Virus record (IMG/VR): IMGVR_UViG_2654587736_000008
Direction: 5' to 3' (one strand)
Length of the DNA stretch: 42,353 nucleotides
Source: a virus
Lineage: Duplodnaviria; Heunggongvirae; Uroviricota; Caudoviricetes
Below, in pieces: positions 1 through 42,353 of the stretch. How positions within the stretch are numbered: position 1 is the stretch's first letter; each line of letters starts with the position of its first letter. The notes under the pieces were generated by a model, which made no database searches, was not told the DNA's origin, and saw nothing but the letters and a program-made list of their open reading frames with translations. Both the position numbers and the translations under genes were made by a program.

Positions 1-2
1 CA

Positions 3-48
3 CTGTTTATCCATACAGTTAAAAATAATACTGTATACAAACACAGTA
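3..48 (+). promoter_or_regulatory. Two tandem LexA (SOS) boxes upstream of the dinI-like gene
   Basis: CTGT-N8-ACAG at 3-18 (CTGTttatccatACAG) and a near-consensus TACTGTatacaaacACAGTA at 29-48, immediately upstream of the ATG at 62. Confidence 0.65.
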
Positions 49-61
49 TAGAGGGACTTTT

Positions 62-310
62 ATGCGTATTGAAATCTGTATAGCCAAAGAAAAAATGACT
101 AAAATGCCAACCGGTGCTGTGGATGCGTTAAAGGAAGAATTAACCCGACGCATCAGTAAACGTTATGACGATGTAGAGGTGATCGTAAAAGCCACCAGCA
201 ACGATGGCCTTTCTGTTACGCGCACCGCCGATAAAGATTCAGCTAAAACTTTTGTTCAGGAAACTCTGAAAGATACCTGGGAGTCTGCTGACGAGTGGTT
301 TGTTCACTAA
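62..310 (+). CDS. dinI: DinI-like DNA-damage-inducible protein (prophage-encoded homologue)
   Basis: 82-aa ORF; N-terminal MRIEI.IAK and C-terminal [15 protein letters not shown] match the DinI family pattern; SD GAGGGA upstream; SOS boxes upstream. Confidence 0.8.
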
Positions 311-378
311 TTAGCACGTAAAATCAGTAACGGCTGGAAATCATTCAATACTCGCACTATCGAAAGTTAACCAGCCAG

Positions 379-416
379 CCGCAGTATCCTATCATGACAA
401 GTTACTGCGGCTTTTT
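379..416 (+). terminator. Intrinsic terminator candidate downstream of dinI-like gene
   Basis: Stem CCGCAGTA(379-386)/TACTGCGG(403-410) followed by CTTTTT. Confidence 0.45.
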
Positions 417-483
417 ACTTTTTATATTTAACGGATCAACATCCAGATCAGCAGACACGCCACCACCGGCACAGCAAAATCCA

Positions 484-714
484 TCAGGCTTGCCACATCC
501 CACGCGCGCGGATCAAAACCGCCCCACCACGCATATTCATTCGCTTGCCATGCCCGAACATTTCAATCCAGCGATATTCTGCCTGGGTGTGTTCACGCGC
601 AATGAAGAACGTACAACCGGCTATCGCTCCGTAAGCCCAGTTTCCGGTAAAAAGACCAACCAGTATCTGCGCAGCCACAGCACAAAGTGCATGAAGTAAG
701 GGGCTTATATCCAT
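484..714 (-). CDS. Small membrane protein, hypothetical (76 aa)
   Basis: ORF with strong SD (AAAGGAGG) 6 nt upstream of ATG at 714; hydrophobic segment LLHALCAVAAQILVGLFTGNWAYGAIAGCTFFIA; last gene of the tail-fibre operon. Confidence 0.5.
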   Translation of the reverse strand: MDISPLLHALCAVAAQILVGLFTGNWAYGAIAGCTFFIAREHTQAEYRWIEMFGHGKRMNMRGGAVLIRARGMWQA

Positions 715-726
715 TATTTCCTCCTT

Positions 727-1005
727 TCAGCTCCATTCCCGAAGCGGTGTTTCCAGCTCCACGACATAATCAGAGAATACAGAAACATCAAACAAGTCAT
801 CAAGAATGCGAATGTTGACAAAATAACCGTCATTCCGGACACAGACAGGTTCTCCCTCTTCTGTTACCCCTGTTTCTGTGTAGGTGAAACCAATTTCATC
901 GACTAACAGTTTATTCTGGAGGTCTTCATCCTCCTCCCAGTCAAGAGATGACAGGAAGGCCTTAAACTGCAGTTTGTCATGAAACTTCAAAGTTAAATCT
1001 TTCAT
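727..1005 (-). CDS. Hypothetical acidic protein, possible tail-fibre assembly/chaperone partner (92 aa)
   Basis: ATG overlaps the stop of the tail-fibre ORF (ATGA); acidic composition; no recognisable Tfa motif. Confidence 0.45.
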   Translation of the reverse strand: MKDLTLKFHDKLQFKAFLSSLDWEEDEDLQNKLLVDEIGFTYTETGVTEEGEPVCVRNDGYFVNIRILDDLFDVSVFSDYVVELETPLREWS

Positions 1006-2330
1006 ACGACCTCTTTTAATTGCCTGTCATTTAATTCTTTATGCCATATGCGGAAATTGCGAATATGGCCAAACAGATGTCGTTCTCCAGTATTCGTCTG
1101 CCCTCCAAATCGGATATTTTTATCAGCGGTCACACCATTATATTCACAATAAACTTCATTAACCGCTTTACCATTTGTCACCACATGAAAGTGACCATCA
1201 GCTTTTGCAATACATCCAAATGTGGTTTTCTCTGCAAATACATCTGTCGCTGCGCTATTAACATACAAGCCTGAAGGGTTTGACAGACTCATATATAACT
1301 TACCACTACCTCTGTTGATTGCTGCAATTGCTGATTGCCCGGTATTGGCTGCTGCTATATCCCACACGCGGGGTGCGGCGTTTGGTGCAATATCCCAGTT
1401 TTTATGAATCTCAAGTAAAAAAGTAAATGGTAACTTATAAAGATTATTTCTGGTGGGGATACTAACCAAATCACTGGCTCTTGTCGTTGCGCTGCCTCCT
1501 GAAATAATAAATGATGATACACACGGCCCATTCTCTACTTGTGGGGTGGCAAGATAAATATAGTCACCAGATACTGTTGCCCCACCCTGCTCAGGAGAAT
1601 ACTGTATCTGAGAGCCTATTTTTAACTCACCATCAATTGCCTGAATCGTTGCCTCTGCAAAAATCCAGCCCGTGGTCTTATCCTTCCTGACTCGTGCCGT
1701 AATTCTGCCGGCAGCACCACCTGTCATATTAATTTCAAGCGTTTGCGTATCAATGTACGCATCGCCAAGAAAAGTTGTTGCACTACCATCATACTTATCA
1801 AACCGTATACGTAACCTTACCTGTCGTTCTGTTTTAAAACGGCATGAGGTTGTCACGTACTTGTTATCGCCTGAGACATCAACTGACTTTGTTGCAGCAA
1901 TTGATGCCATATTAATAGCCGAAGTTTGCCCAACCAGAGAATCGTTGCAGACAAACTTTCCATAAGTAAAACCAAAACTATCCGTCCCGGTTTCGGGCAC
2001 ATCCATGTTTGATGACTTCCCCCAGCTGGCTGGACTTTCCGAATTGAGCATGTAGTTCGTTCTTTGTCCCTCAATAAGCAGGCCATCACACTCAAATCGC
2101 GGCTCATTAATTTCCGCCGTTTTCAGTTCGCCAGATTTGTTGATATATGTTGCCGTTGATGCGCGACTGAAATTAACCTGTTTATCACTGGCGACCTGAA
2201 CCACATCGTCACCAATAGCTATTTTTTTATAGCCCGGAGAAAAACCCGCAATCATATCCAGTGAATCGTTAAACGGTATCCACACATCAGGCAGCGGCGG
2301 CACTATATTCGCATAGGGCTCTGCAGTCAC
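1002..2330 (-). CDS. Side tail fibre protein, C-terminal receptor-binding portion (frame separated from N-terminal part by a -1 frameshift)
   Basis: 442-aa ORF; the same frame is open upstream to about 2502 and encodes an Ala/Thr/Lys-rich continuation of the Stf-like shaft. Confidence 0.7.
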   Translation of the reverse strand: MTAEPYANIVPPLPDVWIPFNDSLDMIAGFSPGYKKIAIGDDVVQVASDKQVNFSRASTATYINKSGELKTAEINEPRFECDGLLIEGQRTNYMLNSESPASWGKSSNMDVPETGTDSFGFTYGKFVCNDSLVGQTSAINMASIAATKSVDVSGDNKYVTTSCRFKTERQVRLRIRFDKYDGSATTFLGDAYIDTQTLEINMTGGAAGRITARVRKDKTTGWIFAEATIQAIDGELKIGSQIQYSPEQGGATVSGDYIYLATPQVENGPCVSSFIISGGSATTRASDLVSIPTRNNLYKLPFTFLLEIHKNWDIAPNAAPRVWDIAAANTGQSAIAAINRGSGKLYMSLSNPSGLYVNSAATDVFAEKTTFGCIAKADGHFHVVTNGKAVNEVYCEYNGVTADKNIRFGGQTNTGERHLFGHIRNFRIWHKELNDRQLKEVV

Positions 2331-3061
2331 TTCCGCTGCGGCTTCTGCGCGGTCTGCCGCCTTTTCAGCTCGTGTCGCTGCCGACAGAGCCTCATCCTTT
2401 TTCTGCCCGGCCTTTGTTGCGTCTGCTGCAGCCTCCCGCGCTTTTGTGGTGGCGACTCCGGCATTTTCAGCGGCTGACTCTGCATTACGGCGGGAAGCTC
2501 TTCACTGTCTGCGGAGGCTTCTTCTGACGCACGGGCATTTGTCTCTGAACGTTCTGCCGCTGTTGCTGCGTTTTGTGCGGCTGTTTTTGAAGAAGCTGCC
2601 GCTTTCGCGCTGTTACCTGCATTCGTCTCTGATGTTTTCGCCGCGTTCCTGGACGATGCCGCTGCTGTTTCTGATTTCTTTGCTGCCGCTGCGCTCTGAG
2701 AGGCGGCTTCAGCGTTGCGTGCCACATCCTCCACCATTACCTCAAAACGACGCAATGCCTCCGGCATGACATCCTCTTCCGTCATGGCACCCAGAAAATC
2801 ATTCAGCGTCCCCGGCTTAGAATCCTCATACACGGTGATGGTCCCGGCATGTGAAGGCGGAAAACCTTCAACCAGCAGGATAACGCTGTACTGGCCATAC
2901 TCGACATCCATGCTGTAACGTCCGGCTTCATCCGGATTTTCTGAGGCCACCGTGTTCACCACCACCGTGCTGCTGGTCCGTCTGGCCTTCAGCACAATGG
3001 TGCAGTTCTGTACTGGTTTTCCTGTGCCATCTTTAAGCACGCCAGAAATTTTTACTGTCAT
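2327..3061 (-). CDS. stf: Side tail fibre protein, N-terminal portion (lambda Stf-like); reading frame breaks near 2495-2505
   Basis: N-terminus MTVKISGVLKDGTGKPVQNCTIVLKARR...GRYSMDVEYGQYSV closely resembles lambda Stf; the last ~60 residues of this ORF are basic low-complexity, consistent with out-of-frame translation. Confidence 0.7.
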   Translation of the reverse strand: MTVKISGVLKDGTGKPVQNCTIVLKARRTSSTVVVNTVASENPDEAGRYSMDVEYGQYSVILLVEGFPPSHAGTITVYEDSKPGTLNDFLGAMTEEDVMPEALRRFEVMVEDVARNAEAASQSAAAAKKSETAAASSRNAAKTSETNAGNSAKAAASSKTAAQNAATAAERSETNARASEEASADSEELPAVMQSQPLKMPESPPQKRGRLQQTQQRPGRKRMRLCRQRHELKRRQTAQKPQRK

Positions 3062-3075
3062 ACTTTTCCACCAAT

Positions 3076-3106
3076 AAAAAAAGCCCGCAGCAGTGACGCC
3101 ACGGGC
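3076..3106 (-). terminator. Terminator-like hairpin between lom and stf
   Basis: On minus strand GCCCG...CGGGC followed by TTTTTTT; the loop is long, so only moderate confidence. Confidence 0.35.
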
Positions 3107-3212
3107 TTCAGGACAGTGTAACTTTACGTTTCCTCAAACGCAGTTCACTCCATAAGGCGGATGAACCTGCGTATCATAACAATATTTACAGAAGATAAAT
3201 CGGCGTCTGTTG

Positions 3213-3812
3213 TCAGAAACGGTATCCGATACCAACAATAAATGCATCCGTTCGCCAGTCGCCACTACCGGAACCTTCATAAGCAAGGTCAATGGTCACG
3301 GATTCGGTCGGGTTAAACTGCACGCCAGCCCCCCACGCCAGAGACGTGTTGCTGTGGCGACCGTCATCACTTCCGGTCAGCACATCGTGCGTTTTCCCCT
3401 TGTTGTCAGTTACGCGGAGATAATCCCCGGAGAAAGTCGACACACGGCTGTAAGCCACACCCGCCATCGAATACGCGCTGAACCATTCATTCACGCGTAC
3501 AGACGGCCCCGCCATCACGCTGAACCAGCGGTTACGCACGGAATCTTCATGCCAGCGGGTATCGCTGTAGTGCGTTTTTTGCTCATCCTCAGCATTGGCA
3601 TAACTGAAGGACGTAATCAGCCCCAGCGCGTCCGTAAACTCATAACGGTATTTCACGTTAATCCCGTTCAGATTATCGCTGCCGGGAGCGTTCGTACGGG
3701 CATGAAGATACCCCGCGCTCAGTGTGGACTGATGTTCAGACGCCCATGCAGGCGCACCGGATACGGACAGACAGATGGCTGCGGACAAAATGACTGCACA
3801 AACTTTACGCAT
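3213..3812 (-). CDS. lom: Lom outer-membrane protein (Ail/Lom/PagC family)
   Basis: 199 aa; signal peptide then SEHQSTLSAGYLHA...GINVKYRYEF...GIGYRF, near-identical in pattern to lambda Lom. Confidence 0.9.
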   Translation of the reverse strand: MRKVCAVILSAAICLSVSGAPAWASEHQSTLSAGYLHARTNAPGSDNLNGINVKYRYEFTDALGLITSFSYANAEDEQKTHYSDTRWHEDSVRNRWFSVMAGPSVRVNEWFSAYSMAGVAYSRVSTFSGDYLRVTDNKGKTHDVLTGSDDGRHSNTSLAWGAGVQFNPTESVTIDLAYEGSGSGDWRTDAFIVGIGYRF

Positions 3813-3833
3813 AATTACCTCTCGCTTTTCTGC

Positions 3834-3860
3834 AATAAAAAAGGCGCCATTTCTGGCGCC
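3834..3860 (-). terminator. Intrinsic terminator downstream of J
   Basis: Minus strand: 7-bp stem GGCGCCA-GAAA-TGGCGCC followed by TTTTTTATT. Confidence 0.6.
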
Positions 3861-3879
3861 CGTATATGGGTTATAAAAT

Positions 3880-6800
3880 TCAGCTGATACTGATGCCTGC
3901 GGTGGCTTTCTTCATCACCACAACCAGCAAATCGCTGATACTTGCTGTGGGATACCAGTTATTCACCAGCCATGCTGACACCGAAAACTCCAGCGTCATG
4001 TGGCCGCGACCAGCTGGCATATCAATAACACCACTGTAAATCAGCGTATTATCCAGCGCGGTACGGTTATAAATTTCAGCACCGTTTTTCCGTACTATCA
4101 GGCGGCATGACGAATAAATATCGTTATTCTCCCGCTCATGTTTAGCGCCGCTGAATGCCACCGCCGGAATAACAATCTGCCGGTCAAACGGCTGATCGTC
4201 ATAAACCCTGACGGTGATGGTCCCTGATGGCCACCGTTCCGGTGCACGGGAGTCCCGGGGGAAAGCTTTGCCCACTGTTTTAACGAGATCGCCTTCAATC
4301 TGGTTGGCGGACAATTTTCCCAGAACCCGACAGTTCTCGTTAATCGTGACGTTGTTGAGCGTCCCGGAGTTCGCATTCACGTTACCGCTGATATCGGCAT
4401 TTTTCGCCGTCAGCCGCCCGTCCGGTGTCAGGGAAAATGCCGGAGGATTACCGCCGCTGGTAATGGTCGGAGCCGTCAGGCGTTTCAGGAACACGTCGTT
4501 CATGAATATCTGATCGCCCTGACCAACAAACATCGGCTTTGTGTTGCCATTCGCAGGATTAATCATCGCAATCCGGTCAGCAGCCAGAAGCACCTGACTC
4601 TGCATACCTGCTGGCGTATTCTCAATACCGGCTCCGATACCCGCAATATAAAGGCGTCCGTCCTTCATCTGCTGCAGTTTCACGGCCCACATGCTGTTCA
4701 GGTTATTATTTGTATCAACCTGAACTTTCTGTATCTGCTGGATTGCCGCACTCTGGTCTTCCAGTTTTTTATTGACGGTCTGCGTGATTTCATTGCTGAC
4801 ATTCGTAATGGACGTCCTGATTTCAGCCAGGTCCGGCGCAAGCTGACCGTTATCAATCTGCGTCCACAACTCCTGGGCCAGATGTGTTTTCCCGATTTCT
4901 CCTTTGAAAAAATCCAGGTAACCTTCCGCATCATCGCTCGCCCGACCGACAGCCTCCACGAATGCCGATTTGCCAACGGTGTTCACACTGCGAACGTAAA
5001 AATAATAATCATGGCCCGGTTTGATATTGATACTGGCGGCTATCCAGTACAGCGCCGTACCAAGATAGCGGGCTGTGGTTTCAACCTGCCTGATATCGGT
5101 AATCCGCTTTTCCGAGAACCAGAACTCAAACTGTACCGTCGGGTCATAAACAGCAAGATGCGGCGTGGCGGTTATCTGAAAATAGCCCGGCGTCAGCTCA
5201 ATCCTCGACGGTGCTGCCGGTGCGGCAATCCGGAACGATACCGACGCCGGATCGCCCTGCTGCCCCCGGGCATTTACCGCCCGGACTGTCAGCCTGTAGT
5301 TCCCCAGCGCCAGTTGCGTGAAGCGGTATGTGGTTTCCGTCGTCCGGGCCGTGCTGACCAGTCGCTCACTGCCGTCGTCCGCTGTTACGGTCAGACGGAG
5401 CAGGAAGCTCACGCCCTTCACCACCTTCGGTGTGTCCCATCGCGCCAGCACCTGATATTCCCCGCTGTCTGCAGTGACTTCGGCGGTCAGGTGCTGCACT
5501 GCTGGCGGCGTGACACCATTCACCGTGCCGCTCTGGTCACCGTCAAAGTGCGCCCCGTTATCCACGATGGCTTCTTTCTCCGGTACATGCTGCACGGCGG
5601 TGATGGCATACGTGCCGTCATCGTTCTCACGGATACTCACGCAGCGGAACAGGCGCTGGCGCAGCGTCGGCAGCTTCAGCCCCCACACGCTGTATTCTGC
5701 AACGCCGTCAGGAACACGGCTCACTTTCACCTTCACGCCGTCGGTGACGGACTGGACCTCCACGCTGACCGGATTACCCTGACCGTCAACCAGGCTTATC
5801 AGCGTGGTACCGGAGGATGGCAGCGTGATTTCACGGTCGAGCGTCAGCGTCCGGGTCTGGCTGTTCACCGCCAGCACGCGACCACCGGTGCTGATACCGG
5901 CATAGTCATCATCGCAGATTTCAATGACATCGCCCGGTACATGGCGAAGCCCTTCAGCACCCACGCTGAAATCCACGGTCTGCGTCTCCAGCAGTTCCGT
6001 TTTAATCAGCCACAGCCCGGCGCGGTGTGCCTGCCCCCGGCTGGTACAGCCAAAGGCATCCATCTTCGTGACGTTACGACCGTAACGGGCAATGGCCTGC
6101 GTGTCCTCCACAAGCTCTGTTGCCGTTTCCCAGCCGTTATCCGGGTCAGTCCAGTTCACCTCAACGGCATTATGGCGGTCCTTCAGGGCGCTGAAACTGT
6201 AGCGGAACGGCGCGCCATCATCCGGCATCACCACATTACTGCGGTTATAGGTCCACACCTTATCTGATGGTCGGTCCTGCACGAACGTCAGCGTCTGCCC
6301 GTTCCATACCGGCATACAGCGCATCGCCGAGCAGAAATCACTGAGCACATCCCACGCCTTGCGCTGTGTGGTCAGGTAAGCGTTACAGGTGATGCGCGGC
6401 TCCGTGCCGCCAAAGCCGTCCGGCACCGACTGGTCGCAATTCTGGCCGATGACATACAGCGCCCATTTATCCACATCCGCCGCACCAAGACGTTTCCCCA
6501 TGCCGTAGCGCGGATGGGTCAGCATATCCCACAGACACCAGGCCATGTTGTTGCTGTATGCCGGTTTTAACGTTCCGTCCCAGATACCGCTGTATTGCCG
6601 CGTCTGCGGGTTATAGTTCGACGGCACCTGCAGAATGCGCCCGCGAAGATGATAATTACGGCTCACCTGCTGGCTGCCGAACTGCTCCGAGTCCACCTGC
6701 ACGCCAACCAGTGCCGTGTTCGGGTAGCACTGTTTCACATCGATGATTTCGGTGTATGACGACCAGAGCGTTTTGTTCTGCAGCTGGTCTGTGGTGCTGT

Positions 6801-7359
6801 CCGGCGTCATTCTGCGCATCCGGATATTAAACGGGCGCGGCGGCAGGTTATCCACCACCACCGAGGCCAGATACTGCGAGGTGGTTTTGCCCTTAATGGT
6901 GATGTCTTTTTCCGTCACCCAGCCACCGTTACGCTGGATCTGAACCAGCAGGCGGACTTCCGACGGATTCCTGTCCCCCTTTGAGGTGGTTTCCACCAGT
7001 GCCTGCACACCGAAGGTAAAGCGCAGACGGTCGATGTTTGCCGACGTGATGGTCCGGGTGATCGGCGTGTCATATTTCACTTCCGTACCCAGCACCGTCT
7101 CGGAACCGGAGGATTCAAACCCCTCCGGCGGAGTCTGCTCCTGCTCACCTGCCCGGAACACCACCGTGACGCCGGATATATTGGTATTCCCCTCACTGTC
7201 CAGCACCGGCGTACTGTTCAGCAGCACGCTTTTTAACCCATCCACCGGACCTTCAACCGGCCCTTCGCTGATGGCATCGATCACACTCAGCAACTGCGTG
7301 GACTTCAGGTTGTCCTTCGCTTCGCGCGGGGTATGCCCCTTACTGCTGCCTTTACCCAT
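3880..7359 (-). CDS. J: Host specificity / central tail fibre protein J
   Basis: 1159 aa; N-terminus [34 protein letters not shown] and extensive collinearity with lambda J; C-terminal ~250 aa diverge. Confidence 0.95.
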
Positions 7360-7419
7360 TCGTCATGCTCCATAAACGACAAAACCGCCCGCAGGCGGTT
7401 TCACATAAAACATTTTGCA

Positions 7420-8067
7420 TCAGCGACCAATCACCACAACCTGACCACCGTCACCTTCGTCTGCCGTGCTGATCTCCTGAGAAACCACCCGCGACCCCAC
7501 ACGCATTTCACCGTACAGAACAGGCAGAACATTGCCCTGAGCAACCATGTTATCCAGTGAGGAGAAATAGGTGTTCTGTTTGCCGTTATCTGTACTGGCT
7601 GCCGTGGGCGTCCTGGCTTTCGGTGCCAGCATCTGGGCCACACCACCCAGAATCATACTGGCCCCTGCCGCATACATGCCCGATACAGCCGCAGCACCCA
7701 GCCAGCCCACAGGGTTCCACCATGCCACCGCAATCAGCGCCGCCCCCAGCACCACCTGAAACACACCGCCACTTTTAGCTCCCGCCAGACGCGGCACGAT
7801 GTGAATCACGGCACCATTTTCCAGCGGCTCATTAAGACGGGCAGATAATTCATTTTCGCCTGCATCACGCCCGGCAATGCGCACCTGATACCAGCCCTCA
7901 TTCAGTTTCTGGCGAAACGACGGAAGCTGCGTGGCCAGCGCCCGGATGGCTTCAGCCCCCGTTTTCACACGAAGGTCGATGCGGCGGCCAAATCGTTGTA
8001 AATCCCCGTAAAGGCAGATGCGTGCCATGCCCGGTGACGCCAGAGGGAGTGTGTGCGTCGCTGCCAT
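7420..8067 (-). CDS. I: Tail assembly protein I
   Basis: 215 aa; MAATHTLPLASPGMARICLYGDLQRFGRRIDLRV, lambda gpI-like. Confidence 0.85.
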   Translation of the reverse strand: MAATHTLPLASPGMARICLYGDLQRFGRRIDLRVKTGAEAIRALATQLPSFRQKLNEGWYQVRIAGRDAGENELSARLNEPLENGAVIHIVPRLAGAKSGGVFQVVLGAALIAVAWWNPVGWLGAAAVSGMYAAGASMILGGVAQMLAPKARTPTAASTDNGKQNTYFSSLDNMVAQGNVLPVLYGEMRVGSRVVSQEISTADEGDGGQVVVIGR

Positions 8068-8708
8068 TTGTCGGTATACCTCTCTCGTTTGCTCAGTTGT
8101 TCAGGAATATGGTGCAGCAGCTCGCCGTCACCACAGTAAATGGCGGCATGATTCGGCACCGATGAACCAAAACAGCACAGCAGCACATCGCCCGGCTGCG
8201 CCGCTGACAACGGCACCTGATACAGCCCTGTGGCCTCCAGATTATCCAGATAGAGATTCTGACCGTGACGCCACCAGTCATCCCCGCGATGAAAATCCGG
8301 CATCTCAATCCCCGCCAGATGATAAGCATCCCGGAACAGCGTGTAACAGTCCGTCACCCCGTGCTCAAAGCGCCGCCCGGTAAGATGCGGCACACAGCGG
8401 AATTTATGAATCTCACCCCGGCAGACCAGCCACCACGGCAAATCACTCTGCACCTGCAGCCGCCGGTCGGCCTCACTCAGCCAGGGCAGACCACCGGGGT
8501 GGCTGTGGACCAGCGCCACAATCTCACCCTGCATCTCTGCCCGCAGCCAGTCCTCCGGCGACATCCGGAAATACGCCTCCGGCTCACCGGAGATATTCAC
8601 GCAGGGAAAATATCTTTCCCCCTCCGGCGTTCTCACCACGAAGCCGCACGACTCCGCTGGCGCACATCGCCGGGCGTGCGCCAGAATCGCTGATTCTGTC
8701 TGTGTCAT
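7965..8708 (-). CDS. K: Tail assembly protein K (MPN/JAMM plus NlpC/P60 domains)
   Basis: Start taken at the ATG giving MTQTESAILAHARR; HSHPGG metal-binding motif; the ORF-track upstream extension is rejected. Confidence 0.85.
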   Translation of the reverse strand: MTQTESAILAHARRCAPAESCGFVVRTPEGERYFPCVNISGEPEAYFRMSPEDWLRAEMQGEIVALVHSHPGGLPWLSEADRRLQVQSDLPWWLVCRGEIHKFRCVPHLTGRRFEHGVTDCYTLFRDAYHLAGIEMPDFHRGDDWWRHGQNLYLDNLEATGLYQVPLSAAQPGDVLLCCFGSSVPNHAAIYCGDGELLHHIPEQLSKRERYTDKWQRRTHSLWRHRAWHASAFTGIYNDLAAASTFV

Positions 8709-8712
8709 GGGA

Positions 8713-9411
8713 TTACTGCGAAAGTTTGTTAATGGAAAGGAAGCCGCCAAAGTTGCCGACGTTATTGCGAAACTTACAACCACTCAGGCATTTGCTGCAT
8801 TTATCCTTCGTGATATCGGACGTCGGCTGGTCATATTCATCAGCGACAGCCGGACCGTGATAACCGCACTCATCACCGCGATAGGTCCAGGTGCAGGTAT
8901 TAGCCAGCATGATGCGCCCCGGAAAAACAGCACCGTCCGTTTCCGTCGGCGTGGACAGTACAAAAGAGGCACTGACCGCGCTCAGTTCGCTGCACTGCTC
9001 GATGCGCCAGCGGCTGATCACCTCCTGCTCCGGATCGGCGTCACTGTTTCCGTTGACGAAGTTCACCGCATCCAGAAAACGGGCGTAAACCTTACGCCTG
9101 ACCACCGTTCCGCCGACCAGACTCTGCAGGTCTTCCGCCATCCCGGTGACCATTCCGTGCAGGTTAGAAACCGTCAGTGTCGGACGGGCAGCACTGCCCT
9201 TGCCGTTCAGTTCAAATCCCGTCCCCTGAATAGGGTATGCCTGATACTGCCGCCCCTGCCAGGTAACCGGCTCACCTTTTTCGTTCTGCTCATTACAGAA
9301 AAAATAACGTTCACCACCGACCTCTGTCAGATCGATTTCCCAGAGCACCACCTGGGCTGACTGAGTGAGGCGTGTCGTCTCATGATGTGTTTCCTGTGGA
9401 ATATCCTGCAT
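8713..9411 (-). CDS. L: Minor tail protein L
   Basis: 232 aa, lambda gpL-like; C-terminal Cys cluster CSKCLSGCKFRNNV. Confidence 0.85.
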   Translation of the reverse strand: MQDIPQETHHETTRLTQSAQVVLWEIDLTEVGGERYFFCNEQNEKGEPVTWQGRQYQAYPIQGTGFELNGKGSAARPTLTVSNLHGMVTGMAEDLQSLVGGTVVRRKVYARFLDAVNFVNGNSDADPEQEVISRWRIEQCSELSAVSASFVLSTPTETDGAVFPGRIMLANTCTWTYRGDECGYHGPAVADEYDQPTSDITKDKCSKCLSGCKFRNNVGNFGGFLSINKLSQ

Positions 9412-9420
9412 CAGAGCCTC

Positions 9421-9750
9421 CTATGCCACGACCTGTTCAAAATCTGCCGTTATGGTTACCCACAACGCCCCCACGCTTGCCGACCATTTACGACAAACCA
9501 CCCTGATCGGCTTCCAGTCATAAGGTGGCGTCCACTGAAATGCGCGGACGCCACCGTGCCGTTCCAGAAAGGCTTTTAAAGATGGGTGTTCACATTTACG
9601 AACACGTATCGTCACGCTGTAAGTCGACAACTGGTTATTCAGTCCCGCCGCACGACGCTGTTCATAACCATCGCCCAGCTTCACTGTCACCACTTTCGGC
9701 TCTGATACCACATTCATATCCGGGCGCACTTTCCAGTGAAACGTCTCCAT
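9421..9750 (-). CDS. M: Minor tail protein M
   Basis: 109 aa, lambda gpM-like (METFHWKVRPDM...). Confidence 0.85.
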   Translation of the reverse strand: METFHWKVRPDMNVVSEPKVVTVKLGDGYEQRRAAGLNNQLSTYSVTIRVRKCEHPSLKAFLERHGGVRAFQWTPPYDWKPIRVVCRKWSASVGALWVTITADFEQVVA

Positions 9751-12700
9751 TACCGATATGCTCCACTTAACCGACCACCATCACGGGCCTGCTGTTGCAT
9801 AAAGTCCGCTGCCGCTTTTTTCCCAAGGTCATAAACCACCTTCAGGGCAGCAGGACCTATCTGCCCGTTCGTGCCATCGTTATTGATCTCGATGTTGTAC
9901 TGCGGGGCAAACATCGCCATACCTGAACCACCAATATCCGCCACAACCCCCAGCTTACCGTCAGCACCACGACGCAGTGGCAGAATGGCTTCAGGTCCAG
10001 CTTCCCCCATCACACCCGCGCCTTTTGCAAAAGCAAAAAACGTCGGACGGTTAACCACCGTGCCACTGTAGCGACTCAAATCAGCCGACTGATAAACACC
10101 GCCATCAGCATTGGCTACAAAATCAAAAGGCAGCGCGGAAGCAATGCCTTTTACCGCTTTCATTAAAGCTATCTGAGCCATGATTCTGGACATATCTGAC
10201 AGCACAGAAGAAGTAAAAGATTTGAAATTGAGTTTGCCTGTAGTACAGAATGTCGCCAGCCAATCACTCATGCTACTGAACGCAGACGTGAACAACTGTT
10301 CCACTGTCCCGGCTGTGTTATCCGCATTCTCAGTGACATTCTGGAGTGCACGCAGGACTCCGTTTTTCCAGTTACCCTGAGCAATTTCAAGCTGTTGCCA
10401 GTAACGGCGATTCTCATTCAGTTGTCGGTTCAGACTCTCCGTCAGCGCCTGCTCGGCCTTTCTGTAGTCATCCGTGTTATATGTCCCTTTCTGCTCACTA
10501 TCCCGCCTCAACTGCTCCAGCTGTTGCTGGTATTTCTGGCGAAGACTCAGTTGTACCTGATATCGCTGCCGCTGCTGATCACCCATACCAACCGTGGCGA
10601 TATCCAGGTCATGTTGCTGACGCTGAGCGCGCTCTTCTTCAGCCAGTTGACTGGTCAGCTGAATTGTTTTTTTCTTCAGATCGTTGAGTGCCGTCTGTTT
10701 CTGAAGCTCCTGCTGTTTTACATCCAGCAGCGTCAGTGCCTGAATCAGTTCATCTTTACGGGCCAGCACACTCTTTTCATCTGCCGTCAGTTTTTTCCCG
10801 TCCAGATCGCTGATGCGCTGCTGCAGAGCCAGAAGCTGTTTATGCGCTTCTGTCATCTTTTCAGTGGCAATGCCTGCTGACTGTCTTGCAGCAGCAATCT
10901 GTCCTTCCACCTGTGCCTGTTGCTGACTGTACTGCAGCAATAACCGGGTGGCCTCATCATTACGGGTTTCGCGTGTTTTTTTCTTACCGGATGCCAGGGC
11001 TTTCTCGTAACGTTCATTTTCACGTTGTATCGCCGCATCCCTGACAGCCTGATCGGCGTACTGCATGGCATTAATACGCGCAATTTCACGCTGATGTCGT
11101 GCAGCTTCCGTTTCATTCATCCGGTTCAGTGCAGCATTTTCAGCATTACGGCGTTTCTGTTGCTCCTGATAATTCCGCTCTGCCTGCTCTTTTGCATCCT
11201 GCAAATCCTTCTGGCGTTTTTTCTCCTGAAGATCGTTAAGACGCTGCTGATCGTATTCAACCTGAGAAGATGATGCCGTCCAGGGGAGTCTTTTCGCCCG
11301 CGACACTTTCTCCTGCAAAGTGGCAATCTGCGCATCCAGCGAATCTTCACGACCAATATTCATGGCCGCATCCCAGAACTGCTTCCACCAGTCAGATAAA
11401 GTTTGCAGCGTACTGCCCAGCGCATTGAGGTTATTATCAATATCCGCAGTACGCCGACCGGTTTCCTCTGCCAGTGCAGACATGGCTATCCGTGCCGCAT
11501 CACTGGACCGCCCCTGCTCTCCAAGGACGCGTATCTGCTCAAGCTGAGTGGCAATAAGAAAATGCAGCTCATTGTCCAGAGACTTCGCGGCATTTACAGG
11601 ATCATCCTTCAGCCGCTTAAACTGATTTATGGTATCGCTGACCGACTGGCCAACCGATCGCTCCATCTGTGCGGCAGCTCTCGCCACCATACCGATATCG
11701 TTTCCACGAAATGCACCACTCCCCACCACCTGAGCCAGCGCACCGGCTGCAGCATGTTGCGTGATACCATTCCCGGAAATAGCACGACTGAGCGTCCACA
11801 GCTGCCCGGCAGTGACTCCGGCATAATGCCCCGTCAGCGACAGCTGGCGGTTAAATTCTTCCCCCTCCTTCTGACCGTCATACCAGGCTTTACCCAGGCC
11901 ATAGACAGCCGCGGCAATACCGCCAATAACCCCGCCAAGCATCATGCCTTTCGGTGACATCAATGTGTCTATCCACCCAGCACGGTTAGCCAGCGTTATT
12001 CCGGATCCCCTCAGCGCACCTAAATTTCCGCGGGCCAGTTCACCTATCAGAACGCCTATCTCCTGACGGGCCGCTGCACTTTTCAGCCCCAGCGAATGCG
12101 TGGCTTTTCCTGCCTGCTCCATTTTGCGGATATACACTTCTGCAGCACTGCTTACCCCCAGCTGGGCAGCCTTAGCACGAAGCAACTCAGAAGAAGAAAG
12201 ATTCTGGCGGGTTGCCTGCTCTTTAAGCTGACGGATAAACGCCACTTTCTGTCGGGTAGCCTCTTCCTCAGCCTGTGTAAGAACACGGGTTTTCGCCGTA
12301 ACCTCAGAAATCAGCGCCAGATAATCCTGCTGACCAATCCCGCCACTGTTTCTGGCCTGTCGGATCTGCTGCTGAATACGCTGTAATTCCTGCAGACCCG
12401 CACTGGCCTGTTTCACACTGTCAATCTGACGATAAAACGCAGCAGCAGCTTTATCCTGAGCCTCCGCCAGAGCCATGGCCTGCGCCTGTTCCTCGCGCAT
12501 TTTCTGGCTCAGCGCCTCCATACGCTGGCGGGTTTTCTCCACCTCGCGGGCCATGCGTTCATGAGCCTGTGCGTTCTTCTCCACCGTCTGCGCATGAACG
12601 GATGCGGCTGTTGCAGCCGAAGACGCCGCCTGCGTTGTCTGCCGGGCGGCCTGAGTCTGACGCTCCATAAAACGCTGCATACGGGCAGAAGACCGTTCTG

Positions 12701-12806
12701 CATCGCTGGCTGCACCATTCAGAAGGTTTTTGATACGGGGGATTTCATTTTTAAACTCTGCCGCATCAATCCCCAAATCAATGACCAGGTTGGCTATCTG
12801 GTCCAT
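9750..12806 (-). CDS. H: Tail length tape measure protein H
   Basis: Start placed at ATG 12806 (MDQIANLVIDLGIDAAEF) with SD GGAGG; about 1018 aa, coiled-coil rich; C-terminus NNDGTNGQIGPAALK as in lambda gpH. Confidence 0.85.
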   Translation of the reverse strand: MDQIANLVIDLGIDAAEFKNEIPRIKNLLNGAASDAERSSARMQRFMERQTQAARQTTQAASSAATAASVHAQTVEKNAQAHERMAREVEKTRQRMEALSQKMREEQAQAMALAEAQDKAAAAFYRQIDSVKQASAGLQELQRIQQQIRQARNSGGIGQQDYLALISEVTAKTRVLTQAEEEATRQKVAFIRQLKEQATRQNLSSSELLRAKAAQLGVSSAAEVYIRKMEQAGKATHSLGLKSAAARQEIGVLIGELARGNLGALRGSGITLANRAGWIDTLMSPKGMMLGGVIGGIAAAVYGLGKAWYDGQKEGEEFNRQLSLTGHYAGVTAGQLWTLSRAISGNGITQHAAAGALAQVVGSGAFRGNDIGMVARAAAQMERSVGQSVSDTINQFKRLKDDPVNAAKSLDNELHFLIATQLEQIRVLGEQGRSSDAARIAMSALAEETGRRTADIDNNLNALGSTLQTLSDWWKQFWDAAMNIGREDSLDAQIATLQEKVSRAKRLPWTASSSQVEYDQQRLNDLQEKKRQKDLQDAKEQAERNYQEQQKRRNAENAALNRMNETEAARHQREIARINAMQYADQAVRDAAIQRENERYEKALASGKKKTRETRNDEATRLLLQYSQQQAQVEGQIAAARQSAGIATEKMTEAHKQLLALQQRISDLDGKKLTADEKSVLARKDELIQALTLLDVKQQELQKQTALNDLKKKTIQLTSQLAEEERAQRQQHDLDIATVGMGDQQRQRYQVQLSLRQKYQQQLEQLRRDSEQKGTYNTDDYRKAEQALTESLNRQLNENRRYWQQLEIAQGNWKNGVLRALQNVTENADNTAGTVEQLFTSAFSSMSDWLATFCTTGKLNFKSFTSSVLSDMSRIMAQIALMKAVKGIASALPFDFVANADGGVYQSADLSRYSGTVVNRPTFFAFAKGAGVMGEAGPEAILPLRRGADGKLGVVADIGGSGMAMFAPQYNIEINNDGTNGQIGPAALKVVYDLGKKAAADFMQQQARDGGRLSGAYR

Positions 12807-13119
12807 AACGCACACCTCCGGAAATACCTTCCCCAAGATGCATCAGTTCTTCGTCCGTTCGCTCCGGTATCCCGTTCTCTTCCGGTAAAAGGCTGAAATC
12901 AGCCACCGCAGCATCACTGCTGCCGGACACCATTCTCACGATCAATGCCTTCAGCGAGGCAAACTGCGCATCCATCCACACATCACTGAAGCTCTGCATC
13001 CGGAAATAATCGCCCCACTCACCAAGCTCAGTGGCCGACATTTCCGACAGCATCCGCCGCCAGTCTGCCCGCCGGAACTCCCGGGCAAGCCGCATGACAA
13101 ACTGCATTTCCCGCGTCAT
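12778..13119 (-). CDS. T: Tail assembly chaperone T segment (expected to be made as G-T fusion by -1 frameshift)
   Basis: ORF in the -1 frame relative to G, overlapping the G stop; a GGAAAAG motif lies just upstream of the G stop. Confidence 0.7.
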   Translation of the reverse strand: MTREMQFVMRLAREFRRADWRRMLSEMSATELGEWGDYFRMQSFSDVWMDAQFASLKALIVRMVSGSSDAAVADFSLLPEENGIPERTDEELMHLGEGISGGVRYGPDSQPGH

Positions 13120-13502
13120 GACTTTTCCGGCGTCAGCGCCTCATGCTCATCATCCCCGGCATTATCAATGGCCCCCATACCGCTCAGCGACAGAACCATC
13201 TCCGCCCCCGCACCCAGGGCATCATACGACCATGTTGTAATAACGGATGCGCAAAGCGTCTCTACATCCTTAGACTGATCCGCATTCCACAGTGAGCGGG
13301 AAACCAGCCAGGCATTGATATCCATCCCCATCCGCAGAAAAGCAATCTGTCGTTCAGCCTCCGGCAGTTCTCCCTCACCGGCATCAAACTTTGCCGTTCG
13401 CTGCTGAACAAACGCCAGATATTCAATTCTCTGCAGCCCGGACAGCTCACTGAGCACCACGGACTGTTTTTCATAATTAAACGTGCCCTGTTTCAGAAAC
13501 AT
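13116..13502 (-). CDS. G: Tail assembly chaperone G
   Basis: Start at the second ATG of the ATGATG pair (MFLKQGTF...), SD GGTGGAG; resembles lambda gpG. Confidence 0.8.
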   Translation of the reverse strand: MFLKQGTFNYEKQSVVLSELSGLQRIEYLAFVQQRTAKFDAGEGELPEAERQIAFLRMGMDINAWLVSRSLWNADQSKDVETLCASVITTWSYDALGAGAEMVLSLSGMGAIDNAGDDEHEALTPEKS

Positions 13503-13562
13503 CATGTTCTCCACCTGCAAAAAAGCCCCGGATAACCGGGGCAAATGATAAGTATCGTCCTG

Positions 13563-14306
13563 TTAACCTGCGGCGCTGACAGTCACCGCAGCCACAGCCA
13601 CAAAATTCCCGTCAGCGGTCATGCCCACAATGCTGACACTGCCCTGCTTCACGCCTTTCACCGTGGCTACAAGCCCGTTCAGGGTCACCGTGGCAGTCTG
13701 TGGATCTGACGAATGCACACTGATCGCTTTGTCACTGGCTCCGTCAGGTTTTACTGTAAAGGTCAGCGTGGTGGTTGCTCCCACTTTTACACTGGCAGAT
13801 GCCGGTGCCACCGTCAGCCCGGTAACGCTCACTGTTTCAGTGCCTTCCTCTGCCAGATACGGACGCCCCACACCGCTGATTTTCACAGTGCGGGTCATCA
13901 CGTCTTTTGAGGCAATGGTTTTACCCAGTGAACTCAGCCAGCCACGGAAAACATCAACAGTACCGTTGGGATATTTGATACGAAACGCGCAGACTTCACC
14001 GGAGTCGAACAACTGAACCAGTTTTTTCTGCCCGCTGTCACCCGGACGCCAGGCCAGCGTCGCCGAAGTATCACCGACTGATTTCTGCCCCTGGGTTGTC
14101 GTTTTCCAGTCTGCATCTTCATCATCGAGATAAGTATCATCTTCTGCATCAGCGGTCATTTCGCCAGGTTGCAGATCCTTCACCATCGCAAGACGCAGCC
14201 AGTCAGTGTCCGACAAAGGGTTCGCAAATGCGTCGCCGTTGCCGGTATACATCCAGAACGTCGTCCCCGCACCTTTCGTCTTTGCCAGTGGATTTGGTGT
14301 GGTCAT
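13563..14306 (-). CDS. V: Major tail protein V (with C-terminal Ig-like domain)
   Basis: Start at ATG 14306 (MTTPNPLAKTKGAGTT...) with SD AAGGAGG; lambda gpV-like throughout. Confidence 0.9.
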   Translation of the reverse strand: MTTPNPLAKTKGAGTTFWMYTGNGDAFANPLSDTDWLRLAMVKDLQPGEMTADAEDDTYLDDEDADWKTTTQGQKSVGDTSATLAWRPGDSGQKKLVQLFDSGEVCAFRIKYPNGTVDVFRGWLSSLGKTIASKDVMTRTVKISGVGRPYLAEEGTETVSVTGLTVAPASASVKVGATTTLTFTVKPDGASDKAISVHSSDPQTATVTLNGLVATVKGVKQGSVSIVGMTADGNFVAVAAVTVSAAG

Positions 14307-14316
14307 TGCCACCTCC

Positions 14317-14718
14317 TTAATTCGTGTACGTGATCTGGTACGTGATTTCCGCCATCGCCCAGGTGGCCATCTCATTATCACGTTGATAGTTAAAACCGAG
14401 TGGGATCAGGGTGTCGATGAGTCCGGAAAGTGCCGGTACATCATTCAGGGCCGGGAAAATGGTGCTCTCCATCCACATATCCAGCTCTGAATCCGGTGCC
14501 TGTGCCCGGATGAAGACAGCAATATGCAGAACAGCCTGCCAGTCATCTTCATCCGTCATTTTTCCGGTGTACTGAGCATCACTCAGCCACACCGCCACGG
14601 CAGGCAGTTCCTGCGCATCAATAAATGCCGGAAGCCCGTCAAAAAACGTGGCGCTGTCTCCACACTGTTCCCGAAGGCGTGCCAGTACGACCTGGCGGAT
14701 TTGTGTATGTCGGTTCAT
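14317..14718 (-). CDS. U: Tail terminator protein U
   Basis: ATG at 14718 overlaps the Z stop (ATGA); ATFFDG...AVAV...DSELD motifs as in lambda gpU. Alternative start at 14730. Confidence 0.8.
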   Translation of the reverse strand: MNRHTQIRQVVLARLREQCGDSATFFDGLPAFIDAQELPAVAVWLSDAQYTGKMTDEDDWQAVLHIAVFIRAQAPDSELDMWMESTIFPALNDVPALSGLIDTLIPLGFNYQRDNEMATWAMAEITYQITYTN

Positions 14719-15305
14719 CGGGTCAGCCATAATCTCAGTTGTTGTTTCAGTGCATACCCCAGCTGTTTCGGCATTTCCGCAGCAATGATGCGGTCGCGGG
14801 CATCTTCAAATGCCTGTGTCAGCGGTCCGGACAGCGGGATTTTCACTACCTCCACAGGAAGACGATTTTTTCTTGGCCTGCCCTGATGGTCATGCCCTGT
14901 TGCAAAACGCGCTTCAGGAAGACGCCTCAGAACATGCCAGCGGCCATTCGCCAGTTGCTGAACAAATGCCCCCCGGAAAAAGTATTTTCCCACTCTCAGT
15001 CCTTCACCAGCACGCCGCCGTGTTGTGTTCAGTTTGATGGCGGGCAGATTGCCCCGGTTAACGCGGATCCTGGCCGTCATTTTTCCTGACGGACTGGCTT
15101 TAAACACCCGGACACGCTGACGTACCAGTTTCAGGGGGATCCCTTTCACCTGGTTATCTCCCGCAACGGTATTCCCGGCAACCTGCCGGGTGGCAACCGA
15201 GACCGCTTTCTGTGCCACACGGTTTATCGCCCATGCGCTGGCCTGTGGCACCATACGGGTATCAAGGCTGTTCAGATTGCGGATGGCATTCTCAAGCCCC
15301 TTCAT
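14715..15305 (-). CDS. Z: Tail completion protein Z
   Basis: 196 aa; lambda gpZ-like (GRWHV...VKIP...LGYAL). Confidence 0.8.
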   Translation of the reverse strand: MKGLENAIRNLNSLDTRMVPQASAWAINRVAQKAVSVATRQVAGNTVAGDNQVKGIPLKLVRQRVRVFKASPSGKMTARIRVNRGNLPAIKLNTTRRRAGEGLRVGKYFFRGAFVQQLANGRWHVLRRLPEARFATGHDHQGRPRKNRLPVEVVKIPLSGPLTQAFEDARDRIIAAEMPKQLGYALKQQLRLWLTR

Positions 15306-15316
15306 CCCACACCTCT

Positions 15317-15592
15317 TTACTCAATAAAGATCATTGGCTTACCGTTAAAGCGTTCATGCCGTGTGACCGTCCATTGTTGTCCGTCATAAACAACGCGATC
15401 CCCGCGCCGTGGGCGGTATCCCGAAGAAAACACCACCAGAGAGACCGCAGGTCCGGACAGAGCATTCAGCTCTGCCAGTGTTTCTCCCGGGATCACAGTC
15501 ATATCGACATCATTAATCGAGGCTGTCTTTCCCATCTTTCTGACCGTGATAGCATCCATACGCGCTGCCAGCCGGGAAAAGGGATCAGACAT
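15317..15592 (-). CDS. Head-tail joining protein, FII-like
   Basis: 91 aa in the FII position; RGD-containing C-terminal region. Assignment rests mainly on position. Confidence 0.5.
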   Translation of the reverse strand: MSDPFSRLAARMDAITVRKMGKTASINDVDMTVIPGETLAELNALSGPAVSLVVFSSGYRPRRGDRVVYDGQQWTVTRHERFNGKPMIFIE

Positions 15593-15908
15593 TGAGTTTT
15601 ACCGGCACTTCTTCTGCACTGGTTCCGGCATCTGCCCAGACAACCCCGACCAGCGGATCAGAGCCGCTGTTAGTCAGCTGAACTTTTCCGGACTTCAGAT
15701 AAACCTTCTTACCCGTTTTCATGTCATCCGTTTTCAGCTTAGGCAGCATAAACACACCTTCGGTCATGCCGTCGCCTGTTTCACCCTGTGGAATATCGGT
15801 CAGCGCCACCGCAAAAACATCGCCCACCTGCACCAGATCTCCGCTGCTGATGGCTGCACTGGCAACAATCGCCACCGTTTTTCCTTCTTCTACAAAATTC
15901 TTTGCCAT
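15585..15908 (-). CDS. DUF2190-type head protein (capsid decoration/cement-like)
   Basis: Start MAKNFVEEGKTVAIV...; Gly/Val-rich small protein immediately downstream of the major capsid gene. Confidence 0.55.
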   Translation of the reverse strand: MAKNFVEEGKTVAIVASAAISSGDLVQVGDVFAVALTDIPQGETGDGMTEGVFMLPKLKTDDMKTGKKVYLKSGKVQLTNSGSDPLVGVVWADAGTSAEEVPVKLNV

Positions 15909-15951
15909 AACTGTCTCCGCACAGCCCCGTTCAGGGGCTGATTTCAGGTAC

Positions 15952-15970
15952 AAAAAAAGCCCTTACGGGC
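15952..15970 (-). terminator. Terminator-like hairpin after the capsid gene
   Basis: Minus strand GCCCGTAAGGGC followed by TTTTTTT, just 3' of the capsid stop. Confidence 0.4.
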
Positions 15971-15994
15971 CATCAGAGTTGTTGTCTGCGACGT

Positions 15995-17953
15995 TTACGC
16001 CGTACATTTCACCAGACCGCGGTGATCAACTGGCGCGACACCGGCGTCAATACGCACTTTCGTTGTCACGCCATCCACACTGAAGCCCTCCATCTGATCA
16101 ATATATGGCGTATCCACACCGTTGAGATAAGCCACTTCAATCGTATCGGAGCCTTTGGACGCAGCCAGGTAGAAAGTGGTCTGGCTGTTATCATCAAGAC
16201 GAGGCTCTGCAATAACGGTCGCAAAATCTTTCACCGGGTTAATAATACCGGCGTTAATGTCAGCCCCCTTGACACTTGAGGAGCGAATGACCTGGTTAGC
16301 AACAGACTCCATCGCCGTCGGTACCAGTACGAACGCAGGACGAATATTCAGATGACGCTCCCCCTCTTTCTGAACACGCATCAACTGGCGGGCTTTATCC
16401 AGCGATGCCACGTCCATTGCAGCGCTCTCCAGTACGTTTGCATGTTTCGCTTTATCGAACAGACTTACATTATCTGTGGAGATTTTCGGGTTAGACGTCA
16501 GAATGGCATAAACCAGATCGGCAATAGTGGATTTCGCCGCACGGCCCAGTTTCATCGGGACATCGGTCAGCATATTCAGATCATCATTGATAATGGCCTG
16601 ACGGGTGATACTGAACAGCTCGCCATAGGTCGCCAGTGCAATAGTGGCCTGTTTATCTCCGGTGGTGACGTATTTATATTCCGCCCCTTCACGCACCTGA
16701 CGCAGAGCACTGAAGCCCCCCATACCCACACGATGGGCAATTTTAAAATCAGACAACTGACCTTTCCGCGTCCACTGTTCATAGGTTTCAGGGGCATCTT
16801 CCCAGCCCTGCAGAATGGCTTTGTTCGCAACATCCAGCAGAATATTACCGAAGTCAGACGTACTGTGTGTGAACGCCGCACCGACCATCTGCATCGGGTT
16901 ATAACTGGAAACCCCAATCCCCCGTTCAGTCAGTGACATACGAGCATATTCACGCAGGGTCATCCCGTTGTAGACATTATCACGTTCGGTTTTTTCAAAT
17001 CCGGCACGCGCCATCAGCGCCTGGCGGATCCCGTCCCCCACAAAATTACCGTTACCGGCATAAATATGAGCCGGGGTATTTTTATTGGATGGCGTGGACT
17101 CGCGCCCCATCTCGTTCAACAGCTTTTCGCGGGCTTGCTCCAGCGAACATTCAGGATCGGCAAGACACTGAGCCTGCAGCGTCTGATAACGCCCGCCAAA
17201 CATGGCAAACAAATCATTAATACCGTTTACACGCGCTTTTTGCTCTGCCAGTACCTGCGCACGGATACTGTTTTCATCCACCACAGGTGCTGCTGCCTGC
17301 ACTGGCGTCCGGGAGGCTACAGGTTCATTATCCTGTACGCGTGGAGCACTGTTGCGTGGCGGAGTAATCATGTTTCGAATGGATTCCGGCATCTTTTTAA
17401 ATTCCTCTGTACGTTTTGACTGAATACATGCCATTGCCTTAACGGCTGGCGTTACCTGATCAGCAAATCCATGTGCCAGACATTCGGCACCGGACATCCA
17501 GGTCTCATCCGCCAGCATGGCAGCAATTTCATCGGTGGTTTTCCCGGTTTTCTGTGCATAAGCGGGTAACAGAACCGCCTCAACCTTATCGAGCAGGTCG
17601 GCATAGGTGCGCATGTCCTCCGCATCACCGCCCGTAAAGCCAAATGGTTTATGAATCATCATGAAGGTGTTTTCCGGCATAATGACCGGGTTTCCCACCA
17701 TCGCAATGACCGACGCCATTGACGCCGCCACACCGTCGACATAAACGGTAATGGACGCCCCATGTGTTTTCAGCGCATTAAAAATGGCGATGCCTTCAAA
17801 GACATCGCCACCCGGTGAATTAATATGGAGATTAATGTGGGTGATATCGCCCAGTGCATTCAGATCACTGATAAACTGCTTCGCTGTAACACCCCAGAAA
17901 CCAATCTCGTCATAAATATAAATATCCGCGTCACTCTGGTGACCAGCCTGCAT
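15995..17953 (-). CDS. Prohead protease (ClpP-like) fused to major capsid protein
   Basis: N-terminal ClpP-like domain (DIYIYDEIG, catalytic Ser in GVAASMAS, His in MMIHKP) continuous with a C-terminal HK97-fold-like capsid region; start uncertain (ATG 17953 chosen; ORF open to 18214). Confidence 0.75.
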   Translation of the reverse strand: MQAGHQSDADIYIYDEIGFWGVTAKQFISDLNALGDITHINLHINSPGGDVFEGIAIFNALKTHGASITVYVDGVAASMASVIAMVGNPVIMPENTFMMIHKPFGFTGGDAEDMRTYADLLDKVEAVLLPAYAQKTGKTTDEIAAMLADETWMSGAECLAHGFADQVTPAVKAMACIQSKRTEEFKKMPESIRNMITPPRNSAPRVQDNEPVASRTPVQAAAPVVDENSIRAQVLAEQKARVNGINDLFAMFGGRYQTLQAQCLADPECSLEQAREKLLNEMGRESTPSNKNTPAHIYAGNGNFVGDGIRQALMARAGFEKTERDNVYNGMTLREYARMSLTERGIGVSSYNPMQMVGAAFTHSTSDFGNILLDVANKAILQGWEDAPETYEQWTRKGQLSDFKIAHRVGMGGFSALRQVREGAEYKYVTTGDKQATIALATYGELFSITRQAIINDDLNMLTDVPMKLGRAAKSTIADLVYAILTSNPKISTDNVSLFDKAKHANVLESAAMDVASLDKARQLMRVQKEGERHLNIRPAFVLVPTAMESVANQVIRSSSVKGADINAGIINPVKDFATVIAEPRLDDNSQTTFYLAASKGSDTIEVAYLNGVDTPYIDQMEGFSVDGVTTKVRIDAGVAPVDHRGLVKCTA

Positions 17954-17966
17954 CCTGAACCAGGAA

Positions 17967-19475
17967 TTATTCTTCGGACTGGTCGTCGGTGTGCTGCGGC
18001 TCCTGTCGTTTCGTTGCGGCACTGCTGCCTCCTTTATCACTGGCCGGATCGGTATCAAATACCAGATCCAGCTTGCGGTTTTCATCAATTTCGGCCTTGC
18101 GCCGACGTTTGACATCATCCGGATTACGACCACCAGCACGTACCCAGTCTGATTCTGTCGCCGCTCCACCACGAATCTGGATTTTCCAGGCCTCAGCCTC
18201 CTTAACAGGGTCAATCCACGGCATCACCGGTCCGGAATACACCGCGGTATACAGTGAAGAACGGTCAAGATCGCGGGGTAGCCTGATAACACCGGATGCC
18301 ACAGCCTGTTTCAGCCAGGCACGATACATCGGGCGGGTGACGGCACCAATAAACCAGTCCTGCAGGATCAGGTAGCCATCAGTAGACTCAACCAGTTCCT
18401 GACGCTGGGCGCTGTAAGTGCCGTTATAGTTGCGTGCCGTACTGGAAAAACTCAGACGACTGCCCGCCGCCACGGCACGCAACTGACCATTACGAAAAGT
18501 TTCAAGGTTAGGATTGGGACGATCCGACTTCACCATTCCGATTTCTTCGCCGGGTTTCAGATCGTCGTAAATAATGCCTGGCTGAATGGTAAGCTCGCGT
18601 TCATTCTCCTTGCTGCCATTACCATCCGGTTCATAGCTCTGCCCGTCGCCTTTCCGGATGTACATCCCCAGAGCAGCGGCGATCCTTGCTGCAGTCAGCT
18701 CAGAATCTTCATACTCTTTCAGGGCACTGAGGCGGATCAGCACACCGGACAACAAAGACGTCCCGCGCATCTGGTGCAGACGGCGAACAAATTTAAGATG
18801 CAGCATTCGCTCTGCATCCACTTCTTTGGTTTCCATCTGCCGCCCGGATACGGGACGGCTTTTATACACCAGATATTTTTCGGGACGCCCCCAGTCATCA
18901 ACAAACACGCCCTGATTCAGCCTGTTGCTCTCATCACTGGTCATGGGAATAAAGTCCGGCTCGAGCGCCTCCAGCCAGAAATGAACACCGGCAGAAGGCG
19001 TCAGGCTGTTTATGCGCCCGGAAACCATCTGGGCAAACACCTCACCATCGCGCAGCCAGGTACGCAGCATCAGACGTTCCAGCATCGGACGGGTAAACTG
19101 CCCGGTGACTTCCGGACTGACAGACCATTCACTCCATCGGGTGCGTATCTCCGCTGCCAGATCACGGGCAATGGCCCCATTGCGTAATACCGGATGTGGC
19201 TCGACAATAATCCCGTTTTTCCCCACCACCCGTTCTTCCAGCTTGTCAAATACACCAATAACCAGATCGTGGTTGTTATCAAGGTAACGGGCCTGCTCAC
19301 GTAACGACACGGCCCCGTACTGGCTTAACTGGTCGGCAGTTCGGTTCTCCCGCCGGGCTTTGTGTGTCCGCGTCGTTTTTACGGCCTCATAAGCCTGGAT
19401 CACCGCACGGGAACGCAGCCTTGCCGCTTTCCATCCTGGTGAAAAAACGCCAATCACATCATCAAGAATTGCCAT
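17967..19475 (-). CDS. B: Portal protein (lambda gpB-like)
   Basis: Start MAILDDVIGVFSPGW at ATG 19475 overlapping the W stop; about 500 aa. Confidence 0.85.
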   Translation of the reverse strand: MAILDDVIGVFSPGWKAARLRSRAVIQAYEAVKTTRTHKARRENRTADQLSQYGAVSLREQARYLDNNHDLVIGVFDKLEERVVGKNGIIVEPHPVLRNGAIARDLAAEIRTRWSEWSVSPEVTGQFTRPMLERLMLRTWLRDGEVFAQMVSGRINSLTPSAGVHFWLEALEPDFIPMTSDESNRLNQGVFVDDWGRPEKYLVYKSRPVSGRQMETKEVDAERMLHLKFVRRLHQMRGTSLLSGVLIRLSALKEYEDSELTAARIAAALGMYIRKGDGQSYEPDGNGSKENERELTIQPGIIYDDLKPGEEIGMVKSDRPNPNLETFRNGQLRAVAAGSRLSFSSTARNYNGTYSAQRQELVESTDGYLILQDWFIGAVTRPMYRAWLKQAVASGVIRLPRDLDRSSLYTAVYSGPVMPWIDPVKEAEAWKIQIRGGAATESDWVRAGGRNPDDVKRRRKAEIDENRKLDLVFDTDPASDKGGSSAATKRQEPQHTDDQSEE

Positions 19476-19687
19476 CAGAACCTCGCCAGCCGGTACCCGG
19501 GATGCCCCCGTCGTCGTGTAATCAGAGCCGCAAGGCGGCGCTCCCACTCCTGCCGTCCCTGCCGGATCTCAGATAAGTTTTCCATGGTCATCTGCTGACC
19601 ATTAAAGGTGACGGATTTTCCGTCCAGCACCGCCATTTCAGCTTCCGTATAACGCTGAATCATGGCTTCGATATCATTCTGGTTCAT
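19475..19687 (-). CDS. W: Head-tail connector protein W
   Basis: gpW-like small protein ending RRRGHPGYRLARF; ATG at 19687 overlaps the terminase stop (ATGA). Confidence 0.75.
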   Translation of the reverse strand: MNQNDIEAMIQRYTEAEMAVLDGKSVTFNGQQMTMENLSEIRQGRQEWERRLAALITRRRGHPGYRLARF

Positions 19688-21786
19688 AACCATCCTCCGG
19701 AAGTCAGCCAGGGGTTAACATCGTCAGTTACTGTTTTCTTCCGTTTTTGTTTTTTAACAGGCGTGGATACCGGTTCCGGTGAGGGTGACGGTTCGGTACT
19801 GTCCGGGACACACTCCAGCCAGGTTTCCCGGCTCGCCCACTCCGGTGCATCCGGCCAGCGGATCTTTTCGTATCCATGCAGAATGACCAGAGCCTCGGCA
19901 TACACCATCAGGTCAAAAGCTTCGTTGGCACCGCGACCCGGCTTACTCCATTTCCCGTCACTGCTCCGCTCTTCATACGTCAGTTCGTCGTAAAACCAGC
20001 TCCCCAGCCAGTCAGGGAAATGCACATAGCCGGGACCTGGCGAGTCACGCCATAACGCGTTATTCACCCGGTCTTTCAGGGCATCCGTCTGAAGAAGCCA
20101 GAGCGGTACATCACCTGCGGCCTGCGCCCGTCGGCCCGTTCGTCCGGTGTTATCAGGGAATGTACGGGTGATCAGTTTTGCGCGCCGGATGCTGTCGCCC
20201 TTAAACAGGTAAATACGTTTACCAAGGCCATCACGACGGCAACGACGCCAGAATTTATAGGCATTATCAGTGACCCCGTCTTCACCGCCGGAGTCCACCG
20301 CCATTGCCATCAGTCGCATTTGTTGAGAAGGATCGGAGGCCAGCGGCCAGCTTTTATGAAAAACATCCGTCAGCAGGACATCCCAGTCTTCCGGATAACT
20401 GGCCGGATCAATTCGCTGGCTCTCCCCGTCGCTGTCACCGCGCAATGACTGCGTGATGTTGTAACGATCAATAATCCAGCGTTCGCCACGGCTGCCATAG
20501 CCCGTTACCTGAACCACAAAACGGCGATGACGTCCCGCCTGCACATCCACTGTCGCCACAAGGAAATTAACGCCATCCGGCACACTGCGGGAAGGAACTG
20601 GCTCTGCCCGCTGCTCAAGCAGTTCACTTTTTCGTTGCTCCATGCTGGCGCGGGGAAGATAAGGTAATCCCCAGTCGGTATTGATAACCGTCTTGAGTGT
20701 TTCTTCACTTCCGGTTGTCTCGTATTCCTGTTCTGCAGTAAGCAGTTTGTAAACGAGTTGCGAGAGTGTCTGGTAAGCAGCTGCCGGACCCTCCATCCAG
20801 AATGACGCAATACGTGAGCGTCGGGGATCACCATAACGACTGCCATCCGCATTGATGGATTCACCATCCCGCAGCCAGACCCCACGTCCGTTCAGCTCAC
20901 GTTTTTGTTCAGGCATAATCCGTCCTGAACAGGAAGGACACTGAATATAAGCCGCCTCACTTGCCAGCACGGGATCGGCAATATCACGGAAACCAGCAAC
21001 CACATCGCCGCAGGGCTGAAAATACTCACCACAGTGTGGACAGGGCCAGTACCAGCGACGGCGATCGCCACGGTTATAGAGCGACAGTATCCCAGTGGTT
21101 GGTGGAGCCTCATGCGGTGAAGTCCGTCGCCATTTCACATCCTTCACATCCCTGCCGGGGGAACTCTCCACCAGCGTCATACCACTGGACATAAATGTTG
21201 TGGTACGTTTTGAGGCAAGAGAGAAAGCATCCCCCTCGCCATCAATATCTTCCGGAAAACGGTCATAATCCGTCAGCGCGACGCATTTATAATCTGATGA
21301 GGACATGATATTGACTGACGGCCAGCCGATTTTCAGGTAGTTGCCAGCAAGGAATGTTCTGTCATAAACGTTGTTGTCATTTTTGTTCGGACTCAGGCGA
21401 CTGACCACTTCCGGGCTGACGCGAAACGTTCTGGCGAGTCGTTTTTTGGAGTGTTCGCGGGCTTTTTCCTCCGTCATCTGAATGATCAGCATATCCGCAG
21501 GGTCGCAAATCACGTTGTAAATCACCCAGCCGTCAATCAGGCCGATAGTCTTGCCGGTTCGTGCCGGGCCAACAAATATCACTGCGTCGTATTCACGCGA
21601 GGCCAGGCAGTTCATCGGCTCAATAACATACGGTGCCACCAGCGGATCCCACGGGACTGAGTTCCCTGCCCCCATGGGCACCCGCATATACTGAGCAACG
21701 GCATCAGCAACCCGCATTCGTCTCGGTGCGCGAAGGATATAACCTGAATCGGTTCGTGCTGCCTTTGCGGTTTCCTGATTCAGCAT
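19684..21786 (-). CDS. A: Terminase large subunit (lambda gpA-like)
   Basis: 700 aa; Walker A-like VGPARTGKT; collinear with lambda A. Confidence 0.9.
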   Translation of the reverse strand: MLNQETAKAARTDSGYILRAPRRMRVADAVAQYMRVPMGAGNSVPWDPLVAPYVIEPMNCLASREYDAVIFVGPARTGKTIGLIDGWVIYNVICDPADMLIIQMTEEKAREHSKKRLARTFRVSPEVVSRLSPNKNDNNVYDRTFLAGNYLKIGWPSVNIMSSSDYKCVALTDYDRFPEDIDGEGDAFSLASKRTTTFMSSGMTLVESSPGRDVKDVKWRRTSPHEAPPTTGILSLYNRGDRRRWYWPCPHCGEYFQPCGDVVAGFRDIADPVLASEAAYIQCPSCSGRIMPEQKRELNGRGVWLRDGESINADGSRYGDPRRSRIASFWMEGPAAAYQTLSQLVYKLLTAEQEYETTGSEETLKTVINTDWGLPYLPRASMEQRKSELLEQRAEPVPSRSVPDGVNFLVATVDVQAGRHRRFVVQVTGYGSRGERWIIDRYNITQSLRGDSDGESQRIDPASYPEDWDVLLTDVFHKSWPLASDPSQQMRLMAMAVDSGGEDGVTDNAYKFWRRCRRDGLGKRIYLFKGDSIRRAKLITRTFPDNTGRTGRRAQAAGDVPLWLLQTDALKDRVNNALWRDSPGPGYVHFPDWLGSWFYDELTYEERSSDGKWSKPGRGANEAFDLMVYAEALVILHGYEKIRWPDAPEWASRETWLECVPDSTEPSPSPEPVSTPVKKQKRKKTVTDDVNPWLTSGGWL

Positions 21787-22277
21787 TACTCCTCCTGCTG
21801 TAATTCCTCCTCATCATCCGCACCTGCTTCGGTCACCCGCAGGGCTATCTGATCGCGCAGATCATCAATAATGGACTGAACACGGCTCACAGCGGCAGGC
21901 TGCAGGCCGCAGTCACGTTCCAGAATATCCGGTAATGTCTCCAGCACCTGCACGACCGCTTTTGCCCAGATGGCAAACTCCCGTCTGACATCACTGGCCG
22001 GAATGAGTTGTGCCGTTTCCTGTTCGAACTTAAGACGCTCACGTTCAGACTGATACCAGGCTTTGCGTTCATGTGGATCCATTTCGCCCTCAGCAACCGG
22101 CGGTGGTAACCCCATAAATTCAGTCAGAATATCGGTCAACCGGTATAGCTTGAGTTTGTCATGTCCACCAGCGGGACGAATGTTTTTCAGTCTTGCCACG
22201 ACAGTCTGGCGGTGCAGACCAGATAAAGCCGCCAGTTGATTAATATTCAGCACCAGGTTTTTCAACTCATGATCCAT
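21786..22277 (-). CDS. Terminase small subunit (Nu1-like)
   Basis: 163 aa; N-terminal wHTH (LNINQLAALSGLHRQTVVARLKN); acidic C-terminus; SD GGAGG. Confidence 0.8.
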   Translation of the reverse strand: MDHELKNLVLNINQLAALSGLHRQTVVARLKNIRPAGGHDKLKLYRLTDILTEFMGLPPPVAEGEMDPHERKAWYQSERERLKFEQETAQLIPASDVRREFAIWAKAVVQVLETLPDILERDCGLQPAAVSRVQSIIDDLRDQIALRVTEAGADDEEELQQEE

Positions 22278-22289
22278 ATTTCCTCCGGA

Positions 22290-22470
22290 GAGCTTTAAAC
22301 ATGCATCGTGCGAACAACTTTAAGAAAACGCGTTCGATGTCGAACAAAAAACACTCAATTCGACATGCAAAAAACAAATAACCATTAATAATCAATAAGA
22401 TGCAAAGATGATGGTGGCCAATAAAAATGCAAAAACTAGCCTTTTTCCGCGACGCTCCCGCCCCGTGGCA
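22290..22470 (-). other. Candidate cos site: cosB-like repeats (22300-22376) and cosN-like GC-rich element (22447-22466)
   Basis: Minus strand reads GGGGCGGGAGCGTCGCGG, resembling lambda cosN GGGCGGCGACCTCGCGG, about 170 bp upstream of Nu1; TCGAACA/TCGACAT motif occurs three times between. Confidence 0.5.
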
Positions 22471-22519
22471 GGCCACCCCACCGGGAGGACCCGTCAGCCT
22501 GACAGCCATGACGAACGTC

Positions 22520-22795
22520 TTATACAGCCCTTGCATGAATGGCATCGGGATAATCCAGAAAGGAATAGCATCGACCCACAAGAATCTGTGTGAGTGTCCT
22601 GTTTCTTCCACCCCCGCACAGGACTGGCGAGCATGAGGGACAACCTCGCGAACCATAACCGCGCTGATGACAGGACTGGCCCGGCTTGTATTGCTTCCAG
22701 CCTTCGCTTTTGTGGCTTTTGCAATAGCCTGACGGATCTGTGGTGGTATGGCGGCAGCCGCGAACTCGGCATGCTTTTGAGGTTCGAGGGAGCAT
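22520..22795 (-). CDS. Cys-rich small ORF with HNH-endonuclease-like N-terminus; possibly a degraded gene
   Basis: MLPRTSKACRVRGCRHTTTDPSGYCKSHKSEGWKQYKPG...HQRGYGSR pattern; the downstream part does not continue the expected HNH motifs in any single frame. Confidence 0.3.
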   Translation of the reverse strand: MLPRTSKACRVRGCRHTTTDPSGYCKSHKSEGWKQYKPGQSCHQRGYGSRGCPSCSPVLCGGGRNRTLTQILVGRCYSFLDYPDAIHARAV

Positions 22796-22910
22796 ATGTA
22801 CTCCAATGAAGAAGCCACCGACATAGTCTCCTCCATTCGTCGTGAAACTATTTTCATCTACCCAGTAATGAACTCTTTGAAGAGTTGTAATCAATACAAC
22901 TCGCTAATGG

Positions 22911-22934
22911 AGAGGCTTGTCTCACACGTGAGAC
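22911..22934. repeat. Perfect 24-bp palindrome / hairpin (GCTTGTCTCACACGTGAGACAAGC)
   Basis: 10-bp arms around a CACG centre, in the intergenic region between the lysis and packaging modules. Confidence 0.6.
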
Positions 22935-23289
22935 AAGCTTCCTGTTTGATTTACTGGACACTATAGAAGGACAGAATGCCTTCCTCACTCGAATCACATC
23001 AATTAAGGAGGTTCAACATGTTTCATTCCACAAGTCATCAGGCTGTAATTATGGCAGCATCAGTTTGTGCCACAGACCTTTTCCGCTTCACTTTGAGCCT
23101 GATTCATTTCTACCTGACCGGCTCGCCTCTATCTTTCTAATCCCCGATTTATCCAAATTTCACTGCCATAATGCCGACATTCTCTGCCATTGTTGGCTCC
23201 GTTTATCCGTTAAAAGGGATATCAGTTAAGTTATCCCGTGCAGGGTATAAGCCATTATCAAACCCACCCGTAGATAGGCTTTGTAATGG

Positions 23290-23808
23290 CTACTTCTTCA
23301 GAAATGATTCGATGAATTCACGTCGAGGATGACGATAGTTCAGAATATCTTCTGGCATCCTCATAAAGCGGTTGTTGCCGTCTTTGGCAGTAACAAAACA
23401 GCTGTGAACTCCGCAGACATCCGTTTTGATCGTGTCGCTATACTCAAAAAGCAACTGAGCCATCTTCTCTTGCCATTCTGGAGGCATAGCCTCCATGAAT
23501 ACTCGCGGCATCACGCAGAACGACGCATGCGTAAGACCAAACCACAGTTGCAGGTCTTTACGATATTCTTCATCCATCGTCTTTACCTTTGTTGCAATAA
23601 AAAGCCCCGCGAATGCGAGGCTAAATCCTAGTGTTTGTGATGACTGGCTCTTATCTAAACGCAGCCCCTTACCGCGCGCCAAATGCTCAACTTTAAGCAT
23701 CAGCAATGAGATGTTTAATCTGGATTCACTCCAGAAGTGATCACCACCCTGTCTACAGAGCCAGATGTGAAGGATGATGAGTAAAATTATCTCTATCATC
23801 GAAGGCAT
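23290..23808 (-). CDS. Hypothetical protein in the bor position (moron candidate), N-terminal hydrophobic segment
   Basis: 172-aa ORF after Rz; relatively AT-rich; no recognisable family. Confidence 0.45.
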
Positions 23809-24263
23809 TGCGTCCTGATATATTCCTGAAGCGTTCTCAGTGCTGTCTGGTCTCTGATGATTCCGTCCCGGATACCGAGAACGTTTCGTCCAGCAACTGG
23901 AGAGAGTTCGACGGTGGCATCATTGCCCATGCCGGAGGCGCTGGAGGTTTCGGCTGAGGATGGCACAGAGCATTTTCCTTTGACGAGCACCCGACCACCA
24001 TTATCAAGCTTGCGCCGAAGAGCATCATTTTTAGCTTTCGCATCAGCCAACTCCTTCGTGTATTTAGCATCGAGTACATCAGCAGCACGCTGGCGTTGCT
24101 GCATGTCAGTAATGGTGGCGGTCGCCTGCTTCAGCTCACTGACTTTTTTATCACGCTGTTCTTTGTAGGCGATGGCGTTATCACGGTAATGATTGACCGC
24201 CCACGACAGGCAGACGATGGTGCAGATAACCAGAGTATAAATAATCGCTGCGACTCTGCTCAC
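23796..24263 (-). CDS. Rz: Spanin inner-membrane subunit Rz (i-spanin)
   Basis: N-terminal TM ([19 protein letters not shown]), coiled-coil body, C-terminal Cys; GTG start overlapping endolysin stop (TTG at 24278 also possible). Confidence 0.8.
23837..24043 (-). CDS. Rz1: Spanin outer-membrane lipoprotein Rz1 (o-spanin), embedded in Rz in the +1 frame
   Basis: [21 protein letters not shown] lipobox followed by Pro-rich [11 protein letters not shown]. Confidence 0.8.
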
Positions 24264-24793
24264 TGATCTATCCCCCAACAGGCTAATGCGCTTTCCTGGT
24301 CACGACGAATAACCTGTCCATAGCAGTTATTTGAACGTATGCGGCAATCGCGCCCACCATCTTTTATCCACCAGCGAATCGCCTCGCATGCGCCCTTACG
24401 ATCACCGGCATTCAGCCGCTTATAAAACGTCGACGGGAAACACTTACCGGGGCCAATGTTATAGGGACAGAATGACGCTATACCCGCTTTCTGTGGTTCG
24501 GTCAGTGGTACTTTAATATTGCGCTCTACCCATGCCAGCGCCTTATCACGTTCAATAGCGTTAACCTGGTCGCATTTTTCCTTCGACAGCTTCATTCCCG
24601 GTATGACGGGCTTACCATCCACCATTGTGGCACCCCGACAGATGGTCCAGATGCCGGCCCCATCGCGGTATGCCGTTGTGTGGTTACCTTCTTTTTCATC
24701 CAGAAACTGGTCGAGAATATCAGGCGCGGGCGCACCGACGGCAATCAGTGCCAGAACGGCAGCCGACAGGCCGTATCTGATTTTTGCGTTCAT
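24260..24793 (-). CDS. R: SAR endolysin (T4-lysozyme-like, GH24)
   Basis: 177 aa; N-terminal signal-anchor-release-like segment ([16 protein letters not shown]), then lysozyme-like body resembling phage 21 R. Confidence 0.8.
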
Positions 24794-24856
24794 GGATATT
24801 TATCAGGATTTATCGGTTTCTGCCCACGGACAGGTTTATCTGTTCCGGTCAGTGAC

Positions 24857-25207
24857 TTAAGGTTGTGATTCCGGAGGAGTCTTCAGAGAACCAGTAATTC
24901 TTCCTGGTAGCTTTCCTTTGTAGGTTATCCACACATTCTGCGCCTCTAAAATTACGGGGCGCTTTTCCGGCGACTGCTCATCCCCTTCACATAACCCGGC
25001 AGCAACATCCAGGAAGACCTGTCTGATGCTCCTTCTGGCTGCTGCCTCATAAAACTCCAGCGCGGCACCTTCAACACGGTCCAGCGAGATGTCCAGGTCA
25101 AAAATTTCACCGTCAAAGCGTTTTTTGTCCCGTAACGCTAAAGTTACCGTAACTTTATTCTCAAAATTGCGGATCCCTTTCACAATCACTTCATAGTTTT
25201 GAGTCAT
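24857..25207 (-). CDS. Hypothetical protein inserted between holin and endolysin (116 aa)
   Basis: SD GGGGAGAG upstream of ATG 25207, 4 nt after the holin stop; soluble, acidic; no recognisable family. Confidence 0.55.
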   Translation of the reverse strand: MTQNYEVIVKGIRNFENKVTVTLALRDKKRFDGEIFDLDISLDRVEGAALEFYEAAARRSIRQVFLDVAAGLCEGDEQSPEKRPVILEAQNVWITYKGKLPGRITGSLKTPPESQP

Positions 25208-25211
25208 TGAA

Positions 25212-25427
25212 TTACTCTCCCCGTGCAGCCTTACGCTTGTCTTCTTTAATCTTGAAATAAAGGTTTGTCAGATACGTCAGCAAGCCAAATACCAGACTAC
25301 CCAGCACACCTATTGCCGCCCACTGTGAGGGCGTGACTTTATCGAGCAACTGTAAAAACCAGTACCCGGCACTACCTGCTGAGGTGCCATAGGCGACACC
25401 CGTTGTTAACTTATCCATGGATTTCAT
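25212..25427 (-). CDS. S: Pinholin, phage 21 S-like (class II holin) with dual-start motif
   Basis: [29 protein letters not shown]...[22 protein letters not shown]; two Met codons (M1, M4) as in S21 holin/antiholin. Confidence 0.85.
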
Positions 25428-25462
25428 AACCCCACCTCGCAGATGCGGGTGCTGTGTAATGG

Positions 25463-25488
25463 AAATAAAAAGGCCACCTGACGTGGCC
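25463..25488 (-). terminator. Intrinsic terminator between methyltransferase gene and holin
   Basis: Minus strand GGCCAC-GTCAG-GTGGCC followed by TTTTTATTT. Confidence 0.65.
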
Positions 25489-25494
25489 ACCAGA

Positions 25495-26547
25495 TTATTT
25501 CCCCACCAGCTCGTTTATCTCTTTCACTGTCTGGTTAAACCGCTCTGACTCAAGCTCAACACCTAAGGCCCGACGCCCCAGCGCCATTGCTGCTTTTATT
25601 GTGGAACCGGATCCCATAAAAAAATCAGCAACCAGATCACCTGGTCGACTACTGGCATTGATTATTTGCCTGAGCATATCCGCCGGTTTCTCACACGGAT
25701 GTTTCCCCGGGTAGAACTGAACGGGTTTATGCATCCAGACATCGGTATAAGGCACGGAGACTGATACGGAGAAATAGCGCCGGAGAGATTTAAACTCATC
25801 CAGCAATTCAGAATATTTGCGATTCAGTGAATCATAAGATGCCACCAGCTGGTGGTGTGGTTGTTCCAGTTGTTGTTCCTGAAACTTCTCTGCCGCTATA
25901 CGGGAAAACAGTGCCTGTAACTTCCGATAGTCAGCCTCATTCGGCAACTGCCACTGACTGGCACCAAACCAGTGGGAAACCATATTTTTCTTACCTGTGG
26001 CTTCGGCAATTTGTTTTGCCGTTATACCCAGTTCGGCACGAGCATCCCTGAAATACGAAATCAGCGGTGCCATTATGTGCTGTTTGAGTTCCCTTTCTTT
26101 TGCCGCATAGCCGTCACTTTTGCCGCGATATGGCCCCTGGTAATGTTCAGCAAACAGAACGCGCTCTGTGGCAGGAAAATATGCACGCAGACTTTCTTTA
26201 TTACACCCATTCCAACGTCCGGACGGCTTCGCCCAGATGATATGGTTAAGCACGTTGAAACGTTCACGCATCATGATCTCAATATCAGATGCCAGGCGAT
26301 GCCCACAGAACAGGTAAAGGCTTCCGGCAGGTTTTAACACCCGCCAGAACTGGGCCAGACAGTGGTCCAGCCACTTAAGGTAATCTTCGTCCCCTTTCCA
26401 CTGATTGTCCCAGCCGTTGGGTTTCACCTTGAAGTACGGCGGATCGGTAACAATCAGGTCAATGGAATCATCAGGCAGGGACTGAATAAAATGCAGGCAA
26501 TCAGCGTTGATTAAATCAACACTGTTTATTTTTACAGTATTTTTCAT
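25495..26547 (-). CDS. DNA N6-adenine methyltransferase, beta-class (DPPY before FxGxG), orphan
   Basis: 350 aa; motif IV VTDPPYF near the N-terminus and SAM-binding DFFMGSGST near the C-terminus; no adjacent restriction gene. Confidence 0.8.
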
Positions 26548-26697
26548 GGATCAGTAAGCGTAACTCTGGTAGGCTCACTCTGCTTTTGCGCTAAAGCAGT
26601 GGGCCGTGGTTCGCTTGTGACCAGTAAGCATGAGCGAATGGCTGGCAGGTGCTACCAACACCCACCAGCCGCCCATTTTCACAGCAGGAAACCGCCA

Positions 26698-26925
26698 TTA
26701 CTGGCAGCGTCTGAATTTATTCCCGTACCCGCCGTTATCCTTCGCCAGACCCGCCAGAACTAACTGAGTCAGTATTAACTGGCACCGGGCTTCGCTTACT
26801 CCGGTAGTTCTCGTCATCATGCGTGGCGTTACCCACTTGTCAGCAGGTAAGAAATGAAGGACTGCGGCGGCGGTTTCTGTCATATCTTGCTGTTTTAGCA
26901 TGTCTTTTTCCCTTCTGGTTAACAT
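26698..26925 (-). CDS. Small wHTH-like protein, hypothetical (75 aa)
   Basis: ORF immediately upstream of the methyltransferase; alternative start at 26901 with SD AAGGGA. Confidence 0.4.
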   Translation of the reverse strand: MLTRREKDMLKQQDMTETAAAVLHFLPADKWVTPRMMTRTTGVSEARCQLILTQLVLAGLAKDNGGYGNKFRRCQ

Positions 26926-27023
26926 GACATACCAATAACTCTTGTCTAAAAAGCCAGCAAGATAAAAAGTCAGTATTCACGACCACCAGCGTGTTTACTG
27001 TACTGCACCAAGTTTACAGGTAC

Positions 27024-27046
27024 AAAAAAAACCGCTCAGCGGCGGG
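27024..27046 (-). terminator. Intrinsic terminator (candidate tR'-like)
   Basis: Minus strand CCGCTGAGCGG hairpin followed by eight T. Confidence 0.5.
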
Positions 27047-27079
27047 TTTAAGTTGTGTGGCGAAGTAACCACTCTTAAC

Positions 27080-27107
27080 AGCATATTTGATTTTTTACGA
27101 TTGTAAA
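27080..27107 (-). promoter_or_regulatory. Candidate sigma70 promoter on the late strand (possible PR'-like), about 45 nt upstream of the terminator
   Basis: Minus strand TTTACA-N16-TATGCT. Confidence 0.3.
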
Positions 27108-27172
27108 CGGTTGATTATTCATCTCCAATAAAAATAATTGTGTGGGTATACCCTTAGCAATGGATAAGAAAC

Positions 27173-27619
27173 ATGAATAAAATGACTGTACTATTACTTA
27201 GCGCAACTATCATTTCAGGTTGTACTTCTTCCGTACCATTGATAAAGAAAACTCAATCAGGAAAACCTGAGGGGGTTTATCAAAATACGACAAAAGATAA
27301 AGTCAAAGATGCCCTTGTGAATTACTGCAATAGTAGAGGGTTGATAATTTACAACGCGGATAACAGCAGTGTTATATGTGGTAAAGAACTGGAAGGCGGC
27401 TCTGCTGTTTTTGGACAAATGTTAATCGGAAATGCCTATTCAACAACCCCGGTATCAAAAGTCAGATTTACTATCGCTCAAGTTAATAACGATACAAAAG
27501 TGTGGGCCGATATGTGGATGGAAACTCAAATGGCAATGGGGCAAGTACAACAAATGGCTATAACAGACAACGCAAGCAAAAACACTATCCAACAACGTCT
27601 TGATGAATTAAAACCTTAA
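27173..27619 (+). CDS. Lipoprotein, hypothetical (moron on opposite strand)
   Basis: 148 aa; signal peptide with lipobox LLSATIISGC; gene and flanks are AT-rich; opposite strand to Q and the late genes. Confidence 0.7.
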   Translation: MNKMTVLLLSATIISGCTSSVPLIKKTQSGKPEGVYQNTTKDKVKDALVNYCNSRGLIIYNADNSSVICGKELEGGSAVFGQMLIGNAYSTTPVSKVRFTIAQVNNDTKVWADMWMETQMAMGQVQQMAITDNASKNTIQQRLDELKP

Positions 27620-27639
27620 GTAAACTAATTAAATAAAAT

Positions 27640-27661
27640 GGGGAGAATAAATCGACTCCCC
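27640..27661. terminator. Hairpin between convergent lipoprotein and Q genes
   Basis: GGGGAG-N10-CTCCCC; on the minus strand it is followed by ATTTTATTT. Confidence 0.4.
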
Positions 27662-27703
27662 ACACATTAAACTGATTCAATTACCCCCTCAATAAGAGGT
27701 CTT

Positions 27704-28069
27704 CTAACGATCCATCTCTAGCTCAATTTCTAACATCATTAACATGCCATCAACTACACCTTCAGCCTTTTGCAATAAACGCCCAACCCAGCAATCAGAA
27801 CGCCCATGTTTACGGGCAAGCGCCATAAACGTCATACCACCTACATAATAATCCACTAATAAATCGTGCAAATCGCTGTTGTTCTTTTTCAGGCGAGCCA
27901 TGCACCCACAAATGATCATCGCGTCATCGTCACAACATTGCGGGCGGGATTTTACTTTTGAAGGGATTAGTCCTTTAAATCCTGCAGCAATAGACGACCA
28001 GGTGACATCCTCGTGATTATTTGCCACCCATGCCCCCCAACGTTCAAGAACCATTTGAATATCACGCAT
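27704..28069 (-). CDS. quuD: Late-gene antiterminator Q (phage 21 / QuuD-type)
   Basis: [14 protein letters not shown]...[18 protein letters not shown]...[11 protein letters not shown], as remembered for DLP12 QuuD; ATG 28069 with SD GGAG (ORF track begins at a TTG 28084). Confidence 0.8.
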
Positions 28070-28086
28070 CAACTTTCTCCACAAAA

Positions 28087-29082
28087 TCAGGCCAGCACGC
28101 CAATTGCCAGCGCACGATCGATAAAACGAAATATCAGCTCCAGTTGGGAGCCATACTTCTCTTCAAATGCCACGGTATCCGCATGCAGCTCGTCGTGATG
28201 CTTTCTGCACAAAGGCAACACAAAAAGGTCATGCGCTTTTGTTCCCATTCCACCCTGACCGTGACCTATCAGGTGGTGGGGATCATCAGCAGGCTTTCCA
28301 CAACATGCACACGGCTGTGTCTTAACCCAGCGCGTGTACTTTTCATTAACCCAGCGGCGACGTTTTGGGCGTAACATAAAAGACTCCGGCGACTCTGGAT
28401 CCACTTTCAGCGCCAGCACCTTTTTCGCTTTATCCTGGATGATGCTGGTGGCAGGAACCGAAGGCACAAGGTCACTTTCCCGGGTGACAGACGGCACAAC
28501 AGGCTTCGGTAATCTCAGTGCCTTACGGGCTGCACTTTCCGGTAAGGCATCCGCCAGGTCATTACGAATCAGCCACCAGCACAGTTCCGGCATTGTCACA
28601 ACGTGACTGTCATCAAAACCGAGATCCCGACGCACAACAGACAACACCCAGCGGGTACAGTTATCCGTTGCCATTGATTCCAGCCGTTCCGTGAACTGAT
28701 CGCGCAGCTGGTTATCGCAGTGCCAGCACAGACGGATTGCGCCCGGCGTGTGTCGCATTGTGGTCATGTTCTCGCTGTGCCAGTCGGAATGAGGCCACTG
28801 GCAACCTTTTTCACGAAGTAACCAGCGTTCAAGACATTCCACTCCACCAGCACGACGGATCACTGCCTCATTGCGGAACACGGCCCGAACGGCAGGATCA
28901 TCCGCCAGCGGTTGTGATGCCGCCGGAACGGCACCACTGGCGAAAGATGAATAACGTTCCGGCTCAGGCTCCAGCAGAACACGCCCCTGCATAAACAGGG
29001 GCATCAGCTCTGAACCTGGCCTGAACAATACGATCCCCATACGCGGGGCAATTTCAGGGGTCAGTAGTGCTCTCACGGTCAC
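28087..29082 (-). CDS. DUF968 family protein (HNH-like Cys/His C-terminal motif)
   Basis: 331 aa; C-terminal [21 protein letters not shown]...CRKHHDELH; start uncertain (GTG 29082 or downstream ATG). Confidence 0.65.
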
Positions 29083-29083
29083 C

Positions 29084-29893
29084 TCAATGAACGGTATCGA
29101 GCAGCTTTAACAGCTCAGGGAACCGGGATTCGAAGAAATGCGGCTGCGTCTCGCGCGGATTTGCAGGACTGGTGATGTTCTTGCCGAACATGCAGCCTTT
29201 CGCCGTCAGCGACCAGAATTTTTTGATGTTGTTAATCGCGGTACGGCTGTATCGTTCGCGTTGTTCAACGATCCCCAGCTTCACCATCTGGTGATATGCC
29301 TGATTAGCCGTCAGGCGGATACCATACTGCTTCAGCAGTGCACTCAGCGACAGCGTGGGGCGACTTGAGCCATCAGGCGCGTCAGCAGGAGCATCAATGG
29401 CATAGCGCGGTGCCAGATTCGGTAAGCCAACAGCCTCCTGAAGCTTCTGACAGGCTCCAAGCACTGATGAGTTAGACAGATTTAATTCCCGGCGCATAAA
29501 GTCCAGCAGGATCACGCCAGCCTGCATCTTGTCAGCAGCCTGTCCGGATAATTTTTCCGGTGCGCTGGTTACCATGTCGAAAGTACGGATCACCTTCAGA
29601 TGGAATGACGGGCTGATCCACATTGCATAGGCATACACCAGTTCTTTGCAGACATACGTCCCCTGGTTATTTCCGCCATTAATGACGCTAACTGGTTGAT
29701 TTTGTTCCAGAGGCGGAATTCCACCCTCGGTGAAAAGTTGTTCAATCAATTCACAGGTTTGCTTATTGGAGAGCCAGTATTTCGGGCGGTTTTTTTGTTC
29801 TCCCCCGGCAGCCCTGTGCAGATCGTTCAGGCTGTAACGCCCATAAGCATCACGACGAACTTCAATACCATCAATGACCATCAGATTATTCAT
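29084..29893 (-). CDS. KilA-N domain protein
   Basis: Start MNNLMVIDGIEVRRDAYGRYSLNDLHRAAG (SD AGAGGAGAA); KilA-N-like N-terminal domain. Confidence 0.7.
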   Translation of the reverse strand: MNNLMVIDGIEVRRDAYGRYSLNDLHRAAGGEQKNRPKYWLSNKQTCELIEQLFTEGGIPPLEQNQPVSVINGGNNQGTYVCKELVYAYAMWISPSFHLKVIRTFDMVTSAPEKLSGQAADKMQAGVILLDFMRRELNLSNSSVLGACQKLQEAVGLPNLAPRYAIDAPADAPDGSSRPTLSLSALLKQYGIRLTANQAYHQMVKLGIVEQRERYSRTAINNIKKFWSLTAKGCMFGKNITSPANPRETQPHFFESRFPELLKLLDTVH

Positions 29894-29912
29894 ACTTCGT
29901 TTCTCCTCTTGA

Positions 29913-30302
29913 TCAGGCGGCTGCACCCGCCGTTTTCTCGTACTTACTGATGGTGATCTCGACCTTCCCTTTCGGGATAACCGGTCCCCACTCCACCAGC
30001 ATTCTTTTCACCTGTCTGTCGTCTTCCCACACACCCGCGTGGGTCAACGCGTCAAACAGCGCCTTGTTATAGTTGTCCAGATCGCGGATCCGGTTATCCG
30101 GAGGAAACAACACGATCTCCACTGCAGCAGGTGCCGACGTTGGTTTTGGCAGACGACGTAACTGCTCAACTATTGCTGCGCACGCCGCGCTCTGAAATTT
30201 TCGCCCCGCCGCGCTTATCAGGCTCTTACCAGCAAATGCCCCTTTGTTGGGGTGTCGCCAGTACGTGTTCACGCTGGGCGGGAAAGGCAGGATCAGCTTC
30301 AT
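29913..30302 (-). CDS. rusA: Holliday junction resolvase RusA
   Basis: 129 aa; LPFPPSVNTYWRH...RDLDNYNKALFDALTHAGVWEDD; ATG overlaps upstream stop (ATGA). Confidence 0.85.
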   Translation of the reverse strand: MKLILPFPPSVNTYWRHPNKGAFAGKSLISAAGRKFQSAACAAIVEQLRRLPKPTSAPAAVEIVLFPPDNRIRDLDNYNKALFDALTHAGVWEDDRQVKRMLVEWGPVIPKGKVEITISKYEKTAGAAA

Positions 30303-30625
30303 ACTTTCAGGCCTCTCTCATGTAACCAGTGGGTTGCACGCAGCCTGGCGTTTTCCTCACCGGCAAGCAGTGAGCGGATAATCCCGACCGCCTCGCTGTC
30401 GTCGTCCTTCACCGCGGTATGAAGAGTGATACCCCGGGCCACGCCACGCTTTATCGTGATGACGCCTTTTTTCTCCAGTGCGCGAAGATGTTCCACCGCT
30501 GCATTCACTGAACGGTATCCCAGCATGGTTGCCACCTCCTGATTGGTTGGCGGGAAGCCACGTTCTTTCTGATAAGAAATCAGCATATCCAGCACCTGCT
30601 GCTGGCATTGAGTTAACGTCGTCAT
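30299..30625 (-). CDS. LexA-type N-terminal DNA-binding-domain protein (no peptidase domain)
   Basis: 108 aa; LTQCQQQVLDMLISYQKERGFPPTNQEVATMLGYRSVNAAVEHLRALEKKGVI resembles the LexA wHTH; ATGA overlap with the upstream gene. Confidence 0.55.
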   Translation of the reverse strand: MTTLTQCQQQVLDMLISYQKERGFPPTNQEVATMLGYRSVNAAVEHLRALEKKGVITIKRGVARGITLHTAVKDDDSEAVGIIRSLLAGEENARLRATHWLHERGLKV

Positions 30626-31275
30626 GCCGCCATCTCCCTGAGCAGTTTTTCCGCCTGCTGGCGAACCTGCGCCAGAAACGCCTCACCACATGCCTCAAGT
30701 TCATCGCGCCCGATGTAGCTGATTGCCGGTCCCTTCCAGGTCTTGTCAAAAACAGCAATAGCACCAGCGAAGAAAGCTCCTGTCGGCACCTGCTTCTCGT
30801 CTTTCGGGATAAACCAGACAGGCAGTTCAAAACCAATACGCCCGCGAATAAAAGCAATATGATCTGCATCTTCCGGCCACCACACTTCGCTGGTGGCCGC
30901 TTTGATCAGGAAAACATAGCGCCCGCCCTTATCACGCATGACACTGGCATGTTTCATGATGTAACGCATGCCGGTGATGTATTGCCCCTCATGCTGACTG
31001 GCGCGGCTGTATGGGGGATTACCAAAGGCAGCACCTTTAAGCTCCGCAAGACGTTCTGACCAGTCATGCGCCAGCGCGTTATCTTCCGCCGTGTAATACG
31101 CGGCACATTTGGCGTTATCACCGTCAGTAAACAGATCCAGAACAAACGGGCCAAACAGGGTGTTAATTCCCCAGAAAATGTTGTCCGGCGTGCGCCACTG
31201 ATCGCCCACTTCCTTCAGTTCATGGGCTGGTTTGTTCCGCAGTTCCACCAGCGCCTGGCAATATTTATTACTCAT
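30622..31275 (-). CDS. Phage Dam-type DNA N6-adenine methyltransferase (NPPY family)
   Basis: Start MSNKYCQALVELRN at ATG 31275; FGNPPYS motif. Confidence 0.75.
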   Translation of the reverse strand: MSNKYCQALVELRNKPAHELKEVGDQWRTPDNIFWGINTLFGPFVLDLFTDGDNAKCAAYYTAEDNALAHDWSERLAELKGAAFGNPPYSRASQHEGQYITGMRYIMKHASVMRDKGGRYVFLIKAATSEVWWPEDADHIAFIRGRIGFELPVWFIPKDEKQVPTGAFFAGAIAVFDKTWKGPAISYIGRDELEACGEAFLAQVRQQAEKLLREMAA

Positions 31276-31763
31276 TAAGCCCCCACGTAATTCCCTGACA
31301 GATACCACTCTTCACCCGATGCAGCGCGCTTGCTGCTTTTCCGTAAGCACCGCTCACGACGCGCCAGAAAATTGTTTCGTTCTGGCTGGGAGTGGCTTTC
31401 ACGGAATGCCGCCATCCACACGGTTGCAGCACGACGGTATAAGCCCCTGGACTCCAGTTCTTCAGCCTGGCGGGTCAGGCACAAAATCACCCGTGGATCG
31501 TTAGTGCCGACATAGAAATTGCGCACAGGTCTGGTTTCTCGAACTGGTTGTGGTTCCGGTTCCTGCGCTCTCTCAGTCAGGCGCGGGAAATGTCTGCGTG
31601 TATCTCCTTCACAACGGTGAGCCACACGCCCACTCTGACGTAACTTGCTTGCTGACTGCAGAACGCGCTGCCGTGAGTAACCTGCAAAAGCATCCGCAAT
31701 GTCTCCGGAAGTACACCCCGGATGGGCTTCAATGAATTTCTGAACTTCATTCAAAAGACTCAT
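31275..31763 (-). CDS. PerC/Pch-like transcriptional regulator domain protein
   Basis: C-terminal AEELESRGLYRRAATVWMAAFRE...RRERCLRK resembles the PerC family signature; N-terminal ~90 aa unassigned. Confidence 0.5.
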   Translation of the reverse strand: MSLLNEVQKFIEAHPGCTSGDIADAFAGYSRQRVLQSASKLRQSGRVAHRCEGDTRRHFPRLTERAQEPEPQPVRETRPVRNFYVGTNDPRVILCLTRQAEELESRGLYRRAATVWMAAFRESHSQPERNNFLARRERCLRKSSKRAASGEEWYLSGNYVGA

Positions 31764-31765
31764 GA

Positions 31766-32584
31766 TCACCCCCTGAATCCTGCCGGGATCTGGCTGTAGT
31801 CCACGTTGTCGTAACTGGCTTTGAAGTACGGGTCCTCGCGTCTGGCTGCAGATACCGCAGGAACTTCCCAGGATTCTTCGAAATGACGATCCGGACCAAA
31901 GAACGTAACAGCCTGTTTCACAAATTGTGTGCCGCTGTTACCCATCGCAGATACCCAGCCCGCGTAGCGTTTCACACCTTCCAGCATGGTTTCGGGGTTT
32001 ACCCCCTCATTCAAACGGGCTTTCCAGGCTTTGAAGGCTGCAGATTTTGAATTGCCACCAGCACGTTTGGGATATACCAGCCATGCCTGCTCAAACTCCG
32101 GAGAGTATTCCGGTCGGTTTGAACGAACTCGCACGGACTCATCAACTGATGCACCAACAGCTATTGGTTCATTGACTGGTTCTTTGACTGGTTCAAAAGA
32201 GTGACTGGTTCTGGGTGAATCTCCTGCACTACCCCCTGGTGCAACTCCTGCACTACCTGGTGAATTTGCTGCACCAGATAGTGAATTATTTGCACTACCC
32301 CCTAGTGAATCTCCTGCACCATCCAGATGAAGGAGATAGATATTACTTGAGTTACCTTTTTCACCTTTCCGGGTGACTTTTTTTACCAGCCCGGACTCAC
32401 AAAGGGCCGCAATATGATTCATCACAGAACGTTTGCTAATCTCGCACTGGTCAGCAATATGCTGGTAGCTGGGCCAGCACTCCCCCTGATCGCTGGCATT
32501 ATCAGCCAGCTTGATCAGAACCAGTTTTCGCAATGGATTACCCACTCGAATTTTCATCGCTTTAACCATCAGCTCCATACTCAT
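31766..32584 (-). CDS. Replication initiator (O-like, N-terminal wHTH) containing the origin iterons
   Basis: 272 aa; N-terminal wHTH; Gly/Ser/Ala-rich central linker encoded by the DNA repeats; conserved C-terminal domain. Confidence 0.65.
   Translation of the reverse strand: MSMELMVKAMKIRVGNPLRKLVLIKLADNASDQGECWPSYQHIADQCEISKRSVMNHIAALCESGLVKKVTRKGEKGNSSNIYLLHLDGAGDSLGGSANNSLSGAANSPGSAGVAPGGSAGDSPRTSHSFEPVKEPVNEPIAVGASVDESVRVRSNRPEYSPEFEQAWLVYPKRAGGNSKSAAFKAWKARLNEGVNPETMLEGVKRYAGWVSAMGNSGTQFVKQAVTFFGPDRHFEESWEVPAVSAARREDPYFKASYDNVDYSQIPAGFRG
32165..32325. repeat. Iteron-like direct repeats (candidate ori) inside the initiator gene
   Basis: At least three copies of TGACTGGTTC followed by about five ~21-bp repeats with core TCCTGCAC(T/C)A. 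Confidence 0.6.
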
Positions 32585-32805
32585 GCAGCACCTCCGAGAT
32601 GCTTCATGTTTTTTCCGGAGCGAAAGGCTATAAGCGGCATACTGACGCGGTAACTACGGCCCAGCGGTTCACAAATCACCTTCTGACATTCACGGTCAAC
32701 CAGGCTAACACGTAGAACATGCCCTGCAGGTGTGGTGTACCACTGACCCGGACGAGGACAACGGAAAGTCTGATTGGTAAACCGTTTGAAAATATTCCGG
32801 ATCAT
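32581..32805 (-). CDS. Hypothetical protein (74 aa)
   Basis: ATGA-coupled to both neighbours. Confidence 0.45.
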   Translation of the reverse strand: MIRNIFKRFTNQTFRCPRPGQWYTTPAGHVLRVSLVDRECQKVICEPLGRSYRVSMPLIAFRSGKNMKHLGGAA

Positions 32806-33953
32806 TTGCGCCCCCTTACCTCTGAAGGGTTCAGCGACAAATTTATGAGGCAGGCCAGTGCCGAAGCATCATTAATATAGTCATACAAGCTAACAGCCAG
32901 CGGAGATTCGGCTTTTGCCAACATAGGATAAAGCTGCTGCAGCCAGACCTGATGAATTGATGAAATGTAGGAATAGAGAACGCTGGCGTTATGTGCAACG
33001 TCGCTCAGTACAGAGGGATTTGAAAGCTGTTTCTCCATCTGGTTAAAGGCATTGATGTATGCCTCTTTGAACTGGGCAGCACGTTTACCCGTGAAACCCA
33101 TAGCAAGAAACGCAAAGCCGTCGCGGGTTATTTGATAGCAAGGTAGTTTGCGGCCTGTGCAATCGGTGTAATCACTCGCCGAAAAATTGCGGGAAGTGAA
33201 TGATGCAGAGCATTCAAGCGTGCGGATCTTTTTCAGTACATCGTCATGACGTTTGGAGAAGAAGTTGGCAACAGCCAGGGATGAAGTAACAGCCTGACCA
33301 TCAACGATGGCAATTTCAGGTTGAGTGAGGGTTGGGATCGTAGCCATGATGGCAGCCTCTTTGGTGATTTTTAATAACTCACCACCAAGGCTTTCCACGA
33401 CCTTATTGGTGGTGAGACGTACAGGGGTGGAAATACCGGTCACCAAAGAACCCGGCCCAACCGAAGTTGGCCCTGCACGCCCCACCATAATTTGGGCGTA
33501 ATGCTGCTCATTACACAAAAAAACCGCAAGAGCGCGGTTGTGCGCTTTGGTGAATTCCGAGTTTCCACGCCCGGCACCCGCTTTATAAGGTGCCTGAACA
33601 GTGTAACGTCCCGGAATGGCAGAATCAATGTGCTGGTGGTCCTTCACACTCAACAAAATCACGCCTGAATTTCCACAAAGGACTAAAGCACTCATGCGGG
33701 TAGTCTTTGCGAAGATAGATAACGCGCTGTGTTTCTGGCTCCCAACGAATAACATGGACATAAAGCCCTCTTCCGTCACGAAACCAGCGGTTAAGTTCCT
33801 GCACAACTCGCCCCCCACAGTCAGGTAAAGTTCTCTGTGGTTACTTACAGCCAAGTGATTTGGTAATCTGCATTCATGCCGTAACAACAGGTGTTCAGCG
33901 ACACTGACCACCAGCTGTTGCGACAAACGGTTATTTGCCGTTAAACTGTTCAT
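32802..33953 (-). CDS. Rha-family phage regulatory protein with a ~200-aa N-terminal extension (alternative start ATG 33348)
   Basis: pRha domain (IAIVDGQAVTSSLAVANFFSKRHDDVLKKIRTL...YQITRDGFAFLAMGFTGKRAAQFKEAYINAFNQMEKQL) in the C-terminal half; the ORF is open to ATG 33953, which overlaps the upstream stop (ATGA). Confidence 0.6.
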   Translation of the reverse strand: MNSLTANNRLSQQLVVSVAEHLLLRHECRLPNHLAVSNHRELYLTVGGELCRNLTAGFVTEEGFMSMLFVGSQKHSALSIFAKTTRMSALVLCGNSGVILLSVKDHQHIDSAIPGRYTVQAPYKAGAGRGNSEFTKAHNRALAVFLCNEQHYAQIMVGRAGPTSVGPGSLVTGISTPVRLTTNKVVESLGGELLKITKEAAIMATIPTLTQPEIAIVDGQAVTSSLAVANFFSKRHDDVLKKIRTLECSASFTSRNFSASDYTDCTGRKLPCYQITRDGFAFLAMGFTGKRAAQFKEAYINAFNQMEKQLSNPSVLSDVAHNASVLYSYISSIHQVWLQQLYPMLAKAESPLAVSLYDYINDASALACLINLSLNPSEVRGRK

Positions 33954-34501
33954 GCGTTAGTTTCTCCACAGACACAAAACGCCACGACGCCCGGAGCTGC
34001 ACACTCGCGGGCGTCACTCTTTTCTGGAGCGCAGAAGATTTTGTAGACCAGTGCTGCATGCTCCTGGAGCTTCGAAATTGACAGATACAACTCATCATTA
34101 ATTGCTGTCTGCTCGTGTGGCTCCACGACCCCATCTTCGATTGCCGAACGAATCTGCTTTGAGTAATTCCCGATCTGTTCGATGACTTCCAGCAGGCGCT
34201 GGTTTATATCGGCGTTCTCTACTTCCTCAATTTCAGGAAGCGATACGAACACCCCACCAGCAGACTGTGCGACAGCATCCGCAATGTAGTGAGTGCCAGC
34301 CGCGCGCTGTAAAACCATTGCCCATCCCAGCGGGAAAATCTGATCGCCATCTGCACGAAGGCGGTTGAATAAAGCGTTCTCTGTTACATCCAGCCAGTCA
34401 GCAGCTTCAGCGTAACCCCCAGGCAATGCCGCGATAGTTTTTCTGACAGCTTTCACGTACCACTCAGGTTGTTTTTCCACTTTCCAATGATGCTTACCCA
34501 C
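33950..34501 (-). CDS. YdaT-like (CII-position) regulatory protein
   Basis: 183 aa; GTG start with SD AGGAGGT; sits immediately downstream of cro as in Rac ydaS-ydaT. Confidence 0.45.
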   Translation of the reverse strand: MGKHHWKVEKQPEWYVKAVRKTIAALPGGYAEAADWLDVTENALFNRLRADGDQIFPLGWAMVLQRAAGTHYIADAVAQSAGGVFVSLPEIEEVENADINQRLLEVIEQIGNYSKQIRSAIEDGVVEPHEQTAINDELYLSISKLQEHAALVYKIFCAPEKSDARECAAPGVVAFCVCGETNA

Positions 34502-34754
34502 GGCTTACCTCCTGTTCCTGTGGTTTAAACCCATTCTGGTTTTGGCTAGATTGAAAACGTGCCGGATAAAGAATCTGCATTTCGCTGATTTCACCCTTAA
34601 AAAAATTGGCCAGACGTTCTGCAAGATCGATAGATGGAATTTGTTCCAGTCTTTCAATACGACTCAGCGTCGCTGGATTGACCTGAACGCCCGCAGCAAC
34701 ATGCTGCAAAGTAAATCCGTGCGCCTTACGCACATTCCGTAATGGTGATTGCAT
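34494..34754 (-). CDS. cro: Cro-like HTH repressor (XRE family)
   Basis: 86 aa; HTH FTLQHVAAGVQVNPATLSRIE; strong SD GGAGG; divergent from cI. Confidence 0.75.
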   Translation of the reverse strand: MQSPLRNVRKAHGFTLQHVAAGVQVNPATLSRIERLEQIPSIDLAERLANFFKGEISEMQILYPARFQSSQNQNGFKPQEQEVSRG

Positions 34755-34851
34755 ATAACCTCCACATATTGCGTGATGAGCATATTATTTCACGCAAATA
34801 TTTTGCGCAAGTTGATTTGCTTAACGCGCAATAAAGAAATGTAATAAACGC
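34755..34851. promoter_or_regulatory. Divergent cI/cro promoter-operator region (OR-like)
   Basis: Repeated half-sites TTGCGTGA / TCACGCAA / TTGCGCAA / CGCGCAA in 97 bp. Confidence 0.7.
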
Positions 34852-35544
34852 ATGAACATAGGAAATCGAGTCAGACAACTTCGCCAGGCGAAGAACATGA
34901 AAATCGCCGATCTCGCTGAAGCAATAGGAGTGGATGCGGCGAATATCTCGCGCCTCGAAACAGGTAAGCAGAAACAATTCACTGAACAAGCCCTGAGTAA
35001 TATTGCCAGGAGCTTAGGTGTTGATATTGCTGATCTCTTTACCTCAGACCTCAAAAGTAATACTGTATGTAAAAACAGTATTAGTGAGGATGTTGCGCAG
35101 GTGAAGGATGTATTCCGTATTGAAATGCTGGATGTCAGTGCCAGTGCGGGAAATGGCCTTATCCAGGGCGGTGATGTCATTGATGTGATTCATGCCATTG
35201 AATACAGAACTGATAATGCTGTATCGATGTTTGGTGGACGACCAGCAAATCACATTAAAGTTATCAACGTTCGTGGGGACAGTATGTGTCCAACCATTGA
35301 GCCAGGAGATCTCATCTTCGTTGATATCAGTATCAATCAGTTTGATGGGGATGGTATATATGTATTTGGTTTTGATGATAAAATTTACGTCAAACGACTG
35401 CAAATGATACCTGATAAACTGCTGGTAATTTCTGATAATCAGATTTACCGCGAATGGGGAATTACCAGCGAAAACGAACACCGGTTTATGGTCTTTGGAA
35501 AGGTCTTAATCAGTCAGTCACAAACCCTTAAGCGACACAATTAA
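34852..35544 (+). CDS. cI: CI-type prophage repressor (HTH plus S24 LexA-like peptidase domain)
   Basis: 230 aa; N-terminal HTH; Ala-Gly (SASAGNG) candidate cleavage site; S24 Ser in GDSM and Lys in VKRL. Confidence 0.85.
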   Translation: MNIGNRVRQLRQAKNMKIADLAEAIGVDAANISRLETGKQKQFTEQALSNIARSLGVDIADLFTSDLKSNTVCKNSISEDVAQVKDVFRIEMLDVSASAGNGLIQGGDVIDVIHAIEYRTDNAVSMFGGRPANHIKVINVRGDSMCPTIEPGDLIFVDISINQFDGDGIYVFGFDDKIYVKRLQMIPDKLLVISDNQIYREWGITSENEHRFMVFGKVLISQSQTLKRHN

Positions 35545-35565
35545 CCCCCTACCTCAACATCAATT

Positions 35566-35590
35566 AGCCACCAGAAGGTGGCTTTTCATT
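35566..35590 (+). terminator. Intrinsic terminator after cI
   Basis: AGCCACC-AGAA-GGTGGCT followed by TTTTCATT. Confidence 0.6.
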
Positions 35591-35592
35591 AC

Positions 35593-35645
35593 TCACGCTA
35601 TTGCATATCTCGCAACAAAACACTTGCACATTACGCAATTTCATT
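35593..35645 (+). promoter_or_regulatory. Candidate OL/pL region
   Basis: Operator-like half-sites (TTGCATATCTCGCAA, TTGCGTAAT revcomp) similar to those in OR. Confidence 0.35.
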
Positions 35646-36083
35646 TTATCTTTCTTTCCAGACCAACAAACAAGGTCCTAACAAAATTTGGTTGTAACAC
35701 GGCGTATGGCACATGCGTCGTTAGCGGTCTGGGGACGTTAAAGGGGACAATCCACTCCTTGCTCGAGCAGACAAACCAGGTAGCCGGAATGTGCAAGTCA
35801 ATGAGGATGCTGATAAGACGCCTAACCAGCGTGGCGATTCGGTTTGACGCCTGGGAAGAGACCAGGGTGCAACGATGAGGGCATTTATGGAACCGCGACA
35901 AAGTGTGGTGCCGTAACTGGCTAAGTGCTCTCAGCGTTGTGGTGAATGCGCAGGCTGATGCGCGAAAGACATTGCAGCTATTGCGGAAAAGAGCTGTTCG
36001 GCGGGGCAATTAAACGCCCGTGAGAGTCTGAAATAACCGCAAGCCGGAGATCAGCACCGGTCACCACAACAGCCACTGCTTTG

Positions 36084-36129
36084 GCGGTACCAGTTTGTAC
36101 ACTTGCTTCCGGCTGGTACCGCTCTTTTT
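36084..36129 (+). terminator. Strong hairpin with T-tract in the pL leader (tL-like)
   Basis: Perfect 10-bp stem GCGGTACCAG/CTGGTACCGC (19-nt loop) followed by TCTTTTT. Confidence 0.5.
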
Positions 36130-36266
36130 ACAAAACAGAGAAGAGCATCACCGGACGACGGGCTCATAACCCAATCCATCCGGGCGGCAGTCACCGCAGG
36201 TGTTCTTCTCTGTTTTGTGGAGAAACCAACCGACCTTGCAGGGTCGATATGATGAGGAGCAGCAAA

Positions 36267-36629
36267 ATGGCTAGCGAACGCAGTACTGATGTGCAGGCAT
36301 TTATCGGGGAGCTGGACGGCGGCGTATTTGAAACCAAAATCGGCGCTGTTCTCAGTGAAGTCGCTTCCGGTGTGATGAACACGAAAACCAAAGGTAAGGT
36401 CTCGCTCAACCTGGAAATCGAACCGTTTGATGAGAACCGTGTGAAAATCAAACACAAACTCTCATATGTTCGCCCGACTAACCGCGGGAAAATTTCTGAA
36501 GAAGACACCACCGAAACGCCGATGTATGTCAATCGCGGTGGTCGCCTGACTATTCTGCAGGAAGACCAGGGACAATTACTGACTCTTGCCGGTGAACCTG
36601 ACGGAAAACTCCGCGCAGCAGGTCATTAA
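36267..36629 (+). CDS. yfdP: YfdP-like protein (CPS-53-type early gene)
   Basis: 120 aa from ATG 36267 (MASERSTDVQAFIGEL...) with SD GAGGAG. Confidence 0.55.
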   Translation: MASERSTDVQAFIGELDGGVFETKIGAVLSEVASGVMNTKTKGKVSLNLEIEPFDENRVKIKHKLSYVRPTNRGKISEEDTTETPMYVNRGGRLTILQEDQGQLLTLAGEPDGKLRAAGH

Positions 36630-36694
36630 TATCGTTCTTAATTAACTGATTATTTATCTCATCACTGAATATCTTTATATAGTGAGGACTTATT

Positions 36695-37519
36695 ATGTCT
36701 CAGAACTTAGACGCAACCGCAATTAATCAAATCCATGCTCTTATTTCTGCTCAGGGTGTTAATGAAATTATCAGTAAGATTGGTGCCGATGCTGTGGCAT
36801 TGCCTGAGAATTTCCGCATTCATGATCTGGAAAAATTTAATTTAAATCGCTTCCGTTTCCGTGGTGCGCTTTCCACTGCCAGCATCGATGACTTTACCCG
36901 TTATTCTAAAGATCTTGCAGATGAAGGCACCCGCTGCTTTATCGATGCCGATAATATGCGAGCCGTCAGTGTGCTTAACCTGGGTACTATTGATGAACCA
37001 GGTCACGCAGATAACACCGCCACTCTCAAACTGAAAAAGACAGCACCGTTCTCTGCTCTGTTGTCTGTTAACGGCGAGCGTCATTCCCAGAAGTCACTGG
37101 CAGAATGGATTGAAGACTGGGCCGACTACCTTGTGGGCTTTGATGCTAATGGTGACGCTATTCAGGCAACAAAAGCGGCTGCGGCTGTCCGTAAAATCAC
37201 GATTGAAGCAAACCAGACCGCTGATTTTGAAGATAATGACTTCAGCGGCAAACGCTCCCTGATGGAGTCTGTCGAAGCGAAAACCAAAGATATTATGCCA
37301 GTGGCATTTGAATTTAAATGCGTTCCGTTTGAAGGTCTGAAAGAACGTCCATTTAAATTACGCCTCAGCATTATCACTGGCGATCGTCCTGTACTGGTTC
37401 TGCGCATTATTCAGCTGGAAGCAGTGCAGGAAGAAATGGCTAACGAATTTCGTGATCTGCTTGTTGAGAAATTCAAAGACAGCAAAGTAGAAACCTTTAT
37501 TGGTACTTTCACCGCCTGA
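36695..37519 (+). CDS. yfdQ: DUF2303 family protein, YfdQ-like
   Basis: 274 aa, [21 protein letters not shown]...; recognised by resemblance to E. coli CPS-53 YfdQ from memory. Confidence 0.65.
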
Positions 37520-37647
37520 TTTCATTACTGCAAATGCCCCTGCGGGGGCATTTATGGAAACGTAATTAACTCAATAATCGCCGGATGGTGCGGGATTCCT
37601 TTTACCCGAATTCAGCGCGGTGCAGCGCATATAAAGTGGAGAACGAA

Positions 37648-38184
37648 ATGTCATTTATTAAAACTTTTTCCGGGAAGCATTTTTATTATGACAAGATAAA
37701 TAAAGACGACATCGTGATTAACGATATCGCGGTTTCCCTTTCAAATATCTGTCGCTTTGCAGGACATCTTTCACACTTCTACAGTGTCGCCCAGCATGCG
37801 GTGCTTTGCAGCCAGCTGGTGCCGCAGGAATTTGCTTTTGAAGCGTTAATGCATGATGCAACAGAAGCGTATTGCCAGGATATTCCCGCTCCACTGAAAC
37901 GCCTTCTTCCTGACTATAAACGGATGGAAGAAAAAATAGACGCCGTAATCCGTGAGAAATACGGGTTACCCCCGGTTATGAGCACGCCTGTGAAATATGC
38001 CGATCTCATCATGCTGGCAACCGAACGCCGCGATCTCGGGCTTGATGATGGCTCTTTCTGGCCAGTACTGGAAGGTATCCCGGCAACAGAAATGTTCAAA
38101 GTTATTCCACTGGCTCCGAGCCATGCCTACGGGATGTTTATGGAGCGCTTTAACGAGTTATCGGAGTTACGCACATGCGCATGA
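37648..38184 (+). CDS. yfdR: HD-domain phosphohydrolase, YfdR-like
   Basis: 178 aa from MSFIKTFSGKHFYYD; HD-like motif (AQHAVL...MHDATE); SD GGAG. Confidence 0.65.
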   Translation: MSFIKTFSGKHFYYDKINKDDIVINDIAVSLSNICRFAGHLSHFYSVAQHAVLCSQLVPQEFAFEALMHDATEAYCQDIPAPLKRLLPDYKRMEEKIDAVIREKYGLPPVMSTPVKYADLIMLATERRDLGLDDGSFWPVLEGIPATEMFKVIPLAPSHAYGMFMERFNELSELRTCA

Positions 38185-38537
38185 ATGTTTTCGAAATGGA
38201 AGGGTTTCTTCGCGGGAAATGTGTACCACGAGATCTGAAAGTGAATGAAACAAATGCTGAGTACCTGGTACGTAAATTCGATGCGCTTGAAGCTAAATGT
38301 GCGGCACTGGAAAACAAAATAATACCAGTGTCAGCTGAACTGCCGCCAGCAAATGAAAGTGTTCTGTTATTTGATGCTAACGGAGAAGGCTGGCTAATTG
38401 GCTGGCGTTCTCTCTGGTACACCTGGGGACAAAAAGAAACCGGAGAATGGCAGTGGACATTTCAGGTCGGGGACCTTGAAAACGTCAATATCACTCACTG
38501 GGCAGTAATGCCGAAAGCACCGGAGAATAAAAAATGA
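38175..38537 (+). CDS. yfdS: DUF551 protein, YfdS-like
   Basis: 120 aa; ATG 38175 with SD GGAG; overlaps upstream stop. Confidence 0.55.
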   Translation: MRMNVFEMEGFLRGKCVPRDLKVNETNAEYLVRKFDALEAKCAALENKIIPVSAELPPANESVLLFDANGEGWLIGWRSLWYTWGQKETGEWQWTFQVGDLENVNITHWAVMPKAPENKK

Positions 38538-38737
38538 GCGTGATAAAAACTCATACAGGAATTGTTATCACCCGAGACGGTCCGCAGGTAAAAAAACTGC
38601 ACCAGACAAAGCGGATGTGGGTCGTCGGAAAAAACGAGTTTTACCACAAAGAAACCGGACGCCGCCACTTTGCAGAAAATACTCGCCGCCGACTGCTGAT
38701 CGATACCATCAAGCCTATCGAGGTGAAGCATGTTTAA
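38534..38737 (+). CDS. Hypothetical basic small protein (67 aa)
   Basis: ATGA overlap with the upstream gene; SD GGAG. Confidence 0.45.
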   Translation: MSVIKTHTGIVITRDGPQVKKLHQTKRMWVVGKNEFYHKETGRRHFAENTRRRLLIDTIKPIEVKHV

Positions 38738-38978
38738 ACAGAACGAAAAATCTATCGCTCAAATTGCTGAGTATATCCCGCGTGCGTGCCGGGGTATGCA
38801 GTTGCAGGAAGCCAAAGCGCGCCTGGAGAAAAAAATTGCGCTCTATATTGATGACGGCTGTGATGCCGCCGTTCTTAACGCGGCGTTCGCACCAGCTCTT
38901 AACTGTCATACGCGAGAGTCTTTTTTTTCGTGCATCGCAGCGCAGATCCGTAAAGGAGGCACCAGTGAGCGAGATTGA
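38730..38978 (+). CDS. Hypothetical protein (82 aa)
   Basis: ATG 38730 with SD GAGGTG; translationally coupled. Confidence 0.45.
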   Translation: MFKQNEKSIAQIAEYIPRACRGMQLQEAKARLEKKIALYIDDGCDAAVLNAAFAPALNCHTRESFFSCIAAQIRKGGTSERD

Positions 38979-39750
38979 CTATCAGGCGTTGCGTAAGGCA
39001 GCACAAAACTATCAATCGACTCTGGCGTGGTATCAGGAAAAGCCAGACAGTCCAAACGCTGAACAGGATTGTGATGCAGCTTTAGCGGCGTTTAAGCGAG
39101 AAATCCGTCATCGGGAAGTGGACATTATCGCCGGGCTGTTGGATGAGCTGGACGAAAAACAGCAATACATCAAACTCCGCGACCAGGAGAACGAGGATAT
39201 TGCGCTAACGGTAGGGAAGCTGAGAGTTGAGCTTGAGGAGACAAAATCAAAACTCAACGAGCAGCGTGTGTATTACGAGGGAGTAATCGCGGATGGAAGT
39301 AAGCGCATAGCAGAGTTGCAGACAAAATCTGCACCAGATTCGTTTGGCATCATCGGTGAAAATATTCGAACACAGGACAATCATATAACGTCAGACCCTA
39401 TGTTTTGTGTGTATCAAAAGCGCGAAATCGTTGTTGATGCTGATTATGACTATGACCGGATTGTCTGGGTTGATGAAGATGGCAATGAAGCCAATAAACT
39501 CCAAAGTCGTCGTCTCGAACTACTTCATGAAAACTTTCGGGAGCCACCAGAAAAATGGCGGCGCGTTGCTGTGAAAGATATTGATGAATTCGTTACCTGC
39601 TGTTTTACCGAACAGGGTTGTAAAGACTACCTGGCAGCCAATGGTCACAATCTTCGCTTGCCATTTATATATGTAAAAAGCGGTTTCAGGAACGCTGAAT
39701 ATATCGGCATAAGAAACTGGCTTGCTGGCATTCGCATCAAAGGAGAGTGA
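38965..39750 (+). CDS. Hypothetical protein, N-terminal coiled coil (261 aa)
   Basis: GTG 38965 preceded by AGGAGG; the portion of the ORF-track ORF upstream of this start is rejected. Confidence 0.5.
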   Translation: MSEIDYQALRKAAQNYQSTLAWYQEKPDSPNAEQDCDAALAAFKREIRHREVDIIAGLLDELDEKQQYIKLRDQENEDIALTVGKLRVELEETKSKLNEQRVYYEGVIADGSKRIAELQTKSAPDSFGIIGENIRTQDNHITSDPMFCVYQKREIVVDADYDYDRIVWVDEDGNEANKLQSRRLELLHENFREPPEKWRRVAVKDIDEFVTCCFTEQGCKDYLAANGHNLRLPFIYVKSGFRNAEYIGIRNWLAGIRIKGE

Positions 39751-39751
39751 T

Positions 39752-40039
39752 ATGGCAACTTTGCAGGAATTAATCGACCTGACGCCAGAACAGGAAAAAG
39801 CGTGGAATCGCCTTGTGAAGGCTGTAAAGGATTTCAGGGCAGCCGGAGGAAAGTTTTATAGCGTCCTGGACACGCTGAGCGCATACAACGGCGAGCACGT
39901 TGCCAGCATTGATAACGATAAGGGCTACCACACTGCAAGCGTCTATATGCCTAGCATTGATGCGCCAGGGCTAACCAGTTGGGCTGATGATTGGCACGGC
40001 ATCACGCTGAAAGATGGCGTTGAAGTGGATGAGGACTAA
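39752..40039 (+). CDS. Hypothetical protein (95 aa)
   Basis: ATG 39752 (MATLQELIDL) with SD AGGAG. Confidence 0.5.
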   Translation: MATLQELIDLTPEQEKAWNRLVKAVKDFRAAGGKFYSVLDTLSAYNGEHVASIDNDKGYHTASVYMPSIDAPGLTSWADDWHGITLKDGVEVDED

Positions 40040-40042
40040 CAC

Positions 40043-40783
40043 ATGACTACTTTTACCGACAAAGAACTGATTAAAGAAATCAGAGAGCGAATCGGCAGCC
40101 TGGACGTGCGAGACAATATTGAGCGCCTGGCTTATGAAATCGCACTGGCATCGCTGGCAGCAGTATCGGATGAACGAGCAGCCTATGAATTATTTATGGA
40201 GAAGCGTTTCGGGGAATCTGTAGATCGCCGTAGGGCAAAAAATGGCGATAGAGAATACATGGCATGGGATATGGCGCTTGGCTGGATTATCTGGTGTCAC
40301 CGCGCCGCCATGCTTCAGGGTAGCCAACCTGTAAGCCAAACTTACAACTTGCCAGAATTAATCGAAGGCATGGAAGTTTCCATTGATGTAAGCACTTGTG
40401 ATGCTGATTTAGGTAATCGCTATTTCGGCACCGTCACCGAGGCGTTAGAACTTGATACAGCCAAGAATGGTTACATCCTCCTGGTTCAGGACGCAGAGCC
40501 AAACTTCGATGTAAATGGCAACTCTCCGGGAACTCCGGATAGTTGGGTTATGGTGCCGAAGAGACTAACAGCAGAGAACGGCGCTAAGGGGGTGCTATCC
40601 GGTGAATTTTCAGAAACTACGTTTATAAGCTGCCTGGAATGCTTTGGCGATGATGATTGCGATACCTGTGACGGGAGCGGACGTATTGAAATTAAAGTGC
40701 CAGTCACGTGGTCGACCATAAAATCTATCTGGGATAAAGGTATCGAGTATTTTGCAGCAAAACCATCACAAGAGGTGAAGTGA
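40043..40783 (+). CDS. Hypothetical protein with C-terminal Cys-cluster (246 aa)
   Basis: CLECFGDDDCDTCDGSGR zinc-ribbon-like motif; SD upstream. Confidence 0.5.
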   Translation: MTTFTDKELIKEIRERIGSLDVRDNIERLAYEIALASLAAVSDERAAYELFMEKRFGESVDRRRAKNGDREYMAWDMALGWIIWCHRAAMLQGSQPVSQTYNLPELIEGMEVSIDVSTCDADLGNRYFGTVTEALELDTAKNGYILLVQDAEPNFDVNGNSPGTPDSWVMVPKRLTAENGAKGVLSGEFSETTFISCLECFGDDDCDTCDGSGRIEIKVPVTWSTIKSIWDKGIEYFAAKPSQEVK

Positions 40784-41355
40784 TGAACAACTTAATGATC
40801 GACCTTGAGACGATGGGGAAAAATAAGGATGCACCGATCGTTTCCATTGGCGCGGTGTTCTTCACTCCAGAAACCGGAGACATCGGACAAGAATTCTATA
40901 CGGTTGTTAGCCTGGAAAGTGCTATGGGGCAAGGAGCTACACCTGACGGCGATACCATCCTGTGGTGGTTGAAACAAAGCCCTGAGGCACGAGCTGCAAT
41001 CTGTATTGATGATACTTTGTCGATCAGCGATGCTCTCTCAGAACTAAATCATTTCATTAACCGGCACGCAGCCAATACGAAATATTTAAAAGTCTGGGGT
41101 AACGGGGCCACCTTCGACAACGTAATTTTACGTGGAGCTTATGAGCGAGCAGGACAAATCTGCCCGTGGGCATACTGGAATGACCACGATGTACGCACGA
41201 TCGTTACGCTTGGGCGTTCCATCGGATTCGACCCCAAAATAGACATGCCTTTCGATGGCGAACGGCACAACGCCCTGGCCGATGCCCGTCATCAGGCAAA
41301 ATATGTTTCCGCTATCTGGCAGAAATTAATTCCTGCCACCAGCACAGAATTATGA
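40783..41355 (+). CDS. 3'-5' exonuclease, DEDDh (DnaQ-like) family
   Basis: Exo I motif MIDLETMG and Exo III-like HNALADA; ATG 40783 with SD AGAGGTG. Confidence 0.7.
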   Translation: MNNLMIDLETMGKNKDAPIVSIGAVFFTPETGDIGQEFYTVVSLESAMGQGATPDGDTILWWLKQSPEARAAICIDDTLSISDALSELNHFINRHAANTKYLKVWGNGATFDNVILRGAYERAGQICPWAYWNDHDVRTIVTLGRSIGFDPKIDMPFDGERHNALADARHQAKYVSAIWQKLIPATSTEL

Positions 41356-41391
41356 TTTTCCCGGGTGCAGCCGGTTTTGATGGAGAAAATT

Positions 41392-41673
41392 ATGAACACC
41401 TTGTTTTTACTGATGGCTGAATTCAATACCCCTAACATTGAACTCTCAGCAGTTAGCCAAAAGTACTTTGGCATGAGTCCAGCCACGGCAGAAGCAAAAG
41501 CAAACGCTTGTAAGTTGCCCGTTCCAACATATCGCATCGGCACATCACAAAAAGCAAAACGTTGCATCAATATTCAGGATCTTGCGGAATACATAGACAA
41601 AAGACGAGAAGAAGGACGTATCGAGTGGGAACAGGTCAGAACAGGCAAACAGAAGGGCAAAGAACATCACTAA
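41392..41673 (+). CDS. PrtN/excisionase-like DNA-binding protein
   Basis: MNTLFLLMAEFNTPNIELSAVSQKYFGMS...LPVPTYRIG pattern typical of PrtN-family/excisionase-like proteins; last gene of the early-left operon. Confidence 0.5.
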   Translation: MNTLFLLMAEFNTPNIELSAVSQKYFGMSPATAEAKANACKLPVPTYRIGTSQKAKRCINIQDLAEYIDKRREEGRIEWEQVRTGKQKGKEHH

Positions 41674-41674
41674 A

Positions 41675-41705
41675 GAAAAAACCCGCCTAAAGGCGGGTTT
41701 TCAAA
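41675..41705. terminator. Bidirectional intrinsic terminator between convergent operons
   Basis: A7-CCCGCC-TAAA-GGCGGG-T4. Confidence 0.75.
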
Positions 41706-41720
41706 AAGCACCAGCTATGA

Positions 41721-41894
41721 TCATGCTACTTTGCGACGACGAAGCTTACCCTGCTGCTCTTTACCAGAGACAGTAGCGTGAGTGAACGCATTAGGAGCAG
41801 CCTTCATCAGAACTTCAACAGCAGCCCCCATACCTGCGAATGCTTTCATTGTGTCGAACTTAACCTGTGGCTTGGTTGCTTTTTGATCTTCCAT
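41721..41894 (-). CDS. Small hypothetical protein (57 aa; below ORF-track cutoff)
   Basis: ATG 41894 with SD GGAG 7 nt upstream; basic C-terminus (GKLRRRKVA). Confidence 0.45.
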   Translation of the reverse strand: MEDQKATKPQVKFDTMKAFAGMGAAVEVLMKAAPNAFTHATVSGKEQQGKLRRRKVA

Positions 41895-41933
41895 AGAAAA
41901 CTCCAGAAGCTATACCGAAAAAATTCCTGTTGT

Positions 41934-42353
41934 TTACTCATCATCAATAGATGATACGCAATATTTATTTTTAAATTTAAGGTTCTTTGGCGTAACTTCA
42001 TCAGATATATCAAAACCGTCCAGAATTCTATTGAATGTAGCTTCTGGCATATCATCATGAACAGAAATCTCACCCGATCGCTGCTTTCTAACCATGTTAT
42101 CCACTCGCCAAATTATAGCTTCAGCGTAAACAACATAACTTGGATGCTTGATAAAGCGATGATCACCAGAATTCAAGACGCAAGACGGATCGTGGGGGAC
42201 ACCATCCTTGATACTAGAAATATTAACAACTAAAACACAATAACAATCGTTAACGGGGTAATAAACAGGATCATTACAAATCACATGAAGATGATTGCAT
42301 GGCCCTGTTGGGGCAAGCACAGTTCCTTTCCTGTATGGCTGATAATCCGTCAT
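41934..42353 (-). CDS. Hypothetical protein in AT-rich cargo DNA (139 aa; ORF begins at the window edge, so the 5' end may be incomplete)
   Basis: ORF in AT-rich sequence convergent with the early-left operon; Cys/His-rich; no recognisable family. Confidence 0.45.
   Translation of the reverse strand: MTDYQPYRKGTVLAPTGPCNHLHVICNDPVYYPVNDCYCVLVVNISSIKDGVPHDPSCVLNSGDHRFIKHPSYVVYAEAIIWRVDNMVRKQRSGEISVHDDMPEATFNRILDGFDISDEVTPKNLKFKNKYCVSSIDDE

What the first reader, a model, noticed from the sequence alone, without database searches (positions are those of the whole stretch)
24260..25427. Extra 116-aa gene inserted inside the holin-endolysin pair of a pinholin/SAR lysis cassette
S21-type pinholins are normally followed directly by the SAR endolysin. 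Here a soluble acidic 116-aa ORF with its own SD begins 4 nt after the holin stop and ends 63 nt before the endolysin. Co-expression with lysis timing genes suggests a lysis regulator or a cargo gene expressed only late; neither can be decided from sequence.
Basis: partly seen in the sequence, partly recalled or inferred. Interest (0 to 1): 0.6.

Follow-up and report, generated by a model that had tools for sequence, protein, structure and literature searches.

The report
Common YdfR gene in prophage lysis cassette
The "extra" 116-codon gene between the holin and the lysozyme is real, but it is a copy of ydfR (DUF1327), an already annotated gene of unknown function that sits at this exact spot in prophages of most E. 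coli genomes, so the arrangement is ordinary.

Summary
On the minus strand lie an S21-type pinholin (25427..25212), a 116-aa ORF starting 4 nt after the holin stop (25207..24857), a 63-nt spacer, a SAR-type lysozyme (24793..24260) and Rz/Rz1.

The ORF is not new. It matches Pfam DUF1327 (143 bits) and its first 74 residues are 80% identical to E. coli K-12 YdfR, which sits between essQ and rrrQ in the Qin prophage with the same 4-nt junction. RefSeq annotates near-identical copies as "YdfR family protein". DNA matches occur in 4305 of 5426 complete E. coli genomes.

Every YdfR copy I examined lies in this slot, followed by the RrrQ-type lysozyme. The gene is dispensable for the cassette: phage 933W has a related holin (82% identical) and a 93%-identical lysozyme with an empty site, and phage-21-type cassettes with an identical holin carry a different endolysin and no ydfR.

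The N-terminal domain (three strands plus a helix) is conserved under moderate purifying selection (dN/dS about 0.3). The C-terminal tail is mosaic. No fold or defence-system match was found.

Function is unknown. The only biochemistry (RNA Biol 2026) shows K-12 YdfR residues 1-72 binding the catalytic half of RNase E and co-purifying with RNA.

Verdict: already known, low interest.

The parts
25472..25488 (-). Terminator-like hairpin (GGCCACGTCAGGTGGCC followed by a T-run) between the DNA methylase stop and the holin start. It is the upstream boundary of the S-ydfR-R-Rz block.
   Evidence: Pattern scan. It overlaps the GTG-extended holin ORF (25490), which favours ATG 25427 as the true holin start.
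25212..25427 (-). S21-type pinholin, 71 aa, with the dual-start motif MKSM.
   Evidence: PF04971 at 121 bits. phrog_9876 and phrog_20, both holin. 94% identical to K-12 EssQ and 82% to 933W S.
25215..25222 (-). Shine-Dalgarno GGGGAGAG inside the last holin codons. It serves ydfR here. In the empty-site phage 933W the same sequence serves the endolysin.
   Evidence: Sequence. Three-way alignment of window, 933W and K-12.
24986..25207 (-). ydfR N-terminal domain (aa 1-74), the conserved core of DUF1327. Predicted as three antiparallel strands plus one long helix. It corresponds to the RNase E-binding fragment of K-12 YdfR (aa 1-72).
   Evidence: PF07041 E 2.8e-42. 80% identical to K-12 YdfR over aa 1-74. 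AF2 block-mean pLDDT 59-85 over aa 1-70. dN/dS median 0.29. PMC13232886.
24857..24985 (-). ydfR C-terminal tail (aa 75-116, through the stop codon). One of at least nine alternative tails in the family. No confident predicted structure.
   Evidence: AF2 pLDDT below 50 for aa 72-116. Length classes of 103, 104, 114, 116, 174, 176, 183, 206 and 268 aa. A mosaic joint lies between the N-domain and the tail.
24794..24856 (-). 63-nt spacer. Its last ~23 nt (CCGATAAATCCTGATAAATATCC) form a conserved, Shine-Dalgarno-less, A/U-rich leader of the endolysin.
   Evidence: No structure beyond chance (z -0.42). The leader is conserved in 13 cassette length classes. Only the ~20 nt nearest the endolysin ATG are shared with K-12.
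24260..24793 (-). RrrQ-type lysozyme, 177 aa, with a SAR-like N-terminus ([18 protein letters not shown]) and an E-x8-D-x5-T catalytic motif.
   Evidence: PF00959 at 88.8 bits. 93% identical to K-12 RrrQ and 93% to 933W R. Only 32-36% identical to the R21-type endolysin.
23796..24278 (-). Rz i-spanin. The start is probably GTG 24263, overlapping the lysozyme stop. The embedded Rz1 o-spanin is at about 24043..23837 ([19 protein letters not shown]...).
   Evidence: PF03245 at 98.5 bits. phrog_13. ORF list. PhiR40_1 annotation.
23603..23622 (-). Terminator-like hairpin downstream of Rz. It is the downstream boundary of the block.
   Evidence: Pattern scan.

Best explanation
The ORF is a ydfR (DUF1327) gene. 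It is an accessory, late-transcribed, cytoplasmic protein gene carried in the lysis cassettes of Escherichia/Shigella lambdoid prophages, always 4 nt downstream of an S21-type holin and upstream of an RrrQ-type SAR lysozyme. It is not part of the core lysis machinery.

Most likely mechanism (inferred): the conserved N-terminal domain binds RNA and/or the catalytic half of RNase E, as shown for the K-12 orthologue. When the Q-antiterminated late transcript is made, YdfR would then alter RNA processing or decay, of host RNAs or of the late/lysis transcript itself.

A cis effect goes with it and can be read directly from the sequence. ydfR occupies the Shine-Dalgarno site in the holin 3' end, which drives the endolysin in empty-site phages. 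The endolysin is left behind a conserved leader with no Shine-Dalgarno sequence. The presence of ydfR therefore probably changes how much, or when, endolysin is translated.

Shown: identity, position, linkage, dispensability, purifying selection, co-transcription layout. Published for the orthologue: RNase E and RNA binding, no toxicity. Inferred: the role in infection.
For: Identity:
- PF07041 at 143 bits.
- 80% identical to K-12 YdfR over aa 1-74.
- RefSeq name "YdfR family protein" at 99.7% DNA identity.
- Same layout in K-12 Qin, including the 4-nt junction.

Fixed slot:
- 79 of 79 informative IMG/VR loci with this lysozyme type carry YdfR between holin and lysozyme.
- All 8 full-length species-representative hits show the same layout.

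Accessory status:
- 933W has an empty site, with a lysozyme 93% identical.
- 66 of 76 loci with an identical holin carry an R21-type endolysin and no ydfR.

Real gene: dN/dS 0.29.

Co-transcription: no promoter-like or terminator-like site inside the block.

Biochemistry of the orthologue (PMC13232886):
- A two-hybrid screen recovered YdfR 1-72.
- Strep-YdfR co-purifies Rne1-598.
- DNase-resistant nucleic acid is enriched in the eluate.
- Overexpression is not toxic.

Cis effect: the endolysin leader lacks a Shine-Dalgarno sequence in all 13 ydfR-bearing length classes, whereas the 933W endolysin uses the holin-end GGGGAGAG.
Against: The RNase E evidence is limited.
- Full-length YdfR gave a two-hybrid signal only with Rne1-597.
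- Co-purification could be bridged by RNA, and the authors do not exclude a contaminant.
- Overexpression changed few transcripts.

The K-12 copy comes from a cryptic prophage and has an unrelated C-tail.

The strict positional link to the lysozyme fits a lysis-related role at least as well.

No experiment in an actual infection exists.
Confidence: 0.35

Rival explanations
1. YdfR is a lysis-timing or endolysin-specific factor. It would be a cytoplasmic protein acting on the cytoplasmic face of the pinholin, like a cytoplasmic antiholin, or on the pre-export SAR lysozyme, like a chaperone.
For: It is found only between holin and lysozyme. It is translationally placed right after the holin (4-nt gap with a shared Shine-Dalgarno sequence), and in K-12 it overlaps the lysozyme start. 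It is linked to the RrrQ-type lysozyme in 79 of 79 loci and is never seen with the R21 type. It is small, soluble and mildly acidic. Precedents recalled from the literature, not tested here, are the T4 RIII cytoplasmic antiholin and the mycobacteriophage Ms6 Gp1 endolysin chaperone.
Against: 933W uses a 93%-identical lysozyme and an 82%-identical holin without it. An identical holin works in cassettes without it. The YdfR N-domain diverges to about 50% identity while the lysozyme stays at 91% or more, so there is no co-variation. The linkage may simply reflect adjacency plus sampling conditioned on lysozyme identity. There is no sequence or fold match to any antiholin or chaperone.
Confidence: 0.25
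2. The protein itself has little or no role. ydfR persists as hitch-hiking mosaic DNA, and any effect comes in cis, by spacing the endolysin away from the holin's initiation site.
For: The region between the N-domain and the lysozyme ATG is hypervariable. ATG-to-ATG distance ranges from 307 to 1259 nt, with tails of 103-268 aa and spacers from -4 to 452 nt. Three of 95 copies are disrupted or frameshifted. The family is confined to Escherichia and Shigella. Overexpression gives almost no phenotype. The endolysin leader lacks a Shine-Dalgarno sequence in all ydfR cassettes.
Against: The N-domain is intact in 92 of 95 loci, and dN/dS is about 0.3 even between copies with dS above 1.5. Twenty-one positions are invariant down to about 60% identity, clustered in R44-A57 (RxEGAxLEFYE). 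That is not how non-functional coding DNA behaves.
Confidence: 0.15
3. YdfR is a conflict gene: an anti-defence factor, a superinfection-exclusion factor, or a factor that benefits the lysogen.
For: A constant N-domain joined to swappable C-tails resembles polymorphic effector architectures. It evolves fast relative to its neighbours. One overexpression screen reports a 3-fold rise in streptomycin MIC (PMC12924614).
Against: There is no PADLOC match. It has no promoter or terminator of its own. The K-12 copy has almost no reads in growing cells, so expression in the lysogen is unlikely. No data link it to any defence system.
Confidence: 0.1

Closest known systems
E. coli K-12 YdfR (b1555, P76160), Qin cryptic prophage, within essQ-ydfR-rrrQ-rzpQ/rzoQ
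   Same: Same family (PF07041). The N-domain is 80% identical. The gene order is identical and so is the 4-nt holin-ydfR junction. The holin is 94% identical and the lysozyme 93%.
   Different: The C-terminal tails are unrelated: a 29-aa K-12 tail against a 42-aa tail here. K-12 ydfR overlaps the rrrQ start (ATGA), whereas here a 63-nt spacer follows.
YdfR-family genes of sequenced lambdoid phages (PhiR40_1, mEp460, the vB_Eco-xxxR series, BP-4795, YYZ-2008, Stx1a and Stx2c phages)
   Same: PhiR40_1 and PhiR55_1 carry the whole cassette at 98.1% DNA identity, with the ORF noted as YdfR family. The other phages carry holin-YdfR-lysozyme in the same order.
   Different: The Stx1a- and Stx2c-type copies are only about 54% identical in the N-domain.
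Phage 933W lysis cassette (S-R-ant-Rz/Rz1)
   Same: Same holin family (82% identical) and same lysozyme type (93%). It is also an example of an extra gene inside a lysis cassette: ant lies between R and Rz.
   Different: The S-R junction is empty. R starts 4 nt after the S stop and uses the Shine-Dalgarno sequence that serves ydfR in the window.
Phage 21 / DLP12-type S21-R21 pinholin and SAR-endolysin pair
   Same: The holin protein is identical or nearly identical (99-100%) in 66 IMG/VR loci.
   Different: The endolysin is a different lineage (32-36% identical, beginning MPPSLRK...), its ATG overlaps the holin stop, and there is no ydfR.
Accessory lysis regulators and RNase E-directed phage proteins (T4 RIII, P1 LydB, Mu gp25 releasin, Ms6 Gp1; phiKZ Dip, T7 gp0.7). 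Recalled from the literature as functional analogies only.
   Same: They are small phage proteins encoded in or near lysis or late genes. They either tune holin or endolysin action or target RNase E.

Membership tests
YdfR / DUF1327 (PF07041) | Match to the Pfam model above the gathering score | tested here: met
   143.3 bits against a cut-off of 25, E 2.8e-42, aa 1-112. Also phrog_406 and phrog_2091 at E ~1e-67.
YdfR / DUF1327 (PF07041) | Direct homology to the name-giving K-12 protein | tested here: met
   80% identity and 96% positives over aa 1-74. The tails are not alignable.
YdfR / DUF1327 (PF07041) | Synteny: between an S21-type holin and an RrrQ-type lysozyme | tested here: met
   The same order and the same 4-nt junction occur in K-12, in 79 of 79 IMG/VR loci and in 8 of 8 full-length species-representative loci.
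YdfR / DUF1327 (PF07041) | Binding of the RNase E N-terminal half and of RNA (reported for K-12 YdfR) | not testable with these tools
   Published only for the K-12 protein (PMC13232886). The fragment that binds, aa 1-72, is the part conserved in the window protein.
S21-type pinholin (PF04971), the neighbouring gene | Pfam match, dual-start motif and about 70 aa with two hydrophobic segments | tested here: met
   121 bits. The MKSM N-terminus and two hydrophobic stretches are visible in the sequence. Pinhole formation itself is not testable.
SAR endolysin (T4-lysozyme fold), the neighbouring gene | Phage_lysozyme domain, E-x8-D-x5-T motif and a weakly hydrophobic Gly/Ala-rich N-terminal segment | tested here: met
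   PF00959 at 88.8 bits. [16 protein letters not shown] and [18 protein letters not shown] are read from the translation. Signal-anchor-release behaviour is not testable here.
Moron (autonomous insert with its own promoter and terminator) | A promoter upstream and a terminator downstream of the inserted gene | tested here: not met
   No promoter-like or terminator-like site lies between the holin ATG and the Rz stop. ydfR shares the holin-end Shine-Dalgarno sequence.
Known anti-phage defence proteins (PADLOC) | Match to any PADLOC model | tested here: not met
   No hits at E 0.1 or below for the window protein, K-12 YdfR and three long variants.
Known antiholins and endolysin chaperones (T4 RIII, P1 LydB, Ms6 Gp1) | Sequence or fold similarity to a characterised member | tested here: not met

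The most novel reading that the evidence does not exclude
YdfR could be a phage adaptor, like RapZ, that binds RNA and recruits or blocks RNase E on the lysis transcript. The target would be the conserved, Shine-Dalgarno-less, A/U-rich leader (GAUAAAU-CCU-GAUAAAU-AUCC-AUG) in front of the SAR lysozyme. Endolysin synthesis would then be timed post-transcriptionally, adding a third layer of lysis control beside the holin clock and SAR release. The evidence does not exclude this. YdfR always accompanies this leader, the orthologue binds RNase E and RNA, and the empty-site phage 933W lacks both ydfR and the leader.
Probability: 0.1. Interest if true: 0.6.

Novelty: already known. Interest (0 to 1): 0.22.

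Why it matters
As a discovery it matters little. The gene, its family and its position are already in RefSeq, Pfam and the K-12 genome map.

Its residual value is as a reminder of an overlooked gene. One of the commonest prophage genes in E. coli (about 70-80% of complete genomes) sits in the middle of the best-studied type of lysis cassette and still has no known function. A two-hybrid, pull-down and transcriptome study (RNA Biol 2026) recovered it as an RNase E and RNA binder and described its neighbours, which are lysis genes, as genes of unknown function.

Three observations give a concrete and cheap experiment in inducible lysogens such as mEp460 or PhiR40_1:
- ydfR is strictly linked to one lysozyme lineage.
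- It takes over the holin-end ribosome-binding site.
- It leaves the lysozyme with a conserved leader that lacks a Shine-Dalgarno sequence.

Tried and rejected
- **PDB sequence search.** No hit.
- **NCBIfam.** No model matched.
- **PADLOC.** No hit.
- **Exhaustive HMMER search of 1.84 billion representatives.** Only 64 hits, all DUF1327 fragments or variants. The one exception was a 3128-aa repetitive protein, P0161, matching aa 6-58 six times. Pfam shows it as a repeat-rich protein (15 G2F stretches), so I treated it as a repeat artefact.
- **Structured RNA in the 63-nt spacer.** Rejected (z -0.42).
- **Constraint on the nearly invariant C-tail.** Rejected as evidence. The tail DNA is nearly identical (dS about 0.1) where the N-domains differ at dS above 1.5, and the loci were chosen for lysozyme identity. 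This shows a mosaic joint, not selection.
- **The GTG-extended 92-aa holin ORF (25490).** Rejected, because it runs through a terminator-like hairpin.
- **Literature searches.** Searches on essQ/rrrQ and on pinholin/SAR/lambdoid found nothing about this gene.
Full report
**1. Observation**

The region lies on the minus strand. The ORF list and raw sequence give this order:
- a 350-aa DNA methylase (26547..25495)
- a terminator-like hairpin (25488..25472)
- a 71-aa holin from ATG 25427 to 25212, beginning MKSM
- a 116-aa ORF from ATG 25207 to the stop at 24857
- a 63-nt spacer
- a 177-aa lysozyme (24793..24260)
- Rz (to 23796) with an embedded Rz1 lipoprotein frame
- a second terminator-like hairpin (23622..23603)

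The 116-aa ORF starts 4 nt (TTCA) after the holin stop. The sequence GGGGAGAG, inside the last holin codons, is a Shine-Dalgarno sequence at the right distance from its ATG.

The protein is hydrophilic (GRAVY -0.39) with no membrane segment. It is only mildly acidic: pI 5.55, with 18 acidic against 17 basic residues.

Pfam confirms the neighbours. The holin matches PF04971 (phage 21 holin S, 121 bits), the lysozyme PF00959, Rz PF03245 and the methylase PF01555.

**2. What the ORF is**

It matches Pfam DUF1327 (PF07041) at 143 bits, E 2.8e-42. It also matches the unknown-function families phrog_406 and phrog_2091 at about 1e-67.

Megablast of the ORF against 5426 complete E. coli genomes finds it in 4305 genomes (8344 places). 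The best matches are 99.7% identical and annotated "YdfR family protein".

In K-12 MG1655 the Qin cryptic prophage carries essQ-ydfR-rrrQ-rzpQ/rzoQ in the same order, with the same 4-nt holin-ydfR gap. Identities to the window are:
- YdfR: 80% over residues 1-74, with an unrelated tail
- EssQ: 94% to the holin
- RrrQ: 93% to the lysozyme

Sequenced phages carry the same cassette. PhiR40_1 and PhiR55_1 match at 98.1% over all 1705 nt. mEp460, a series of vB_Eco phages, BP-4795, YYZ-2008 and many Stx1a and Stx2c phages also have it. The window is a PhiR40_1-like lambdoid prophage, in which the cassette follows Q, a small opposite-strand lipoprotein gene and the methylase.

**3. Is it a real gene?**

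Among the loci fetched, 89 N-domain copies matched full-length and ungapped, giving 38 distinct DNA sequences. Pairwise Nei-Gojobori dN/dS has a median of 0.29 over 380 pairs with dS above 0.1, and stays near 0.3 for pairs with dS above 1.5.

Twenty-one positions are invariant across sequences down to about 60% identity. They cluster in R44, E46, G47, A48, L50, E51, F52, Y53, E54 and A57, at the end of strand 3 and the start of the helix. Separately, 3 of 95 loci surveyed carry a disrupted or frameshifted ORF.

**4. Where it occurs and what it is linked to**

The family is narrow.
- A word-indexed search of 5.8 billion proteins gave 318 hits. Every hit that carries a source name is from Escherichia or Shigella, apart from one record labelled Enterococcus faecalis.
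- An exhaustive HMMER pass over 1.84 billion representatives gave only 64 hits.
- In one genome per GTDB species, only E. coli, E. ruysiae, E. albertii and Shigella were hit. Two MAGs labelled Veillonella and Bacillota also matched, and their contigs look like E. coli Qin DNA.

Every copy I looked at starts 4 nt after an S21-type holin and is followed by the RrrQ-type lysozyme.

Taking 80 IMG/VR loci by lysozyme similarity (95% or more), 79 of 79 informative loci have the YdfR N-domain in between.

Taking 80 loci by holin similarity (99-100% identical) gives a different picture:
- 66 have no ydfR. The holin stop overlaps the ATG of a different endolysin, of the R21/RrrD type beginning MPPSLRK, which is 32-36% identical to the window's lysozyme.
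- 10 have ydfR, and in all 10 it is followed by the RrrQ-type lysozyme.

So ydfR travels with the lysozyme lineage, not with the holin allele.

The link is not obligatory. Phage 933W has S (82% identical), a 4-nt gap, and then R (93% identical to the window's lysozyme) with no ydfR. In that phage an ant gene sits between R and Rz.

Counts of DNA matches in complete E. coli genomes are:

| Query | Places | Genomes |
|---|---|---|
| Lysozyme gene | 10,319 | 4390 |
| Close ydfR N-domain DNA | 4859 | 3640 |
| Whole ORF | 8344 | 4305 |

The occupied junction is therefore the common state for this lysozyme type, not an oddity.

**5. Anatomy of the protein and of the variable region**

AlphaFold2, with a 40-sequence alignment, predicts strands at 5-14, 18-27 and 33-43 and a helix at 50-73. 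Block-mean pLDDT is 59-85 over residues 1-70. Residues 72-116 fall below 50.

The family has one constant N-domain and many tails. Protein lengths are 103, 104, 114, 116, 174, 176, 183, 206 and 268 aa, with spacers of -4 to 452 nt before the lysozyme. The 116-aa form seen here is the commonest in my sample, at 28 of 95 loci.

A mosaic joint lies inside the gene. Loci whose N-domains differ at dS 1.6-2.0 share nearly identical tail DNA (dS about 0.1). Because those loci were selected on lysozyme identity, this says nothing about selection on the tail.

The right-hand edge of the variable region is constant. In all 13 length classes the lysozyme ATG is preceded by CCGATAAATCCTGATAAATATCC or a close variant. 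This block has no Shine-Dalgarno-like sequence. In 933W the lysozyme instead uses the GGGGAGAG in the holin 3' end. So ydfR has taken the strong initiation site, and the lysozyme sits behind an A/U-rich leader without a Shine-Dalgarno sequence. In K-12 the lysozyme is coupled to ydfR through an ATGA overlap.

The 63-nt spacer is not more structured than shuffled sequence (z -0.42).

**6. Function**

Nothing in the fold libraries helps.
- Foldseek against PDB: best E 0.13.
- BFVD: only uncharacterised proteins at E 0.03 or above.
- No PDB sequence hit, no NCBIfam model and no PADLOC model.

The literature is thin. ydfR is listed as uncharacterised in the 2024 y-ome survey (PMC11551758). Only one held paper mentions DUF1327. 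An overexpression screen lists a 3-fold rise in streptomycin MIC (PMC12924614).

One study bears on mechanism: Gopel et al., RNA Biol 2026 (PMC13232886).
- A two-hybrid screen with RNase G as bait recovered YdfR 1-72 three times.
- That fragment interacted with RNase G, full-length RNase E and Rne1-597. Full-length YdfR interacted only with Rne1-597.
- Strep-YdfR co-purified FLAG-Rne1-598.
- The eluate contained much DNase-resistant nucleic acid.
- Overexpression was not toxic and changed few transcripts.

The fragment that binds is the domain conserved in the window protein. The authors describe the co-transcribed neighbours as genes of unknown function. They are the holin, the lysozyme and the spanins. 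The authors also cite a genetic screen in which ydfR appeared important for envelope integrity. My inference is that a cassette inserted in ydfR could have driven the downstream lysozyme gene, which would be an artefact. I could not check this.

**7. Explanations**

I commit, at about 0.35, to an accessory late cytoplasmic protein whose N-domain binds RNA and/or the catalytic half of RNase E and so alters RNA fate late in infection. The insertion also has a cis consequence, in that it changes how the lysozyme is translated.

The rivals are:
- a genuine lysis-timing or lysozyme-specific factor (0.25). This fits the strict slot and the lysozyme linkage. Against it are 933W and the lack of co-variation.
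- a hitch-hiker with only cis effects (0.15). Purifying selection on the N-domain argues against this.
- a conflict or lysogen-benefit gene (0.1). Against it are the absence of its own promoter, the lack of expression in lysogens and the lack of any defence-model hit.

The remaining probability goes to a function not listed here.

**8. Comparison and novelty**

The ORF passes every testable criterion for YdfR/DUF1327 membership: the model score, homology to the K-12 protein and synteny. It fails the moron criterion, because it has no promoter or terminator of its own.

The arrangement has been in the K-12 genome map and in RefSeq and Pfam for years. The finding is therefore already known as an object, and its function remains open.

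- the linkage pattern: ydfR goes with the RrrQ lysozyme lineage, not the holin allele
- the empty-site comparison with 933W
- the constant-N, variable-tail architecture with an internal mosaic joint
- the observation that ydfR displaces the lysozyme from the holin-end ribosome-binding site onto a conserved leader that lacks a Shine-Dalgarno sequence

These make a simple genetic test worthwhile but do not make the finding surprising. Interest 0.22.

Noticed in passing
window 24794-24816 (minus strand), and loci L082-L161: The lysozyme ATG is preceded in all 13 ydfR-bearing cassette classes by the same leader, CCGATAAATCCTGATAAATATCC, which has no Shine-Dalgarno sequence and contains GATAAAT twice. 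The sequence further upstream varies. 933W, which lacks ydfR, lacks this leader and uses the holin-end Shine-Dalgarno sequence instead.
   Followed up: partly
window 25472-25488 (-) and 23603-23622 (-): Strong terminator-like hairpins bracket the S-ydfR-R-Rz block. The upstream one lies between the methylase stop and the holin start, so the lysis genes depend on Q-mediated read-through past the methylase insert.
   Followed up: partly
window 25495-26547 (-): A 350-aa N6/N4 DNA methylase (PF01555, 146 bits) is inserted between the Q/late-promoter region and the holin, with a terminator-like hairpin after it. It is annotated as DNA adenine methylase in PhiR40_1.
   Followed up: no
window 27173-27619 (+): A 148-aa ORF on the opposite strand lies between Q (27704..28084, -) and the methylase. 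It has a lipoprotein signal (LLSATIISGC). Promoter-like sites at 27111-27183 (+) and a hairpin on the opposite (-) strand at 27661-27642, just past its stop codon, flank it, so it looks like a moron. It is "hypothetical" in PhiR40_1.
   Followed up: no
window 33405-33492 (-) and 33517-33593 (-): Rfam hits above the gathering score: C4 antisense RNA (83.6 bits) and isrK Hfq-binding RNA (62.5 bits). These are the P1/P7-type antirepressor-control RNAs found in some lambdoid prophages.
   Followed up: no
L162 (phage 933W) 5855-6424: 933W carries a different extra gene inside its lysis cassette, ant, between R and Rz. Extra genes inside lambdoid lysis cassettes are therefore not confined to the S-R junction.
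   Followed up: no
L167 (MAG labelled Veillonella parvula) and L169 (MAG labelled Bacillota): Contigs of two Firmicutes MAGs carry an E. coli Qin-like holin-ydfR-lysozyme cassette. The holin is 94% identical to the window's and the lysozyme 93%. This is most likely binning contamination rather than a wider host range.
   Followed up: partly
protein P0161 (3128 aa): A giant repetitive protein matches YdfR residues 6-58 in six stretches at 33% identity (E 1e-8). Pfam shows 15 G2F-like stretches and other repeat domains. It is probably a beta-repeat or composition match, not homology.
   Followed up: partly
PMC13232886 (literature): The 2026 RNase E interactor paper describes ydfR's co-transcribed neighbours as genes of unknown function, although they are the Qin holin, lysozyme and spanin genes. 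The lysis-cassette context of its YdfR hit seems to have gone unnoticed.
   Followed up: yes

Follow-up and report, generated by a model that had tools for sequence, protein, structure and literature searches.

A probable lambdoid late-operon cassette with an M.EcoGII-type orphan adenine methyltransferase and a conserved folded RNA leader

The DNA analysed here, called the window, is a stretch of 42,353 nucleotides from a virus of the class Caudoviricetes (IMG/VR record IMGVR_UViG_2654587736_000008). The region described below probably belongs to a lambdoid prophage (lambda-like, of E. coli), of whose late operon it would be the promoter-proximal part, and it bears an M.EcoGII-type orphan adenine methyltransferase cassette. 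Expression of the methyltransferase as a Q-dependent late gene is well supported by homology to phages with characterised late promoters. The cassette is of a widespread type and consists of a methyltransferase gene with a structured leader, preceded by a small winged-helix gene. The gene layout is ordinary, the cassette and the enzyme family are already known, and the prophage is one more case of a well-documented class. The conserved folded RNA leader of the methyltransferase is the part that no database describes.

All the features that an earlier note had proposed for this region were found where it had placed them, on the minus strand, in the order promoter (27107-27080), hairpin and T8 run (27049-27023), 67-aa ORF, 350-aa methyltransferase, terminator (25488-25463) and S21-type holin. 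These features are listed in Table 1 together with their neighbours. A tRNA scan of the window found none.

Table 1. Features of the cassette and its surroundings in the window
Feature	Coordinates	Strand	Basis
Antiterminator Q gene, 126 aa, Q21/933W/QuuD family	27704..28084	-	PF06530 E 2e-51; PDB Q21 chains 6p18/6jnx E 7e-9
Opposite-strand cargo between Q and pR', 148-aa predicted lipoprotein	27173..27619	+	ORF; PHROG 3152; no Pfam family
Late promoter pR', TTTACA-N16-TATGCT	27080..27107	-	Scan; homology to known pR' elements; inferred start A27073
Conserved initially transcribed region including invariant TAAGAGTGGTTAC (27077-27065)	27050..27079	-	Aligned phages/prophages
First hairpin and T8, also left boundary of the cassette module	27023..27049	-	Scan; conserved position
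Conserved promoter-like block CTTGCTG-N12-AGAGTTAYNTGTRTGTCA, upstream of the small ORF	26925..26961	-	Conservation across loci
Small winged-helix gene, 67 aa, SfV orf47 homologue	26698..26901	-	PHROG 331; alignment; AlphaFold2; Foldseek
Structured methyltransferase mRNA leader	26548..26680	-	P1 with extension, long-range helix GGUCA..UGAUC abutting the ATG, P3 hairpin
Beta-class N6-adenine DNA methyltransferase, M.EcoGII family, 350 aa	25495..26547	-	PF01555; M.EcoGII identity; no Shine-Dalgarno (SD) sequence
Second intrinsic terminator, right boundary of the cassette	25463..25488	-	Scan; fold; annotated as terminator in SfV and Ayreon
S21-type pinholin, first gene of the lysis cassette	25212..25430	-	PF04971 E 2e-35; dual start MKSM; 94% nucleotide identity to DLP12 essD
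DUF1327 gene, lysozyme and Rz spanin (remaining lysis cassette)	23796..25207	-	PF07041, PF00959, PF03245

The methyltransferase and the place of its cassette

The assignment of the enzyme to the beta class of N6-adenine methyltransferases, made earlier from motifs, holds: DPPY is found at residues 35-38 and F-M-G-S-G follows at 310-314, which is the beta-class motif order. The protein matches the profile PF01555 (N6_N4_Mtase) with an E value of 2e-42 over positions 1-220 of 221, and its best PADLOC model is MTase_II (Type II methyltransferase, E 3e-152). Its cluster at 90% identity has 4060 members. BLASTP alignment with M.EcoGII, whose reference sequence had been read by machine from the PMC11551740 supplement, gave 281 identical residues of 349 (81%) over the full length. 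Murray et al. (2018; PMC5778455) have described M.EcoGII as a non-specific adenine methylase, carried by a prophage, that stays silent in lysogens and causes harm on expression. M.EcoGII and M.EcoGI, both from prophages of E. coli O104:H4, resemble the window enzyme in being beta-class, prophage-borne and orphan and in size (349 against 350 aa). In contrast, the pR'/Q context, the winged-helix partner and the leader RNA, all present in the window, are absent from that account of M.EcoGII. The window enzyme may be non-specific as well, if this property extends to a protein 81% identical to M.EcoGII.

The earlier note had also stated that the methyltransferase lacks a restriction partner. PADLOC gave no matches among the cassette neighbours (the winged-helix ORF, the lipoprotein gene, the holin and the DUF1327 gene), and the RefSeq annotation of an identical region lists no such partner. 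The orphan state of the enzyme and its best match to a Type II methyltransferase model would both suit a role other than anti-restriction, in which the enzyme regulates phage or host genes epigenetically or is the half that survives from a decayed restriction-modification system. This is very improbable, as no restriction gene or remnant adjoins the methyltransferase in the seven loci inspected closely or in the annotated phage records, and the fixed place in the late operon suits an enzyme that modifies DNA soon to be packaged. The lack of sequence specificity reported for the close relative M.EcoGII (PMC5778455) likewise suits broad protection over site-specific regulation.

The same cassette is present in phage SfV as orf47 and orf48 (GenBank U82619), where both rho-independent terminators have been annotated; the terminators of phage Ayreon are annotated too. 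Nucleotide identity of the cassette to SfV orf47-orf48, cdtI, mEp460 and Ayreon is 91-99%, and these four phages share with the window the order terminator, small ORF, methyltransferase, terminator and holin. Unlike the window, whose Q belongs to PF06530, SfV, mEp460 and Ayreon have a lambda-type Q (PF03589 for SfV), and the holin types differ as well. Homology of the window to SfV, mEp460 and Ayreon ends exactly at 27048, the 5' edge of the first hairpin, and Ayreon and mEp460 have a second copy of the hairpin just 3' of the Q gene.

On the other side of this boundary the window resembles in arrangement the cryptic prophage DLP12, where quuD, the opposite-strand nmpC, pR' and essD follow one another. 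DLP12 has the same Q family (83% nucleotide identity between the window Q gene and quuD), opposite-strand cargo, the pR'-hairpin element and an S21-type holin. It differs in lacking the cassette, and its hairpin is 105 nt away from the essD leader. Because the same pR' element stands 105 nt upstream of essD there with no cassette, the cassette is taken to be an insertion in the late leader. The slot of the window lipoprotein gene is occupied by nmpC in DLP12 and by other opposite-strand genes in cdtI, 569R4 and mEp460_4F5.

Among 80 related loci of Enterobacterales the cassette is co-oriented with the late operon, and it lies between the Q gene and the lysis genes in all seven loci that were inspected in detail. 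The Q genes beside the cassettes, counted as three Q families, are PF06530, PF03589, PF06323 or DUF1133. In many loci the order terminator, leader, methyltransferase is kept where the small ORF or the promoter-like block is missing. The proposal that the methyltransferase is an orphan and a Q-dependent late gene, which the earlier note had worded as conditional on read-through, is thus supported by the homology of pR', the PF06530-type Q and the conserved position between Q and lysis genes. The arrangement recalls that of lambda, where a constitutive late promoter (pR') is terminated nearby, after the 6S RNA, at tR', and polymerase modified by Q reads through, as proposed for the window; the Q family differs. 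It also recalls the 'morons' of lambdoid late operons, in which the late leader has gained an additional gene that brings its own terminator, as in the window, although the own promoter that defines a moron is only a candidate here.

Late promoter and the two terminators

The TTTACA-N16-TATGCT sequence, a candidate promoter in the earlier note, is present and is homologous to characterised pR' promoters. Its match to the consensus is by itself no better than chance, with nine such sites found against 10.2 expected. The promoter-hairpin element of the window is 85% identical to that upstream of essD in DLP12 and 79% identical to the annotated pR' of 933W and H-19B, and its identity to Sakai Sp5 falls within 79-85%. 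Sy et al. (2020; PMC7547250) have mapped the Sp5 transcript: dRNA-seq gave a start site, an RNase E site was placed at +173, and the 3' end falls at +258. On re-mapping, these spacings (start, +173 and +258) agree with the Sp5 sequence only when transcription begins at the counterpart of window base A27073; the window pR' would likewise start at about A27073. The sequence TAAGAGTGGTTAC is invariant in seven aligned phages and prophages with PF06530-type Q genes, and the initially transcribed region around it is probably the place of Q loading and pausing.

The Shiga-toxin phages 933W, H-19B and Sakai Sp5 (PMC7547250) share with the window the Q family, the promoter, the initially transcribed region and the first hairpin. 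Downstream of this hairpin Sp5 has the body of StxS, a strong terminator at +258 and then a 36-codon remnant of the methyltransferase gene, whereas the window has kept the whole cassette and lacks the 3' part of StxS. A search for StxS homology in the window was not fruitful beyond the promoter and about the first 50 nt of the transcript, which match Sp5 and 933W; the 74-nt 3' part of StxS, with the rpoS-binding seed and ending at the +258 terminator, was not found in the window on comparison with these two phages. Phage 1720a-02 has the cassette inside the Stx late transcript, with pR' on one side and stx2 on the other.

A scan downstream of pR' gave two terminator-like sites, the first weak and the second with a good fold. 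The hairpin (27043-27031) and T8 run (27030-23) that the earlier note had called a terminator are both present, but the stem is short, with 4-5 GC pairs, and its fold (-7.5 kcal/mol, z -1.4) is no stronger than those of shuffled sequences. The site is nevertheless taken as real because it is conserved in position across loci and not on account of its fold energy: in most related loci a hairpin and T-run with different, compensating stems lie 87-130 nt upstream of the small ORF. The second terminator, before the holin, stands as proposed, with a hairpin at 25488-25472 followed by a T-run (-12.2 kcal/mol, z -2.2); a distance of 7 nt separates it from the methyltransferase stop codon upstream, and one of 33 nt from the ATG of the holin (25430) downstream. 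A hairpin and T-run with different stems, 23-29 nt past the methyltransferase stop codon, were found in only about 15 of 80 related loci.

The Sp5 transcript bears on how strict the first site is. The Sp5 homologue of the T8 hairpin lies at +25 to +50 and is stronger than that of the window (-14.9 against -7.5 kcal/mol), yet it is read through without Q, and the 258-nt StxS precursor has its mapped 3' end beyond it, at +258. This makes strict Q-dependence of the methyltransferase mRNA uncertain; the T8 site may be leaky, and polymerase may in effect be held back only by the post-methyltransferase terminator. In the full form of this alternative, pR' transcripts cross the cassette constitutively and end at the post-methyltransferase terminator, which is the functional tR', the structured leader without an SD sequence silences the methyltransferase post-transcriptionally, and Q is needed only for the second terminator. 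The greater strength of the second terminator and the predicted pairing of the leader with the start region in three divergent sequences agree with such a reading. It is nonetheless rather unlikely, given the perfect T8 run in the window and the hairpin and T-run kept at their position in most genera, where the compensating stems argue for selection on termination. In addition, a product of about 50 nt would escape the published Northern probes, and partial termination in Sp5 is possible.

The preferred reading is that of Q-dependent late expression with a first terminator that stops polymerase in part. By homology to Sp5, pR' would fire constitutively from about A27073. When Q is absent, some RNA polymerase would stop at the weak hairpin and T8 run about 25-50 nt downstream, and polymerase that leaks past would cross the cassette and stop at the stronger terminator after the methyltransferase, leaving the holin silent. 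After induction the PF06530-type Q would load at pR' and carry polymerase past both terminators, and the winged-helix protein, the methyltransferase and the lysis and virion proteins would then be made late. The methyltransferase could thus methylate adenines of progeny DNA before packaging, which would shield it against many of the restriction enzymes of the next host if the methyltransferase shares the non-specificity of M.EcoGII, and the toxic enzyme would be confined to a cell that is already doomed. The comparison with Sp5 also means that the first hairpin after pR' in this family is not the terminator mapped by experiment, so that annotations that call it tR' may be wrong, and that cargo in the late-leader slot may be transcribed at a low level in lysogens. 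The stx site of the Shiga-toxin phages is the same late-leader slot as the methyltransferase site.

The structured leader of the methyltransferase

About 150 nt before the methyltransferase ATG form a leader with a conserved fold and compensatory changes. In the leader alignment 87.7% of cells are paired, against at most 45% in slid controls; 12 pairs have changed on both sides, and none of 500 shuffles reached this result. A covariance model of the leader gave one match per locus in 56 sources, and the z-scores of minimum free energy for three divergent examples are -3.6, -4.8 and -2.9. In three divergent sequences the fold is predicted to pair with the start region of the methyltransferase, which has no SD sequence. 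The leader is conserved from Escherichia to Proteus and Morganella. It also stands before a C5-cytosine methyltransferase that is not homologous, and there the AUG is part of the helix.

Comparison of 26548-26680 with the families of Rfam (15) gave nothing at the gathering threshold, and permissive filters gave matches at chance level only (E >= 1). A full-text literature search with strings of the leader sequence returned no related paper. A looser RNA pattern search for the leader gave nine matches inside coding regions, which were judged to be chance. The possibility that the 150-nt spacer encodes a leader peptide was also considered. The ATG in AAATGGGCG opens 34 codons in the window, 17 in Proteus and four in the C5-type locus, and the leader-peptide reading was dropped because no reading frame from this ATG is conserved.

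The leader resembles riboswitches and RNA thermometers in being a multi-helix 5' leader, in having a closing helix that pairs with the translation start region and in its association with one functional class of genes; it differs from them in having no Rfam match and no known ligand or trigger. Tentatively, and with slightly less than an even chance of being right, 26680-26548 is proposed as a cis-regulatory RNA of a class not yet described, one specific to the DNA methyltransferase genes of phages, with a two-domain fold whose closing helix pairs with a start region without an SD sequence and which gates translation of the toxic enzyme in response to a signal. Such a leader would form a second layer of safety, with translation kept low until the fold is opened by the signal. 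Candidate signals are the metabolites SAM or SAH, processing of the late transcript, and folding kinetics that differ under Q-modified polymerase. If the leader is a regulatory switch, it would be a new RNA class that explains how a promiscuous methylase is silenced in prophages, and it could be used to control expression. M.EcoGII is sold commercially and is notoriously toxic to clone.

The promoter-like block and the small winged-helix protein

Neither the structured leader nor the promoter-like block upstream of the small ORF was part of the earlier note, and either could add Q-independent control. Of 88 loci, 63 have the block as a single copy on the same strand, and none has it on the opposite strand. 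RNAalifold found zero conserved pairs at the block and the leader of the small ORF. A scan for sigma-70 consensus promoters between the T8 hairpin and the methyltransferase (27023 to 26547) passed none, and the -10-like hexamer of the block is poor, having no T at -7. To our knowledge, the block is unlike promoters of sigma-54, sigma-32, sigma-E and sigma-28 and unlike CII, LexA and DnaA sites. A pairing of CUUGCUG with CAGCAAG inside the small ORF was considered as well; it fits E. coli-type sequences and is broken in Xenorhabdus and Enterobacter.

The block suggests a further alternative, in which the cassette is an autonomous moron, that is, a unit insulated by terminators with a weak promoter of its own (TTGCTG-17 bp-TAYNTG) that would start near 26925, controlled by the winged-helix protein at the adjacent block, so that the methyltransferase is Q-independent. 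The geometry is that of a promoter, with a conserved hexamer of the -35 type, then a spacer constant in length but variable in sequence, and a conserved -10-like region followed by CA. Its single same-strand occurrence and its conservation, which RNA structure does not explain, also speak for this. The predicted recognition helix of the small protein, RCQLILTQL, is invariant in the alignment of homologues and would match an invariant DNA target. Terminators lie on both flanks, the one at 25488-25463 belonging to the cassette itself. Even so, we consider an autonomous unit quite improbable: the -10-like hexamer has no T at -7 and the site did not pass the scan for promoters, M.EcoGII is reported to be unexpressed in the lysogen (PMC5778455), the many loci devoid of small ORF or block keep terminator, leader and methyltransferase, and the cassette and the late operon run in the same direction in every case. 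Q-dependent late expression remains the preferred reading.

The small ORF spans 26698-26925 on the minus strand, and the ATG at 26901, giving 67 aa, is its most likely start, because the N-terminus MLKQQDMTETA is invariant in the homologues. The wHTH-like character attributed to it is borne out by the AlphaFold2 model (pLDDT 87), which predicts a winged-helix fold in the order helix-helix-helix-strand-strand. The best Foldseek matches of this model are TrmBL2, N-terminal domains of IclR, and Zalpha (TM 0.81), and homologues of the protein are named as TrmB family in their source annotations.

Gene order and the known cassette

The window is a lambdoid Escherichia coli prophage whose late genes lie on the minus strand, and all the elements described in the earlier note were found where it had placed them (see table). 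No restriction gene lies near the methyltransferase, as that note had also held. The enzyme has DPPY at residues 35–38 and FMGSG at 310–314, the order of the beta class, falls in a 90%-identity cluster of 4060 members and is 81% identical to M.EcoGII. Murray et al. (PMC5778455) have described M.EcoGII as a sequence-non-specific adenine methyltransferase on an O104:H4 prophage, silent in normal growth and harmful once expressed. A 2.9-kb region recurs at 99–100% identity in many E. coli chromosomes and in phages PhiR40_1 and PhiR55_1, and the segment 27048–25433 shares 91–99% identity with SfV orf47–orf48, cdtI, mEp460 and Ayreon. In the records of SfV and Ayreon the gene pair is flanked on each side by an annotated rho-independent terminator. 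The arrangement is already known in databases and literature, and the finding as first written is therefore ordinary. Worth pursuing are a structured leader RNA and, to a lesser degree, a promoter-like block.

Features of the cassette and its surroundings (window positions unless another phage is named)
Feature	Coordinates	Strand	Remarks
Q antiterminator gene	28084-27704	-	Pfam PF06530
Hairpin, bidirectional-looking	27661-27642		follows lipoprotein-like gene
Lipoprotein-like gene (predicted), 148 aa	27173-27619	+	opposite strand; PHROG 3152, no Pfam family
Promoter-like site TTTACA-N16-TATGCT	27107-27080	-	
Short hairpin, then T8 (first hairpin)	27049-27023	-	
Small ORF	26901-26698	-	
Spacer, small ORF to methyltransferase		-	150 nt, ORF-free
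Structured RNA leader	26548-26680	-	two domains
Methyltransferase gene, 350 aa	26547-25495	-	PF01555
Good (second) terminator	25488-25463	-	
S21-type pinholin	25430-25212	-	
DUF1327, lysozyme and Rz genes		-	rest of lysis region, after pinholin
Duplicated first hairpin and T-run, Ayreon (L002)	4373-4416 and 3699-3737		
Duplicated first hairpin and T-run, mEp460 (L003)	4644-4675		

The DUF1327 gene (ydfR-like, 24857–25207, minus strand) is inserted between the pinholin and lysozyme genes, and the same is seen in mEp460.

Late promoter, terminators and Q

Promoter hexamers alone occur at chance level (9 sites seen against 10.2 expected), and the promoter and T8 hairpin are regarded as real features because they are conserved. 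The stretch 27108–27026 is 85% identical to an element of DLP12; there too the element comes after cargo on the opposite strand, the gene nmpC, with quuD further 5'. The promoter-hairpin element shows 79% identity with the 933W regions annotated "homologous to pR'" (pR' being the late promoter) and "homologous to tR'", and with H-19B. All seven aligned sequences have TAAGAGTGGTTAC, without change, just past the -10 hexamer, and the Q proteins of the window and 933W both belong to PF06530 (Q21 family). Sy et al. (2020; PMC7547250) have mapped by dRNA-seq the primary start of PR' in Sp5, the Stx prophage of Sakai, and have reported that RNase E cuts its transcript at +173, between GU and AUU, and that Term-seq places the 3' end at +258. 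A single arrangement on the Sp5 sequence (L091) fits all three, with the start at the A seven bases past TATCAT (946), GUAUU at 1117–1121 and a strong terminator at 1176–1205. It follows that the PR' mapped by experiment is homologous to the candidate promoter TTTACA-N16-TATGCT of the earlier note, which is supported by its homology to pR' of DLP12, 933W, H-19B and Sp5. Judged by alignment, the equivalent start in the window would be A27073. The re-mapping (L091 960–1325) also shows that the mapped tR' of Sp5 is the second terminator (+258), not the first hairpin labelled tR' in GenBank Y10775.

Of the two proposed intrinsic terminators, the second folds well (-12.2 kcal/mol, z -2.2); the T8 site is real by conservation, but its hairpin is weak (-7.5 kcal/mol, z -1.4). 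The Sp5 homologue of the first hairpin (+25 to +50) is stronger than that of the window. The stable Sp5 products, a 258-nt precursor of the small RNA StxS and a 74-nt fragment (Sy et al., 2020; PMC7547250), end at the next terminator, beyond this hairpin, which means that unmodified transcription runs past it at least in part. The next good terminator past the T8 site in the window is the one after the methyltransferase, and lysogens may synthesize methyltransferase mRNA at a low level. If so, the second terminator rather than the first would guard the cell from holin expression.

A cross-genus scan with one genome per species gave 80 loci in Enterobacterales, with protein identities of 56–93%. 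In seven loci inspected in detail, the gene 5' of the cassette is a Q of PF06530, PF03589 or PF06323, or a DUF1133 gene; the genes 3' are holin, endolysin and spanin, all co-oriented, in five of them, and the Xenorhabdus and Morganella loci have toxin-antitoxin-like and cold-shock-like genes downstream. A hairpin with a T-run lies 87, 100 or 130 nt 5' of the small ORF in most loci, its stems very different and mutually compensating, and in about 15 of the 80 a terminator lies 23–29 nt past the methyltransferase stop codon. This conserved position between Q and lysis genes, with the homology to characterised elements, supports the earlier suggestion that the methyltransferase would be a Q-dependent late gene, and there is good comparative evidence that the cassette would be expressed as the leading cargo of the late transcript under Q control.

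Insertion of the cassette and other cargo

Sequence comparison shows the cassette to be inserted into the late leader. The DLP12 element ends 105 nt before homology to the leader of the holin gene essD resumes, against 1.58 kb between hairpin and holin leader in the window (27025–25444). Homology of the window to lambda-type-Q phages stops exactly at 27048, the 5' edge of the first hairpin, and Ayreon and mEp460 have a second copy of this hairpin directly after the Q gene, with extra genes between the copies. The hairpin is therefore also a module joint, and its duplication suggests that this terminator serves as a recombination joint for cargo insertion. The opposite-strand cargo between Q and pR' differs as well (nmpC in DLP12, other genes in cdtI, 569R4 and mEp460_4F5), and this slot, which sets Q apart from its promoter, looks like a hotspot for cargo.

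Phage 1720a-02 has the order Q, pR', hairpin, small ORF, methyltransferase, three tRNA genes and stx2A. In Sp5, directly past the +258 terminator lie 36 codons left over from the 3' end of an M.EcoGII-type methyltransferase gene (68% identity, E 4e-15), then tRNAs and stx2. The slot of the methyltransferase thus coincides with that of stx in the late transcript, and, from the position of the remnant, the StxS region probably took the place of most of the cassette in Sp5.

Small ORF, promoter-like block and structured leader

The small ORF is genuine. About 55 of the 80 related loci have a homologue, with identity as low as about 35%, immediately 5' of the methyltransferase gene. An AlphaFold2 model (pLDDT 87) has the three helices and two strands of a winged helix, with TrmBL2, IclR N-terminal domains and Zalpha as the nearest solved folds, and the recognition helix is invariant among homologues. 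About 60–70 nt 5' of the ORF lies the block CTTGCTG-N12-AGAGTTAYNTGTRTGTCA (26961–26925, minus strand), in which the 12 spacer bases vary. A single copy in the same orientation was found in 63 of 88 loci, from Escherichia to Xenorhabdus, and none in the opposite orientation; the block contains no conserved RNA structure. It has promoter geometry, but its -10-like hexamer lacks T at -7, and it co-occurs with the small ORF rather than with the methyltransferase. The block could be a weak self-regulated promoter or an operator, so the cassette could still be a moron, an autonomous unit with its own promoter. The stop codon of the small ORF stands in the loop of a hairpin, GCUGCC-AGUAAU-GGCGGU (26682–26709, minus strand); at some related loci (L021, L027) a T8 run after this hairpin makes a third terminator-like site, between small ORF and leader.

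The 150-nt spacer that runs from the small ORF to the ATG of the methyltransferase is better conserved than the genes on either side. Domain 1 of the leader is a 12-bp helix, GGCUGGUGGGUG/CACCUGCCAGCC, extended by AUGGG/CUCAU; in domain 2, GGUCA..AAGCG pairs with CGCUU..UGAUC immediately 5' of the AUG and encloses a long hairpin. Across 27 sequences aligned with MAFFT, 87.7% of cells are paired, compared with at most 45% with partners slid, twelve pairs are changed on both sides, and none of 500 shuffles reached the observed values. A local hairpin UUCGCU/AGCGAA, a rival to the closing helix, also covaries (CG 10, AU 5, UA 5 and UG 4 at one pair). Folded singly to minimum energy, three divergent leaders took up the same architecture (z -3.6, -4.8 and -2.9). 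A covariance model found the element exactly once per source in 56 of 92 sources, loci without the small ORF included, and in every case its end fell at the start of the methyltransferase. The methyltransferase gene, with whose start region the leader pairs, lacks a Shine-Dalgarno sequence. A coding reading was rejected, since the ORF that begins at the internal ATG is 34, 17 or 4 codons long depending on the lineage. No Rfam 15 family matched the leader at either threshold, and a full-text literature search with its sequence strings returned nothing relevant.

A search of viral contigs that started from the RNA and not the protein gave 161 instances 5' of an N6 methyltransferase and five, in three sequence variants, 5' of a C5-cytosine methyltransferase (SVCSGIE...GGTPCQAFS; contigs L120/L124, L176/L222 and L245), a family non-homologous to the N6 enzyme. 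The other hits were nine chance matches in coding DNA and four truncated loci. At the C5-type loci the closing helix GGUCAU/AUGACC holds the start codon itself. In our reading the leader would gate the translation of toxic methyltransferases.

A second orphan gene, "phage N-6-adenine-methyltransferase", is annotated by RefSeq in the early region of a prophage (L284, 25423–26076) that is 100% identical to the window across 25200–28100. By offset it would lie at about 30620–31275 (minus strand) of the window, and the phage would carry two adenine methyltransferases if the annotation holds there. Elsewhere in the prophage, at 33405–33593 (minus strand), C4 antisense RNA (83.6 bits) and isrK Hfq-binding RNA (62.5 bits) are matched above the Rfam gathering score, which points to a P1/P7-type antirepressor control region.

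What the first reader, a model, noticed from the sequence alone, without database searches (positions are those of the whole stretch)
27173..27661. Opposite-strand lipoprotein moron beside the Q antiterminator
An AT-rich gene for a 148-aa lipoprotein (lipobox ISGC) is transcribed against the flow of the late region, bounded by a hairpin shared with the end of Q. This is the slot where other lambdoid phages carry conversion genes; an outer-membrane lipoprotein here could act in superinfection exclusion or host interaction.
Basis: inference. Interest (0 to 1): 0.5.

Follow-up and report, generated by a model that had tools for sequence, protein, structure and literature searches.

The report
Prophage lipoprotein add-on gene beside Q
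This is a real, self-contained accessory gene ("moron") in an E. coli lambda-like prophage. It encodes an exported lipoprotein of an uncharacterised phage family, sits in a known accessory-gene slot, and most likely protects the lysogen's envelope against other phages, though that function has not been tested.

Summary
ORF 27173-27619 (+) encodes a 148-aa protein with a canonical lipobox (LLSATIISG|C17). Its GC content is 0.38 against 0.50 in the flanks. It converges on a Q antiterminator of the Q21 family and is separated from it by a 7-bp hairpin.

The gene is under strong purifying selection and occurs in 185 of 5426 complete E. coli genomes. It matches PHROG 3152 (function unknown) over its full length and has no Pfam, NCBIfam, PADLOC or PDB sequence relative.

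The slot, between the Q stop codon and the -35 of the late promoter, is the one that holds the nmpC/lc porin gene in DLP12-type phages. The gene therefore lies upstream of the late promoter, not inside the late transcript.

New here: more distant homologues (40-72% identity, in Salmonella, Citrobacter, Morganella, Proteus, Photorhabdus and Haemophilus) almost all sit co-oriented inside lambda-like tail-tip clusters. They occupy the H|M, M|L and K|I junctions. Most are low in GC and most are followed by a canonical terminator, so they are classic morons.

The predicted fold is a small alpha+beta domain resembling BamC, Flpp3 and KA1 domains.

The most likely function is prophage-expressed exclusion of superinfecting lambda-like phages at adsorption or DNA entry (about 0.4, inferred). 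I class it as a new member of a known kind, of moderate interest.

The parts
27109..27703 (.). Moron cassette: the whole inserted block between the Q stop codon and the -35 of the late promoter
   Evidence: GC is 0.37 against 0.50 in the flanks. DNA similarity to DLP12-type phages stops at the end of Q (~27710) and resumes at GTTTAC, 27107. The block is 98-100% conserved in 50 IMG/VR loci.
27111..27138 (+). Promoter-like site for the lipoprotein gene (TTGATT-16-AATAAT)
   Evidence: Consensus scan gives 9 of 12 matches. This is a consensus match only and is not verified. It sits 3 bp from the divergent -35 of the pR'-like site.
27173..27619 (+). Lipoprotein gene, 148 aa, stop codon included
   Evidence: (PHROG 3152, E 1e-104).
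27173..27223 (+). Signal peptide (residues 1-16) plus the lipid-modified Cys17 of the lipobox I-S-G-C
   Evidence: Read directly from the sequence. Cys17 is invariant in alignments A1 and A3. 118 of 148 top profile hits have a lipobox-like motif.
27639..27662 (.). Hairpin between the converging stop codons of the lipoprotein gene and Q. It looks like a terminator only on the - strand.
27704..28084 (-). Q antiterminator of the Q21 family (longest ORF). RefSeq and PhiR40_1 annotate a 366-nt version, which would place the start at 28069.
   Evidence: PF06530, E 2e-51. PF06530 is the Q21 family according to PMC9388147. Annotation.
27080..27107 (-). Probable late promoter pR' (TTTACA-16-TATGCT), directly abutting the cassette
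   Evidence: The site is conserved, together with the initially transcribed region GTTAAGAGTGGTTACTTCGCCACACA, in Kati/DLP12-type, cdtI and phiP27 phages. This agrees with the DLP12 lysis-operon promoter lying upstream of essD (PMC7918800).
27024..27046 (-). tR'-like intrinsic terminator about 40 nt downstream of the pR'-like -10 hexamer (short GC stem plus T8)
   Evidence: The stem is kept across phages while the loop differs.

Best explanation
The block 27109-27703 is a self-contained moron inserted between the Q gene and its late promoter in a DLP12-type lambdoid prophage of E. coli.

It is probably transcribed from its own sigma-70 promoter while the prophage is repressed. The product would be exported through Sec, lipidated on Cys17 and, because Thr is at +2, carried by the Lol pathway to the outer membrane. 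There a 131-residue alpha+beta domain, probably stabilised by a Cys52-Cys69 disulfide, would face the periplasm or the cell surface.

I think the most likely job is superinfection exclusion. The lipoprotein would interfere with adsorption or, more probably, with the periplasmic DNA-entry step of incoming lambda-like siphophages. It would do this by binding a conserved envelope component or the incoming tail tip or tape-measure protein.

What is shown: the gene, the signal, purifying selection, the slot, the moron architecture and the tail-cluster association of the family. What is inferred: expression in the lysogen, localisation, and the exclusion function and its target.
For: Real, selected gene.

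Canonical lipobox with an invariant Cys.

Moron features: low GC, a promoter-like site and a hairpin, and absence from related phages that carry an 83%-identical Q.

Location of the homologues: 33 of the 42 loci with 31-72% identity examined lie, co-oriented, inside lambda-like tail-tip clusters. They sit after the tape measure, between M and L, between K and I, or upstream of the tape measure. All phages in which the tail could be seen have lambda-type H-M-L-K-I-J tails, and so does this window.

Moron features of the homologues: 18 of 24 phage copies examined carry a canonical GC-stem plus T-run terminator right after the stop codon, and most have GC 3-15 points below their flanks. This is the design of genes meant to be expressed from a repressed prophage (definition in PMC3594210).

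Precedent: the tail-operon moron HK97 gp15 is an exclusion protein whose specificity maps to the incoming tail, and Cor is an exclusion lipoprotein (PMC3594210; HK022 annotation).

Orientation argument: in E. coli the gene survives in the opposite orientation upstream of pR', where late expression is not expected. This argues for a role in the lysogen rather than late in infection.

Conserved surface: W111, D113, W115, E117 and Q119 are invariant on one strand, and the G86-N87-x-Y89-S90 loop is invariant too. Conservation across genera suggests a conserved binding partner.
Against: No member of the family has any tested phenotype.

There is no sequence or fold link to known exclusion proteins. 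Cor aligns only over the signal peptide. There is no PADLOC hit, and nothing in BFVD at E <= 1e-3.

Tail-cluster junctions are generally permissive for morons of many functions, so location is weak evidence.

Receptor-blocking lipoproteins (Cor, Llp) are smaller and tied to one receptor (my own knowledge). Here the J receptor-binding ends differ between carriers: PF12421 is present in the window's J but not in the L010 J.

The family has chromosomal relatives fused to PDZ or TPR/BamD-like domains. This fits a general envelope role just as well.

The promoter is only a 9-of-12 consensus match, and the hairpin has no T-tract on the gene's own strand.
Confidence: 0.4

Rival explanations
1. Lysogenic-conversion factor for host fitness rather than phage defence. 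In this reading the envelope lipoprotein improves survival of the lysogen. Possible routes are serum or complement resistance as with Bor/Iss, adhesion, envelope-stress tolerance, or altered outer-membrane protein biogenesis through a BamC-like domain.
For: It has the same architecture as lambda bor and lom: a prophage-expressed outer-membrane protein gene. The window also carries lom.

The same slot in DLP12/PA-2-type phages holds a porin, which is a host-physiology gene.

Distant relatives are chromosomal and fused to PDZ or BamD-like TPR domains.

Carriers include extra-intestinal and avian pathogenic strains such as NU14 and APEC 102026.
Against: There is no sequence relation to Bor/Iss or any Pfam family.

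The tight association with lambda-type tail modules across six genera is not predicted by a pure host-fitness role.
Confidence: 0.28
2. Periplasmic inhibitor or orphan immunity protein. The lipoprotein would neutralise an incoming cell-wall or envelope-active enzyme. Candidates are an NlpC/P60-type amidase delivered by type VI secretion, a bacteriocin, or a phage tail-associated peptidase.
For: It is a small exported protein with a probable disulfide and an invariant polar and aromatic surface.

Many copies lie directly next to gene K, which encodes JAB and NlpC/P60 domains.

From my own knowledge, immunity proteins against periplasm-acting effectors are often lipoproteins.
Against: It has no similarity to known immunity or lysozyme-inhibitor families. 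Adjacency to K is only one of at least four slots. No effector gene lies nearby.
Confidence: 0.1
3. Helper for the phage's own lytic cycle. It might mask receptors on cell debris so that progeny are not lost, as phage T5 Llp does late in infection, or it might modulate outer-membrane disruption at lysis.
For: In most phages the gene is co-oriented within the late tail operon. It would therefore be co-transcribed late by Q-modified RNA polymerase.
Against: The E. coli copy is on the opposite strand and upstream of pR', so it should not be made late. It is nevertheless strictly conserved, with pN = 0 against PhiR40_1 and intact in 185 genomes. Most tail-cluster copies have their own terminators, which points to autonomous expression. 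The gene is not in the lysis cassette.
Confidence: 0.1

Closest known systems
nmpC / lc porin morons of DLP12, PA-2, 434B and Kati-type lambdoid phages
   Same: The slot and orientation are identical. The gene sits between the stop codon of a Q21-family Q (83% nucleotide identity to this one) and the conserved pR'/tR' block, converging on Q. It encodes an outer-membrane protein.
   Different: Those genes encode a 16-stranded porin of about 365 aa. This one encodes a 148-aa lipoprotein with an alpha+beta fold. There is no sequence relation, and the cassette here is 0.6 kb against about 1.6 kb.
Cor, the exclusion lipoprotein of HK022, phi80 and N15
   Same: It is a moron-encoded outer-membrane lipoprotein of lambdoid phages, encoded near the tail genes and expressed from the prophage (PMC3594210).
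   Different: Cor is 77 aa. The profile alignment covers only the signal peptide (31 columns). Cor lies after J and acts on FhuA, whereas no target is known here.
HK97 gp15, the first described moron
   Same: It is an autonomous low-GC gene inside the tail operon. It excludes superinfecting phages at DNA entry, and its specificity maps to the incoming tail (PMC3594210). The homologues of the present gene occupy neighbouring junctions of the same operon.
   Different: gp15 is a small inner-membrane protein of the YebO family, not a lipoprotein, and is unrelated in sequence.
Ltp of Streptococcus phage TP-J34 and Llp of phage T5 (my own knowledge; PMC3952083 abstract for Ltp)
   Same: Both are phage-encoded lipoproteins that block entry. 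Ltp acts on the tape measure or DNA injection, and Llp acts by binding the receptor FhuA.
   Different: The hosts, folds and sizes differ, and neither appeared among the structure matches. The resemblance is one of working principle only.
Bor/Iss lipoprotein of lambda
   Same: It is a small prophage-expressed outer-membrane lipoprotein encoded by an opposite-strand moron near the lysis region.
   Different: There is no Pfam match to the Bor family or any other family. Bor lies after Rz, and its role is serum resistance.
BamC helix-grip domains, Flpp3 (DUF3568), DUF4468 and KA1 domains (fold level)
   Different: Identity is 6-12%, Foldseek E-values are all above 1e-3, and no sequence-profile link was found. 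The fold is common and does not define a function.

Membership tests
Moron (Juhala/Hendrix sense; definition quoted in PMC3594210) | An extra gene between neighbours that are adjacent or differently filled in related phages | tested here: met
   Phages whose Q is 83% identical carry nmpC here instead, and homology resumes at the pR' -35.
Moron (Juhala/Hendrix sense; definition quoted in PMC3594210) | Base composition differs from the surrounding genes | tested here: met
   GC is 0.37-0.38 against 0.50. Most homologues in tail clusters are 3-15 GC points below their flanks.
Moron (Juhala/Hendrix sense; definition quoted in PMC3594210) | Own promoter | tested here: inconclusive
   TTGATT-16-AATAAT at 27111-27138 matches 9 of 12 consensus positions. 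Upstream regions are not conserved between homologues.
Moron (Juhala/Hendrix sense; definition quoted in PMC3594210) | Own terminator | tested here: inconclusive
   The window copy has a hairpin at 27639-27662 but no T-tract on the + strand. By contrast, 18 of 24 homologous phage copies have a canonical terminator right after the stop codon.
Moron (Juhala/Hendrix sense; definition quoted in PMC3594210) | Expressed from the repressed prophage | not testable with these tools
   This needs RNA-seq or 5'-RACE on a lysogen.
Bacterial lipoprotein (signal peptidase II substrate) | Basic n-region, hydrophobic h-region, and a lipobox [LVI][ASTVI][GAS]C | tested here: met
   MNK-MTVLLLSATI-ISG-C17. The Cys is invariant in 64 sequences, and 118 of 148 profile hits carry a lipobox-like motif.
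Bacterial lipoprotein (signal peptidase II substrate) | Lipid modification, and outer-membrane sorting (no Asp at +2) | not testable with these tools
   The +2 residue is Thr. Across the family it is mostly Ala and never Asp among 118 sequences. This predicts Lol-dependent export, which has not been demonstrated.
PHROG 3152 (phage protein family, function unknown) | Full-length profile match | tested here: met
   E 1.3e-104, residues 1-148 on profile positions 1-148.
Cor superinfection-exclusion lipoproteins | Homology of the mature domain | tested here: not met
   hhalign of alignment A1 against HK022 Cor aligns only residues 1-31, the signal peptide.
Bor/Iss lipoproteins | Match to the Pfam Bor family | tested here: not met
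   No Pfam family at E <= 0.01 for the protein. None recurs among 64 family members at E <= 1.
Known anti-phage defence proteins (PADLOC-DB 2.0) | Profile match | tested here: not met
   0 families.
Q-to-pR' accessory slot of DLP12-type (Q21-family) lambdoid phages | Located between the Q stop codon and the conserved late promoter, initial transcript and terminator block | tested here: met
   The Q stop is at 27704 and the pR'-like -35 at 27107. The block TATGCT-GTTAAGAGTGGTTACTTCGCCACACA-terminator is shared with Kati, cdtI and phiP27. The promoter assignment itself is comparative, not experimental.

The most novel reading that the evidence does not exclude
The protein could be the founding member of a new, widespread class of Gram-negative exclusion lipoproteins. 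Rather than masking one receptor, these would target a conserved step of lambda-type tail-tip or tape-measure penetration through the periplasm. This would be an Ltp-like principle in Gram-negative bacteria. Alternatively it could act as a BamC-like mimic on the outer-membrane assembly machinery. Either reading would explain why the family is scattered through at least four junctions of the tail-tip module in six or more genera and conserves one invariant surface.
Probability: 0.2. Interest if true: 0.6.

Novelty: new member of a known kind. Interest (0 to 1): 0.36.

Why it matters
Morons are the main route by which prophages change the surface and the phage sensitivity of their hosts, yet most of them have no known function.

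This family is common. It is in 3.4% of complete E. coli genomes, the exact protein is found on 1000 or more contigs, and 823 cluster representatives were found across bacteria. It has no Pfam family and no tested phenotype.

Its repeated capture into the tail-tip module of lambda-like phages, together with a single transplanted copy in the Q-to-pR' slot, gives a concrete and cheap experiment: clone 0.6 kb and challenge with a temperate-phage panel. A positive result would add a new exclusion mechanism and a useful marker for predicting phage host range. A negative result would point to a host-fitness role in pathogenic E. coli lineages.

The comparison also pins down the architecture of the DLP12-type late control region. 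Q is followed by the accessory slot, and only then by pR' and tR'. This matters for annotating Shiga-toxin and related prophages.

Tried and rejected
- Pfam, NCBIfam and PADLOC scans of the protein gave nothing. Scanning 64 family members at E <= 1 gave only a lipid-attachment motif and a weak, non-significant DUF6491 hit in 6 of 64.
- Sequence searches of the PDB with two profiles matched only signal peptides of other lipoproteins.
- Foldseek against BFVD viral structures found nothing at E <= 1e-3. The AFDB library was unavailable.
- I considered that phage cdtI orf53, which is 147 aa in the same slot and orientation, might be a diverged homologue. BLASTP shows no similarity.
- I first assumed that PF06530 meant a Q82-type Q. 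PMC9388147 assigns PF06530 to the Q21 family, so I corrected this.
- I looked for a late promoter directly after Q, as in lambda. Only a poor match lies there. The conserved promoter, initial transcript and terminator block is beyond the cassette.
- Alignment of upstream regions of 10 homologues showed no conserved promoter.
- I tried to read Brenes & Laub 2025, the source of phages PhiR40_1 and PhiR55_1, which carry this gene. That paper may have tested prophage-encoded defences, but it is not held in the library. Searches for the accession WP_001033965 or for phrog_3152 found no paper.
- The UniRef label "VirB7" on the Xenorhabdus homologue is probably a generic lipoprotein-signal annotation. 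I did not follow it.

Full report
**1. The observation**

The window is an E. coli lambdoid prophage whose replication, nin, Q, lysis, head and tail genes are all on the - strand.

On the + strand, 27173-27619 is a 148-aa ORF starting MNKMTVLLLSATIISGC. It has a basic n-region, a hydrophobic core and a textbook lipobox (I-S-G-C17), with Thr at +2.

GC content falls to 0.36-0.41 across 26850-27900, against 0.47-0.58 on either side. By direct count it is 0.38 for the ORF, 0.37 for 27109-27703, 0.50 for the flanks and 0.51 for the whole window.

The next gene, 27704-28084 (-), is a Q antiterminator (PF06530, E 2e-51). PMC9388147 assigns that Pfam family to the Q21 family.

Between the two converging stop codons lies a hairpin at 27639-27662, with a 7-bp stem, a 10-nt loop and a free energy of -11.2 kcal/mol (z = -2.7). 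Only on the - strand is it followed by a T-rich tail. It therefore looks like a terminator for transcripts leaving Q and, at most, a 3'-end stabiliser for the lipoprotein mRNA. Every descriptive element of the finding is confirmed.

**2. It is a real, selected gene**

The protein matches PHROG 3152 (function unknown) end to end, with E 1e-104. It has no Pfam, NCBIfam or PADLOC match.

The same DNA is present in 185 of 5426 complete E. coli genomes. It is always chromosomal and always annotated "hypothetical protein". It is also in the temperate phages PhiR40_1 and PhiR55_1 at 98.8% identity. The exact protein is seen on at least 1000 contigs.

Homologues of 50-72% identity occur in Salmonella, Jejubacter, Citrobacter, Xenorhabdus, Morganella, Enterobacter and Phytobacter.

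Selection is clearly purifying:
- In alignment A1 the lipid-modified Cys is invariant, as are Cys69, G86-N87-x-Y89-S90 and K109-V-W-x-D-x-W-x-E-x-Q-M. Cys52 is nearly invariant.
- Against PhiR40_1 all differences are synonymous (pS 0.043, pN 0).
- Against the other genera synonymous sites are saturated (pS 0.72-0.85) while pN is 0.18-0.33. Against the Citrobacter copy dN/dS is about 0.12.

**3. The slot**

The Q gene is 82-86% identical in DNA to Q of DLP12, 434B, Kati and many other phages, and that similarity stops at the end of Q. In those phages the gene that follows, on the opposite strand, is the nmpC/lc porin gene.

Reading on along the - strand in Kati, past the porin, one reaches GTTTACGTACGTAAAAAATTGGTTATGCTGTTAAGAGTGGTTACTTCGTCACACAGCTTAAACCCGCCG...TTTTT. 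The window has the same block immediately after the lipoprotein cassette: TTTACA-16-TATGCT at 27107-27080, then GTTAAGAGTGGTTACTTCGCCACACAACTTAA, then a short GC stem and T8 at 27046-24.

Phages cdtI and phiP27 share the -10 hexamer position, the initially transcribed region and the terminator, but have their own -35 and spacer. mEp460, which has an unrelated Q, shares only the terminator and what lies downstream.

This is the pattern expected of a late promoter with a Q-specific upstream part, a promoter-proximal pause region and tR'. It agrees with the DLP12 lysis-operon promoter being placed upstream of essD (PMC7918800). The assignment is comparative, not experimental.

The layout is therefore Q, then an accessory slot, then pR'/tR', then the late genes. 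Different phages fill the slot differently:
- a porin in DLP12-type phages;
- two unrelated opposite-strand genes in cdtI (one DUF6731);
- a GIY-YIG nuclease in phiP27;
- the lipoprotein here.

However, the gene is not inside the Q-dependent late transcript. Only read-through from the early operon past the hairpin would run antisense to it.

The candidate promoter of the lipoprotein gene (27111-27138) has its -35 only 3 bp from the divergent -35 of pR'.

In 50 near-identical IMG/VR copies the block DUF968-Q-cassette-pR'/tR' stays together wherever the contig extends that far (Q in 49, pR'/tR' in 48), while the late region beyond tR' varies. This suggests a single insertion that has since travelled with this Q allele.

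**4. Where the rest of the family lives**

This is the main new result. I examined 42 loci with 31-72% identity. Of these, 33 place the gene, co-oriented, inside a lambda-type tail-tip cluster identified by Pfam (TMP_2/TMP_3 plus Tape_meas_lam_C, Phage_min_tail, Phage_tail_L, JAB plus NlpC/P60, Lambda_tail_I, GpJ domains). The positions are:
- directly after the tape-measure gene (for example L084-L087, L101, L015, L075);
- between M and L (L077, L080);
- between K and I (L010, L076, L089-L095, and L099 from Salmonella at 72% identity);
- once upstream of the tape measure (L088).

The closest non-E. coli relatives (72%, 70% and 63% identity) are all of this type. The Q-slot copy is therefore the exception.

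Of the phage copies examined, 18 of 24 have a canonical GC-stem plus T-run terminator within about 60 nt of the stop codon, and most have GC 3-15 points below their flanks. These are the defining features of morons as summarised in PMC3594210. HK022 has annotated morons at the same K|I and I|J junctions.

More distant members (31-36% identity, in Halomonas and Sphingosinicella) are chromosomal. The Sphingosinicella one, like other family members found by the profile search, carries a C-terminal PDZ domain; another member has TPR/BamD-like repeats.

The profile search found 823 cluster representatives at E <= 1e-3. Of the top 148, 118 carry a lipobox-like motif, with +2 mostly Ala and never Asp.

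**5. Structure**

AlphaFold2 run on alignment A1 gives a confident model (mean pLDDT 85, pTM 0.75). After the signal peptide and a linker it shows a two-layer alpha+beta domain.

The fold is common among outer-membrane lipoproteins but does not assign a function. The invariant W111, D113, W115, E117 and Q119 alternate along one strand, and the invariant G86-N87-x-Y89-S90 loop lies in the least confidently modelled stretch of the domain. Together they suggest a conserved binding surface. This is inference.

**6. Mechanism**

- Shown: a selected gene for an exported, lipobox-bearing protein, in an autonomous low-GC cassette, in a recognised accessory slot.
- Inferred from established rules (Sec, Lgt, LspA and Lnt processing; the Lol "+2 rule"): a lipidated protein anchored in the outer membrane.
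- Inferred from context: expression in the lysogen, and a function at the envelope.

I favour superinfection exclusion directed at lambda-like siphophages, at adsorption or periplasmic DNA entry (about 0.4), for four reasons:
- Every phage carrier whose tail could be seen has the same tail-tip type.
- The family has been captured repeatedly into that module.
- The characterised morons of this neighbourhood, HK97 gp15 and Cor, are exclusion proteins (PMC3594210).
- The E. coli copy is placed where it should be made in the lysogen but not late in infection.

There are also arguments against. There is no similarity to Cor beyond the signal peptide or to any defence profile. Tail junctions accept morons of many kinds. 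The J receptor-binding ends differ between carriers. That last point argues against simple masking of the phage's own receptor and towards a conserved target.

The rival explanations are a host-fitness or virulence role (0.28), a periplasmic inhibitor or immunity protein (0.10) and a helper in the phage's own lytic cycle (0.10).

**7. Verdict**

The finding is real and well described, and its structural interpretation is correct apart from the position of the late promoter. It is a new, uncharacterised member of a known kind: a prophage moron encoding an envelope lipoprotein. The family is already catalogued as PHROG 3152.

Interest is moderate. Nothing here would surprise a phage specialist. 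However, the family is common, has no known function, and now comes with a specific, cheap and falsifiable hypothesis.

Noticed in passing
window 27102-27116: The -35 hexamers of the lipoprotein promoter-like site (+ strand, 27111-27116) and of the pR'-like late promoter (- strand, 27107-27102) are back to back, only 3 bp apart. Homology with DLP12-type phages begins exactly at the pR' -35. The two promoters could interfere with each other.
   Followed up: partly
L039 4675-5937 (-), IMG/VR UViG_2778261122_000001: One otherwise identical prophage has an extra 420-aa ORF inserted between Q and the lipoprotein cassette, on the Q strand. It has no Pfam or PADLOC match. It may be another accessory or defence gene using the same slot.
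   Followed up: partly
L007 (phage cdtI) 2781-4169 (+); L008 (phiP27) 2713-3942 (-): The same Q-to-pR' slot holds two unrelated opposite-strand genes in phage cdtI (a DUF6731 protein and a 147-aa orphan) and a same-strand GIY-YIG nuclease in the Stx2e phage phiP27. The slot is therefore a general hot spot for accessory genes.
   Followed up: partly
window 26698-26925 (-): The first gene after the pR'/tR' block encodes a 75-aa protein of PHROG 331 (function unknown). Its homologue in phiP27 is annotated as a TrmB-family regulator. It is conserved at the head of the late operon in many phages, including Stx2c phages.
   Followed up: no
window 25495-26547 (-): An N6/N4 DNA methylase (PF01555) is the second late gene, between pR' and the holin. 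It would be made only late in infection and could protect progeny DNA.
   Followed up: no
window 3213-3812 (-): A full-length Ail/Lom outer-membrane protein gene follows J. The prophage therefore carries at least two outer-membrane accessory genes.
   Followed up: no
proteins P0030, P0016, P0031: Some assemblies contain truncated or chimeric versions. P0030 joins a frame from about window 26620-26720 to residue 94 of the lipoprotein, which implies a deletion removing pR' and the 5' half of the gene. P0031, from a 248-bp contig, joins part of Q to the middle of the lipoprotein and is probably an assembly artefact or an inversion.
   Followed up: partly
L004 (E. coli SCU-306 chromosome): In this genome every gene of the homologous prophage region is flagged as frameshifted. 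This looks like a low-quality long-read assembly rather than real decay.
   Followed up: no
PhiR40_1 and PhiR55_1 (PV340560, PV340571): The two sequenced phages that carry this gene are reported not to need ManYZ for infection and to be only modestly inhibited by the SNIPE nuclease (PMC13190303). These culturable phages are ready experimental material for testing the gene.
   Followed up: partly

Follow-up and report, generated by a model that had tools for sequence, protein, structure and literature searches.

In LexA, the S24 domain carries out RecA-activated self-cleavage and is also the dimerisation domain, and the LexA(1-84) fragment released by cleavage is a short-lived degradation intermediate. 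In work by Schnarr and Granger-Schnarr, joining LexA(1-87) to a heterologous dimerisation domain reportedly yields a repressor of SOS operators, and LexA-based bacterial two-hybrid systems rest on such repression by LexA(1-87) fusions. The only characterised analogue that we found of the phage protein described here is gp6 of the Bacillus tectivirus GIL01, a truncated LexA homologue that binds the non-SOS palindrome GaCACAnnTGTGaC, where it overlaps a -35 element, and activates transcription from the late promoter P3 (PMC6182141). Literature searches returned no experimental work on the enterobacterial LexA-like family to which this protein belongs, which appears just as a tabled 'pham' of Stx phages (PMC8136144).

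The stretch of DNA analysed (hereafter the window) spans 42,353 nt of a Caudoviricetes genome (IMG/VR record IMGVR_UViG_2654587736_000008), in which the initial annotation had placed a block of four genes at 28087-30625. All four were borne out, on the minus strand, and each of the domains proposed for them (DUF968, KilA-N, RusA and LexA_DNA_bind) was backed by Pfam (Table 1). The accompanying claim that successive ATGA overlaps join the four genes held for the LexA-like and RusA genes (30299-30302) but not for the next two junctions: the RusA stop (29913) is followed by a 19-nt spacer with a GAGGAG ribosome-binding site before the KilA-N ATG (29893, the PGAP start), and the KilA-N and DUF968 genes meet at TGAgGTGaccGTG with no ATGA overlap. 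A 17-nt spacer then separates DUF968 from Q. The second true ATGA overlap lies outside the four-gene set, between the Dam stop and the LexA-like ATG (30622-30625), and the genes that 1- and 4-nt overlaps actually link in series are Rha>hyp74>HTH_36>PerC>Dam>LexA-like>RusA. Gene order on this one strand is HTH_36 replication protein, PerC, Dam, LexA-like, RusA, KilA-N, DUF968 and Q; as in the nin region of lambdoid phages, small packed genes, a Holliday-junction resolvase among them, lie between the replication genes and Q. Terminator prediction on the coding strand from Dam to DUF968 returned none. The LexA-like gene sits in the early-right (PR) operon, translationally coupled to Dam upstream and RusA downstream.

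Table 1. Coordinates of the nin-like genes and SOS boxes in the window.
Feature	Position	Strand	Evidence and remarks
LexA-like gene, 108 aa	30299..30625	-	LexA-N-terminal-domain-like winged helix plus two-helix C-terminal tail, without S24; PHROG 362; WP_000210170.1
RusA-family Holliday-junction resolvase	29913..30302	-	Pfam RusA 55 bits; ATG overlaps LexA-like stop (ATGA)
KilA-N domain protein, 269 aa from ATG at 29893	29084..29893	-	Pfam KilA-N 94 bits; PHROG 129; PGAP 810 nt
DUF968 (YdfU-like), C-terminal HNH-type motif	28087..29082	-	Pfam DUF968 272 bits; HNHc_6 26.9 bits, barely over the Pfam cutoff; PHROG 96 'HNH endonuclease'; PGAP GTG start at 29076, 990 nt
Phage Dam N6-adenine methyltransferase	30622..31275	-	Pfam Dam 155 bits; PGAP start
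Antiterminator Q, end of nin-like block	27704..28069	-	Pfam Phage_antitermQ 173 bits; PGAP 366 nt
Two strong SOS boxes, CACTGTTTATCCATACAGTT and TACTGTATACAAACACAGTA	1..48	+	Upstream of dinI-like gene (62-310); matrix scores 21.4, 23.6
Strong SOS box TACTGTATGTAAAAACAGTA, candidate operator	35061..35080	.	In linker-coding part of cI (34852-35544); score 25.8, best in window
Strong SOS box CACTGTTTATTTTTACAGTA, candidate operator	26520..26539	.	Codons 4-9 of late-region N6_N4 DNA methyltransferase gene (25495-26547, minus strand); score 22.5

The LexA_DNA_bind assignment came through the profile search that the initial annotation had proposed, because the match is strong and full-length (PF01726, E=2.9e-19, 69 bits, profile positions 1-65 of 65). 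HMMER aligned the 108-aa protein to residues 2-86 of E. coli LexA, with 51% identity to the N-terminal domain over residues 2-69, and its AlphaFold model fitted the N-terminal domain of the LexA-DNA crystal structure to 1.0 A over 66-68 residues (Foldseek against LexA structures 1lea and 3jso, rmsd 1.0-1.2 A). The winged helix-turn-helix fold, Ser39, Asn41, Ala42, Glu45, His46 and the wing residues are shared with LexA, whereas the S24 domain, whose Ser119/Lys156 dyad marks the LexA family and which forms the dimer interface, is missing: Pfam returned no Peptidase_S24 match, the protein stops at residue 108, and the lexA equivalog model TIGR00498 reached 70.8 bits, under its cutoff of 110.95, matching only profile positions 1-91 of 203. 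In place of the LexA C-terminal domain is a 35-residue, two-helix tail. The PHROG 362 profile extends across this tail (E=1.1e-59, 200 bits, protein residues 1-108 against profile 1-106 of 106). Of the original statement that the protein resembles only the LexA DNA-binding domain, the absence of the peptidase stands and the bare domain does not, since a conserved C-terminal module is present. The best explanation is that the protein is a phage-borne derivative of a gammaproteobacterial LexA N-terminal domain in which a conserved helical hairpin, short in length, has taken the place of S24.

In the AlphaFold model (mean pLDDT 81), the tail helices fall at residues 74-87 and 93-103 and connect to the N-terminal domain through a linker of low confidence, the appearance expected of a separate oligomerisation module. 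Conserved positions in the tail (I82, I83, L86, L87, A93, A97 and L101) include hydrophobic ones that persist even at 38% identity, and from these features of the model and alignment the tail would appear to be a dimerisation module. Half-site spacing is set by dimer geometry. We also considered whether the tail is a remnant of the LexA cleavage site, as its start (S-L-L-A88-G89-E90) is aligned by HMMER on A84-G85-E86 of LexA; this was rejected, the relatives reading LLANE, LVGE, VERE or IDDQ at the same place. Lacking both an S24 domain and a conserved Ala-Gly site, the 108-aa protein is therefore not RecA-cleavable and oligomerises, if at all, differently from LexA. The LexA(1-87) fusions and the natural LexA(1-84) fragment likewise separate the DNA-binding domain from S24; the former are laboratory constructs, whereas here the gene is natural and conserved and dimerisation through the tail is presumed.

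SOS boxes reported ahead of the dinI-like gene proved to be two perfect CTGT-N8-ACAG sites (3-18 and 31-46); the gene itself scored 73 bits against the NCBIfam DinI model NF007893, under its 111-bit cutoff. The CTGT-N8-ACAG pattern occurs six times in the window against 0.57 expected, no other CTGT-Nx-ACAG spacing counted there (x=0-16) was enriched, and by position-weight matrix the four window boxes of Table 1 score inside the range of known LexA sites. The cI-internal box has a counterpart at the equal codon position in a 68%-identical cI homologue, where it forms an island of conservation; scanning both strands gave no promoter over threshold at this box. The methyltransferase box also occurs in SfV and two related loci (L001 and L011). 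In the window's phage type no SOS box was found near the LexA-like gene, and every SOS box found could be explained by host LexA alone.

Taken with the LexA contact residues that are kept and the SOS-box cassettes of relatives described below, these boxes make it plausible from sequence that the 108-aa protein competes at SOS boxes. We tentatively favour a reading, to which we give close to an even chance, in which it represses SOS-type operators in the course of lytic growth and is itself resistant to RecA. The tail would dimerise the protein into a DNA-damage-insensitive repressor of CTGT-type half-sites. Expression would occur only upon prophage induction or infection, as a delayed-early product whose gene lies beyond cro, the replication genes and Dam, at a time when host LexA would already have been cleaved and the phage protein could re-occupy SOS-type operators. 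Candidate targets are the host SOS regulon, the boxes at the prophage dinI promoter, and the orphan boxes, one within cI and the other where the late methyltransferase gene has its 5' end; the net effect would be an SOS off switch run by the phage.

A possible, if rather unlikely, alternative is a phage-specific transcription factor that recognises an operator no longer resembling the SOS box, repressing or activating one or a few phage promoters and leaving the host SOS regulon unaffected. Its precedent is gp6, likewise a phage-encoded LexA_DNA_bind protein without a cleavage domain and an early-operon product of a phage with links to host SOS, which differs in its length (66 aa), the absence of a helical tail and Lys38 in the recognition helix. 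No BLASTP alignment joined gp6 to the 108-aa protein at E<=100; they thus appear to have been captured independently, each from another host lineage, and homology past the shared Pfam domain was rejected. Phages of many hosts commonly encode short proteins with LexA_DNA_bind as their sole domain, and a different dimerisation module could dictate another spacing. The recognition helix bears on both readings. Among the five helix-3 residues with which LexA contacts DNA (PMC3091678), Ser39, Asn41, Ala42 and Glu45 are kept and Glu44 is replaced by Val; Pro40 is also Val, and His46 is retained. Position 44 is V, A, T, F, Y or L in every tail-bearing family member, and Glu44 was found in 11 of 13 sampled full-length LexA homologues, a census confined to the full-length set because short matches were contaminated by truncated genuine LexA fragments. 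Positions 41, 42 and 45 vary among family members, and helix 3 of a subfamily found in dinI cassettes reads SSPNAVALHL, in which Glu45 is gone as well; specificity therefore varies within the family and may not be that of LexA. Against a diverged operator, however, stand the four retained contacts and the wing (K53, I56, R64, G65 and I66, invariant throughout the family), the enrichment in the prophage of the N8 spacing and no other, the presence downstream of Q, which already handles late-gene activation, and the fact that no candidate non-SOS operator was found.

The gene block is very common in E. coli prophages and its LexA-like gene is already catalogued: among complete E. coli genomes, 1604 of 5426 carry the block. 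Phages SfV, SfII, mEp460, cdtI and Stx2a/c have it too, and their copies of the gene go by the name "LexA family transcriptional regulator" (PHROG 362). Homologues in this family (SfV orf42, mEp460 gp46 and those of cdtI, SfII, SfIV and Stx2a/c) are 97-100% identical to the 108-aa protein and share its Dam-LexA-like-RusA context. The family names are purely computational, and wrong ones include 'SOS-response repressor and protease LexA' and 'RecA-mediated autopeptidases'. Across the close IMG/VR loci, RusA lies directly downstream in 80 of 80 and Dam upstream in 56 of 80, and in the window, these loci and distant relatives alike, RusA, DUF968 and Q follow the gene within a nin-like region. The order LexA-like, (RusA), DUF968, Q persists in relatives of 38-51% identity despite three different replication modules.

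Such strict, ATGA-coupled synteny would suit a DNA-binding accessory of RusA, DUF968/HNH and, often, a DNA methyltransferase, which might target or modulate these enzymes on replicating phage DNA instead of controlling transcription. We regard this as improbable. Modules of the nin region are inherited as blocks, and therefore linkage alone can explain the synteny; RusA and DUF968 are widespread without the LexA-like gene, as in DLP12 and Qin; and the fold is a winged helix-turn-helix of the sequence-specific kind, in which the recognition residues have been kept. The dinI-type cassettes of a divergent subfamily also argue against it, as the LexA-like gene stays there while RusA is absent. In 28 of 34 IMG/VR loci of this subfamily, a strong SOS box that overlaps a promoter heads the cassette containing the gene, which is co-transcribed with either dinI, a known SOS-damping gene, or a RecA_C-only gene. 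Two further partners in the SOS-cassette subfamily, orfX and orfY, have no homologues in the window.

A part for the protein in the RecA*/LexA cleavage pathway, whether as decoy or as substrate, such as might be read from the alignment of AGE on AGE up to LexA residue 86 and from the TIGR00498 match, is very improbable, given that the Ala-Gly pair is not conserved among relatives, that the A88-G89 stretch is modelled within a helix and not as the strand-loop used by LexA, and that no S24 domain is available to engage RecA*. Descent from a captured lexA fragment as a non-functional relic, to which occasional frameshifted or fused database variants (P0034, P0111 and P0001) might point, is already disfavoured and scarcely credible for a family present in at least 585 viral contigs, with start/stop coupling kept in 79-80 of 80 IMG/VR loci and the full-length protein, non-LexA tail included, conserved at 38-100% identity across hosts that include E. 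coli, Klebsiella and Buttiauxella.

The RecA-resistant repressor that we favour invites a wider and more doubtful proposal, which we put forward as a minority view: that enterobacterial temperate phages carry a dedicated anti-SOS toolkit. Here a RecA-proof surrogate would shut the host SOS regulon after lytic commitment and would also silence the SOS-triggered antirepressors of rival prophages together with the phage's own SOS-boxed genes, including a candidate operator inside cI; in the sister lineage, where the gene stands directly behind an SOS-box promoter alongside DinI or a RecA C-terminal-domain fragment, the arrangement would amount to an SOS feedback cassette that limits itself and has an input into Q as well. 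Should the 108-aa protein occupy SOS boxes, approximately 30% of complete E. coli genomes would hold a phage gene capable of overriding the host DNA-damage response after LexA destruction, a natural domain swap turning a signal-sensitive repressor into a signal-blind one. The gene is also carried by Shigella serotype-converting phages and by Stx2a and Stx2c phages, and such an activity would bear on the induction dynamics of Shiga-toxin phages, on cross-talk among co-resident prophages with LexA-controlled antirepressors and on the SOS-dependent mutagenesis that accompanies antibiotic exposure. If another operator is bound, the protein would be one more phage-specific regulator in the mosaic nin region, of modest interest. 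A profile search of genome contigs recovered almost entirely genuine lexA (Halomonas, Vibrio and others), with a single Buttiauxella contig (L016) encoding a member of the family.

The four genes that the initial annotation had placed at 28087-30625 are all present, on the minus strand, and its LexA_DNA_bind, RusA, KilA-N and DUF968 domain calls were each matched in Pfam. The block is flanked by Dam and antiterminator Q, and the same strand carries, farther upstream than Dam, cro, a CII-like gene, Rha/Ash, a 74-aa ORF, an HTH_36/DnaD-like replication protein gene and PerC, so that its proposed nin-like character is borne out: in this lambdoid prophage it lies in the stretch that runs from the replication genes to Q. 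The successive ATGA overlaps said to join the four genes stood in part: with every gene junction of the block written out from the sequence, one of the three junctions among them (LexA-like to RusA) has the overlap, and RusA to KilA-N and KilA-N to DUF968 do not. Dam, the LexA-like gene and RusA are a tightly coupled unit, and no terminator was predicted between Dam and DUF968. Of 80 IMG/VR loci whose LexA-like protein is 99-100% identical, every one has ATGA at the start of the gene and 79 have it at the stop, with RusA downstream in every locus and Dam upstream in 56. Q and the late promoter region are separated by a 148-aa ORF in the opposite orientation (27173-27619, plus strand); it has a lipoprotein-like signal sequence (LLSATIISGC) and resembles a moron gene, an insert with its own expression.

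Genes, gene junctions and SOS boxes of the prophage (window positions)
Feature	Position	Strand	Observation
LexA-like 108-aa protein	30299-30625	-	Pfam LexA_DNA_bind, 69 bits, E=2.9e-19, whole profile (1-65/65)
RusA	29913-30302	-	Pfam 55 bits
KilA-N protein, from PGAP's ATG	29084-29893	-	Pfam 94 bits
DUF968	28087-29082	-	Pfam 272 bits; HNHc_6 barely above its cutoff
Phage Dam methyltransferase	30622-31275		upstream flank of block
Antiterminator Q	27704-28069		downstream flank of block
cI	34852-35544		HTH_3 and Peptidase_S24 domains
dinI-like gene	62-310		behind two SOS boxes; at prophage end adjoining tail-fibre genes, as in mEp460 and cdtI
Junctions Rha>hyp74, hyp74>HTH_36			ATGA overlaps
Junction HTH_36>PerC			GTGA overlap
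Junction PerC>Dam			TAATG, 1-nt overlap
Junction Dam>LexA-like	30622-30625		ATGA overlap
Junction LexA-like>RusA	30299-30302		ATGA overlap
Junction RusA>KilA-N	stop 29913, ATG 29893		19-nt spacer with GAGGAG Shine-Dalgarno
Junction KilA-N>DUF968			TGAgGTGaccGTG
Junction DUF968>Q			17-nt spacer
Perfect CTGT-N8-ACAG	starts 3, 31, 26522, 33835, 35063, 39600
SOS box inside cI	35061-35080		score 25.8
SOS box, dinI-like gene promoter	29-48		score 23.6
SOS box, codons 4-9 of late-region N6_N4 methyltransferase	26520-26539		score 22.5
SOS box, dinI-like gene promoter	1-20		score 21.4

The HMM match confirmed the LexA_DNA_bind assignment over its full length, and the 108-aa protein lacks the S24 domain, in keeping with the peptidase-less binder first proposed. 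Residues 2-69 align with the E. coli LexA N-terminal domain, the alignment running on to LexA residue 86 (phmmer, PDB sequences). An AlphaFold model (mean pLDDT 81) reproduces LexA's three helices and two-strand wing, followed by a low-confidence linker (71-75) and helices at 74-87 and 93-103. In Foldseek, residues 1-68 of this model superpose on DNA-bound LexA (3jso) at 1.0 A with 51% identity, and the two-helix tail had no match. The recognition helix reads RSVNAAVEHLRAL versus RSPNAAEEHLKAL in LexA; of the LexA helix-3 contact residues Ser39, Asn41, Ala42, Glu44 and Glu45 (PMC3091678), four are retained, the exception being Glu44, which is Val. Tail-bearing relatives were recovered down to ~38% identity by exhaustive HMMER search, and none has Glu at position 44, versus 11 of 13 full-length LexA homologues sampled. 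Their alignment shows invariant wing residues (K53, I56, R64, G65, I66) and a retained hydrophobic pattern in the tail (82, 83, 86, 87, 93, 97, 101), which argues that the tail is a real module under selection. Being a hairpin of two helices on a flexible tether, with a single conserved hydrophobic face, it would most simply be a dimerisation module. An 'AGE' in the tail, overlaid by HMMER on the LexA Ala84-Gly85 cleavage site, was rejected as such a site, since relatives read ANE, VGE, ERE and others. Some database proteins (P0132, P0133, P0149, P0152 and others) carry two tandem LexA_DNA_bind domains per chain and may represent naturally occurring LexA-head dimers built as one polypeptide.

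Perfect CTGT-N8-ACAG sites number six in the window versus 0.57 expected, a count reached in 0 of 100 shuffles, and other CTGT-Nx-ACAG spacings from 0 to 16 were not enriched there. Scored with a rough position weight matrix derived from E. coli SOS boxes, four window sites fall within the range of known sites versus 0.2 expected; the perfect sites at 39600 and, within Rha, at 33835 score lower than known LexA sites do. The cI-internal box, TACTGTATGTAAAAACAGTA, is near-consensus and falls where the S24-type cI gene encodes its linker, a segment of poor conservation; no promoter was found at the box. A cI of only 68% identity, from a related locus (L012), has the box at the equivalent codon position, as an island of identity within a 47-57% identical stretch. 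The likely late promoter and its terminator (27031-27043) are ~550 nt upstream of the methyltransferase box, CACTGTTTATTTTTACAGTA, which sits in the 5'-terminal part of the N6_N4 DNA methyltransferase gene (minus strand, 25495-26547) and is also present in SfV, in related locus L001 and in the divergent L011. The 101-aa ORF next after the dinI-like gene (394-699) had no Pfam match. These SOS boxes are candidate operators of the LexA-like protein; each could be explained just as well by host LexA without it.

Relatives at 38-51% identity span three replication modules (HTH_36/Phg_2220_C, lambda O/P-like, and DnaT plus DnaC-like), and in nearly all of them the LexA-like gene lies directly upstream of RusA, DUF968 and a Q-type antiterminator, often preceded by a DNA methyltransferase. 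A second architecture occurs in a divergent subfamily from Klebsiella phages, other hosts and many IMG/VR contigs. This cassette is headed by a strong SOS box over a sigma-70-like promoter (e.g. TTGAAC-17-TATACT with TACTGTTTATTTATACAGTA). Behind the box comes either dinI or a gene whose 95-aa product consists of a RecA C-terminal domain alone (Pfam RecA_C, 39 bits); after that come a conserved ORF of 75-96 aa, the LexA-like gene, an ORF of 67 aa, in some cases RusA (absent from dinI-type cassettes), and finally DUF968 and Q. The cassette was found in 28 of 34 IMG/VR loci related to the database protein P0138, the other six being of the Dam/RusA type; loci with the dinI cassette are L013, L097, L098, L106-L127 and L134 (Klebsiella-type phages and IMG/VR contigs). 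The LexA-like gene therefore associates with known SOS modulators, and such company under LexA control is circumstantial support for an SOS-related role. Helix 3 in dinI-type cassettes reads SSPNAVALHL, with Glu45 lost besides Glu44, and identical specificity across the family can therefore not be assumed. The dinI cassettes place an SOS-controlled promoter directly upstream of the late antiterminator gene Q. The RecA_C-only gene (product ~95 aa; L014 4975-5262, also L117, L125 and L126) lies between the SOS box and the LexA-like gene, and its product could be a RecA or LexA modulator.

A LexA DNA-binding domain given a foreign dimeriser regains repressor activity, as LexA(1-87) fusion work established. 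The initial suggestion of competition at SOS boxes is reasonable, and we tentatively favour a RecA-insensitive LexA surrogate: the gene would be transcribed from PR as a delayed-early gene and translated in coupling with Dam and RusA, and its product would dimerise via the tail and bind CTGT-type operators once host LexA is cleaved. Use of a private operator is rather unlikely but has a precedent in gp6, the truncated LexA homologue of Bacillus tectivirus GIL01, which recognises another palindrome and switches on a late promoter (PMC6182141). The Pfam domain is all that gp6 and the LexA-like protein have in common, and BLASTP gave no alignment between them, which suggests that the LexA head was captured independently in each case. 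A role as an accessory of RusA and DUF968 is improbable, a cleavage decoy highly so, and a dead relic the least credible of all. The modest additions made here (the conserved tail, the Glu44 loss, the SOS-box/dinI/RecA_C cassette of sister lineages and the orphan SOS boxes in the prophage) together make a specific hypothesis that is cheap to test.

The LexA-like protein belongs to an abundant, already annotated phage family; phage-encoded LexA heads free of the protease are a kind already represented by GIL01, and they are frequent among viral structure predictions. Among 5426 complete E. coli genomes, 1604 carry the 3.8-kb block (at least 80% coverage), which also occurs in phages SfV, SfII, SfIV, mEp460, cdtI, Ayreon and 1720a-02 and in Stx2a and Stx2c converting phages. 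The protein's RefSeq name is 'LexA family transcriptional regulator' (WP_000210170.1), PHROGs assigns it to family 362, 'transcriptional repressor' (full-length match, 200 bits), a Stx-phage survey enters it as a 'pham' with pfam01726 (PMC8136144), the SfV copy (orf42) is labelled 'unknown' and certain database records wrongly call it the LexA protease; no experimental work on it was found in the literature. In some genomes the gene is frameshifted, or fused to Dam or the upstream gene (P0034, P0111, P0001, P0022, P0098), reflecting sporadic decay or else mistakes in assembly and annotation. Directly 5' of the start codon, three phage loci (L007 6950-7000, L011 6960-7000, L014 5620-5665) whose LexA-like proteins are only ~40-55% identical share a conserved nucleotide stretch, CTGAACAaCCaGC.ACCTGCTGCGCCaCGGAGA, that may be a translational or RNA element.

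Follow-up and report, generated by a model that had tools for sequence, protein, structure and literature searches.

The prophage analysed here carries two adenine methyltransferase genes, which raises the question of what an early, site-specific enzyme would contribute beside a late, non-specific one. The window, meaning the whole 42,353-nucleotide stretch of DNA that was analysed (IMG/VR virus record IMGVR_UViG_2654587736_000008), is an E. coli lambdoid prophage with tail and Lom genes on the left, terminase, lysis genes and Q in the middle, an immunity region at approximately 34.5-35.5 kb, and early-left genes to the right of the immunity region. An initial sequence-only reading had proposed that the two genes (30622..31275 and 25495..26547, both on the minus strand) encode orphan enzymes of different classes that give staged protection against different host restriction systems.

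The open reading frame ending at 30622 has alternative starts at GTG 31308 (228 aa) and ATG 31275 (217 aa). The 217-aa form is the one annotated in RefSeq as a 'phage N-6-adenine-methyltransferase' (WP_021551567) in a matching E. coli prophage, on a chromosome that is 99.6% identical to the right-hand half of the window; such a prophage, of 99.6% identity over that half, is found in strain 1290 (NZ_CP184007). The predicted protein matches the Pfam family PF05869 'Dam' (E 2.3e-45; 154.7 bits against a curated cut-off of 28.1 bits) and, over profile positions 1-165 of 165, the NCBIfam equivalog TIGR01712 'phage N-6-adenine-methyltransferase' (E 1.7e-76; 255.4 bits against a curated cut-off of 97.05 bits), and it also matches a PADLOC type II methyltransferase model of 217 positions from end to end. 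PF05869 was its sole Pfam match at E <= 0.01; neither PF02086, the classical alpha-class Dam family, nor the MT-A70 domain was matched at this threshold. The enzyme falls outside the classical Dam type (PF02086; motif I, an inserted TRD, DPPY), and its NPPY motif also separates it from the MT-A70 type (DPPW with an MT-A70 domain). Judged by its sequence, the protein encoded at 30622-31275 belongs to the PF05869/TIGR01712 family of phage N6-adenine methyltransferases as an intact and unremarkable member, at exactly the coordinates that the sequence-only reading gave for a Dam-type NPPY methyltransferase.

Catalytic motif IV of the early enzyme is N86-P-P-Y89, followed by S90, in the sequence GNPPYS (NPPY at 31009..31020, minus strand). 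Its conservation was assessed in two alignments: one of the early enzyme with VT2-Sakai orf32, T1 Dam and HP1 Dam, and one of 20 sequences comprising the early enzyme and 19 diverse homologues of down to 33% identity, among them one apparently frameshifted homologue. The invariant residues of the four-sequence alignment are N86, P87, P88, Y89, S90, D47 and the four residues of an N-terminal D-x-W-x-T-P motif (D25, W27, T29 and P30). Of these residues, D47, P88 and S90 show no variation in the 20-sequence alignment either, and D25, W27, T29, N86, P87 and Y89 reach a conservation of at least 90%; P30 appears in neither group. The acidic residue D47 (31135..31137, minus strand), invariant in both alignments, closes the first beta strand, precedes motif IV in the sequence and probably represents the equivalent of AdoMet-binding motif I. 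An AlphaFold2 model built from the 20-sequence alignment (mean pLDDT 92.5, pTM 0.89) places D47 within a strand spanning residues 44-50 and predicts a single compact alpha/beta domain with no separate TRD. A sequence search of the PDB yielded no solved structure close to the early enzyme, and a Foldseek search with the model returned distant class I methyltransferases only, the best of them weak matches (TM 0.45-0.52) to the cap-specific adenosine methyltransferases CAPAM/PCIF1. No disruption of the predicted catalytic motif was seen in either alignment.

The early methyltransferase gene is embedded in a closely packed series of minus-strand genes. The series runs from the cro-like gene through YmfL, Rha/ASH, a small ORF, an HTH_36/DnaD-like replication gene (31766-32584) and a PerC/YfdN-family gene (31275..31769; PF06069, annotated as yfdN by RefSeq in the matching prophage) to the methyltransferase. 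These are followed by a gene for a 108-aa LexA DNA-binding-domain-only protein (30299..30625; PF01726 over residues 1-65), in which a domain search found no S24 peptidase domain, and by a nin-like block of RusA (29913-30302), KilA-N (29084-29926) and DUF968/HNH-like (28087-29082) genes. Last comes a Q-family antiterminator gene (27704..28084; 'antiterminator Q family protein' in the matching prophage, PF06530 in syntenic loci), which marks where the early-right operon gives way to the late one. The methyltransferase start codon (ATG at 31275) has one base in common with the yfdN stop codon TAA, and its stop codon TGA is interlocked with the LexA-DBD start codon in the sequence ATGA, so that the methyltransferase gene is translationally coupled to both of its neighbours. 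A promoter scan of the minus strand from 29800 to 34700 found no sigma-70-like promoter. Because its position, between a replication-type HTH gene and Q, and its packing are those of genes in the lambda nin region, the label 'nin-like, early' that this gene had been given is a fair one. Its position suggests that it would be expressed early.

The companion gene (25495..26547) encodes a 350-aa beta-class adenine methyltransferase (PF01555 N6_N4_Mtase, E 2.2e-42) that is 100% identical to the product of a gene of phage cdtI (AB285204). It has an N-terminal DPPY catalytic motif (D35-Y38; 26434..26445, minus strand) and a C-terminal FMGSG AdoMet-binding motif (F310-G314; 25606..25620, minus strand), the beta-class motif order, and both motifs are conserved in alignment with M.EcoGII. 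Thus, the two methyltransferases are of different classes, and both have intact motifs. They had been called unrelated, which holds in that their Pfam families differ and their motif orders are opposite, but not in that both are amino-methyltransferases of the (D/N)PPY type. Identity of the beta-class enzyme to M.EcoGII is 281 of 349 residues over the full length (~81%), and to the reconstructed ancestor Anc291 it is 310 of 348 residues (~89%), the two reference sequences having been machine-read from a supplementary PDF table with a few reading errors. M.EcoGII methylates adenine in any DNA context (PMC5778455), and Anc291 and deeper ancestors retain DNA activity that is largely non-site-specific (PMC11551740). 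With an N-terminal DPPY, a central TRD, a C-terminal FxGxG and this high identity, the beta-class enzyme of the window falls by sequence inside the experimentally non-specific M.EcoGII/Anc291 clade and, since both of these relatives are largely non-specific, it too probably methylates adenine whatever the sequence around it.

The position of the beta-class gene, between Q and the holin gene and just upstream of the lysis genes, bears out its assignment to the late region. The holin ORF (25212..25490, minus strand; PHROG holin families, PF04971 in syntenic loci) is the first gene of the lysis cassette and begins 4 nt past the end of the beta-class gene. A consensus scan located a candidate late promoter (TTTACA-16-TATGCT; 27107-27080) and a candidate terminator consisting of a GC stem and T-run (27043-27031), both on the minus strand between Q and the beta-class gene; this arrangement (27031..27107) resembles lambda pR'/tR' and may function likewise. 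Staging was part of the initial proposal, and one gene does lie in the early-right operon and the other in the late region; that they act in succession is suggested by these positions only.

Neither gene has a partner of the kind expected in a type II restriction-modification system, in which the cognate endonuclease is adjacent. The neighbours of the early gene are the PerC, LexA-DBD, RusA and KilA-N genes, those of the late gene are a 75-aa ORF without assigned function and the holin gene, and Pfam and PHROG searches found no restriction-endonuclease domain in any of these; there were likewise no PADLOC matches to restriction-enzyme models. The DUF968/HNH-like gene, three genes downstream of the early methyltransferase, was considered as a cognate nuclease and rejected, because it is kept in prophages from which the early methyltransferase is absent. 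Both enzymes are thus orphans, as had been proposed.

Their different classes, different operons, intact motifs and common orphan status would fit two enzymes of distinct and complementary specificities, the early one shielding replicating genomes and the late one shielding packaged DNA from different restriction systems, and phage orphan methyltransferases are generally seen as anti-restriction devices (PMC12707154). Such a division by target nevertheless appears unlikely. The initial proposal of protection against different systems finds no support here, because the targets of a late enzyme from a non-specific clade would include those of the early enzyme, an overlap that the initial reading had itself named as grounds for refutation. 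Moreover, an induced prophage already has the methylation pattern of its host, which would make early protection in the current host redundant, and close relatives of the window that keep the late gene dispense with the early one.

The best explanation overall, which is considered probable, is that the prophage combines an early PF05869 enzyme producing N6-methyladenine with an M.EcoGII-like enzyme that carries out blanket methylation before packaging. Judging from its position, the early gene would not be expressed in the lysogen; once the prophage is induced or a cell is infected, the early-right promoter would drive it along with the replication and nin genes, and its product would then convert adenine to N6-methyladenine at a short motif in replicating phage DNA, and in host DNA as well. 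The Q-dependent late transcript would have the beta-class gene as its first gene of any size, with the holin gene directly downstream. The beta-class enzyme would methylate adenines in nearly all contexts not long before packaging, which would make the exported DNA resistant to many of the m6A-sensitive restriction enzymes that it meets in the next host. Scores far above curated cut-offs, conserved motifs, a confident model and overlapping same-strand genes all argue for this account. It is also in keeping with the established view that orphan phage methyltransferases silent in lysogens serve anti-restriction (PMC12707154; PMC5778455); M.EcoGI and M.EcoGII are reported to be unexpressed in lysogens and harmful when expressed (PMC5778455). 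Should every adenine be a target of the late enzyme, there would be little left for the early one to contribute to the protection of exported DNA. It is more likely that the two differ in when and how extensively they act: the early one would modify specific sites while the DNA replicates, and the late one would add blanket methylation ahead of packaging. Another option is that the early enzyme serves a purpose other than defence, such as Dam-like housekeeping or regulation.

Counting against the early part of this explanation is the existence of two related prophages that do without the early gene. Alignment with the window showed that they lack exactly the PF05869 ORF, a clean single-gene difference: GGGGGCTTAATGA leads either into the methyltransferase body (651 nt) with a second ATGA behind it, or straight into the LexA-DBD gene, which is itself unchanged. 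The PF05869 gene is therefore a dispensable single-gene cassette, exchanged at the start/stop junctions in typical lambdoid mosaicism, and an optional accessory gene of the E. coli lambdoid prophage. Among ten distinct beta-class neighbourhoods returned by a search, eight have a PF05869 gene in the same slot (the 217-aa form in seven and a 177-aa allele in one) and two have none.

The PF05869 gene, at a coverage threshold of at least 80%, is present in 1,725 of 5,426 complete E. coli genomes, approximately a third, and the beta-class gene is present in 1,158. The 5.8-kb span joining the two genes was found, also at a coverage of at least 80%, in up to 523 of these genomes, a number that is an upper bound because such coverage is attainable even where either gene is missing. 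The exact beta-class protein occurs in 22,622 blocks of a public assembly collection. The exact window allele of the early gene was found on only three contigs, including CP007149.1, and the contexts returned for the common allele (P0020) were two short contigs. Matches to the early methyltransferase at 95-99% protein identity were found in 42 phage records. In the Stx2 phage Stx2a_1447 one gene is annotated as 'DNA N-6-adenine-methyltransferase' and another as 'DNA methylase', the beta-class homologue occupying the same post-Q slot, directly upstream of tRNAs and stx2; SfII is annotated with a gene of the 'DNA N-6-adenine-methyltransferase' type only (dam, SfII_43) and without a 'DNA methylase'. 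The pairing of PF05869 and beta-class genes is thus frequent in E. coli, present in deposited Shiga-toxin phage genomes, and already known.

Domains 67-74% identical to the early enzyme are found in fusion proteins whose other part is a complete C5-cytosine DNA methyltransferase or a PAPS-reductase-like domain. The fusions to C5-cytosine DNA methyltransferases fit a DNA-modifying, anti-restriction role for the early enzyme. In some phage records the gene is labelled 'phosphoadenosine phosphosulfate reductase', a mis-transfer from the fusion family.

Annotation as a DNA adenine methyltransferase can mislead, as is illustrated by an enzyme of Stx prophages that was so annotated and that prefers 16S rRNA when bound to a winged-helix partner (PMC10810198). 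This precedent and the weak top fold matches to RNA cap methyltransferases are further points against the explanation preferred here. They raise the prospect that RNA is the substrate of the early enzyme, or that it depends on a nucleic-acid-binding partner, for which the winged-helix LexA-DBD protein, translationally coupled to it through overlapping stop and start codons, would be a candidate, and that it regulates prophage induction rather than modifying DNA. Several observations make this most improbable: the rRNA enzyme belongs to another family and another prophage region, the LexA-DBD gene is retained unchanged where the methyltransferase is missing, characterised PF05869 members act on DNA, and the fusion partners of homologues include DNA methyltransferases. 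Very unlikely, too, is the broader proposition that the sub-family has a new specificity or substrate (RNA, or DNA by way of the LexA-DBD protein) and is a regulator of prophage induction rather than a GATC-specific anti-restriction enzyme. The rRNA methyltransferase, M.EcoPA8orf6770P-PNB-2, resembles the window gene in being prophage-encoded, labelled a DNA adenine methyltransferase and co-transcribed with a winged-helix gene, but it has DPPW and an MT-A70 domain, is encoded near the left end of its prophage, and shows no family-level homology to the window gene. The window gene was accordingly rejected as a candidate for this left-arm MT-A70 enzyme.

Both methyltransferase genes are widespread in E. 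coli lambdoid and Shiga-toxin prophages, have already been named there and present nothing new, so that the importance of the locus beyond correct annotation is slight. The early enzyme does, however, belong to a sub-family found in approximately a third of complete E. coli genomes for which no expression, activity, methylome or motif data were found in the accessible literature, where its motif thus appears uncharacterised. What such an enzyme might do can be considered in the light of its known relatives.

The nearest of these are prophage and phage genes of E. coli and Shigella. WP_021551567, the SfII dam gene (SfII_43), ORF17 of Stx2a_1447 and the genes of Stx2c phages encode proteins with 97-99% identity to the early enzyme. 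In these prophages and phages the gene has PerC/YfdN upstream and LexA-DBD, RusA, KilA-N, DUF968 and Q downstream, with no substantive difference from the window gene.

Coliphage T1 Dam and Haemophilus phage HP1 Dam are GATC enzymes. They and VT2-Sakai orf32 share with the window enzyme the PF05869/TIGR01712 assignment, a small single domain, orphan status, NPPYS, D47 and D-x-W-x-T-P, and VT2-Sakai orf32 is encoded, like the window enzyme, in the nin region of a lambdoid phage. We take VT2-Sakai orf32, as the PF05869 gene of that phage, to be M.EcoVT2Dam, which is cited as a GATC enzyme in PMC6602927 (citing Radlinska and Bujnicki 2001). The early enzyme might, by analogy with these, be a Dam-like enzyme that keeps rapidly replicating phage DNA fully methylated at GATC for purposes other than restriction evasion, such as avoiding nicking by MutH or adjusting how phage genes are expressed, how the phage replicates or how stable lysogeny is; regulatory roles of phage orphan methyltransferases are indeed on record, for example that of P1 Dmt (PMC12707154). 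This alternative is tenable, if less probable than not. Identity of the window enzyme to its VT2, T1 and HP1 relatives is 30%, 24% and 26%, respectively, in a multiple alignment; pairwise BLASTP gives 31% for VT2. The window enzyme also differs from these relatives by insertions of 5 and 10 residues flanking NPPYS and of 7 residues in the C-terminal half. Because of this low identity (24-31%), which also counts against the explanation preferred here, and the three insertions, the GATC motif is not transferable to the window enzyme from sequence comparison. GATC itself is neither tellingly avoided nor significantly clustered in the window (149 sites; observed/expected 0.72), and its content there carries no information on the motif.

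E. coli Dam, T4 Dam and Hia5, alpha-class enzymes of PF02086, are similar to the early enzyme in being N6-adenine DNA methyltransferases with (D/N)PPY, the phage-borne versions serving anti-restriction, but they differ in Pfam family, in motif order and in having a separate target-recognition domain. Hia5, Hin1523 and Nme1821 were considered as non-specific members of PF05869 and rejected, being alpha-class kin of Dam, DpnM and T4 Dam. For the late enzyme the known counterparts are M.EcoGII and M.EcoGI, non-specific beta-class enzymes encoded by E. coli O104:H4 prophages, with which it shares the order DPPY-TRD-FxGxG and the same prophage setting; approximately 19% of its residues differ from M.EcoGII, the closeness of which (~81% identity) suggests that the window enzyme has the same activity.

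The phage N6-adenine methyltransferase gene (30622-31275, minus strand) is a precise single-gene presence/absence cassette, as seen when the window is compared with two related prophage loci that have no such gene (L010:5350-5480 and L012:5865-5995). Exactly 651 nucleotides, lying between two ATGA start/stop overlaps in the window, are missing from these prophages, in which the stop codon of the PerC/YfdN-family gene is joined directly to the start codon of a gene encoding a LexA DNA-binding domain. The former (31275-31769, minus strand; PF06069 with a weak ANR-family match) is located directly upstream of the methyltransferase gene; PerC-type regulators are activators of virulence genes in pathogenic E. 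coli. The latter (30299-30625, minus strand), whose translation is coupled to that of the methyltransferase gene, encodes a protein of 108 amino acids that consists only of the LexA DNA-binding domain, without the S24 autocleavage domain; this protein is conserved in Stx2 and SfII as well as in many prophages of E. coli. This LexA-like DNA-binding protein, predicted to be uncleavable, might target SOS boxes during induction.

Domains similar to the methyltransferase are also found within larger proteins. Five fusion proteins contain domains 57-74% identical to it: in P0126, P0128 and P0133 the domain is fused to a complete C5-cytosine DNA methyltransferase (PF00145), and in P0129 and P0143 it is fused to a PAPS-reductase domain (PF01507). 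Five other long proteins of 469 to 599 amino acids (P0138, P0144, P0153, P0162 and P0168) have C-terminal extensions of 250 to 380 amino acids. In several RefSeq phage records, such as that of phage SfII (SfII_43, NC_021857), the gene is named "phosphoadenosine phosphosulfate reductase". This label is, judging from profile coverage, a mis-transfer from a family of PAPS-reductase and methyltransferase fusions, because the protein of the window matches only positions 283-490 of the 495 positions of the PHROG profile phrog_33262. The best PDB matches of the AlphaFold2 model of the protein (maf50760d8350) are CAPAM/PCIF1 (E ~1e-4, TM 0.45-0.52), eukaryotic mRNA cap-specific adenosine N6-methyltransferases, which were placed above all bacterial DNA methyltransferases. 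By sequence and fold searches, the PDB apparently contains no solved structure of any PF05869 member.

At the left end of the window are a gene with a prophage tail-fibre N-terminal domain (2327-3061, minus strand) and a gene encoding a Lom/Ail-family outer membrane protein (3213-3812, minus strand; PF06316, E 3e-126), which are typical of the morons and tail genes of lambdoid phages. The longest GATC-free stretch in the window (511-4194; 3.7 kb) spans these genes, and this region may differ in origin or base composition.

Between the antiterminator gene Q and the late genes, an open reading frame of 148 amino acids (27173-27619, plus strand; phrog_3152), missing or replaced in some related prophages, is located just upstream of, and in the opposite orientation to, a promoter-like site that is followed about 40 nucleotides on by a strong terminator-like hairpin (both within 27031-27107, minus strand). 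This candidate pair of promoter and hairpin resembles pR'/tR'.

What the first reader, a model, noticed from the sequence alone, without database searches (positions are those of the whole stretch)
31275..31763. PerC/Pch-like regulator domain encoded in the replication region
The C-terminal ~45 residues resemble the PerC signature. Prophage PerC homologues are known to act on host virulence loci in pathogenic E. coli, so this gene may be a lysogenic-conversion regulator; the N-terminal half is unassigned.
Basis: partly seen in the sequence, partly recalled or inferred. Interest (0 to 1): 0.4.

Follow-up and report, generated by a model that had tools for sequence, protein, structure and literature searches.

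The report
Phage yfdN gene, PerC-type regulator
This is the phage copy of the E. coli K-12 gene yfdN, which databases already label a PerC-family regulator, and its position among the phage's early replication genes suggests it serves the phage rather than switching on host virulence genes.

Summary
The ORF at 31275-31763 (minus strand, 162 aa) matches Pfam PerC (PF06069) at 36.1 bits, above the 22.6 cut-off, over residues 98-149.

It is not new. The protein is 98% identical to E. coli K-12 YfdN (cryptic prophage CPS-53). The same gene is SfV orf40 and mEp460 gp44. RefSeq labels it "PerC family transcriptional regulator", and it occurs in 2668 of 5426 complete E. coli genomes.

The "unassigned" N-terminal half is a winged-helix domain of the MarR/BlaI type. 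Only the three-helix core of PerC is present (model positions 5-56 of 90), whereas PchA and PchE match positions 1-89.

The lysogenic-conversion idea is weakly supported:
- The gene lies in the early rightward operon, 2 nt after the replication initiator and overlapping the Dam methylase start by 1 nt.
- No promoter-like site lies just upstream.
- This position holds in relatives down to about 30% identity.
- K-12, which has no LEE (locus of enterocyte effacement), carries the gene.
- Published tests found that the distant PerC homologues PchD and PchE barely activate ler.

The most likely role, by inference, is an early lytic DNA-binding regulator whose PerC/ANR-type (AraC negative regulator) domain acts on H-NS-type nucleoprotein complexes. 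Nobody has tested its function.

The parts
31275..31763 (-). CDS of the two-domain PerC-family protein (162 aa plus stop). It is the orthologue of E. coli K-12 yfdN, SfV orf40 and mEp460 gp44.
   Evidence: ORF. Pfam PerC 36.1 bits against a 22.6 cut-off. 98% identical to K-12 YfdN. Annotated yfdN / PerC family in RefSeq genomes.
31584..31763 (-). Residues 1-60: winged-helix (wHTH) domain with three helices and a beta-hairpin wing, MarR/BlaI/MecI-like.
   Evidence: AF2 model has pLDDT 94-98 over this stretch. Foldseek PDB matches to SlyA, BlaI, MecI, ArsR/SmtB and YgaV have rmsd 1.6-2.8 A over 58-67 aligned columns. Family profile against the PDB: BlaI E = 3.6e-4, MarR 7e-4. 7-8 of 30 relatives hit Pfam MarR_2 or Penicillinase_R.
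31497..31583 (-). Residues 61-89: Pro/Glu/Arg-rich linker, predicted disordered, variable in length and sequence among relatives.
   Evidence: pLDDT about 59. Gap-rich, unconserved columns in alignment A1.
31332..31496 (-). Residues 90-144: three-helix PerC/ANR-type core. The Pfam PerC match covers residues 98-149, i.e. 31317-31472.
   Evidence: AF2 helices at 90-105, 109-122 and 126-144 with pLDDT 96-98. NCBIfam ANR_neg_reg 23.6 bits, below its cut-off of 32. 25 of 33 related cores hit ANR at E <= 0.01.
31278..31331 (-). Residues 145-162: low-confidence tail carrying the conserved motif W-x-L-[AS]-G-x-[YF]-x-G. The motif is absent from PchA and PchE.
   Evidence: G157 is at least 90% conserved and 'LAG' is the consensus in A1. 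pLDDT 47-59. PchA and PchE lack it.
31769..31774 (-). AGGGGG Shine-Dalgarno-like sequence 5 nt upstream of the ATG. It lies within the last codons of the replication gene.
   Evidence: Read directly from the sequence.
31766..32584 (-). Upstream gene: replication initiator (HTH_36 / DnaD_N-like N-terminus; PHROG 270 'replication initiation protein'). Its stop lies 2 nt before the PerC-like ATG.
   Evidence: The same neighbour is present in L002, L003, L008, L064 and in 49 of 49 viral loci with upstream sequence.
32165..32319 (.). Iteron-like direct repeats inside the replication gene; probable origin.
   Evidence: Repeat families D1, D2 and D6.
30622..31275 (-). Downstream gene: phage Dam-type N6-adenine methyltransferase (PF05869). 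Its ATG shares one base with the PerC-like TAA (TAATG).
30299..30625 (-). LexA DNA-binding-domain-only protein (108 aa), the next gene in the same tightly packed operon.
   Evidence: Pfam LexA_DNA_bind 2.9e-19. Conserved in this position.
29913..30302 (-). RusA Holliday-junction resolvase, the following gene of the operon.
   Evidence: Pfam RusA 1.3e-14.

Best explanation
The ORF is a genuine, widely conserved early gene of a lambdoid (SfV / mEp460 / CPS-53-type) temperate phage: the phage form of E. coli yfdN.

**Anatomy (shown).** It encodes a two-domain protein:
- an N-terminal winged-helix DNA-binding domain (residues 1-60);
- a disordered linker (61-89);
- a C-terminal three-helix core homologous to the N-terminal half of PerC/Pch and related to the ANR anti-activators (90-144);
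- a short conserved tail.

**Expression (inferred from gene layout).** It is read as part of the early rightward operon, coupled to the replication initiator upstream and the Dam methylase downstream. The protein is therefore made on infection or prophage induction, not in the stable lysogen.

**Mechanism (inferred from what is published for Pch and ANR proteins).** The winged helix places the protein on DNA. The PerC/ANR-type core then loosens or remodels silencing nucleoprotein complexes (H-NS/StpA/Hha) or other regulators. The protein would thus act as a transcriptional modulator or anti-silencer for the phage's own early, replication and nin-type genes. Any effect on host genes would be a by-product of induction.
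For: **Identity and family**
- Pfam PerC above threshold; PHROG 1324.
- 98% identical to K-12 YfdN.
- Annotated 'yfdN: PerC family transcriptional regulator' in RefSeq, and present in 2668 of 5426 complete E. coli genomes.
- 40-41% identity to the PchA and PchE cores.

**Domains**
- AF2 model with mean pLDDT 86.8: a winged helix plus a three-helix bundle joined by a disordered linker.
- The winged helix is supported by Foldseek and by a profile search of PDB sequences.
- The C-terminal domain modelled alone (pLDDT 84.5) resembles only generic TPR/MIT-like helical protein-binding units. It matches no DNA-binding fold (all E > 0.3).
- The two-domain architecture is kept down to about 25% identity.

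**Operon position**
- Gene order is cro-like, then Rha/Ash, Rep, PerC-like, Dam, LexA-DBD, RusA, KilA-N, HNH and Q, all on one strand.
- Spacings are 2 nt and -1 nt, and no promoter-like site lies between 31763 and about 32600.
- The same slot holds in relatives of 31-41% identity and in 49 of 49 viral contigs of one lineage.

**Mechanistic precedent**
- Pch activates LEE1 only by relieving silencing by H-NS/StpA/Hha/YdgT (PMC4764244).
- The ANR protein Aar binds H-NS directly (PMC5570504).
- 25 of 33 related cores match the ANR model.
Against: - No experiment addresses YfdN. The literature offers only an overexpression glycogen phenotype and co-regulation with prophage genes.
- The window protein lacks the C-terminal 35 or so positions of the PerC model that PchA and PchE have, so Pch-like activity cannot be assumed.
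- Fukui et al. could not co-precipitate H-NS with PchA (PMC4764244, Discussion), so even for Pch the direct partner is unclear.
- DNA binding by the winged helix is a fold-based inference, and no target site was identified.
- The promoter scan is a crude consensus search, so a weak internal promoter active in lysogens is not excluded.
- One relative sits after RecT, and one lies in a PICI-like element after AlpA. The position after the replication genes is therefore frequent but not universal.
Confidence: 0.45

Rival explanations
1. Lysogenic-conversion regulator. The prophage-encoded protein acts in the lysogen on host virulence loci such as LEE1/ler, as PerC and PchA, PchB and PchC do.
For: - Real PerC-family homology with the conserved signature.
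- PchABC and PerC do activate LEE1 (PMC4332760, PMC4764244).
- Uhlich et al. thought it prudent to delete yfdN in their K-12 ler-lacZ reporter strain (PMC5931665).
- Nearly identical copies occur in Stx2-converting phages.
Against: - The gene lies inside the early lytic operon, tightly coupled to its neighbours and with no promoter of its own detected. pchA, in contrast, is a stand-alone gene on the opposite strand in the late region.
- It is present in LEE-free K-12 and in about half of all complete E. coli genomes. Relatives are also found in Salmonella, Citrobacter and Hafnia.
- Only positions 5-56 of the 90-position PerC model are shared.
- The more distant PerC homologues PchD and PchE are nearly inactive on ler, and a PICI PerC-like protein represses LEE1 (PMC5931665, PMC4332760, PMC11773190).
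Confidence: 0.1
2. Replication accessory factor. The protein works with the initiator at the phage origin, for example as an adaptor or origin-remodelling factor, rather than as a transcription regulator.
For: - It is always the gene immediately after the replication gene or genes: the HTH_36/Phg_2220_C initiator in the window, L002, L003, L008, L064 and 49 of 49 viral loci, and a lambda-P-like protein in L066.
- Iteron-like repeats lie about 400 bp upstream.
- PchE in Sakai Sp7 follows the primase and SSB genes.
- No helicase-loader gene is evident beside this initiator.
Against: - It persists after a lambda-P-type loader in L066, so it does not simply replace P.
- Rep and the PerC-like gene recombine independently: Rep stays 94-98% identical while the PerC-like gene varies from 70 to 100%. 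That argues against tight co-evolution.
- One relative follows RecT and another follows AlpA, with no adjacent Rep.
- No similarity to any known replication protein was found.
Confidence: 0.15
3. Controller of the adjacent DNA adenine methyltransferase. The protein would be a C-protein-like or PapI-like partner that times or targets methylation.
For: - A methyltransferase follows directly in most relatives, and it belongs to three different Pfam families: PF05869, PF02086 and PF05063. A role-based pairing could explain this.
- The profile weakly matches the PapI/FaeA-type winged helix: 2htj at E = 0.005, and FaeA in 2 of 30 members.
Against: - 6 of 49 viral loci have no methyltransferase, and the LexA-DBD gene then abuts the PerC-like gene.
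- PICI-like and RecT-linked relatives lack an adjacent methyltransferase.
- Near-identical PerC-like genes pair with different methyltransferases. This looks like cassette swapping at a recombination hot spot rather than a functional pair.
- The PapI/FaeA matches are no better than those to any other winged helix.
Confidence: 0.08

Closest known systems
YfdN of E. coli K-12 (b2357, cryptic prophage CPS-53/KpLE1); also SfV orf40 and mEp460 gp44
   Same: 159 of 162 residues are identical. The neighbours are the same: yfdO (a replication-protein remnant) upstream and yfdM (a methyltransferase remnant) downstream. RefSeq gives the same annotation, 'PerC family transcriptional regulator'.
   Different: Essentially nothing at the protein level. 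K-12 annotates the GTG start (164 aa). In the window the flanking replication and methylase genes are intact, whereas in CPS-53 they are remnants.
PchA, PchB and PchC (PerC1 group) of EHEC O157:H7, and PerC of the EPEC pEAF plasmid
   Same: The helical core is homologous: 41% identity over 44 aa with PchA, with the shared motif L-E-x-K-G-L-Y-R-R-A-A ... R-x-x-C-L-R-K. All belong to Pfam PF06069.
   Different: - PchA is a 104-aa single-domain protein that matches the whole PerC model (positions 1-89, 149 bits).
- The window protein matches only positions 5-56 (36 bits). It adds an N-terminal winged helix, a linker and a different tail.
- pchA is a stand-alone gene on the opposite strand in the late region of prophage Sp4, not part of the early operon.
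- PchABC activate LEE1 by relieving H-NS silencing (PMC4764244). No such activity is known for YfdN.
PchE (PerC3) of O157 Sakai Sp7 / OI-51, and the PerC-like proteins of PICIs such as EcCIMP1_025
   Same: 40% identity over 52 aa. PchE also sits beside replication genes of a mobile element, after the primase and SSB genes. These proteins show that PerC-family members need not activate LEE: PchE is nearly inactive on ler and represses csgD and adhesion, and EcCIMP1_025 represses LEE1 (PMC5931665, PMC6265319, PMC11773190).
   Different: PchE is 90 aa, has a single domain and matches the full PerC model. It has no winged helix.
ANR (AraC negative regulator) family: Aar, Rnr (NCBIfam NF033650)
   Same: A small helical core with detectable sequence similarity: 23.6-24.5 bits for the window protein, and 25 of 33 related PerC-type cores hit at E <= 0.01, best 6.3e-12. 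ANRs act through protein-protein contacts with AraC-type activators and H-NS (PMC5570504, PMC4983702), a plausible model for how the core works.
   Different: The score is below the family cut-off of 32 bits. ANRs are single-domain proteins encoded next to AraC-type regulators, not phage early proteins with a winged helix.
MarR / BlaI-MecI / ArsR-type winged-helix DNA-binding domains
   Same: The N-terminal 60 residues have this fold.
   Different: There is no MarR-type dimerisation helices or BlaI-type C-terminal dimerisation/cleavage domain. Sequence similarity is marginal (E about 1e-3 to 1e-4 with the family profile).

Membership tests
PerC family (Pfam PF06069) | Profile match above the curated gathering score | tested here: met
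   36.1 bits against a cut-off of 22.6, E = 7.7e-9. All 30 two-domain relatives also match.
PerC family (Pfam PF06069) | Conserved core signature (L-E-x-[KR]-G-[LF]-Y-R-R-A-A ... R-x-x-C) | tested here: met
   In the alignment with the PchA and PchE cores and short PerC-like proteins, L, R-A and R..C are invariant, and the A before the L and the second A of R-A-A are at least 90% conserved.
PerC family (Pfam PF06069) | Match over the whole ~90-residue PerC model, as in PerC/Pch | tested here: not met
   Only model positions 5-56 of 90 are matched. PchA and PchE match positions 1-89 at about 150 bits.
PerC family (Pfam PF06069) | Small single-domain protein (about 90-105 aa) | tested here: not met
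   162 aa, with an additional N-terminal winged helix and a linker.
PerC/Pch functional group (LEE1/ler activators) | Activates the LEE1 promoter by relieving H-NS-type silencing | not testable with these tools
   No experiment on YfdN was found. In the literature only PerC and PchABC are active, and PchD and PchE are minimal or inactive (PMC5931665, PMC4332760).
PerC/Pch functional group (LEE1/ler activators) | Encoded as an independently expressed accessory gene (per operon on pEAF; stand-alone pch genes in prophages) | tested here: not met
   The window gene is coupled within the early operon with no promoter-like site just upstream. pchA is stand-alone on the opposite strand.
YfdN orthologous group (CPS-53 / SfV-type lambdoid phages) | Near-identity to K-12 YfdN and the same flanking genes | tested here: met
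   98% identity. Rep-type gene upstream and methyltransferase downstream in K-12, SfV and mEp460.
ANR family (NCBIfam NF033650) | Profile match above the curated cut-off | tested here: not met
   23.6 bits (24.5 for the isolated domain) against a cut-off of 32. This indicates relatedness, not membership.
Winged-helix (MarR / BlaI-like) DNA-binding domains | Three-helix plus beta-hairpin wing fold | tested here: met
   AF2 pLDDT 94-98. Foldseek rmsd 1.6-2.8 A over 58-67 aligned columns to SlyA, BlaI, MecI and SmtB. Profile E = 3.6e-4 to BlaI.
Winged-helix (MarR / BlaI-like) DNA-binding domains | Sequence-specific DNA binding | not testable with these tools
   No operator candidate was identified. 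EMSA or ChIP would be needed.

The most novel reading that the evidence does not exclude
YfdN-type proteins would be a class of phage early proteins that tether a PerC/ANR-type anti-silencing module to DNA through their own winged helix. They would use it to lift H-NS/StpA/Hha silencing of the phage's own replication and nin region at induction. PerC, Pch and ANR 'virulence regulators' would then be stripped-down, domesticated derivatives of a phage and PICI housekeeping function.
Probability: 0.2. Interest if true: 0.5.

Novelty: already known. Interest (0 to 1): 0.2.

Why it matters
As a finding it adds little. The gene is already named yfdN and labelled PerC family in RefSeq, and the EHEC literature already calls it the K-12 PerC homologue.

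The practical point is a caution. A PerC-family label on a prophage gene should not be read as "virulence regulator". This subtype is an early-operon gene found in about half of E. coli genomes, pathogenic or not.

- the winged-helix N-terminus;
- the partial PerC core;
- the fixed slot after the replication genes.

Together they give a testable idea of what PerC-type domains originally do for mobile elements.

Tried and rejected
**Searches that found nothing useful**
- Direct PDB sequence search with the single protein: no hit at E <= 10.
- Foldseek of the isolated PerC core against the PDB: only generic TPR/MIT-like helical matches, all E > 0.3, and no Hha/Cnu-like or DNA-binding fold.
- Foldseek of the full model against viral predicted structures (BFVD): only generic winged-helix hits.
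- PADLOC defence-system models: nothing meaningful for the PerC-like protein.
- tblastn of the core against plasmids did not pick up an identifiable pEAF perC at E <= 0.01. It found only distant PerC-family genes, so EPEC PerC itself was not compared.

- The search for related loci with family alignments failed because no conserved 7-10-residue stretch exists.
- Single-protein scans for four divergent lineages found nothing in the viral collection.
- Porter et al. 2005 (PMC543544), which may have tested YfdN-like proteins, is not held.

**Checks that were uninformative or negative**
- GC content as a sign of a moron was uninformative: 54% for the gene against 51% for the window, with pchA at 49% and pchE at 54%.
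- A second PerC-type ORF in the window was looked for with a family HMM, and none was found.

**Ideas rejected**
- That the gene replaces lambda P. It co-occurs with a P-like gene in L066.
- An obligate pairing with a methyltransferase. 6 of 49 viral loci lack one.
Full report
**1. The observation**

The coordinates 31275-31763 are exactly a minus-strand ORF of 162 codons.
- The ATG at 31763 is preceded by AGGGGG with a 5-nt spacer (read). An in-frame GTG two codons upstream (31769) overlaps the stop of the preceding gene and has no spacer. The ATG form is also what PGAP and the mEp460 annotation use.
- Pfam PerC (PF06069) matches residues 98-149 at 36.1 bits, against a gathering score of 22.6, with E = 7.7e-9.
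- PHROG 1324 'transcriptional activator' matches the whole protein at 1.7e-78.
- I fetched two bona fide family members from E. coli O157:H7 Sakai: pchA (ECs_1091) and pchE (ECs_1588). BLASTP gives 41% identity over 44 aa to PchA (E = 1e-7) and 40% over 52 aa to PchE (E = 5e-10).
- A 30-sequence profile of the window protein's relatives aligns to PchA with hhalign probability 97.4%.
- The joint alignment shows the shared signature L-E-x-[KR]-G-[LF]-Y-R-R-A-A ... R-x-x-C.

**2. What the gene is**

It is a known gene.
- Nearly identical DNA occurs in 2668 of 5426 complete E. coli genomes, where RefSeq annotates it 'yfdN: PerC family transcriptional regulator'.
- The protein is 159/162 identical to YfdN (b2357) of the cryptic prophage CPS-53 of K-12 MG1655.
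- The same gene is orf40 of phage SfV and gp44 of mEp460. It also sits in several Stx2-converting phages.
- The EHEC literature already calls yfdN 'the K12 unique PerC homologue' (PMC5931665).
- No functional study of YfdN turned up. The literature holds an overexpression glycogen phenotype, a listing next to other prophage genes in an RNA-seq table from CFT073, and a computational interactome placement.

**3. Anatomy**

- A profile built from 30 two-domain relatives (25-48% identical to the window protein) hits BlaI, MecI and MarR-family structures at E = 4e-4 to 2e-3 over positions 6-67.
- 7-8 of the 30 members individually hit Pfam MarR_2 or Penicillinase_R.
- The AlphaFold2 model (mean pLDDT 86.8) has three helices and a beta-hairpin at residues 3-60 with pLDDT 94-98.
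- Foldseek superposes this part on SlyA, BlaI, MecI, SmtB and YgaV with rmsd 1.6-2.8 A over 58-67 aligned columns.

*Linker.* Residues 61-89 are Pro/Glu/Arg-rich, of low confidence and variable among relatives.

*PerC core.*
- Residues 90-144 form three helices with pLDDT 96-98. These are the PerC-type core.
- Modelled alone (pLDDT 84.5), the core has no significant structural neighbour. The nearest are TPR/MIT-like helical units, all with E > 0.3. It looks like a protein-binding module rather than a DNA-binding one.
- The core also scores 23.6-24.5 bits on the NCBIfam ANR (AraC negative regulator) model, below its cut-off of 32.
- 25 of 33 related cores hit that model at E <= 0.01, best 6.3e-12. 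PerC and ANR cores therefore appear to belong to one superfamily. The authors of PMC11773190 suspected the same for a PICI protein.

*What is missing, and what is added.*
- The window protein covers only positions 5-56 of the 90-position PerC model, whereas PchA and PchE match positions 1-89 at about 150 bits. It has the N-terminal half of PerC, not the whole protein.
- In place of the PerC C-terminus it carries a short tail with a conserved W-x-L-[AS]-G-x-[YF]-x-G motif. I cannot explain this motif.

**4. Genomic setting**

All on the minus strand, the order is: cro-like HTH, a small ORF, Rha/Ash, a 74-aa ORF, replication initiator, PerC-like, Dam methylase, LexA-DBD-only protein, RusA, KilA-N, HNH/DUF968, Q antiterminator, then lysis genes.
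- The initiator's stop lies 2 nt before the PerC-like ATG.
- The PerC-like TAA shares a base with the Dam ATG (TAATG).
- A consensus scan finds no promoter-like site between the gene and the cro region. The nearest minus-strand candidate is at 35404-35375.
- Iteron-like repeats lie inside the initiator gene at 32165-32319.

This is the layout of a gene expressed from the early rightward promoter on infection or induction and silent under repressor control. By contrast, pchA in Sakai Sp4 is a stand-alone gene on the opposite strand, between the Q/tRNA region and the lysis genes, the typical place for a moron.

**5. Is the position conserved?**

Yes, and well beyond close relatives.

| Relative (identity to window) | Upstream gene | Downstream genes |
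|---|---|---|
| 31-34%, four separate lineages | HTH_36/Phg_2220_C initiator, 1-4 nt overlap | adenine methyltransferase, LexA-DBD protein; RusA where the contig reaches that far |
| 41% | lambda-P-like protein | methyltransferase, LexA-DBD, RusA |
| one PICI-like relative | AlpA nearby (small opposite-strand ORF between) | small genes |
| one relative | RecT | acyltransferase |

- In 52 viral contigs of one lineage, the initiator is upstream in all 49 that extend far enough.
- The methyltransferase slot holds three different Pfam families: PF05869, PF02086 and PF05063.
- Of the 49 viral contigs that extend downstream, 34 carry PF05869, 9 carry PF02086 and 6 carry none. PF05063 was seen in L002, not among these viral loci.
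- Near-identical PerC-like genes pair with different methyltransferases.
- Rep identity stays at 94-98% while the PerC-like gene ranges from 70 to 100%, so the two recombine independently.
- PchE in Sakai Sp7 likewise follows the primase and SSB genes of a PICI-like element.

The constant feature is 'first gene after the replication genes of a mobile element'.

**6. How it most likely works**

*Shown:* family membership of the core, the winged-helix fold, the operon position and its conservation.

*Inferred:* expression only in lytic development; DNA binding by the winged helix; action of the core on nucleoid or regulator proteins.

*Precedents:*
- The ANR protein Aar binds H-NS and AraC-type activators directly (PMC5570504, PMC4983702).

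My best reading, at confidence about 0.45 for the mechanism as a whole, is an early phage regulator that is tethered to DNA by its own winged helix and loosens silencing complexes on phage DNA.

*Caveats:*
- The Pch C-terminal half is missing.
- Fukui et al. could not co-precipitate H-NS with PchA.
- No target site is known.

**7. Rivals**

- *Lysogenic-conversion regulator of host virulence genes (about 0.1).* The homology is real. Against it stand the operon position, the presence in K-12 and in half of all E. coli genomes, the partial domain, and the published inactivity of the more distant homologues PchD and PchE on ler. A PICI PerC-like protein even represses LEE1 (PMC5931665, PMC4332760, PMC11773190).
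- *Replication accessory factor (about 0.15).* The conserved slot supports it. It is weakened by co-occurrence with a P-like gene, by independent recombination from Rep, and by the exceptions.
- *Methyltransferase controller (about 0.08).* Three non-identical methyltransferase families in the same slot are suggestive, but 6 of 49 loci have none.

**8. Comparison with what is known, and verdict**

The protein is a member of the PerC family by the Pfam criterion and by signature residues, and it is an orthologue of YfdN. It is not a Pch/PerC-type LEE activator by architecture, model coverage or gene setting. It is related to ANR but below that family's threshold. The membership table lists each feature.

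The finding is therefore already known at the level at which it was stated.

Interest is 0.2. The most novel reading not excluded is that this two-domain form is the ancestral, phage-serving anti-silencer from which PerC, Pch and ANR virulence regulators derive (probability about 0.2, interest about 0.5 if true).

Noticed in passing
window 32165-32319: Iteron-like direct repeats inside the replication initiator gene: three copies of TGACTGGTTCT-type 11-mers, and three GTGAAT...CTGCAC units. They probably mark the phage origin, as ori does within lambda O.
   Followed up: partly
window 30622-31275 (-); compare L064:5444-6268, L002:1912-2580, L066:3358-4224: The slot right after the PerC-like gene holds an adenine methyltransferase from three different Pfam families in different phages (PF05869, PF02086, PF05063). 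It holds none in 6 of 49 viral loci, where the LexA-DBD gene directly abuts. This looks like cassette swapping at a fixed junction.
   Followed up: partly
window 30299-30625 (-): A 108-aa protein made only of a LexA DNA-binding domain, with no S24 peptidase domain. It sits between the methyltransferase and RusA in most of the relatives examined. It could be a non-cleavable LexA mimic acting at SOS boxes.
   Followed up: no
window 31278-31331 (-), residues 145-162: A conserved C-terminal tail motif, W-x-L-[AS]-G-x-[YF]-x-G, in two-domain PerC-like proteins. It is predicted disordered and is absent from PchA and PchE. It may be a docking motif for an unknown partner.
   Followed up: no
window 32802-33953 (-): A 383-aa ORF combining Ash (PF10554) and Rha (PF09669) domains, upstream of the replication gene in the same operon.
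   Followed up: no
PerC-type cores in alignment A3 (window 31278-31508, PchA L010:33366-33680, PchE L009:7773-8045 and others): 25 of 33 PerC-type cores match the NCBIfam ANR (AraC negative regulator) model at E <= 0.01, best 6.3e-12. PerC/Pch and ANR proteins therefore appear to form one superfamily.
   Followed up: partly
and one search hit lists (e.g. P0123, P0124, P0125, P0131, P0136); PHROGs 23071 and 2608: Many database entries and two PHROG families correspond to only the N-terminal or only the C-terminal half of this protein at high identity. The cause could be frequent frameshifts or truncations, or recombination within the linker.
   Followed up: no
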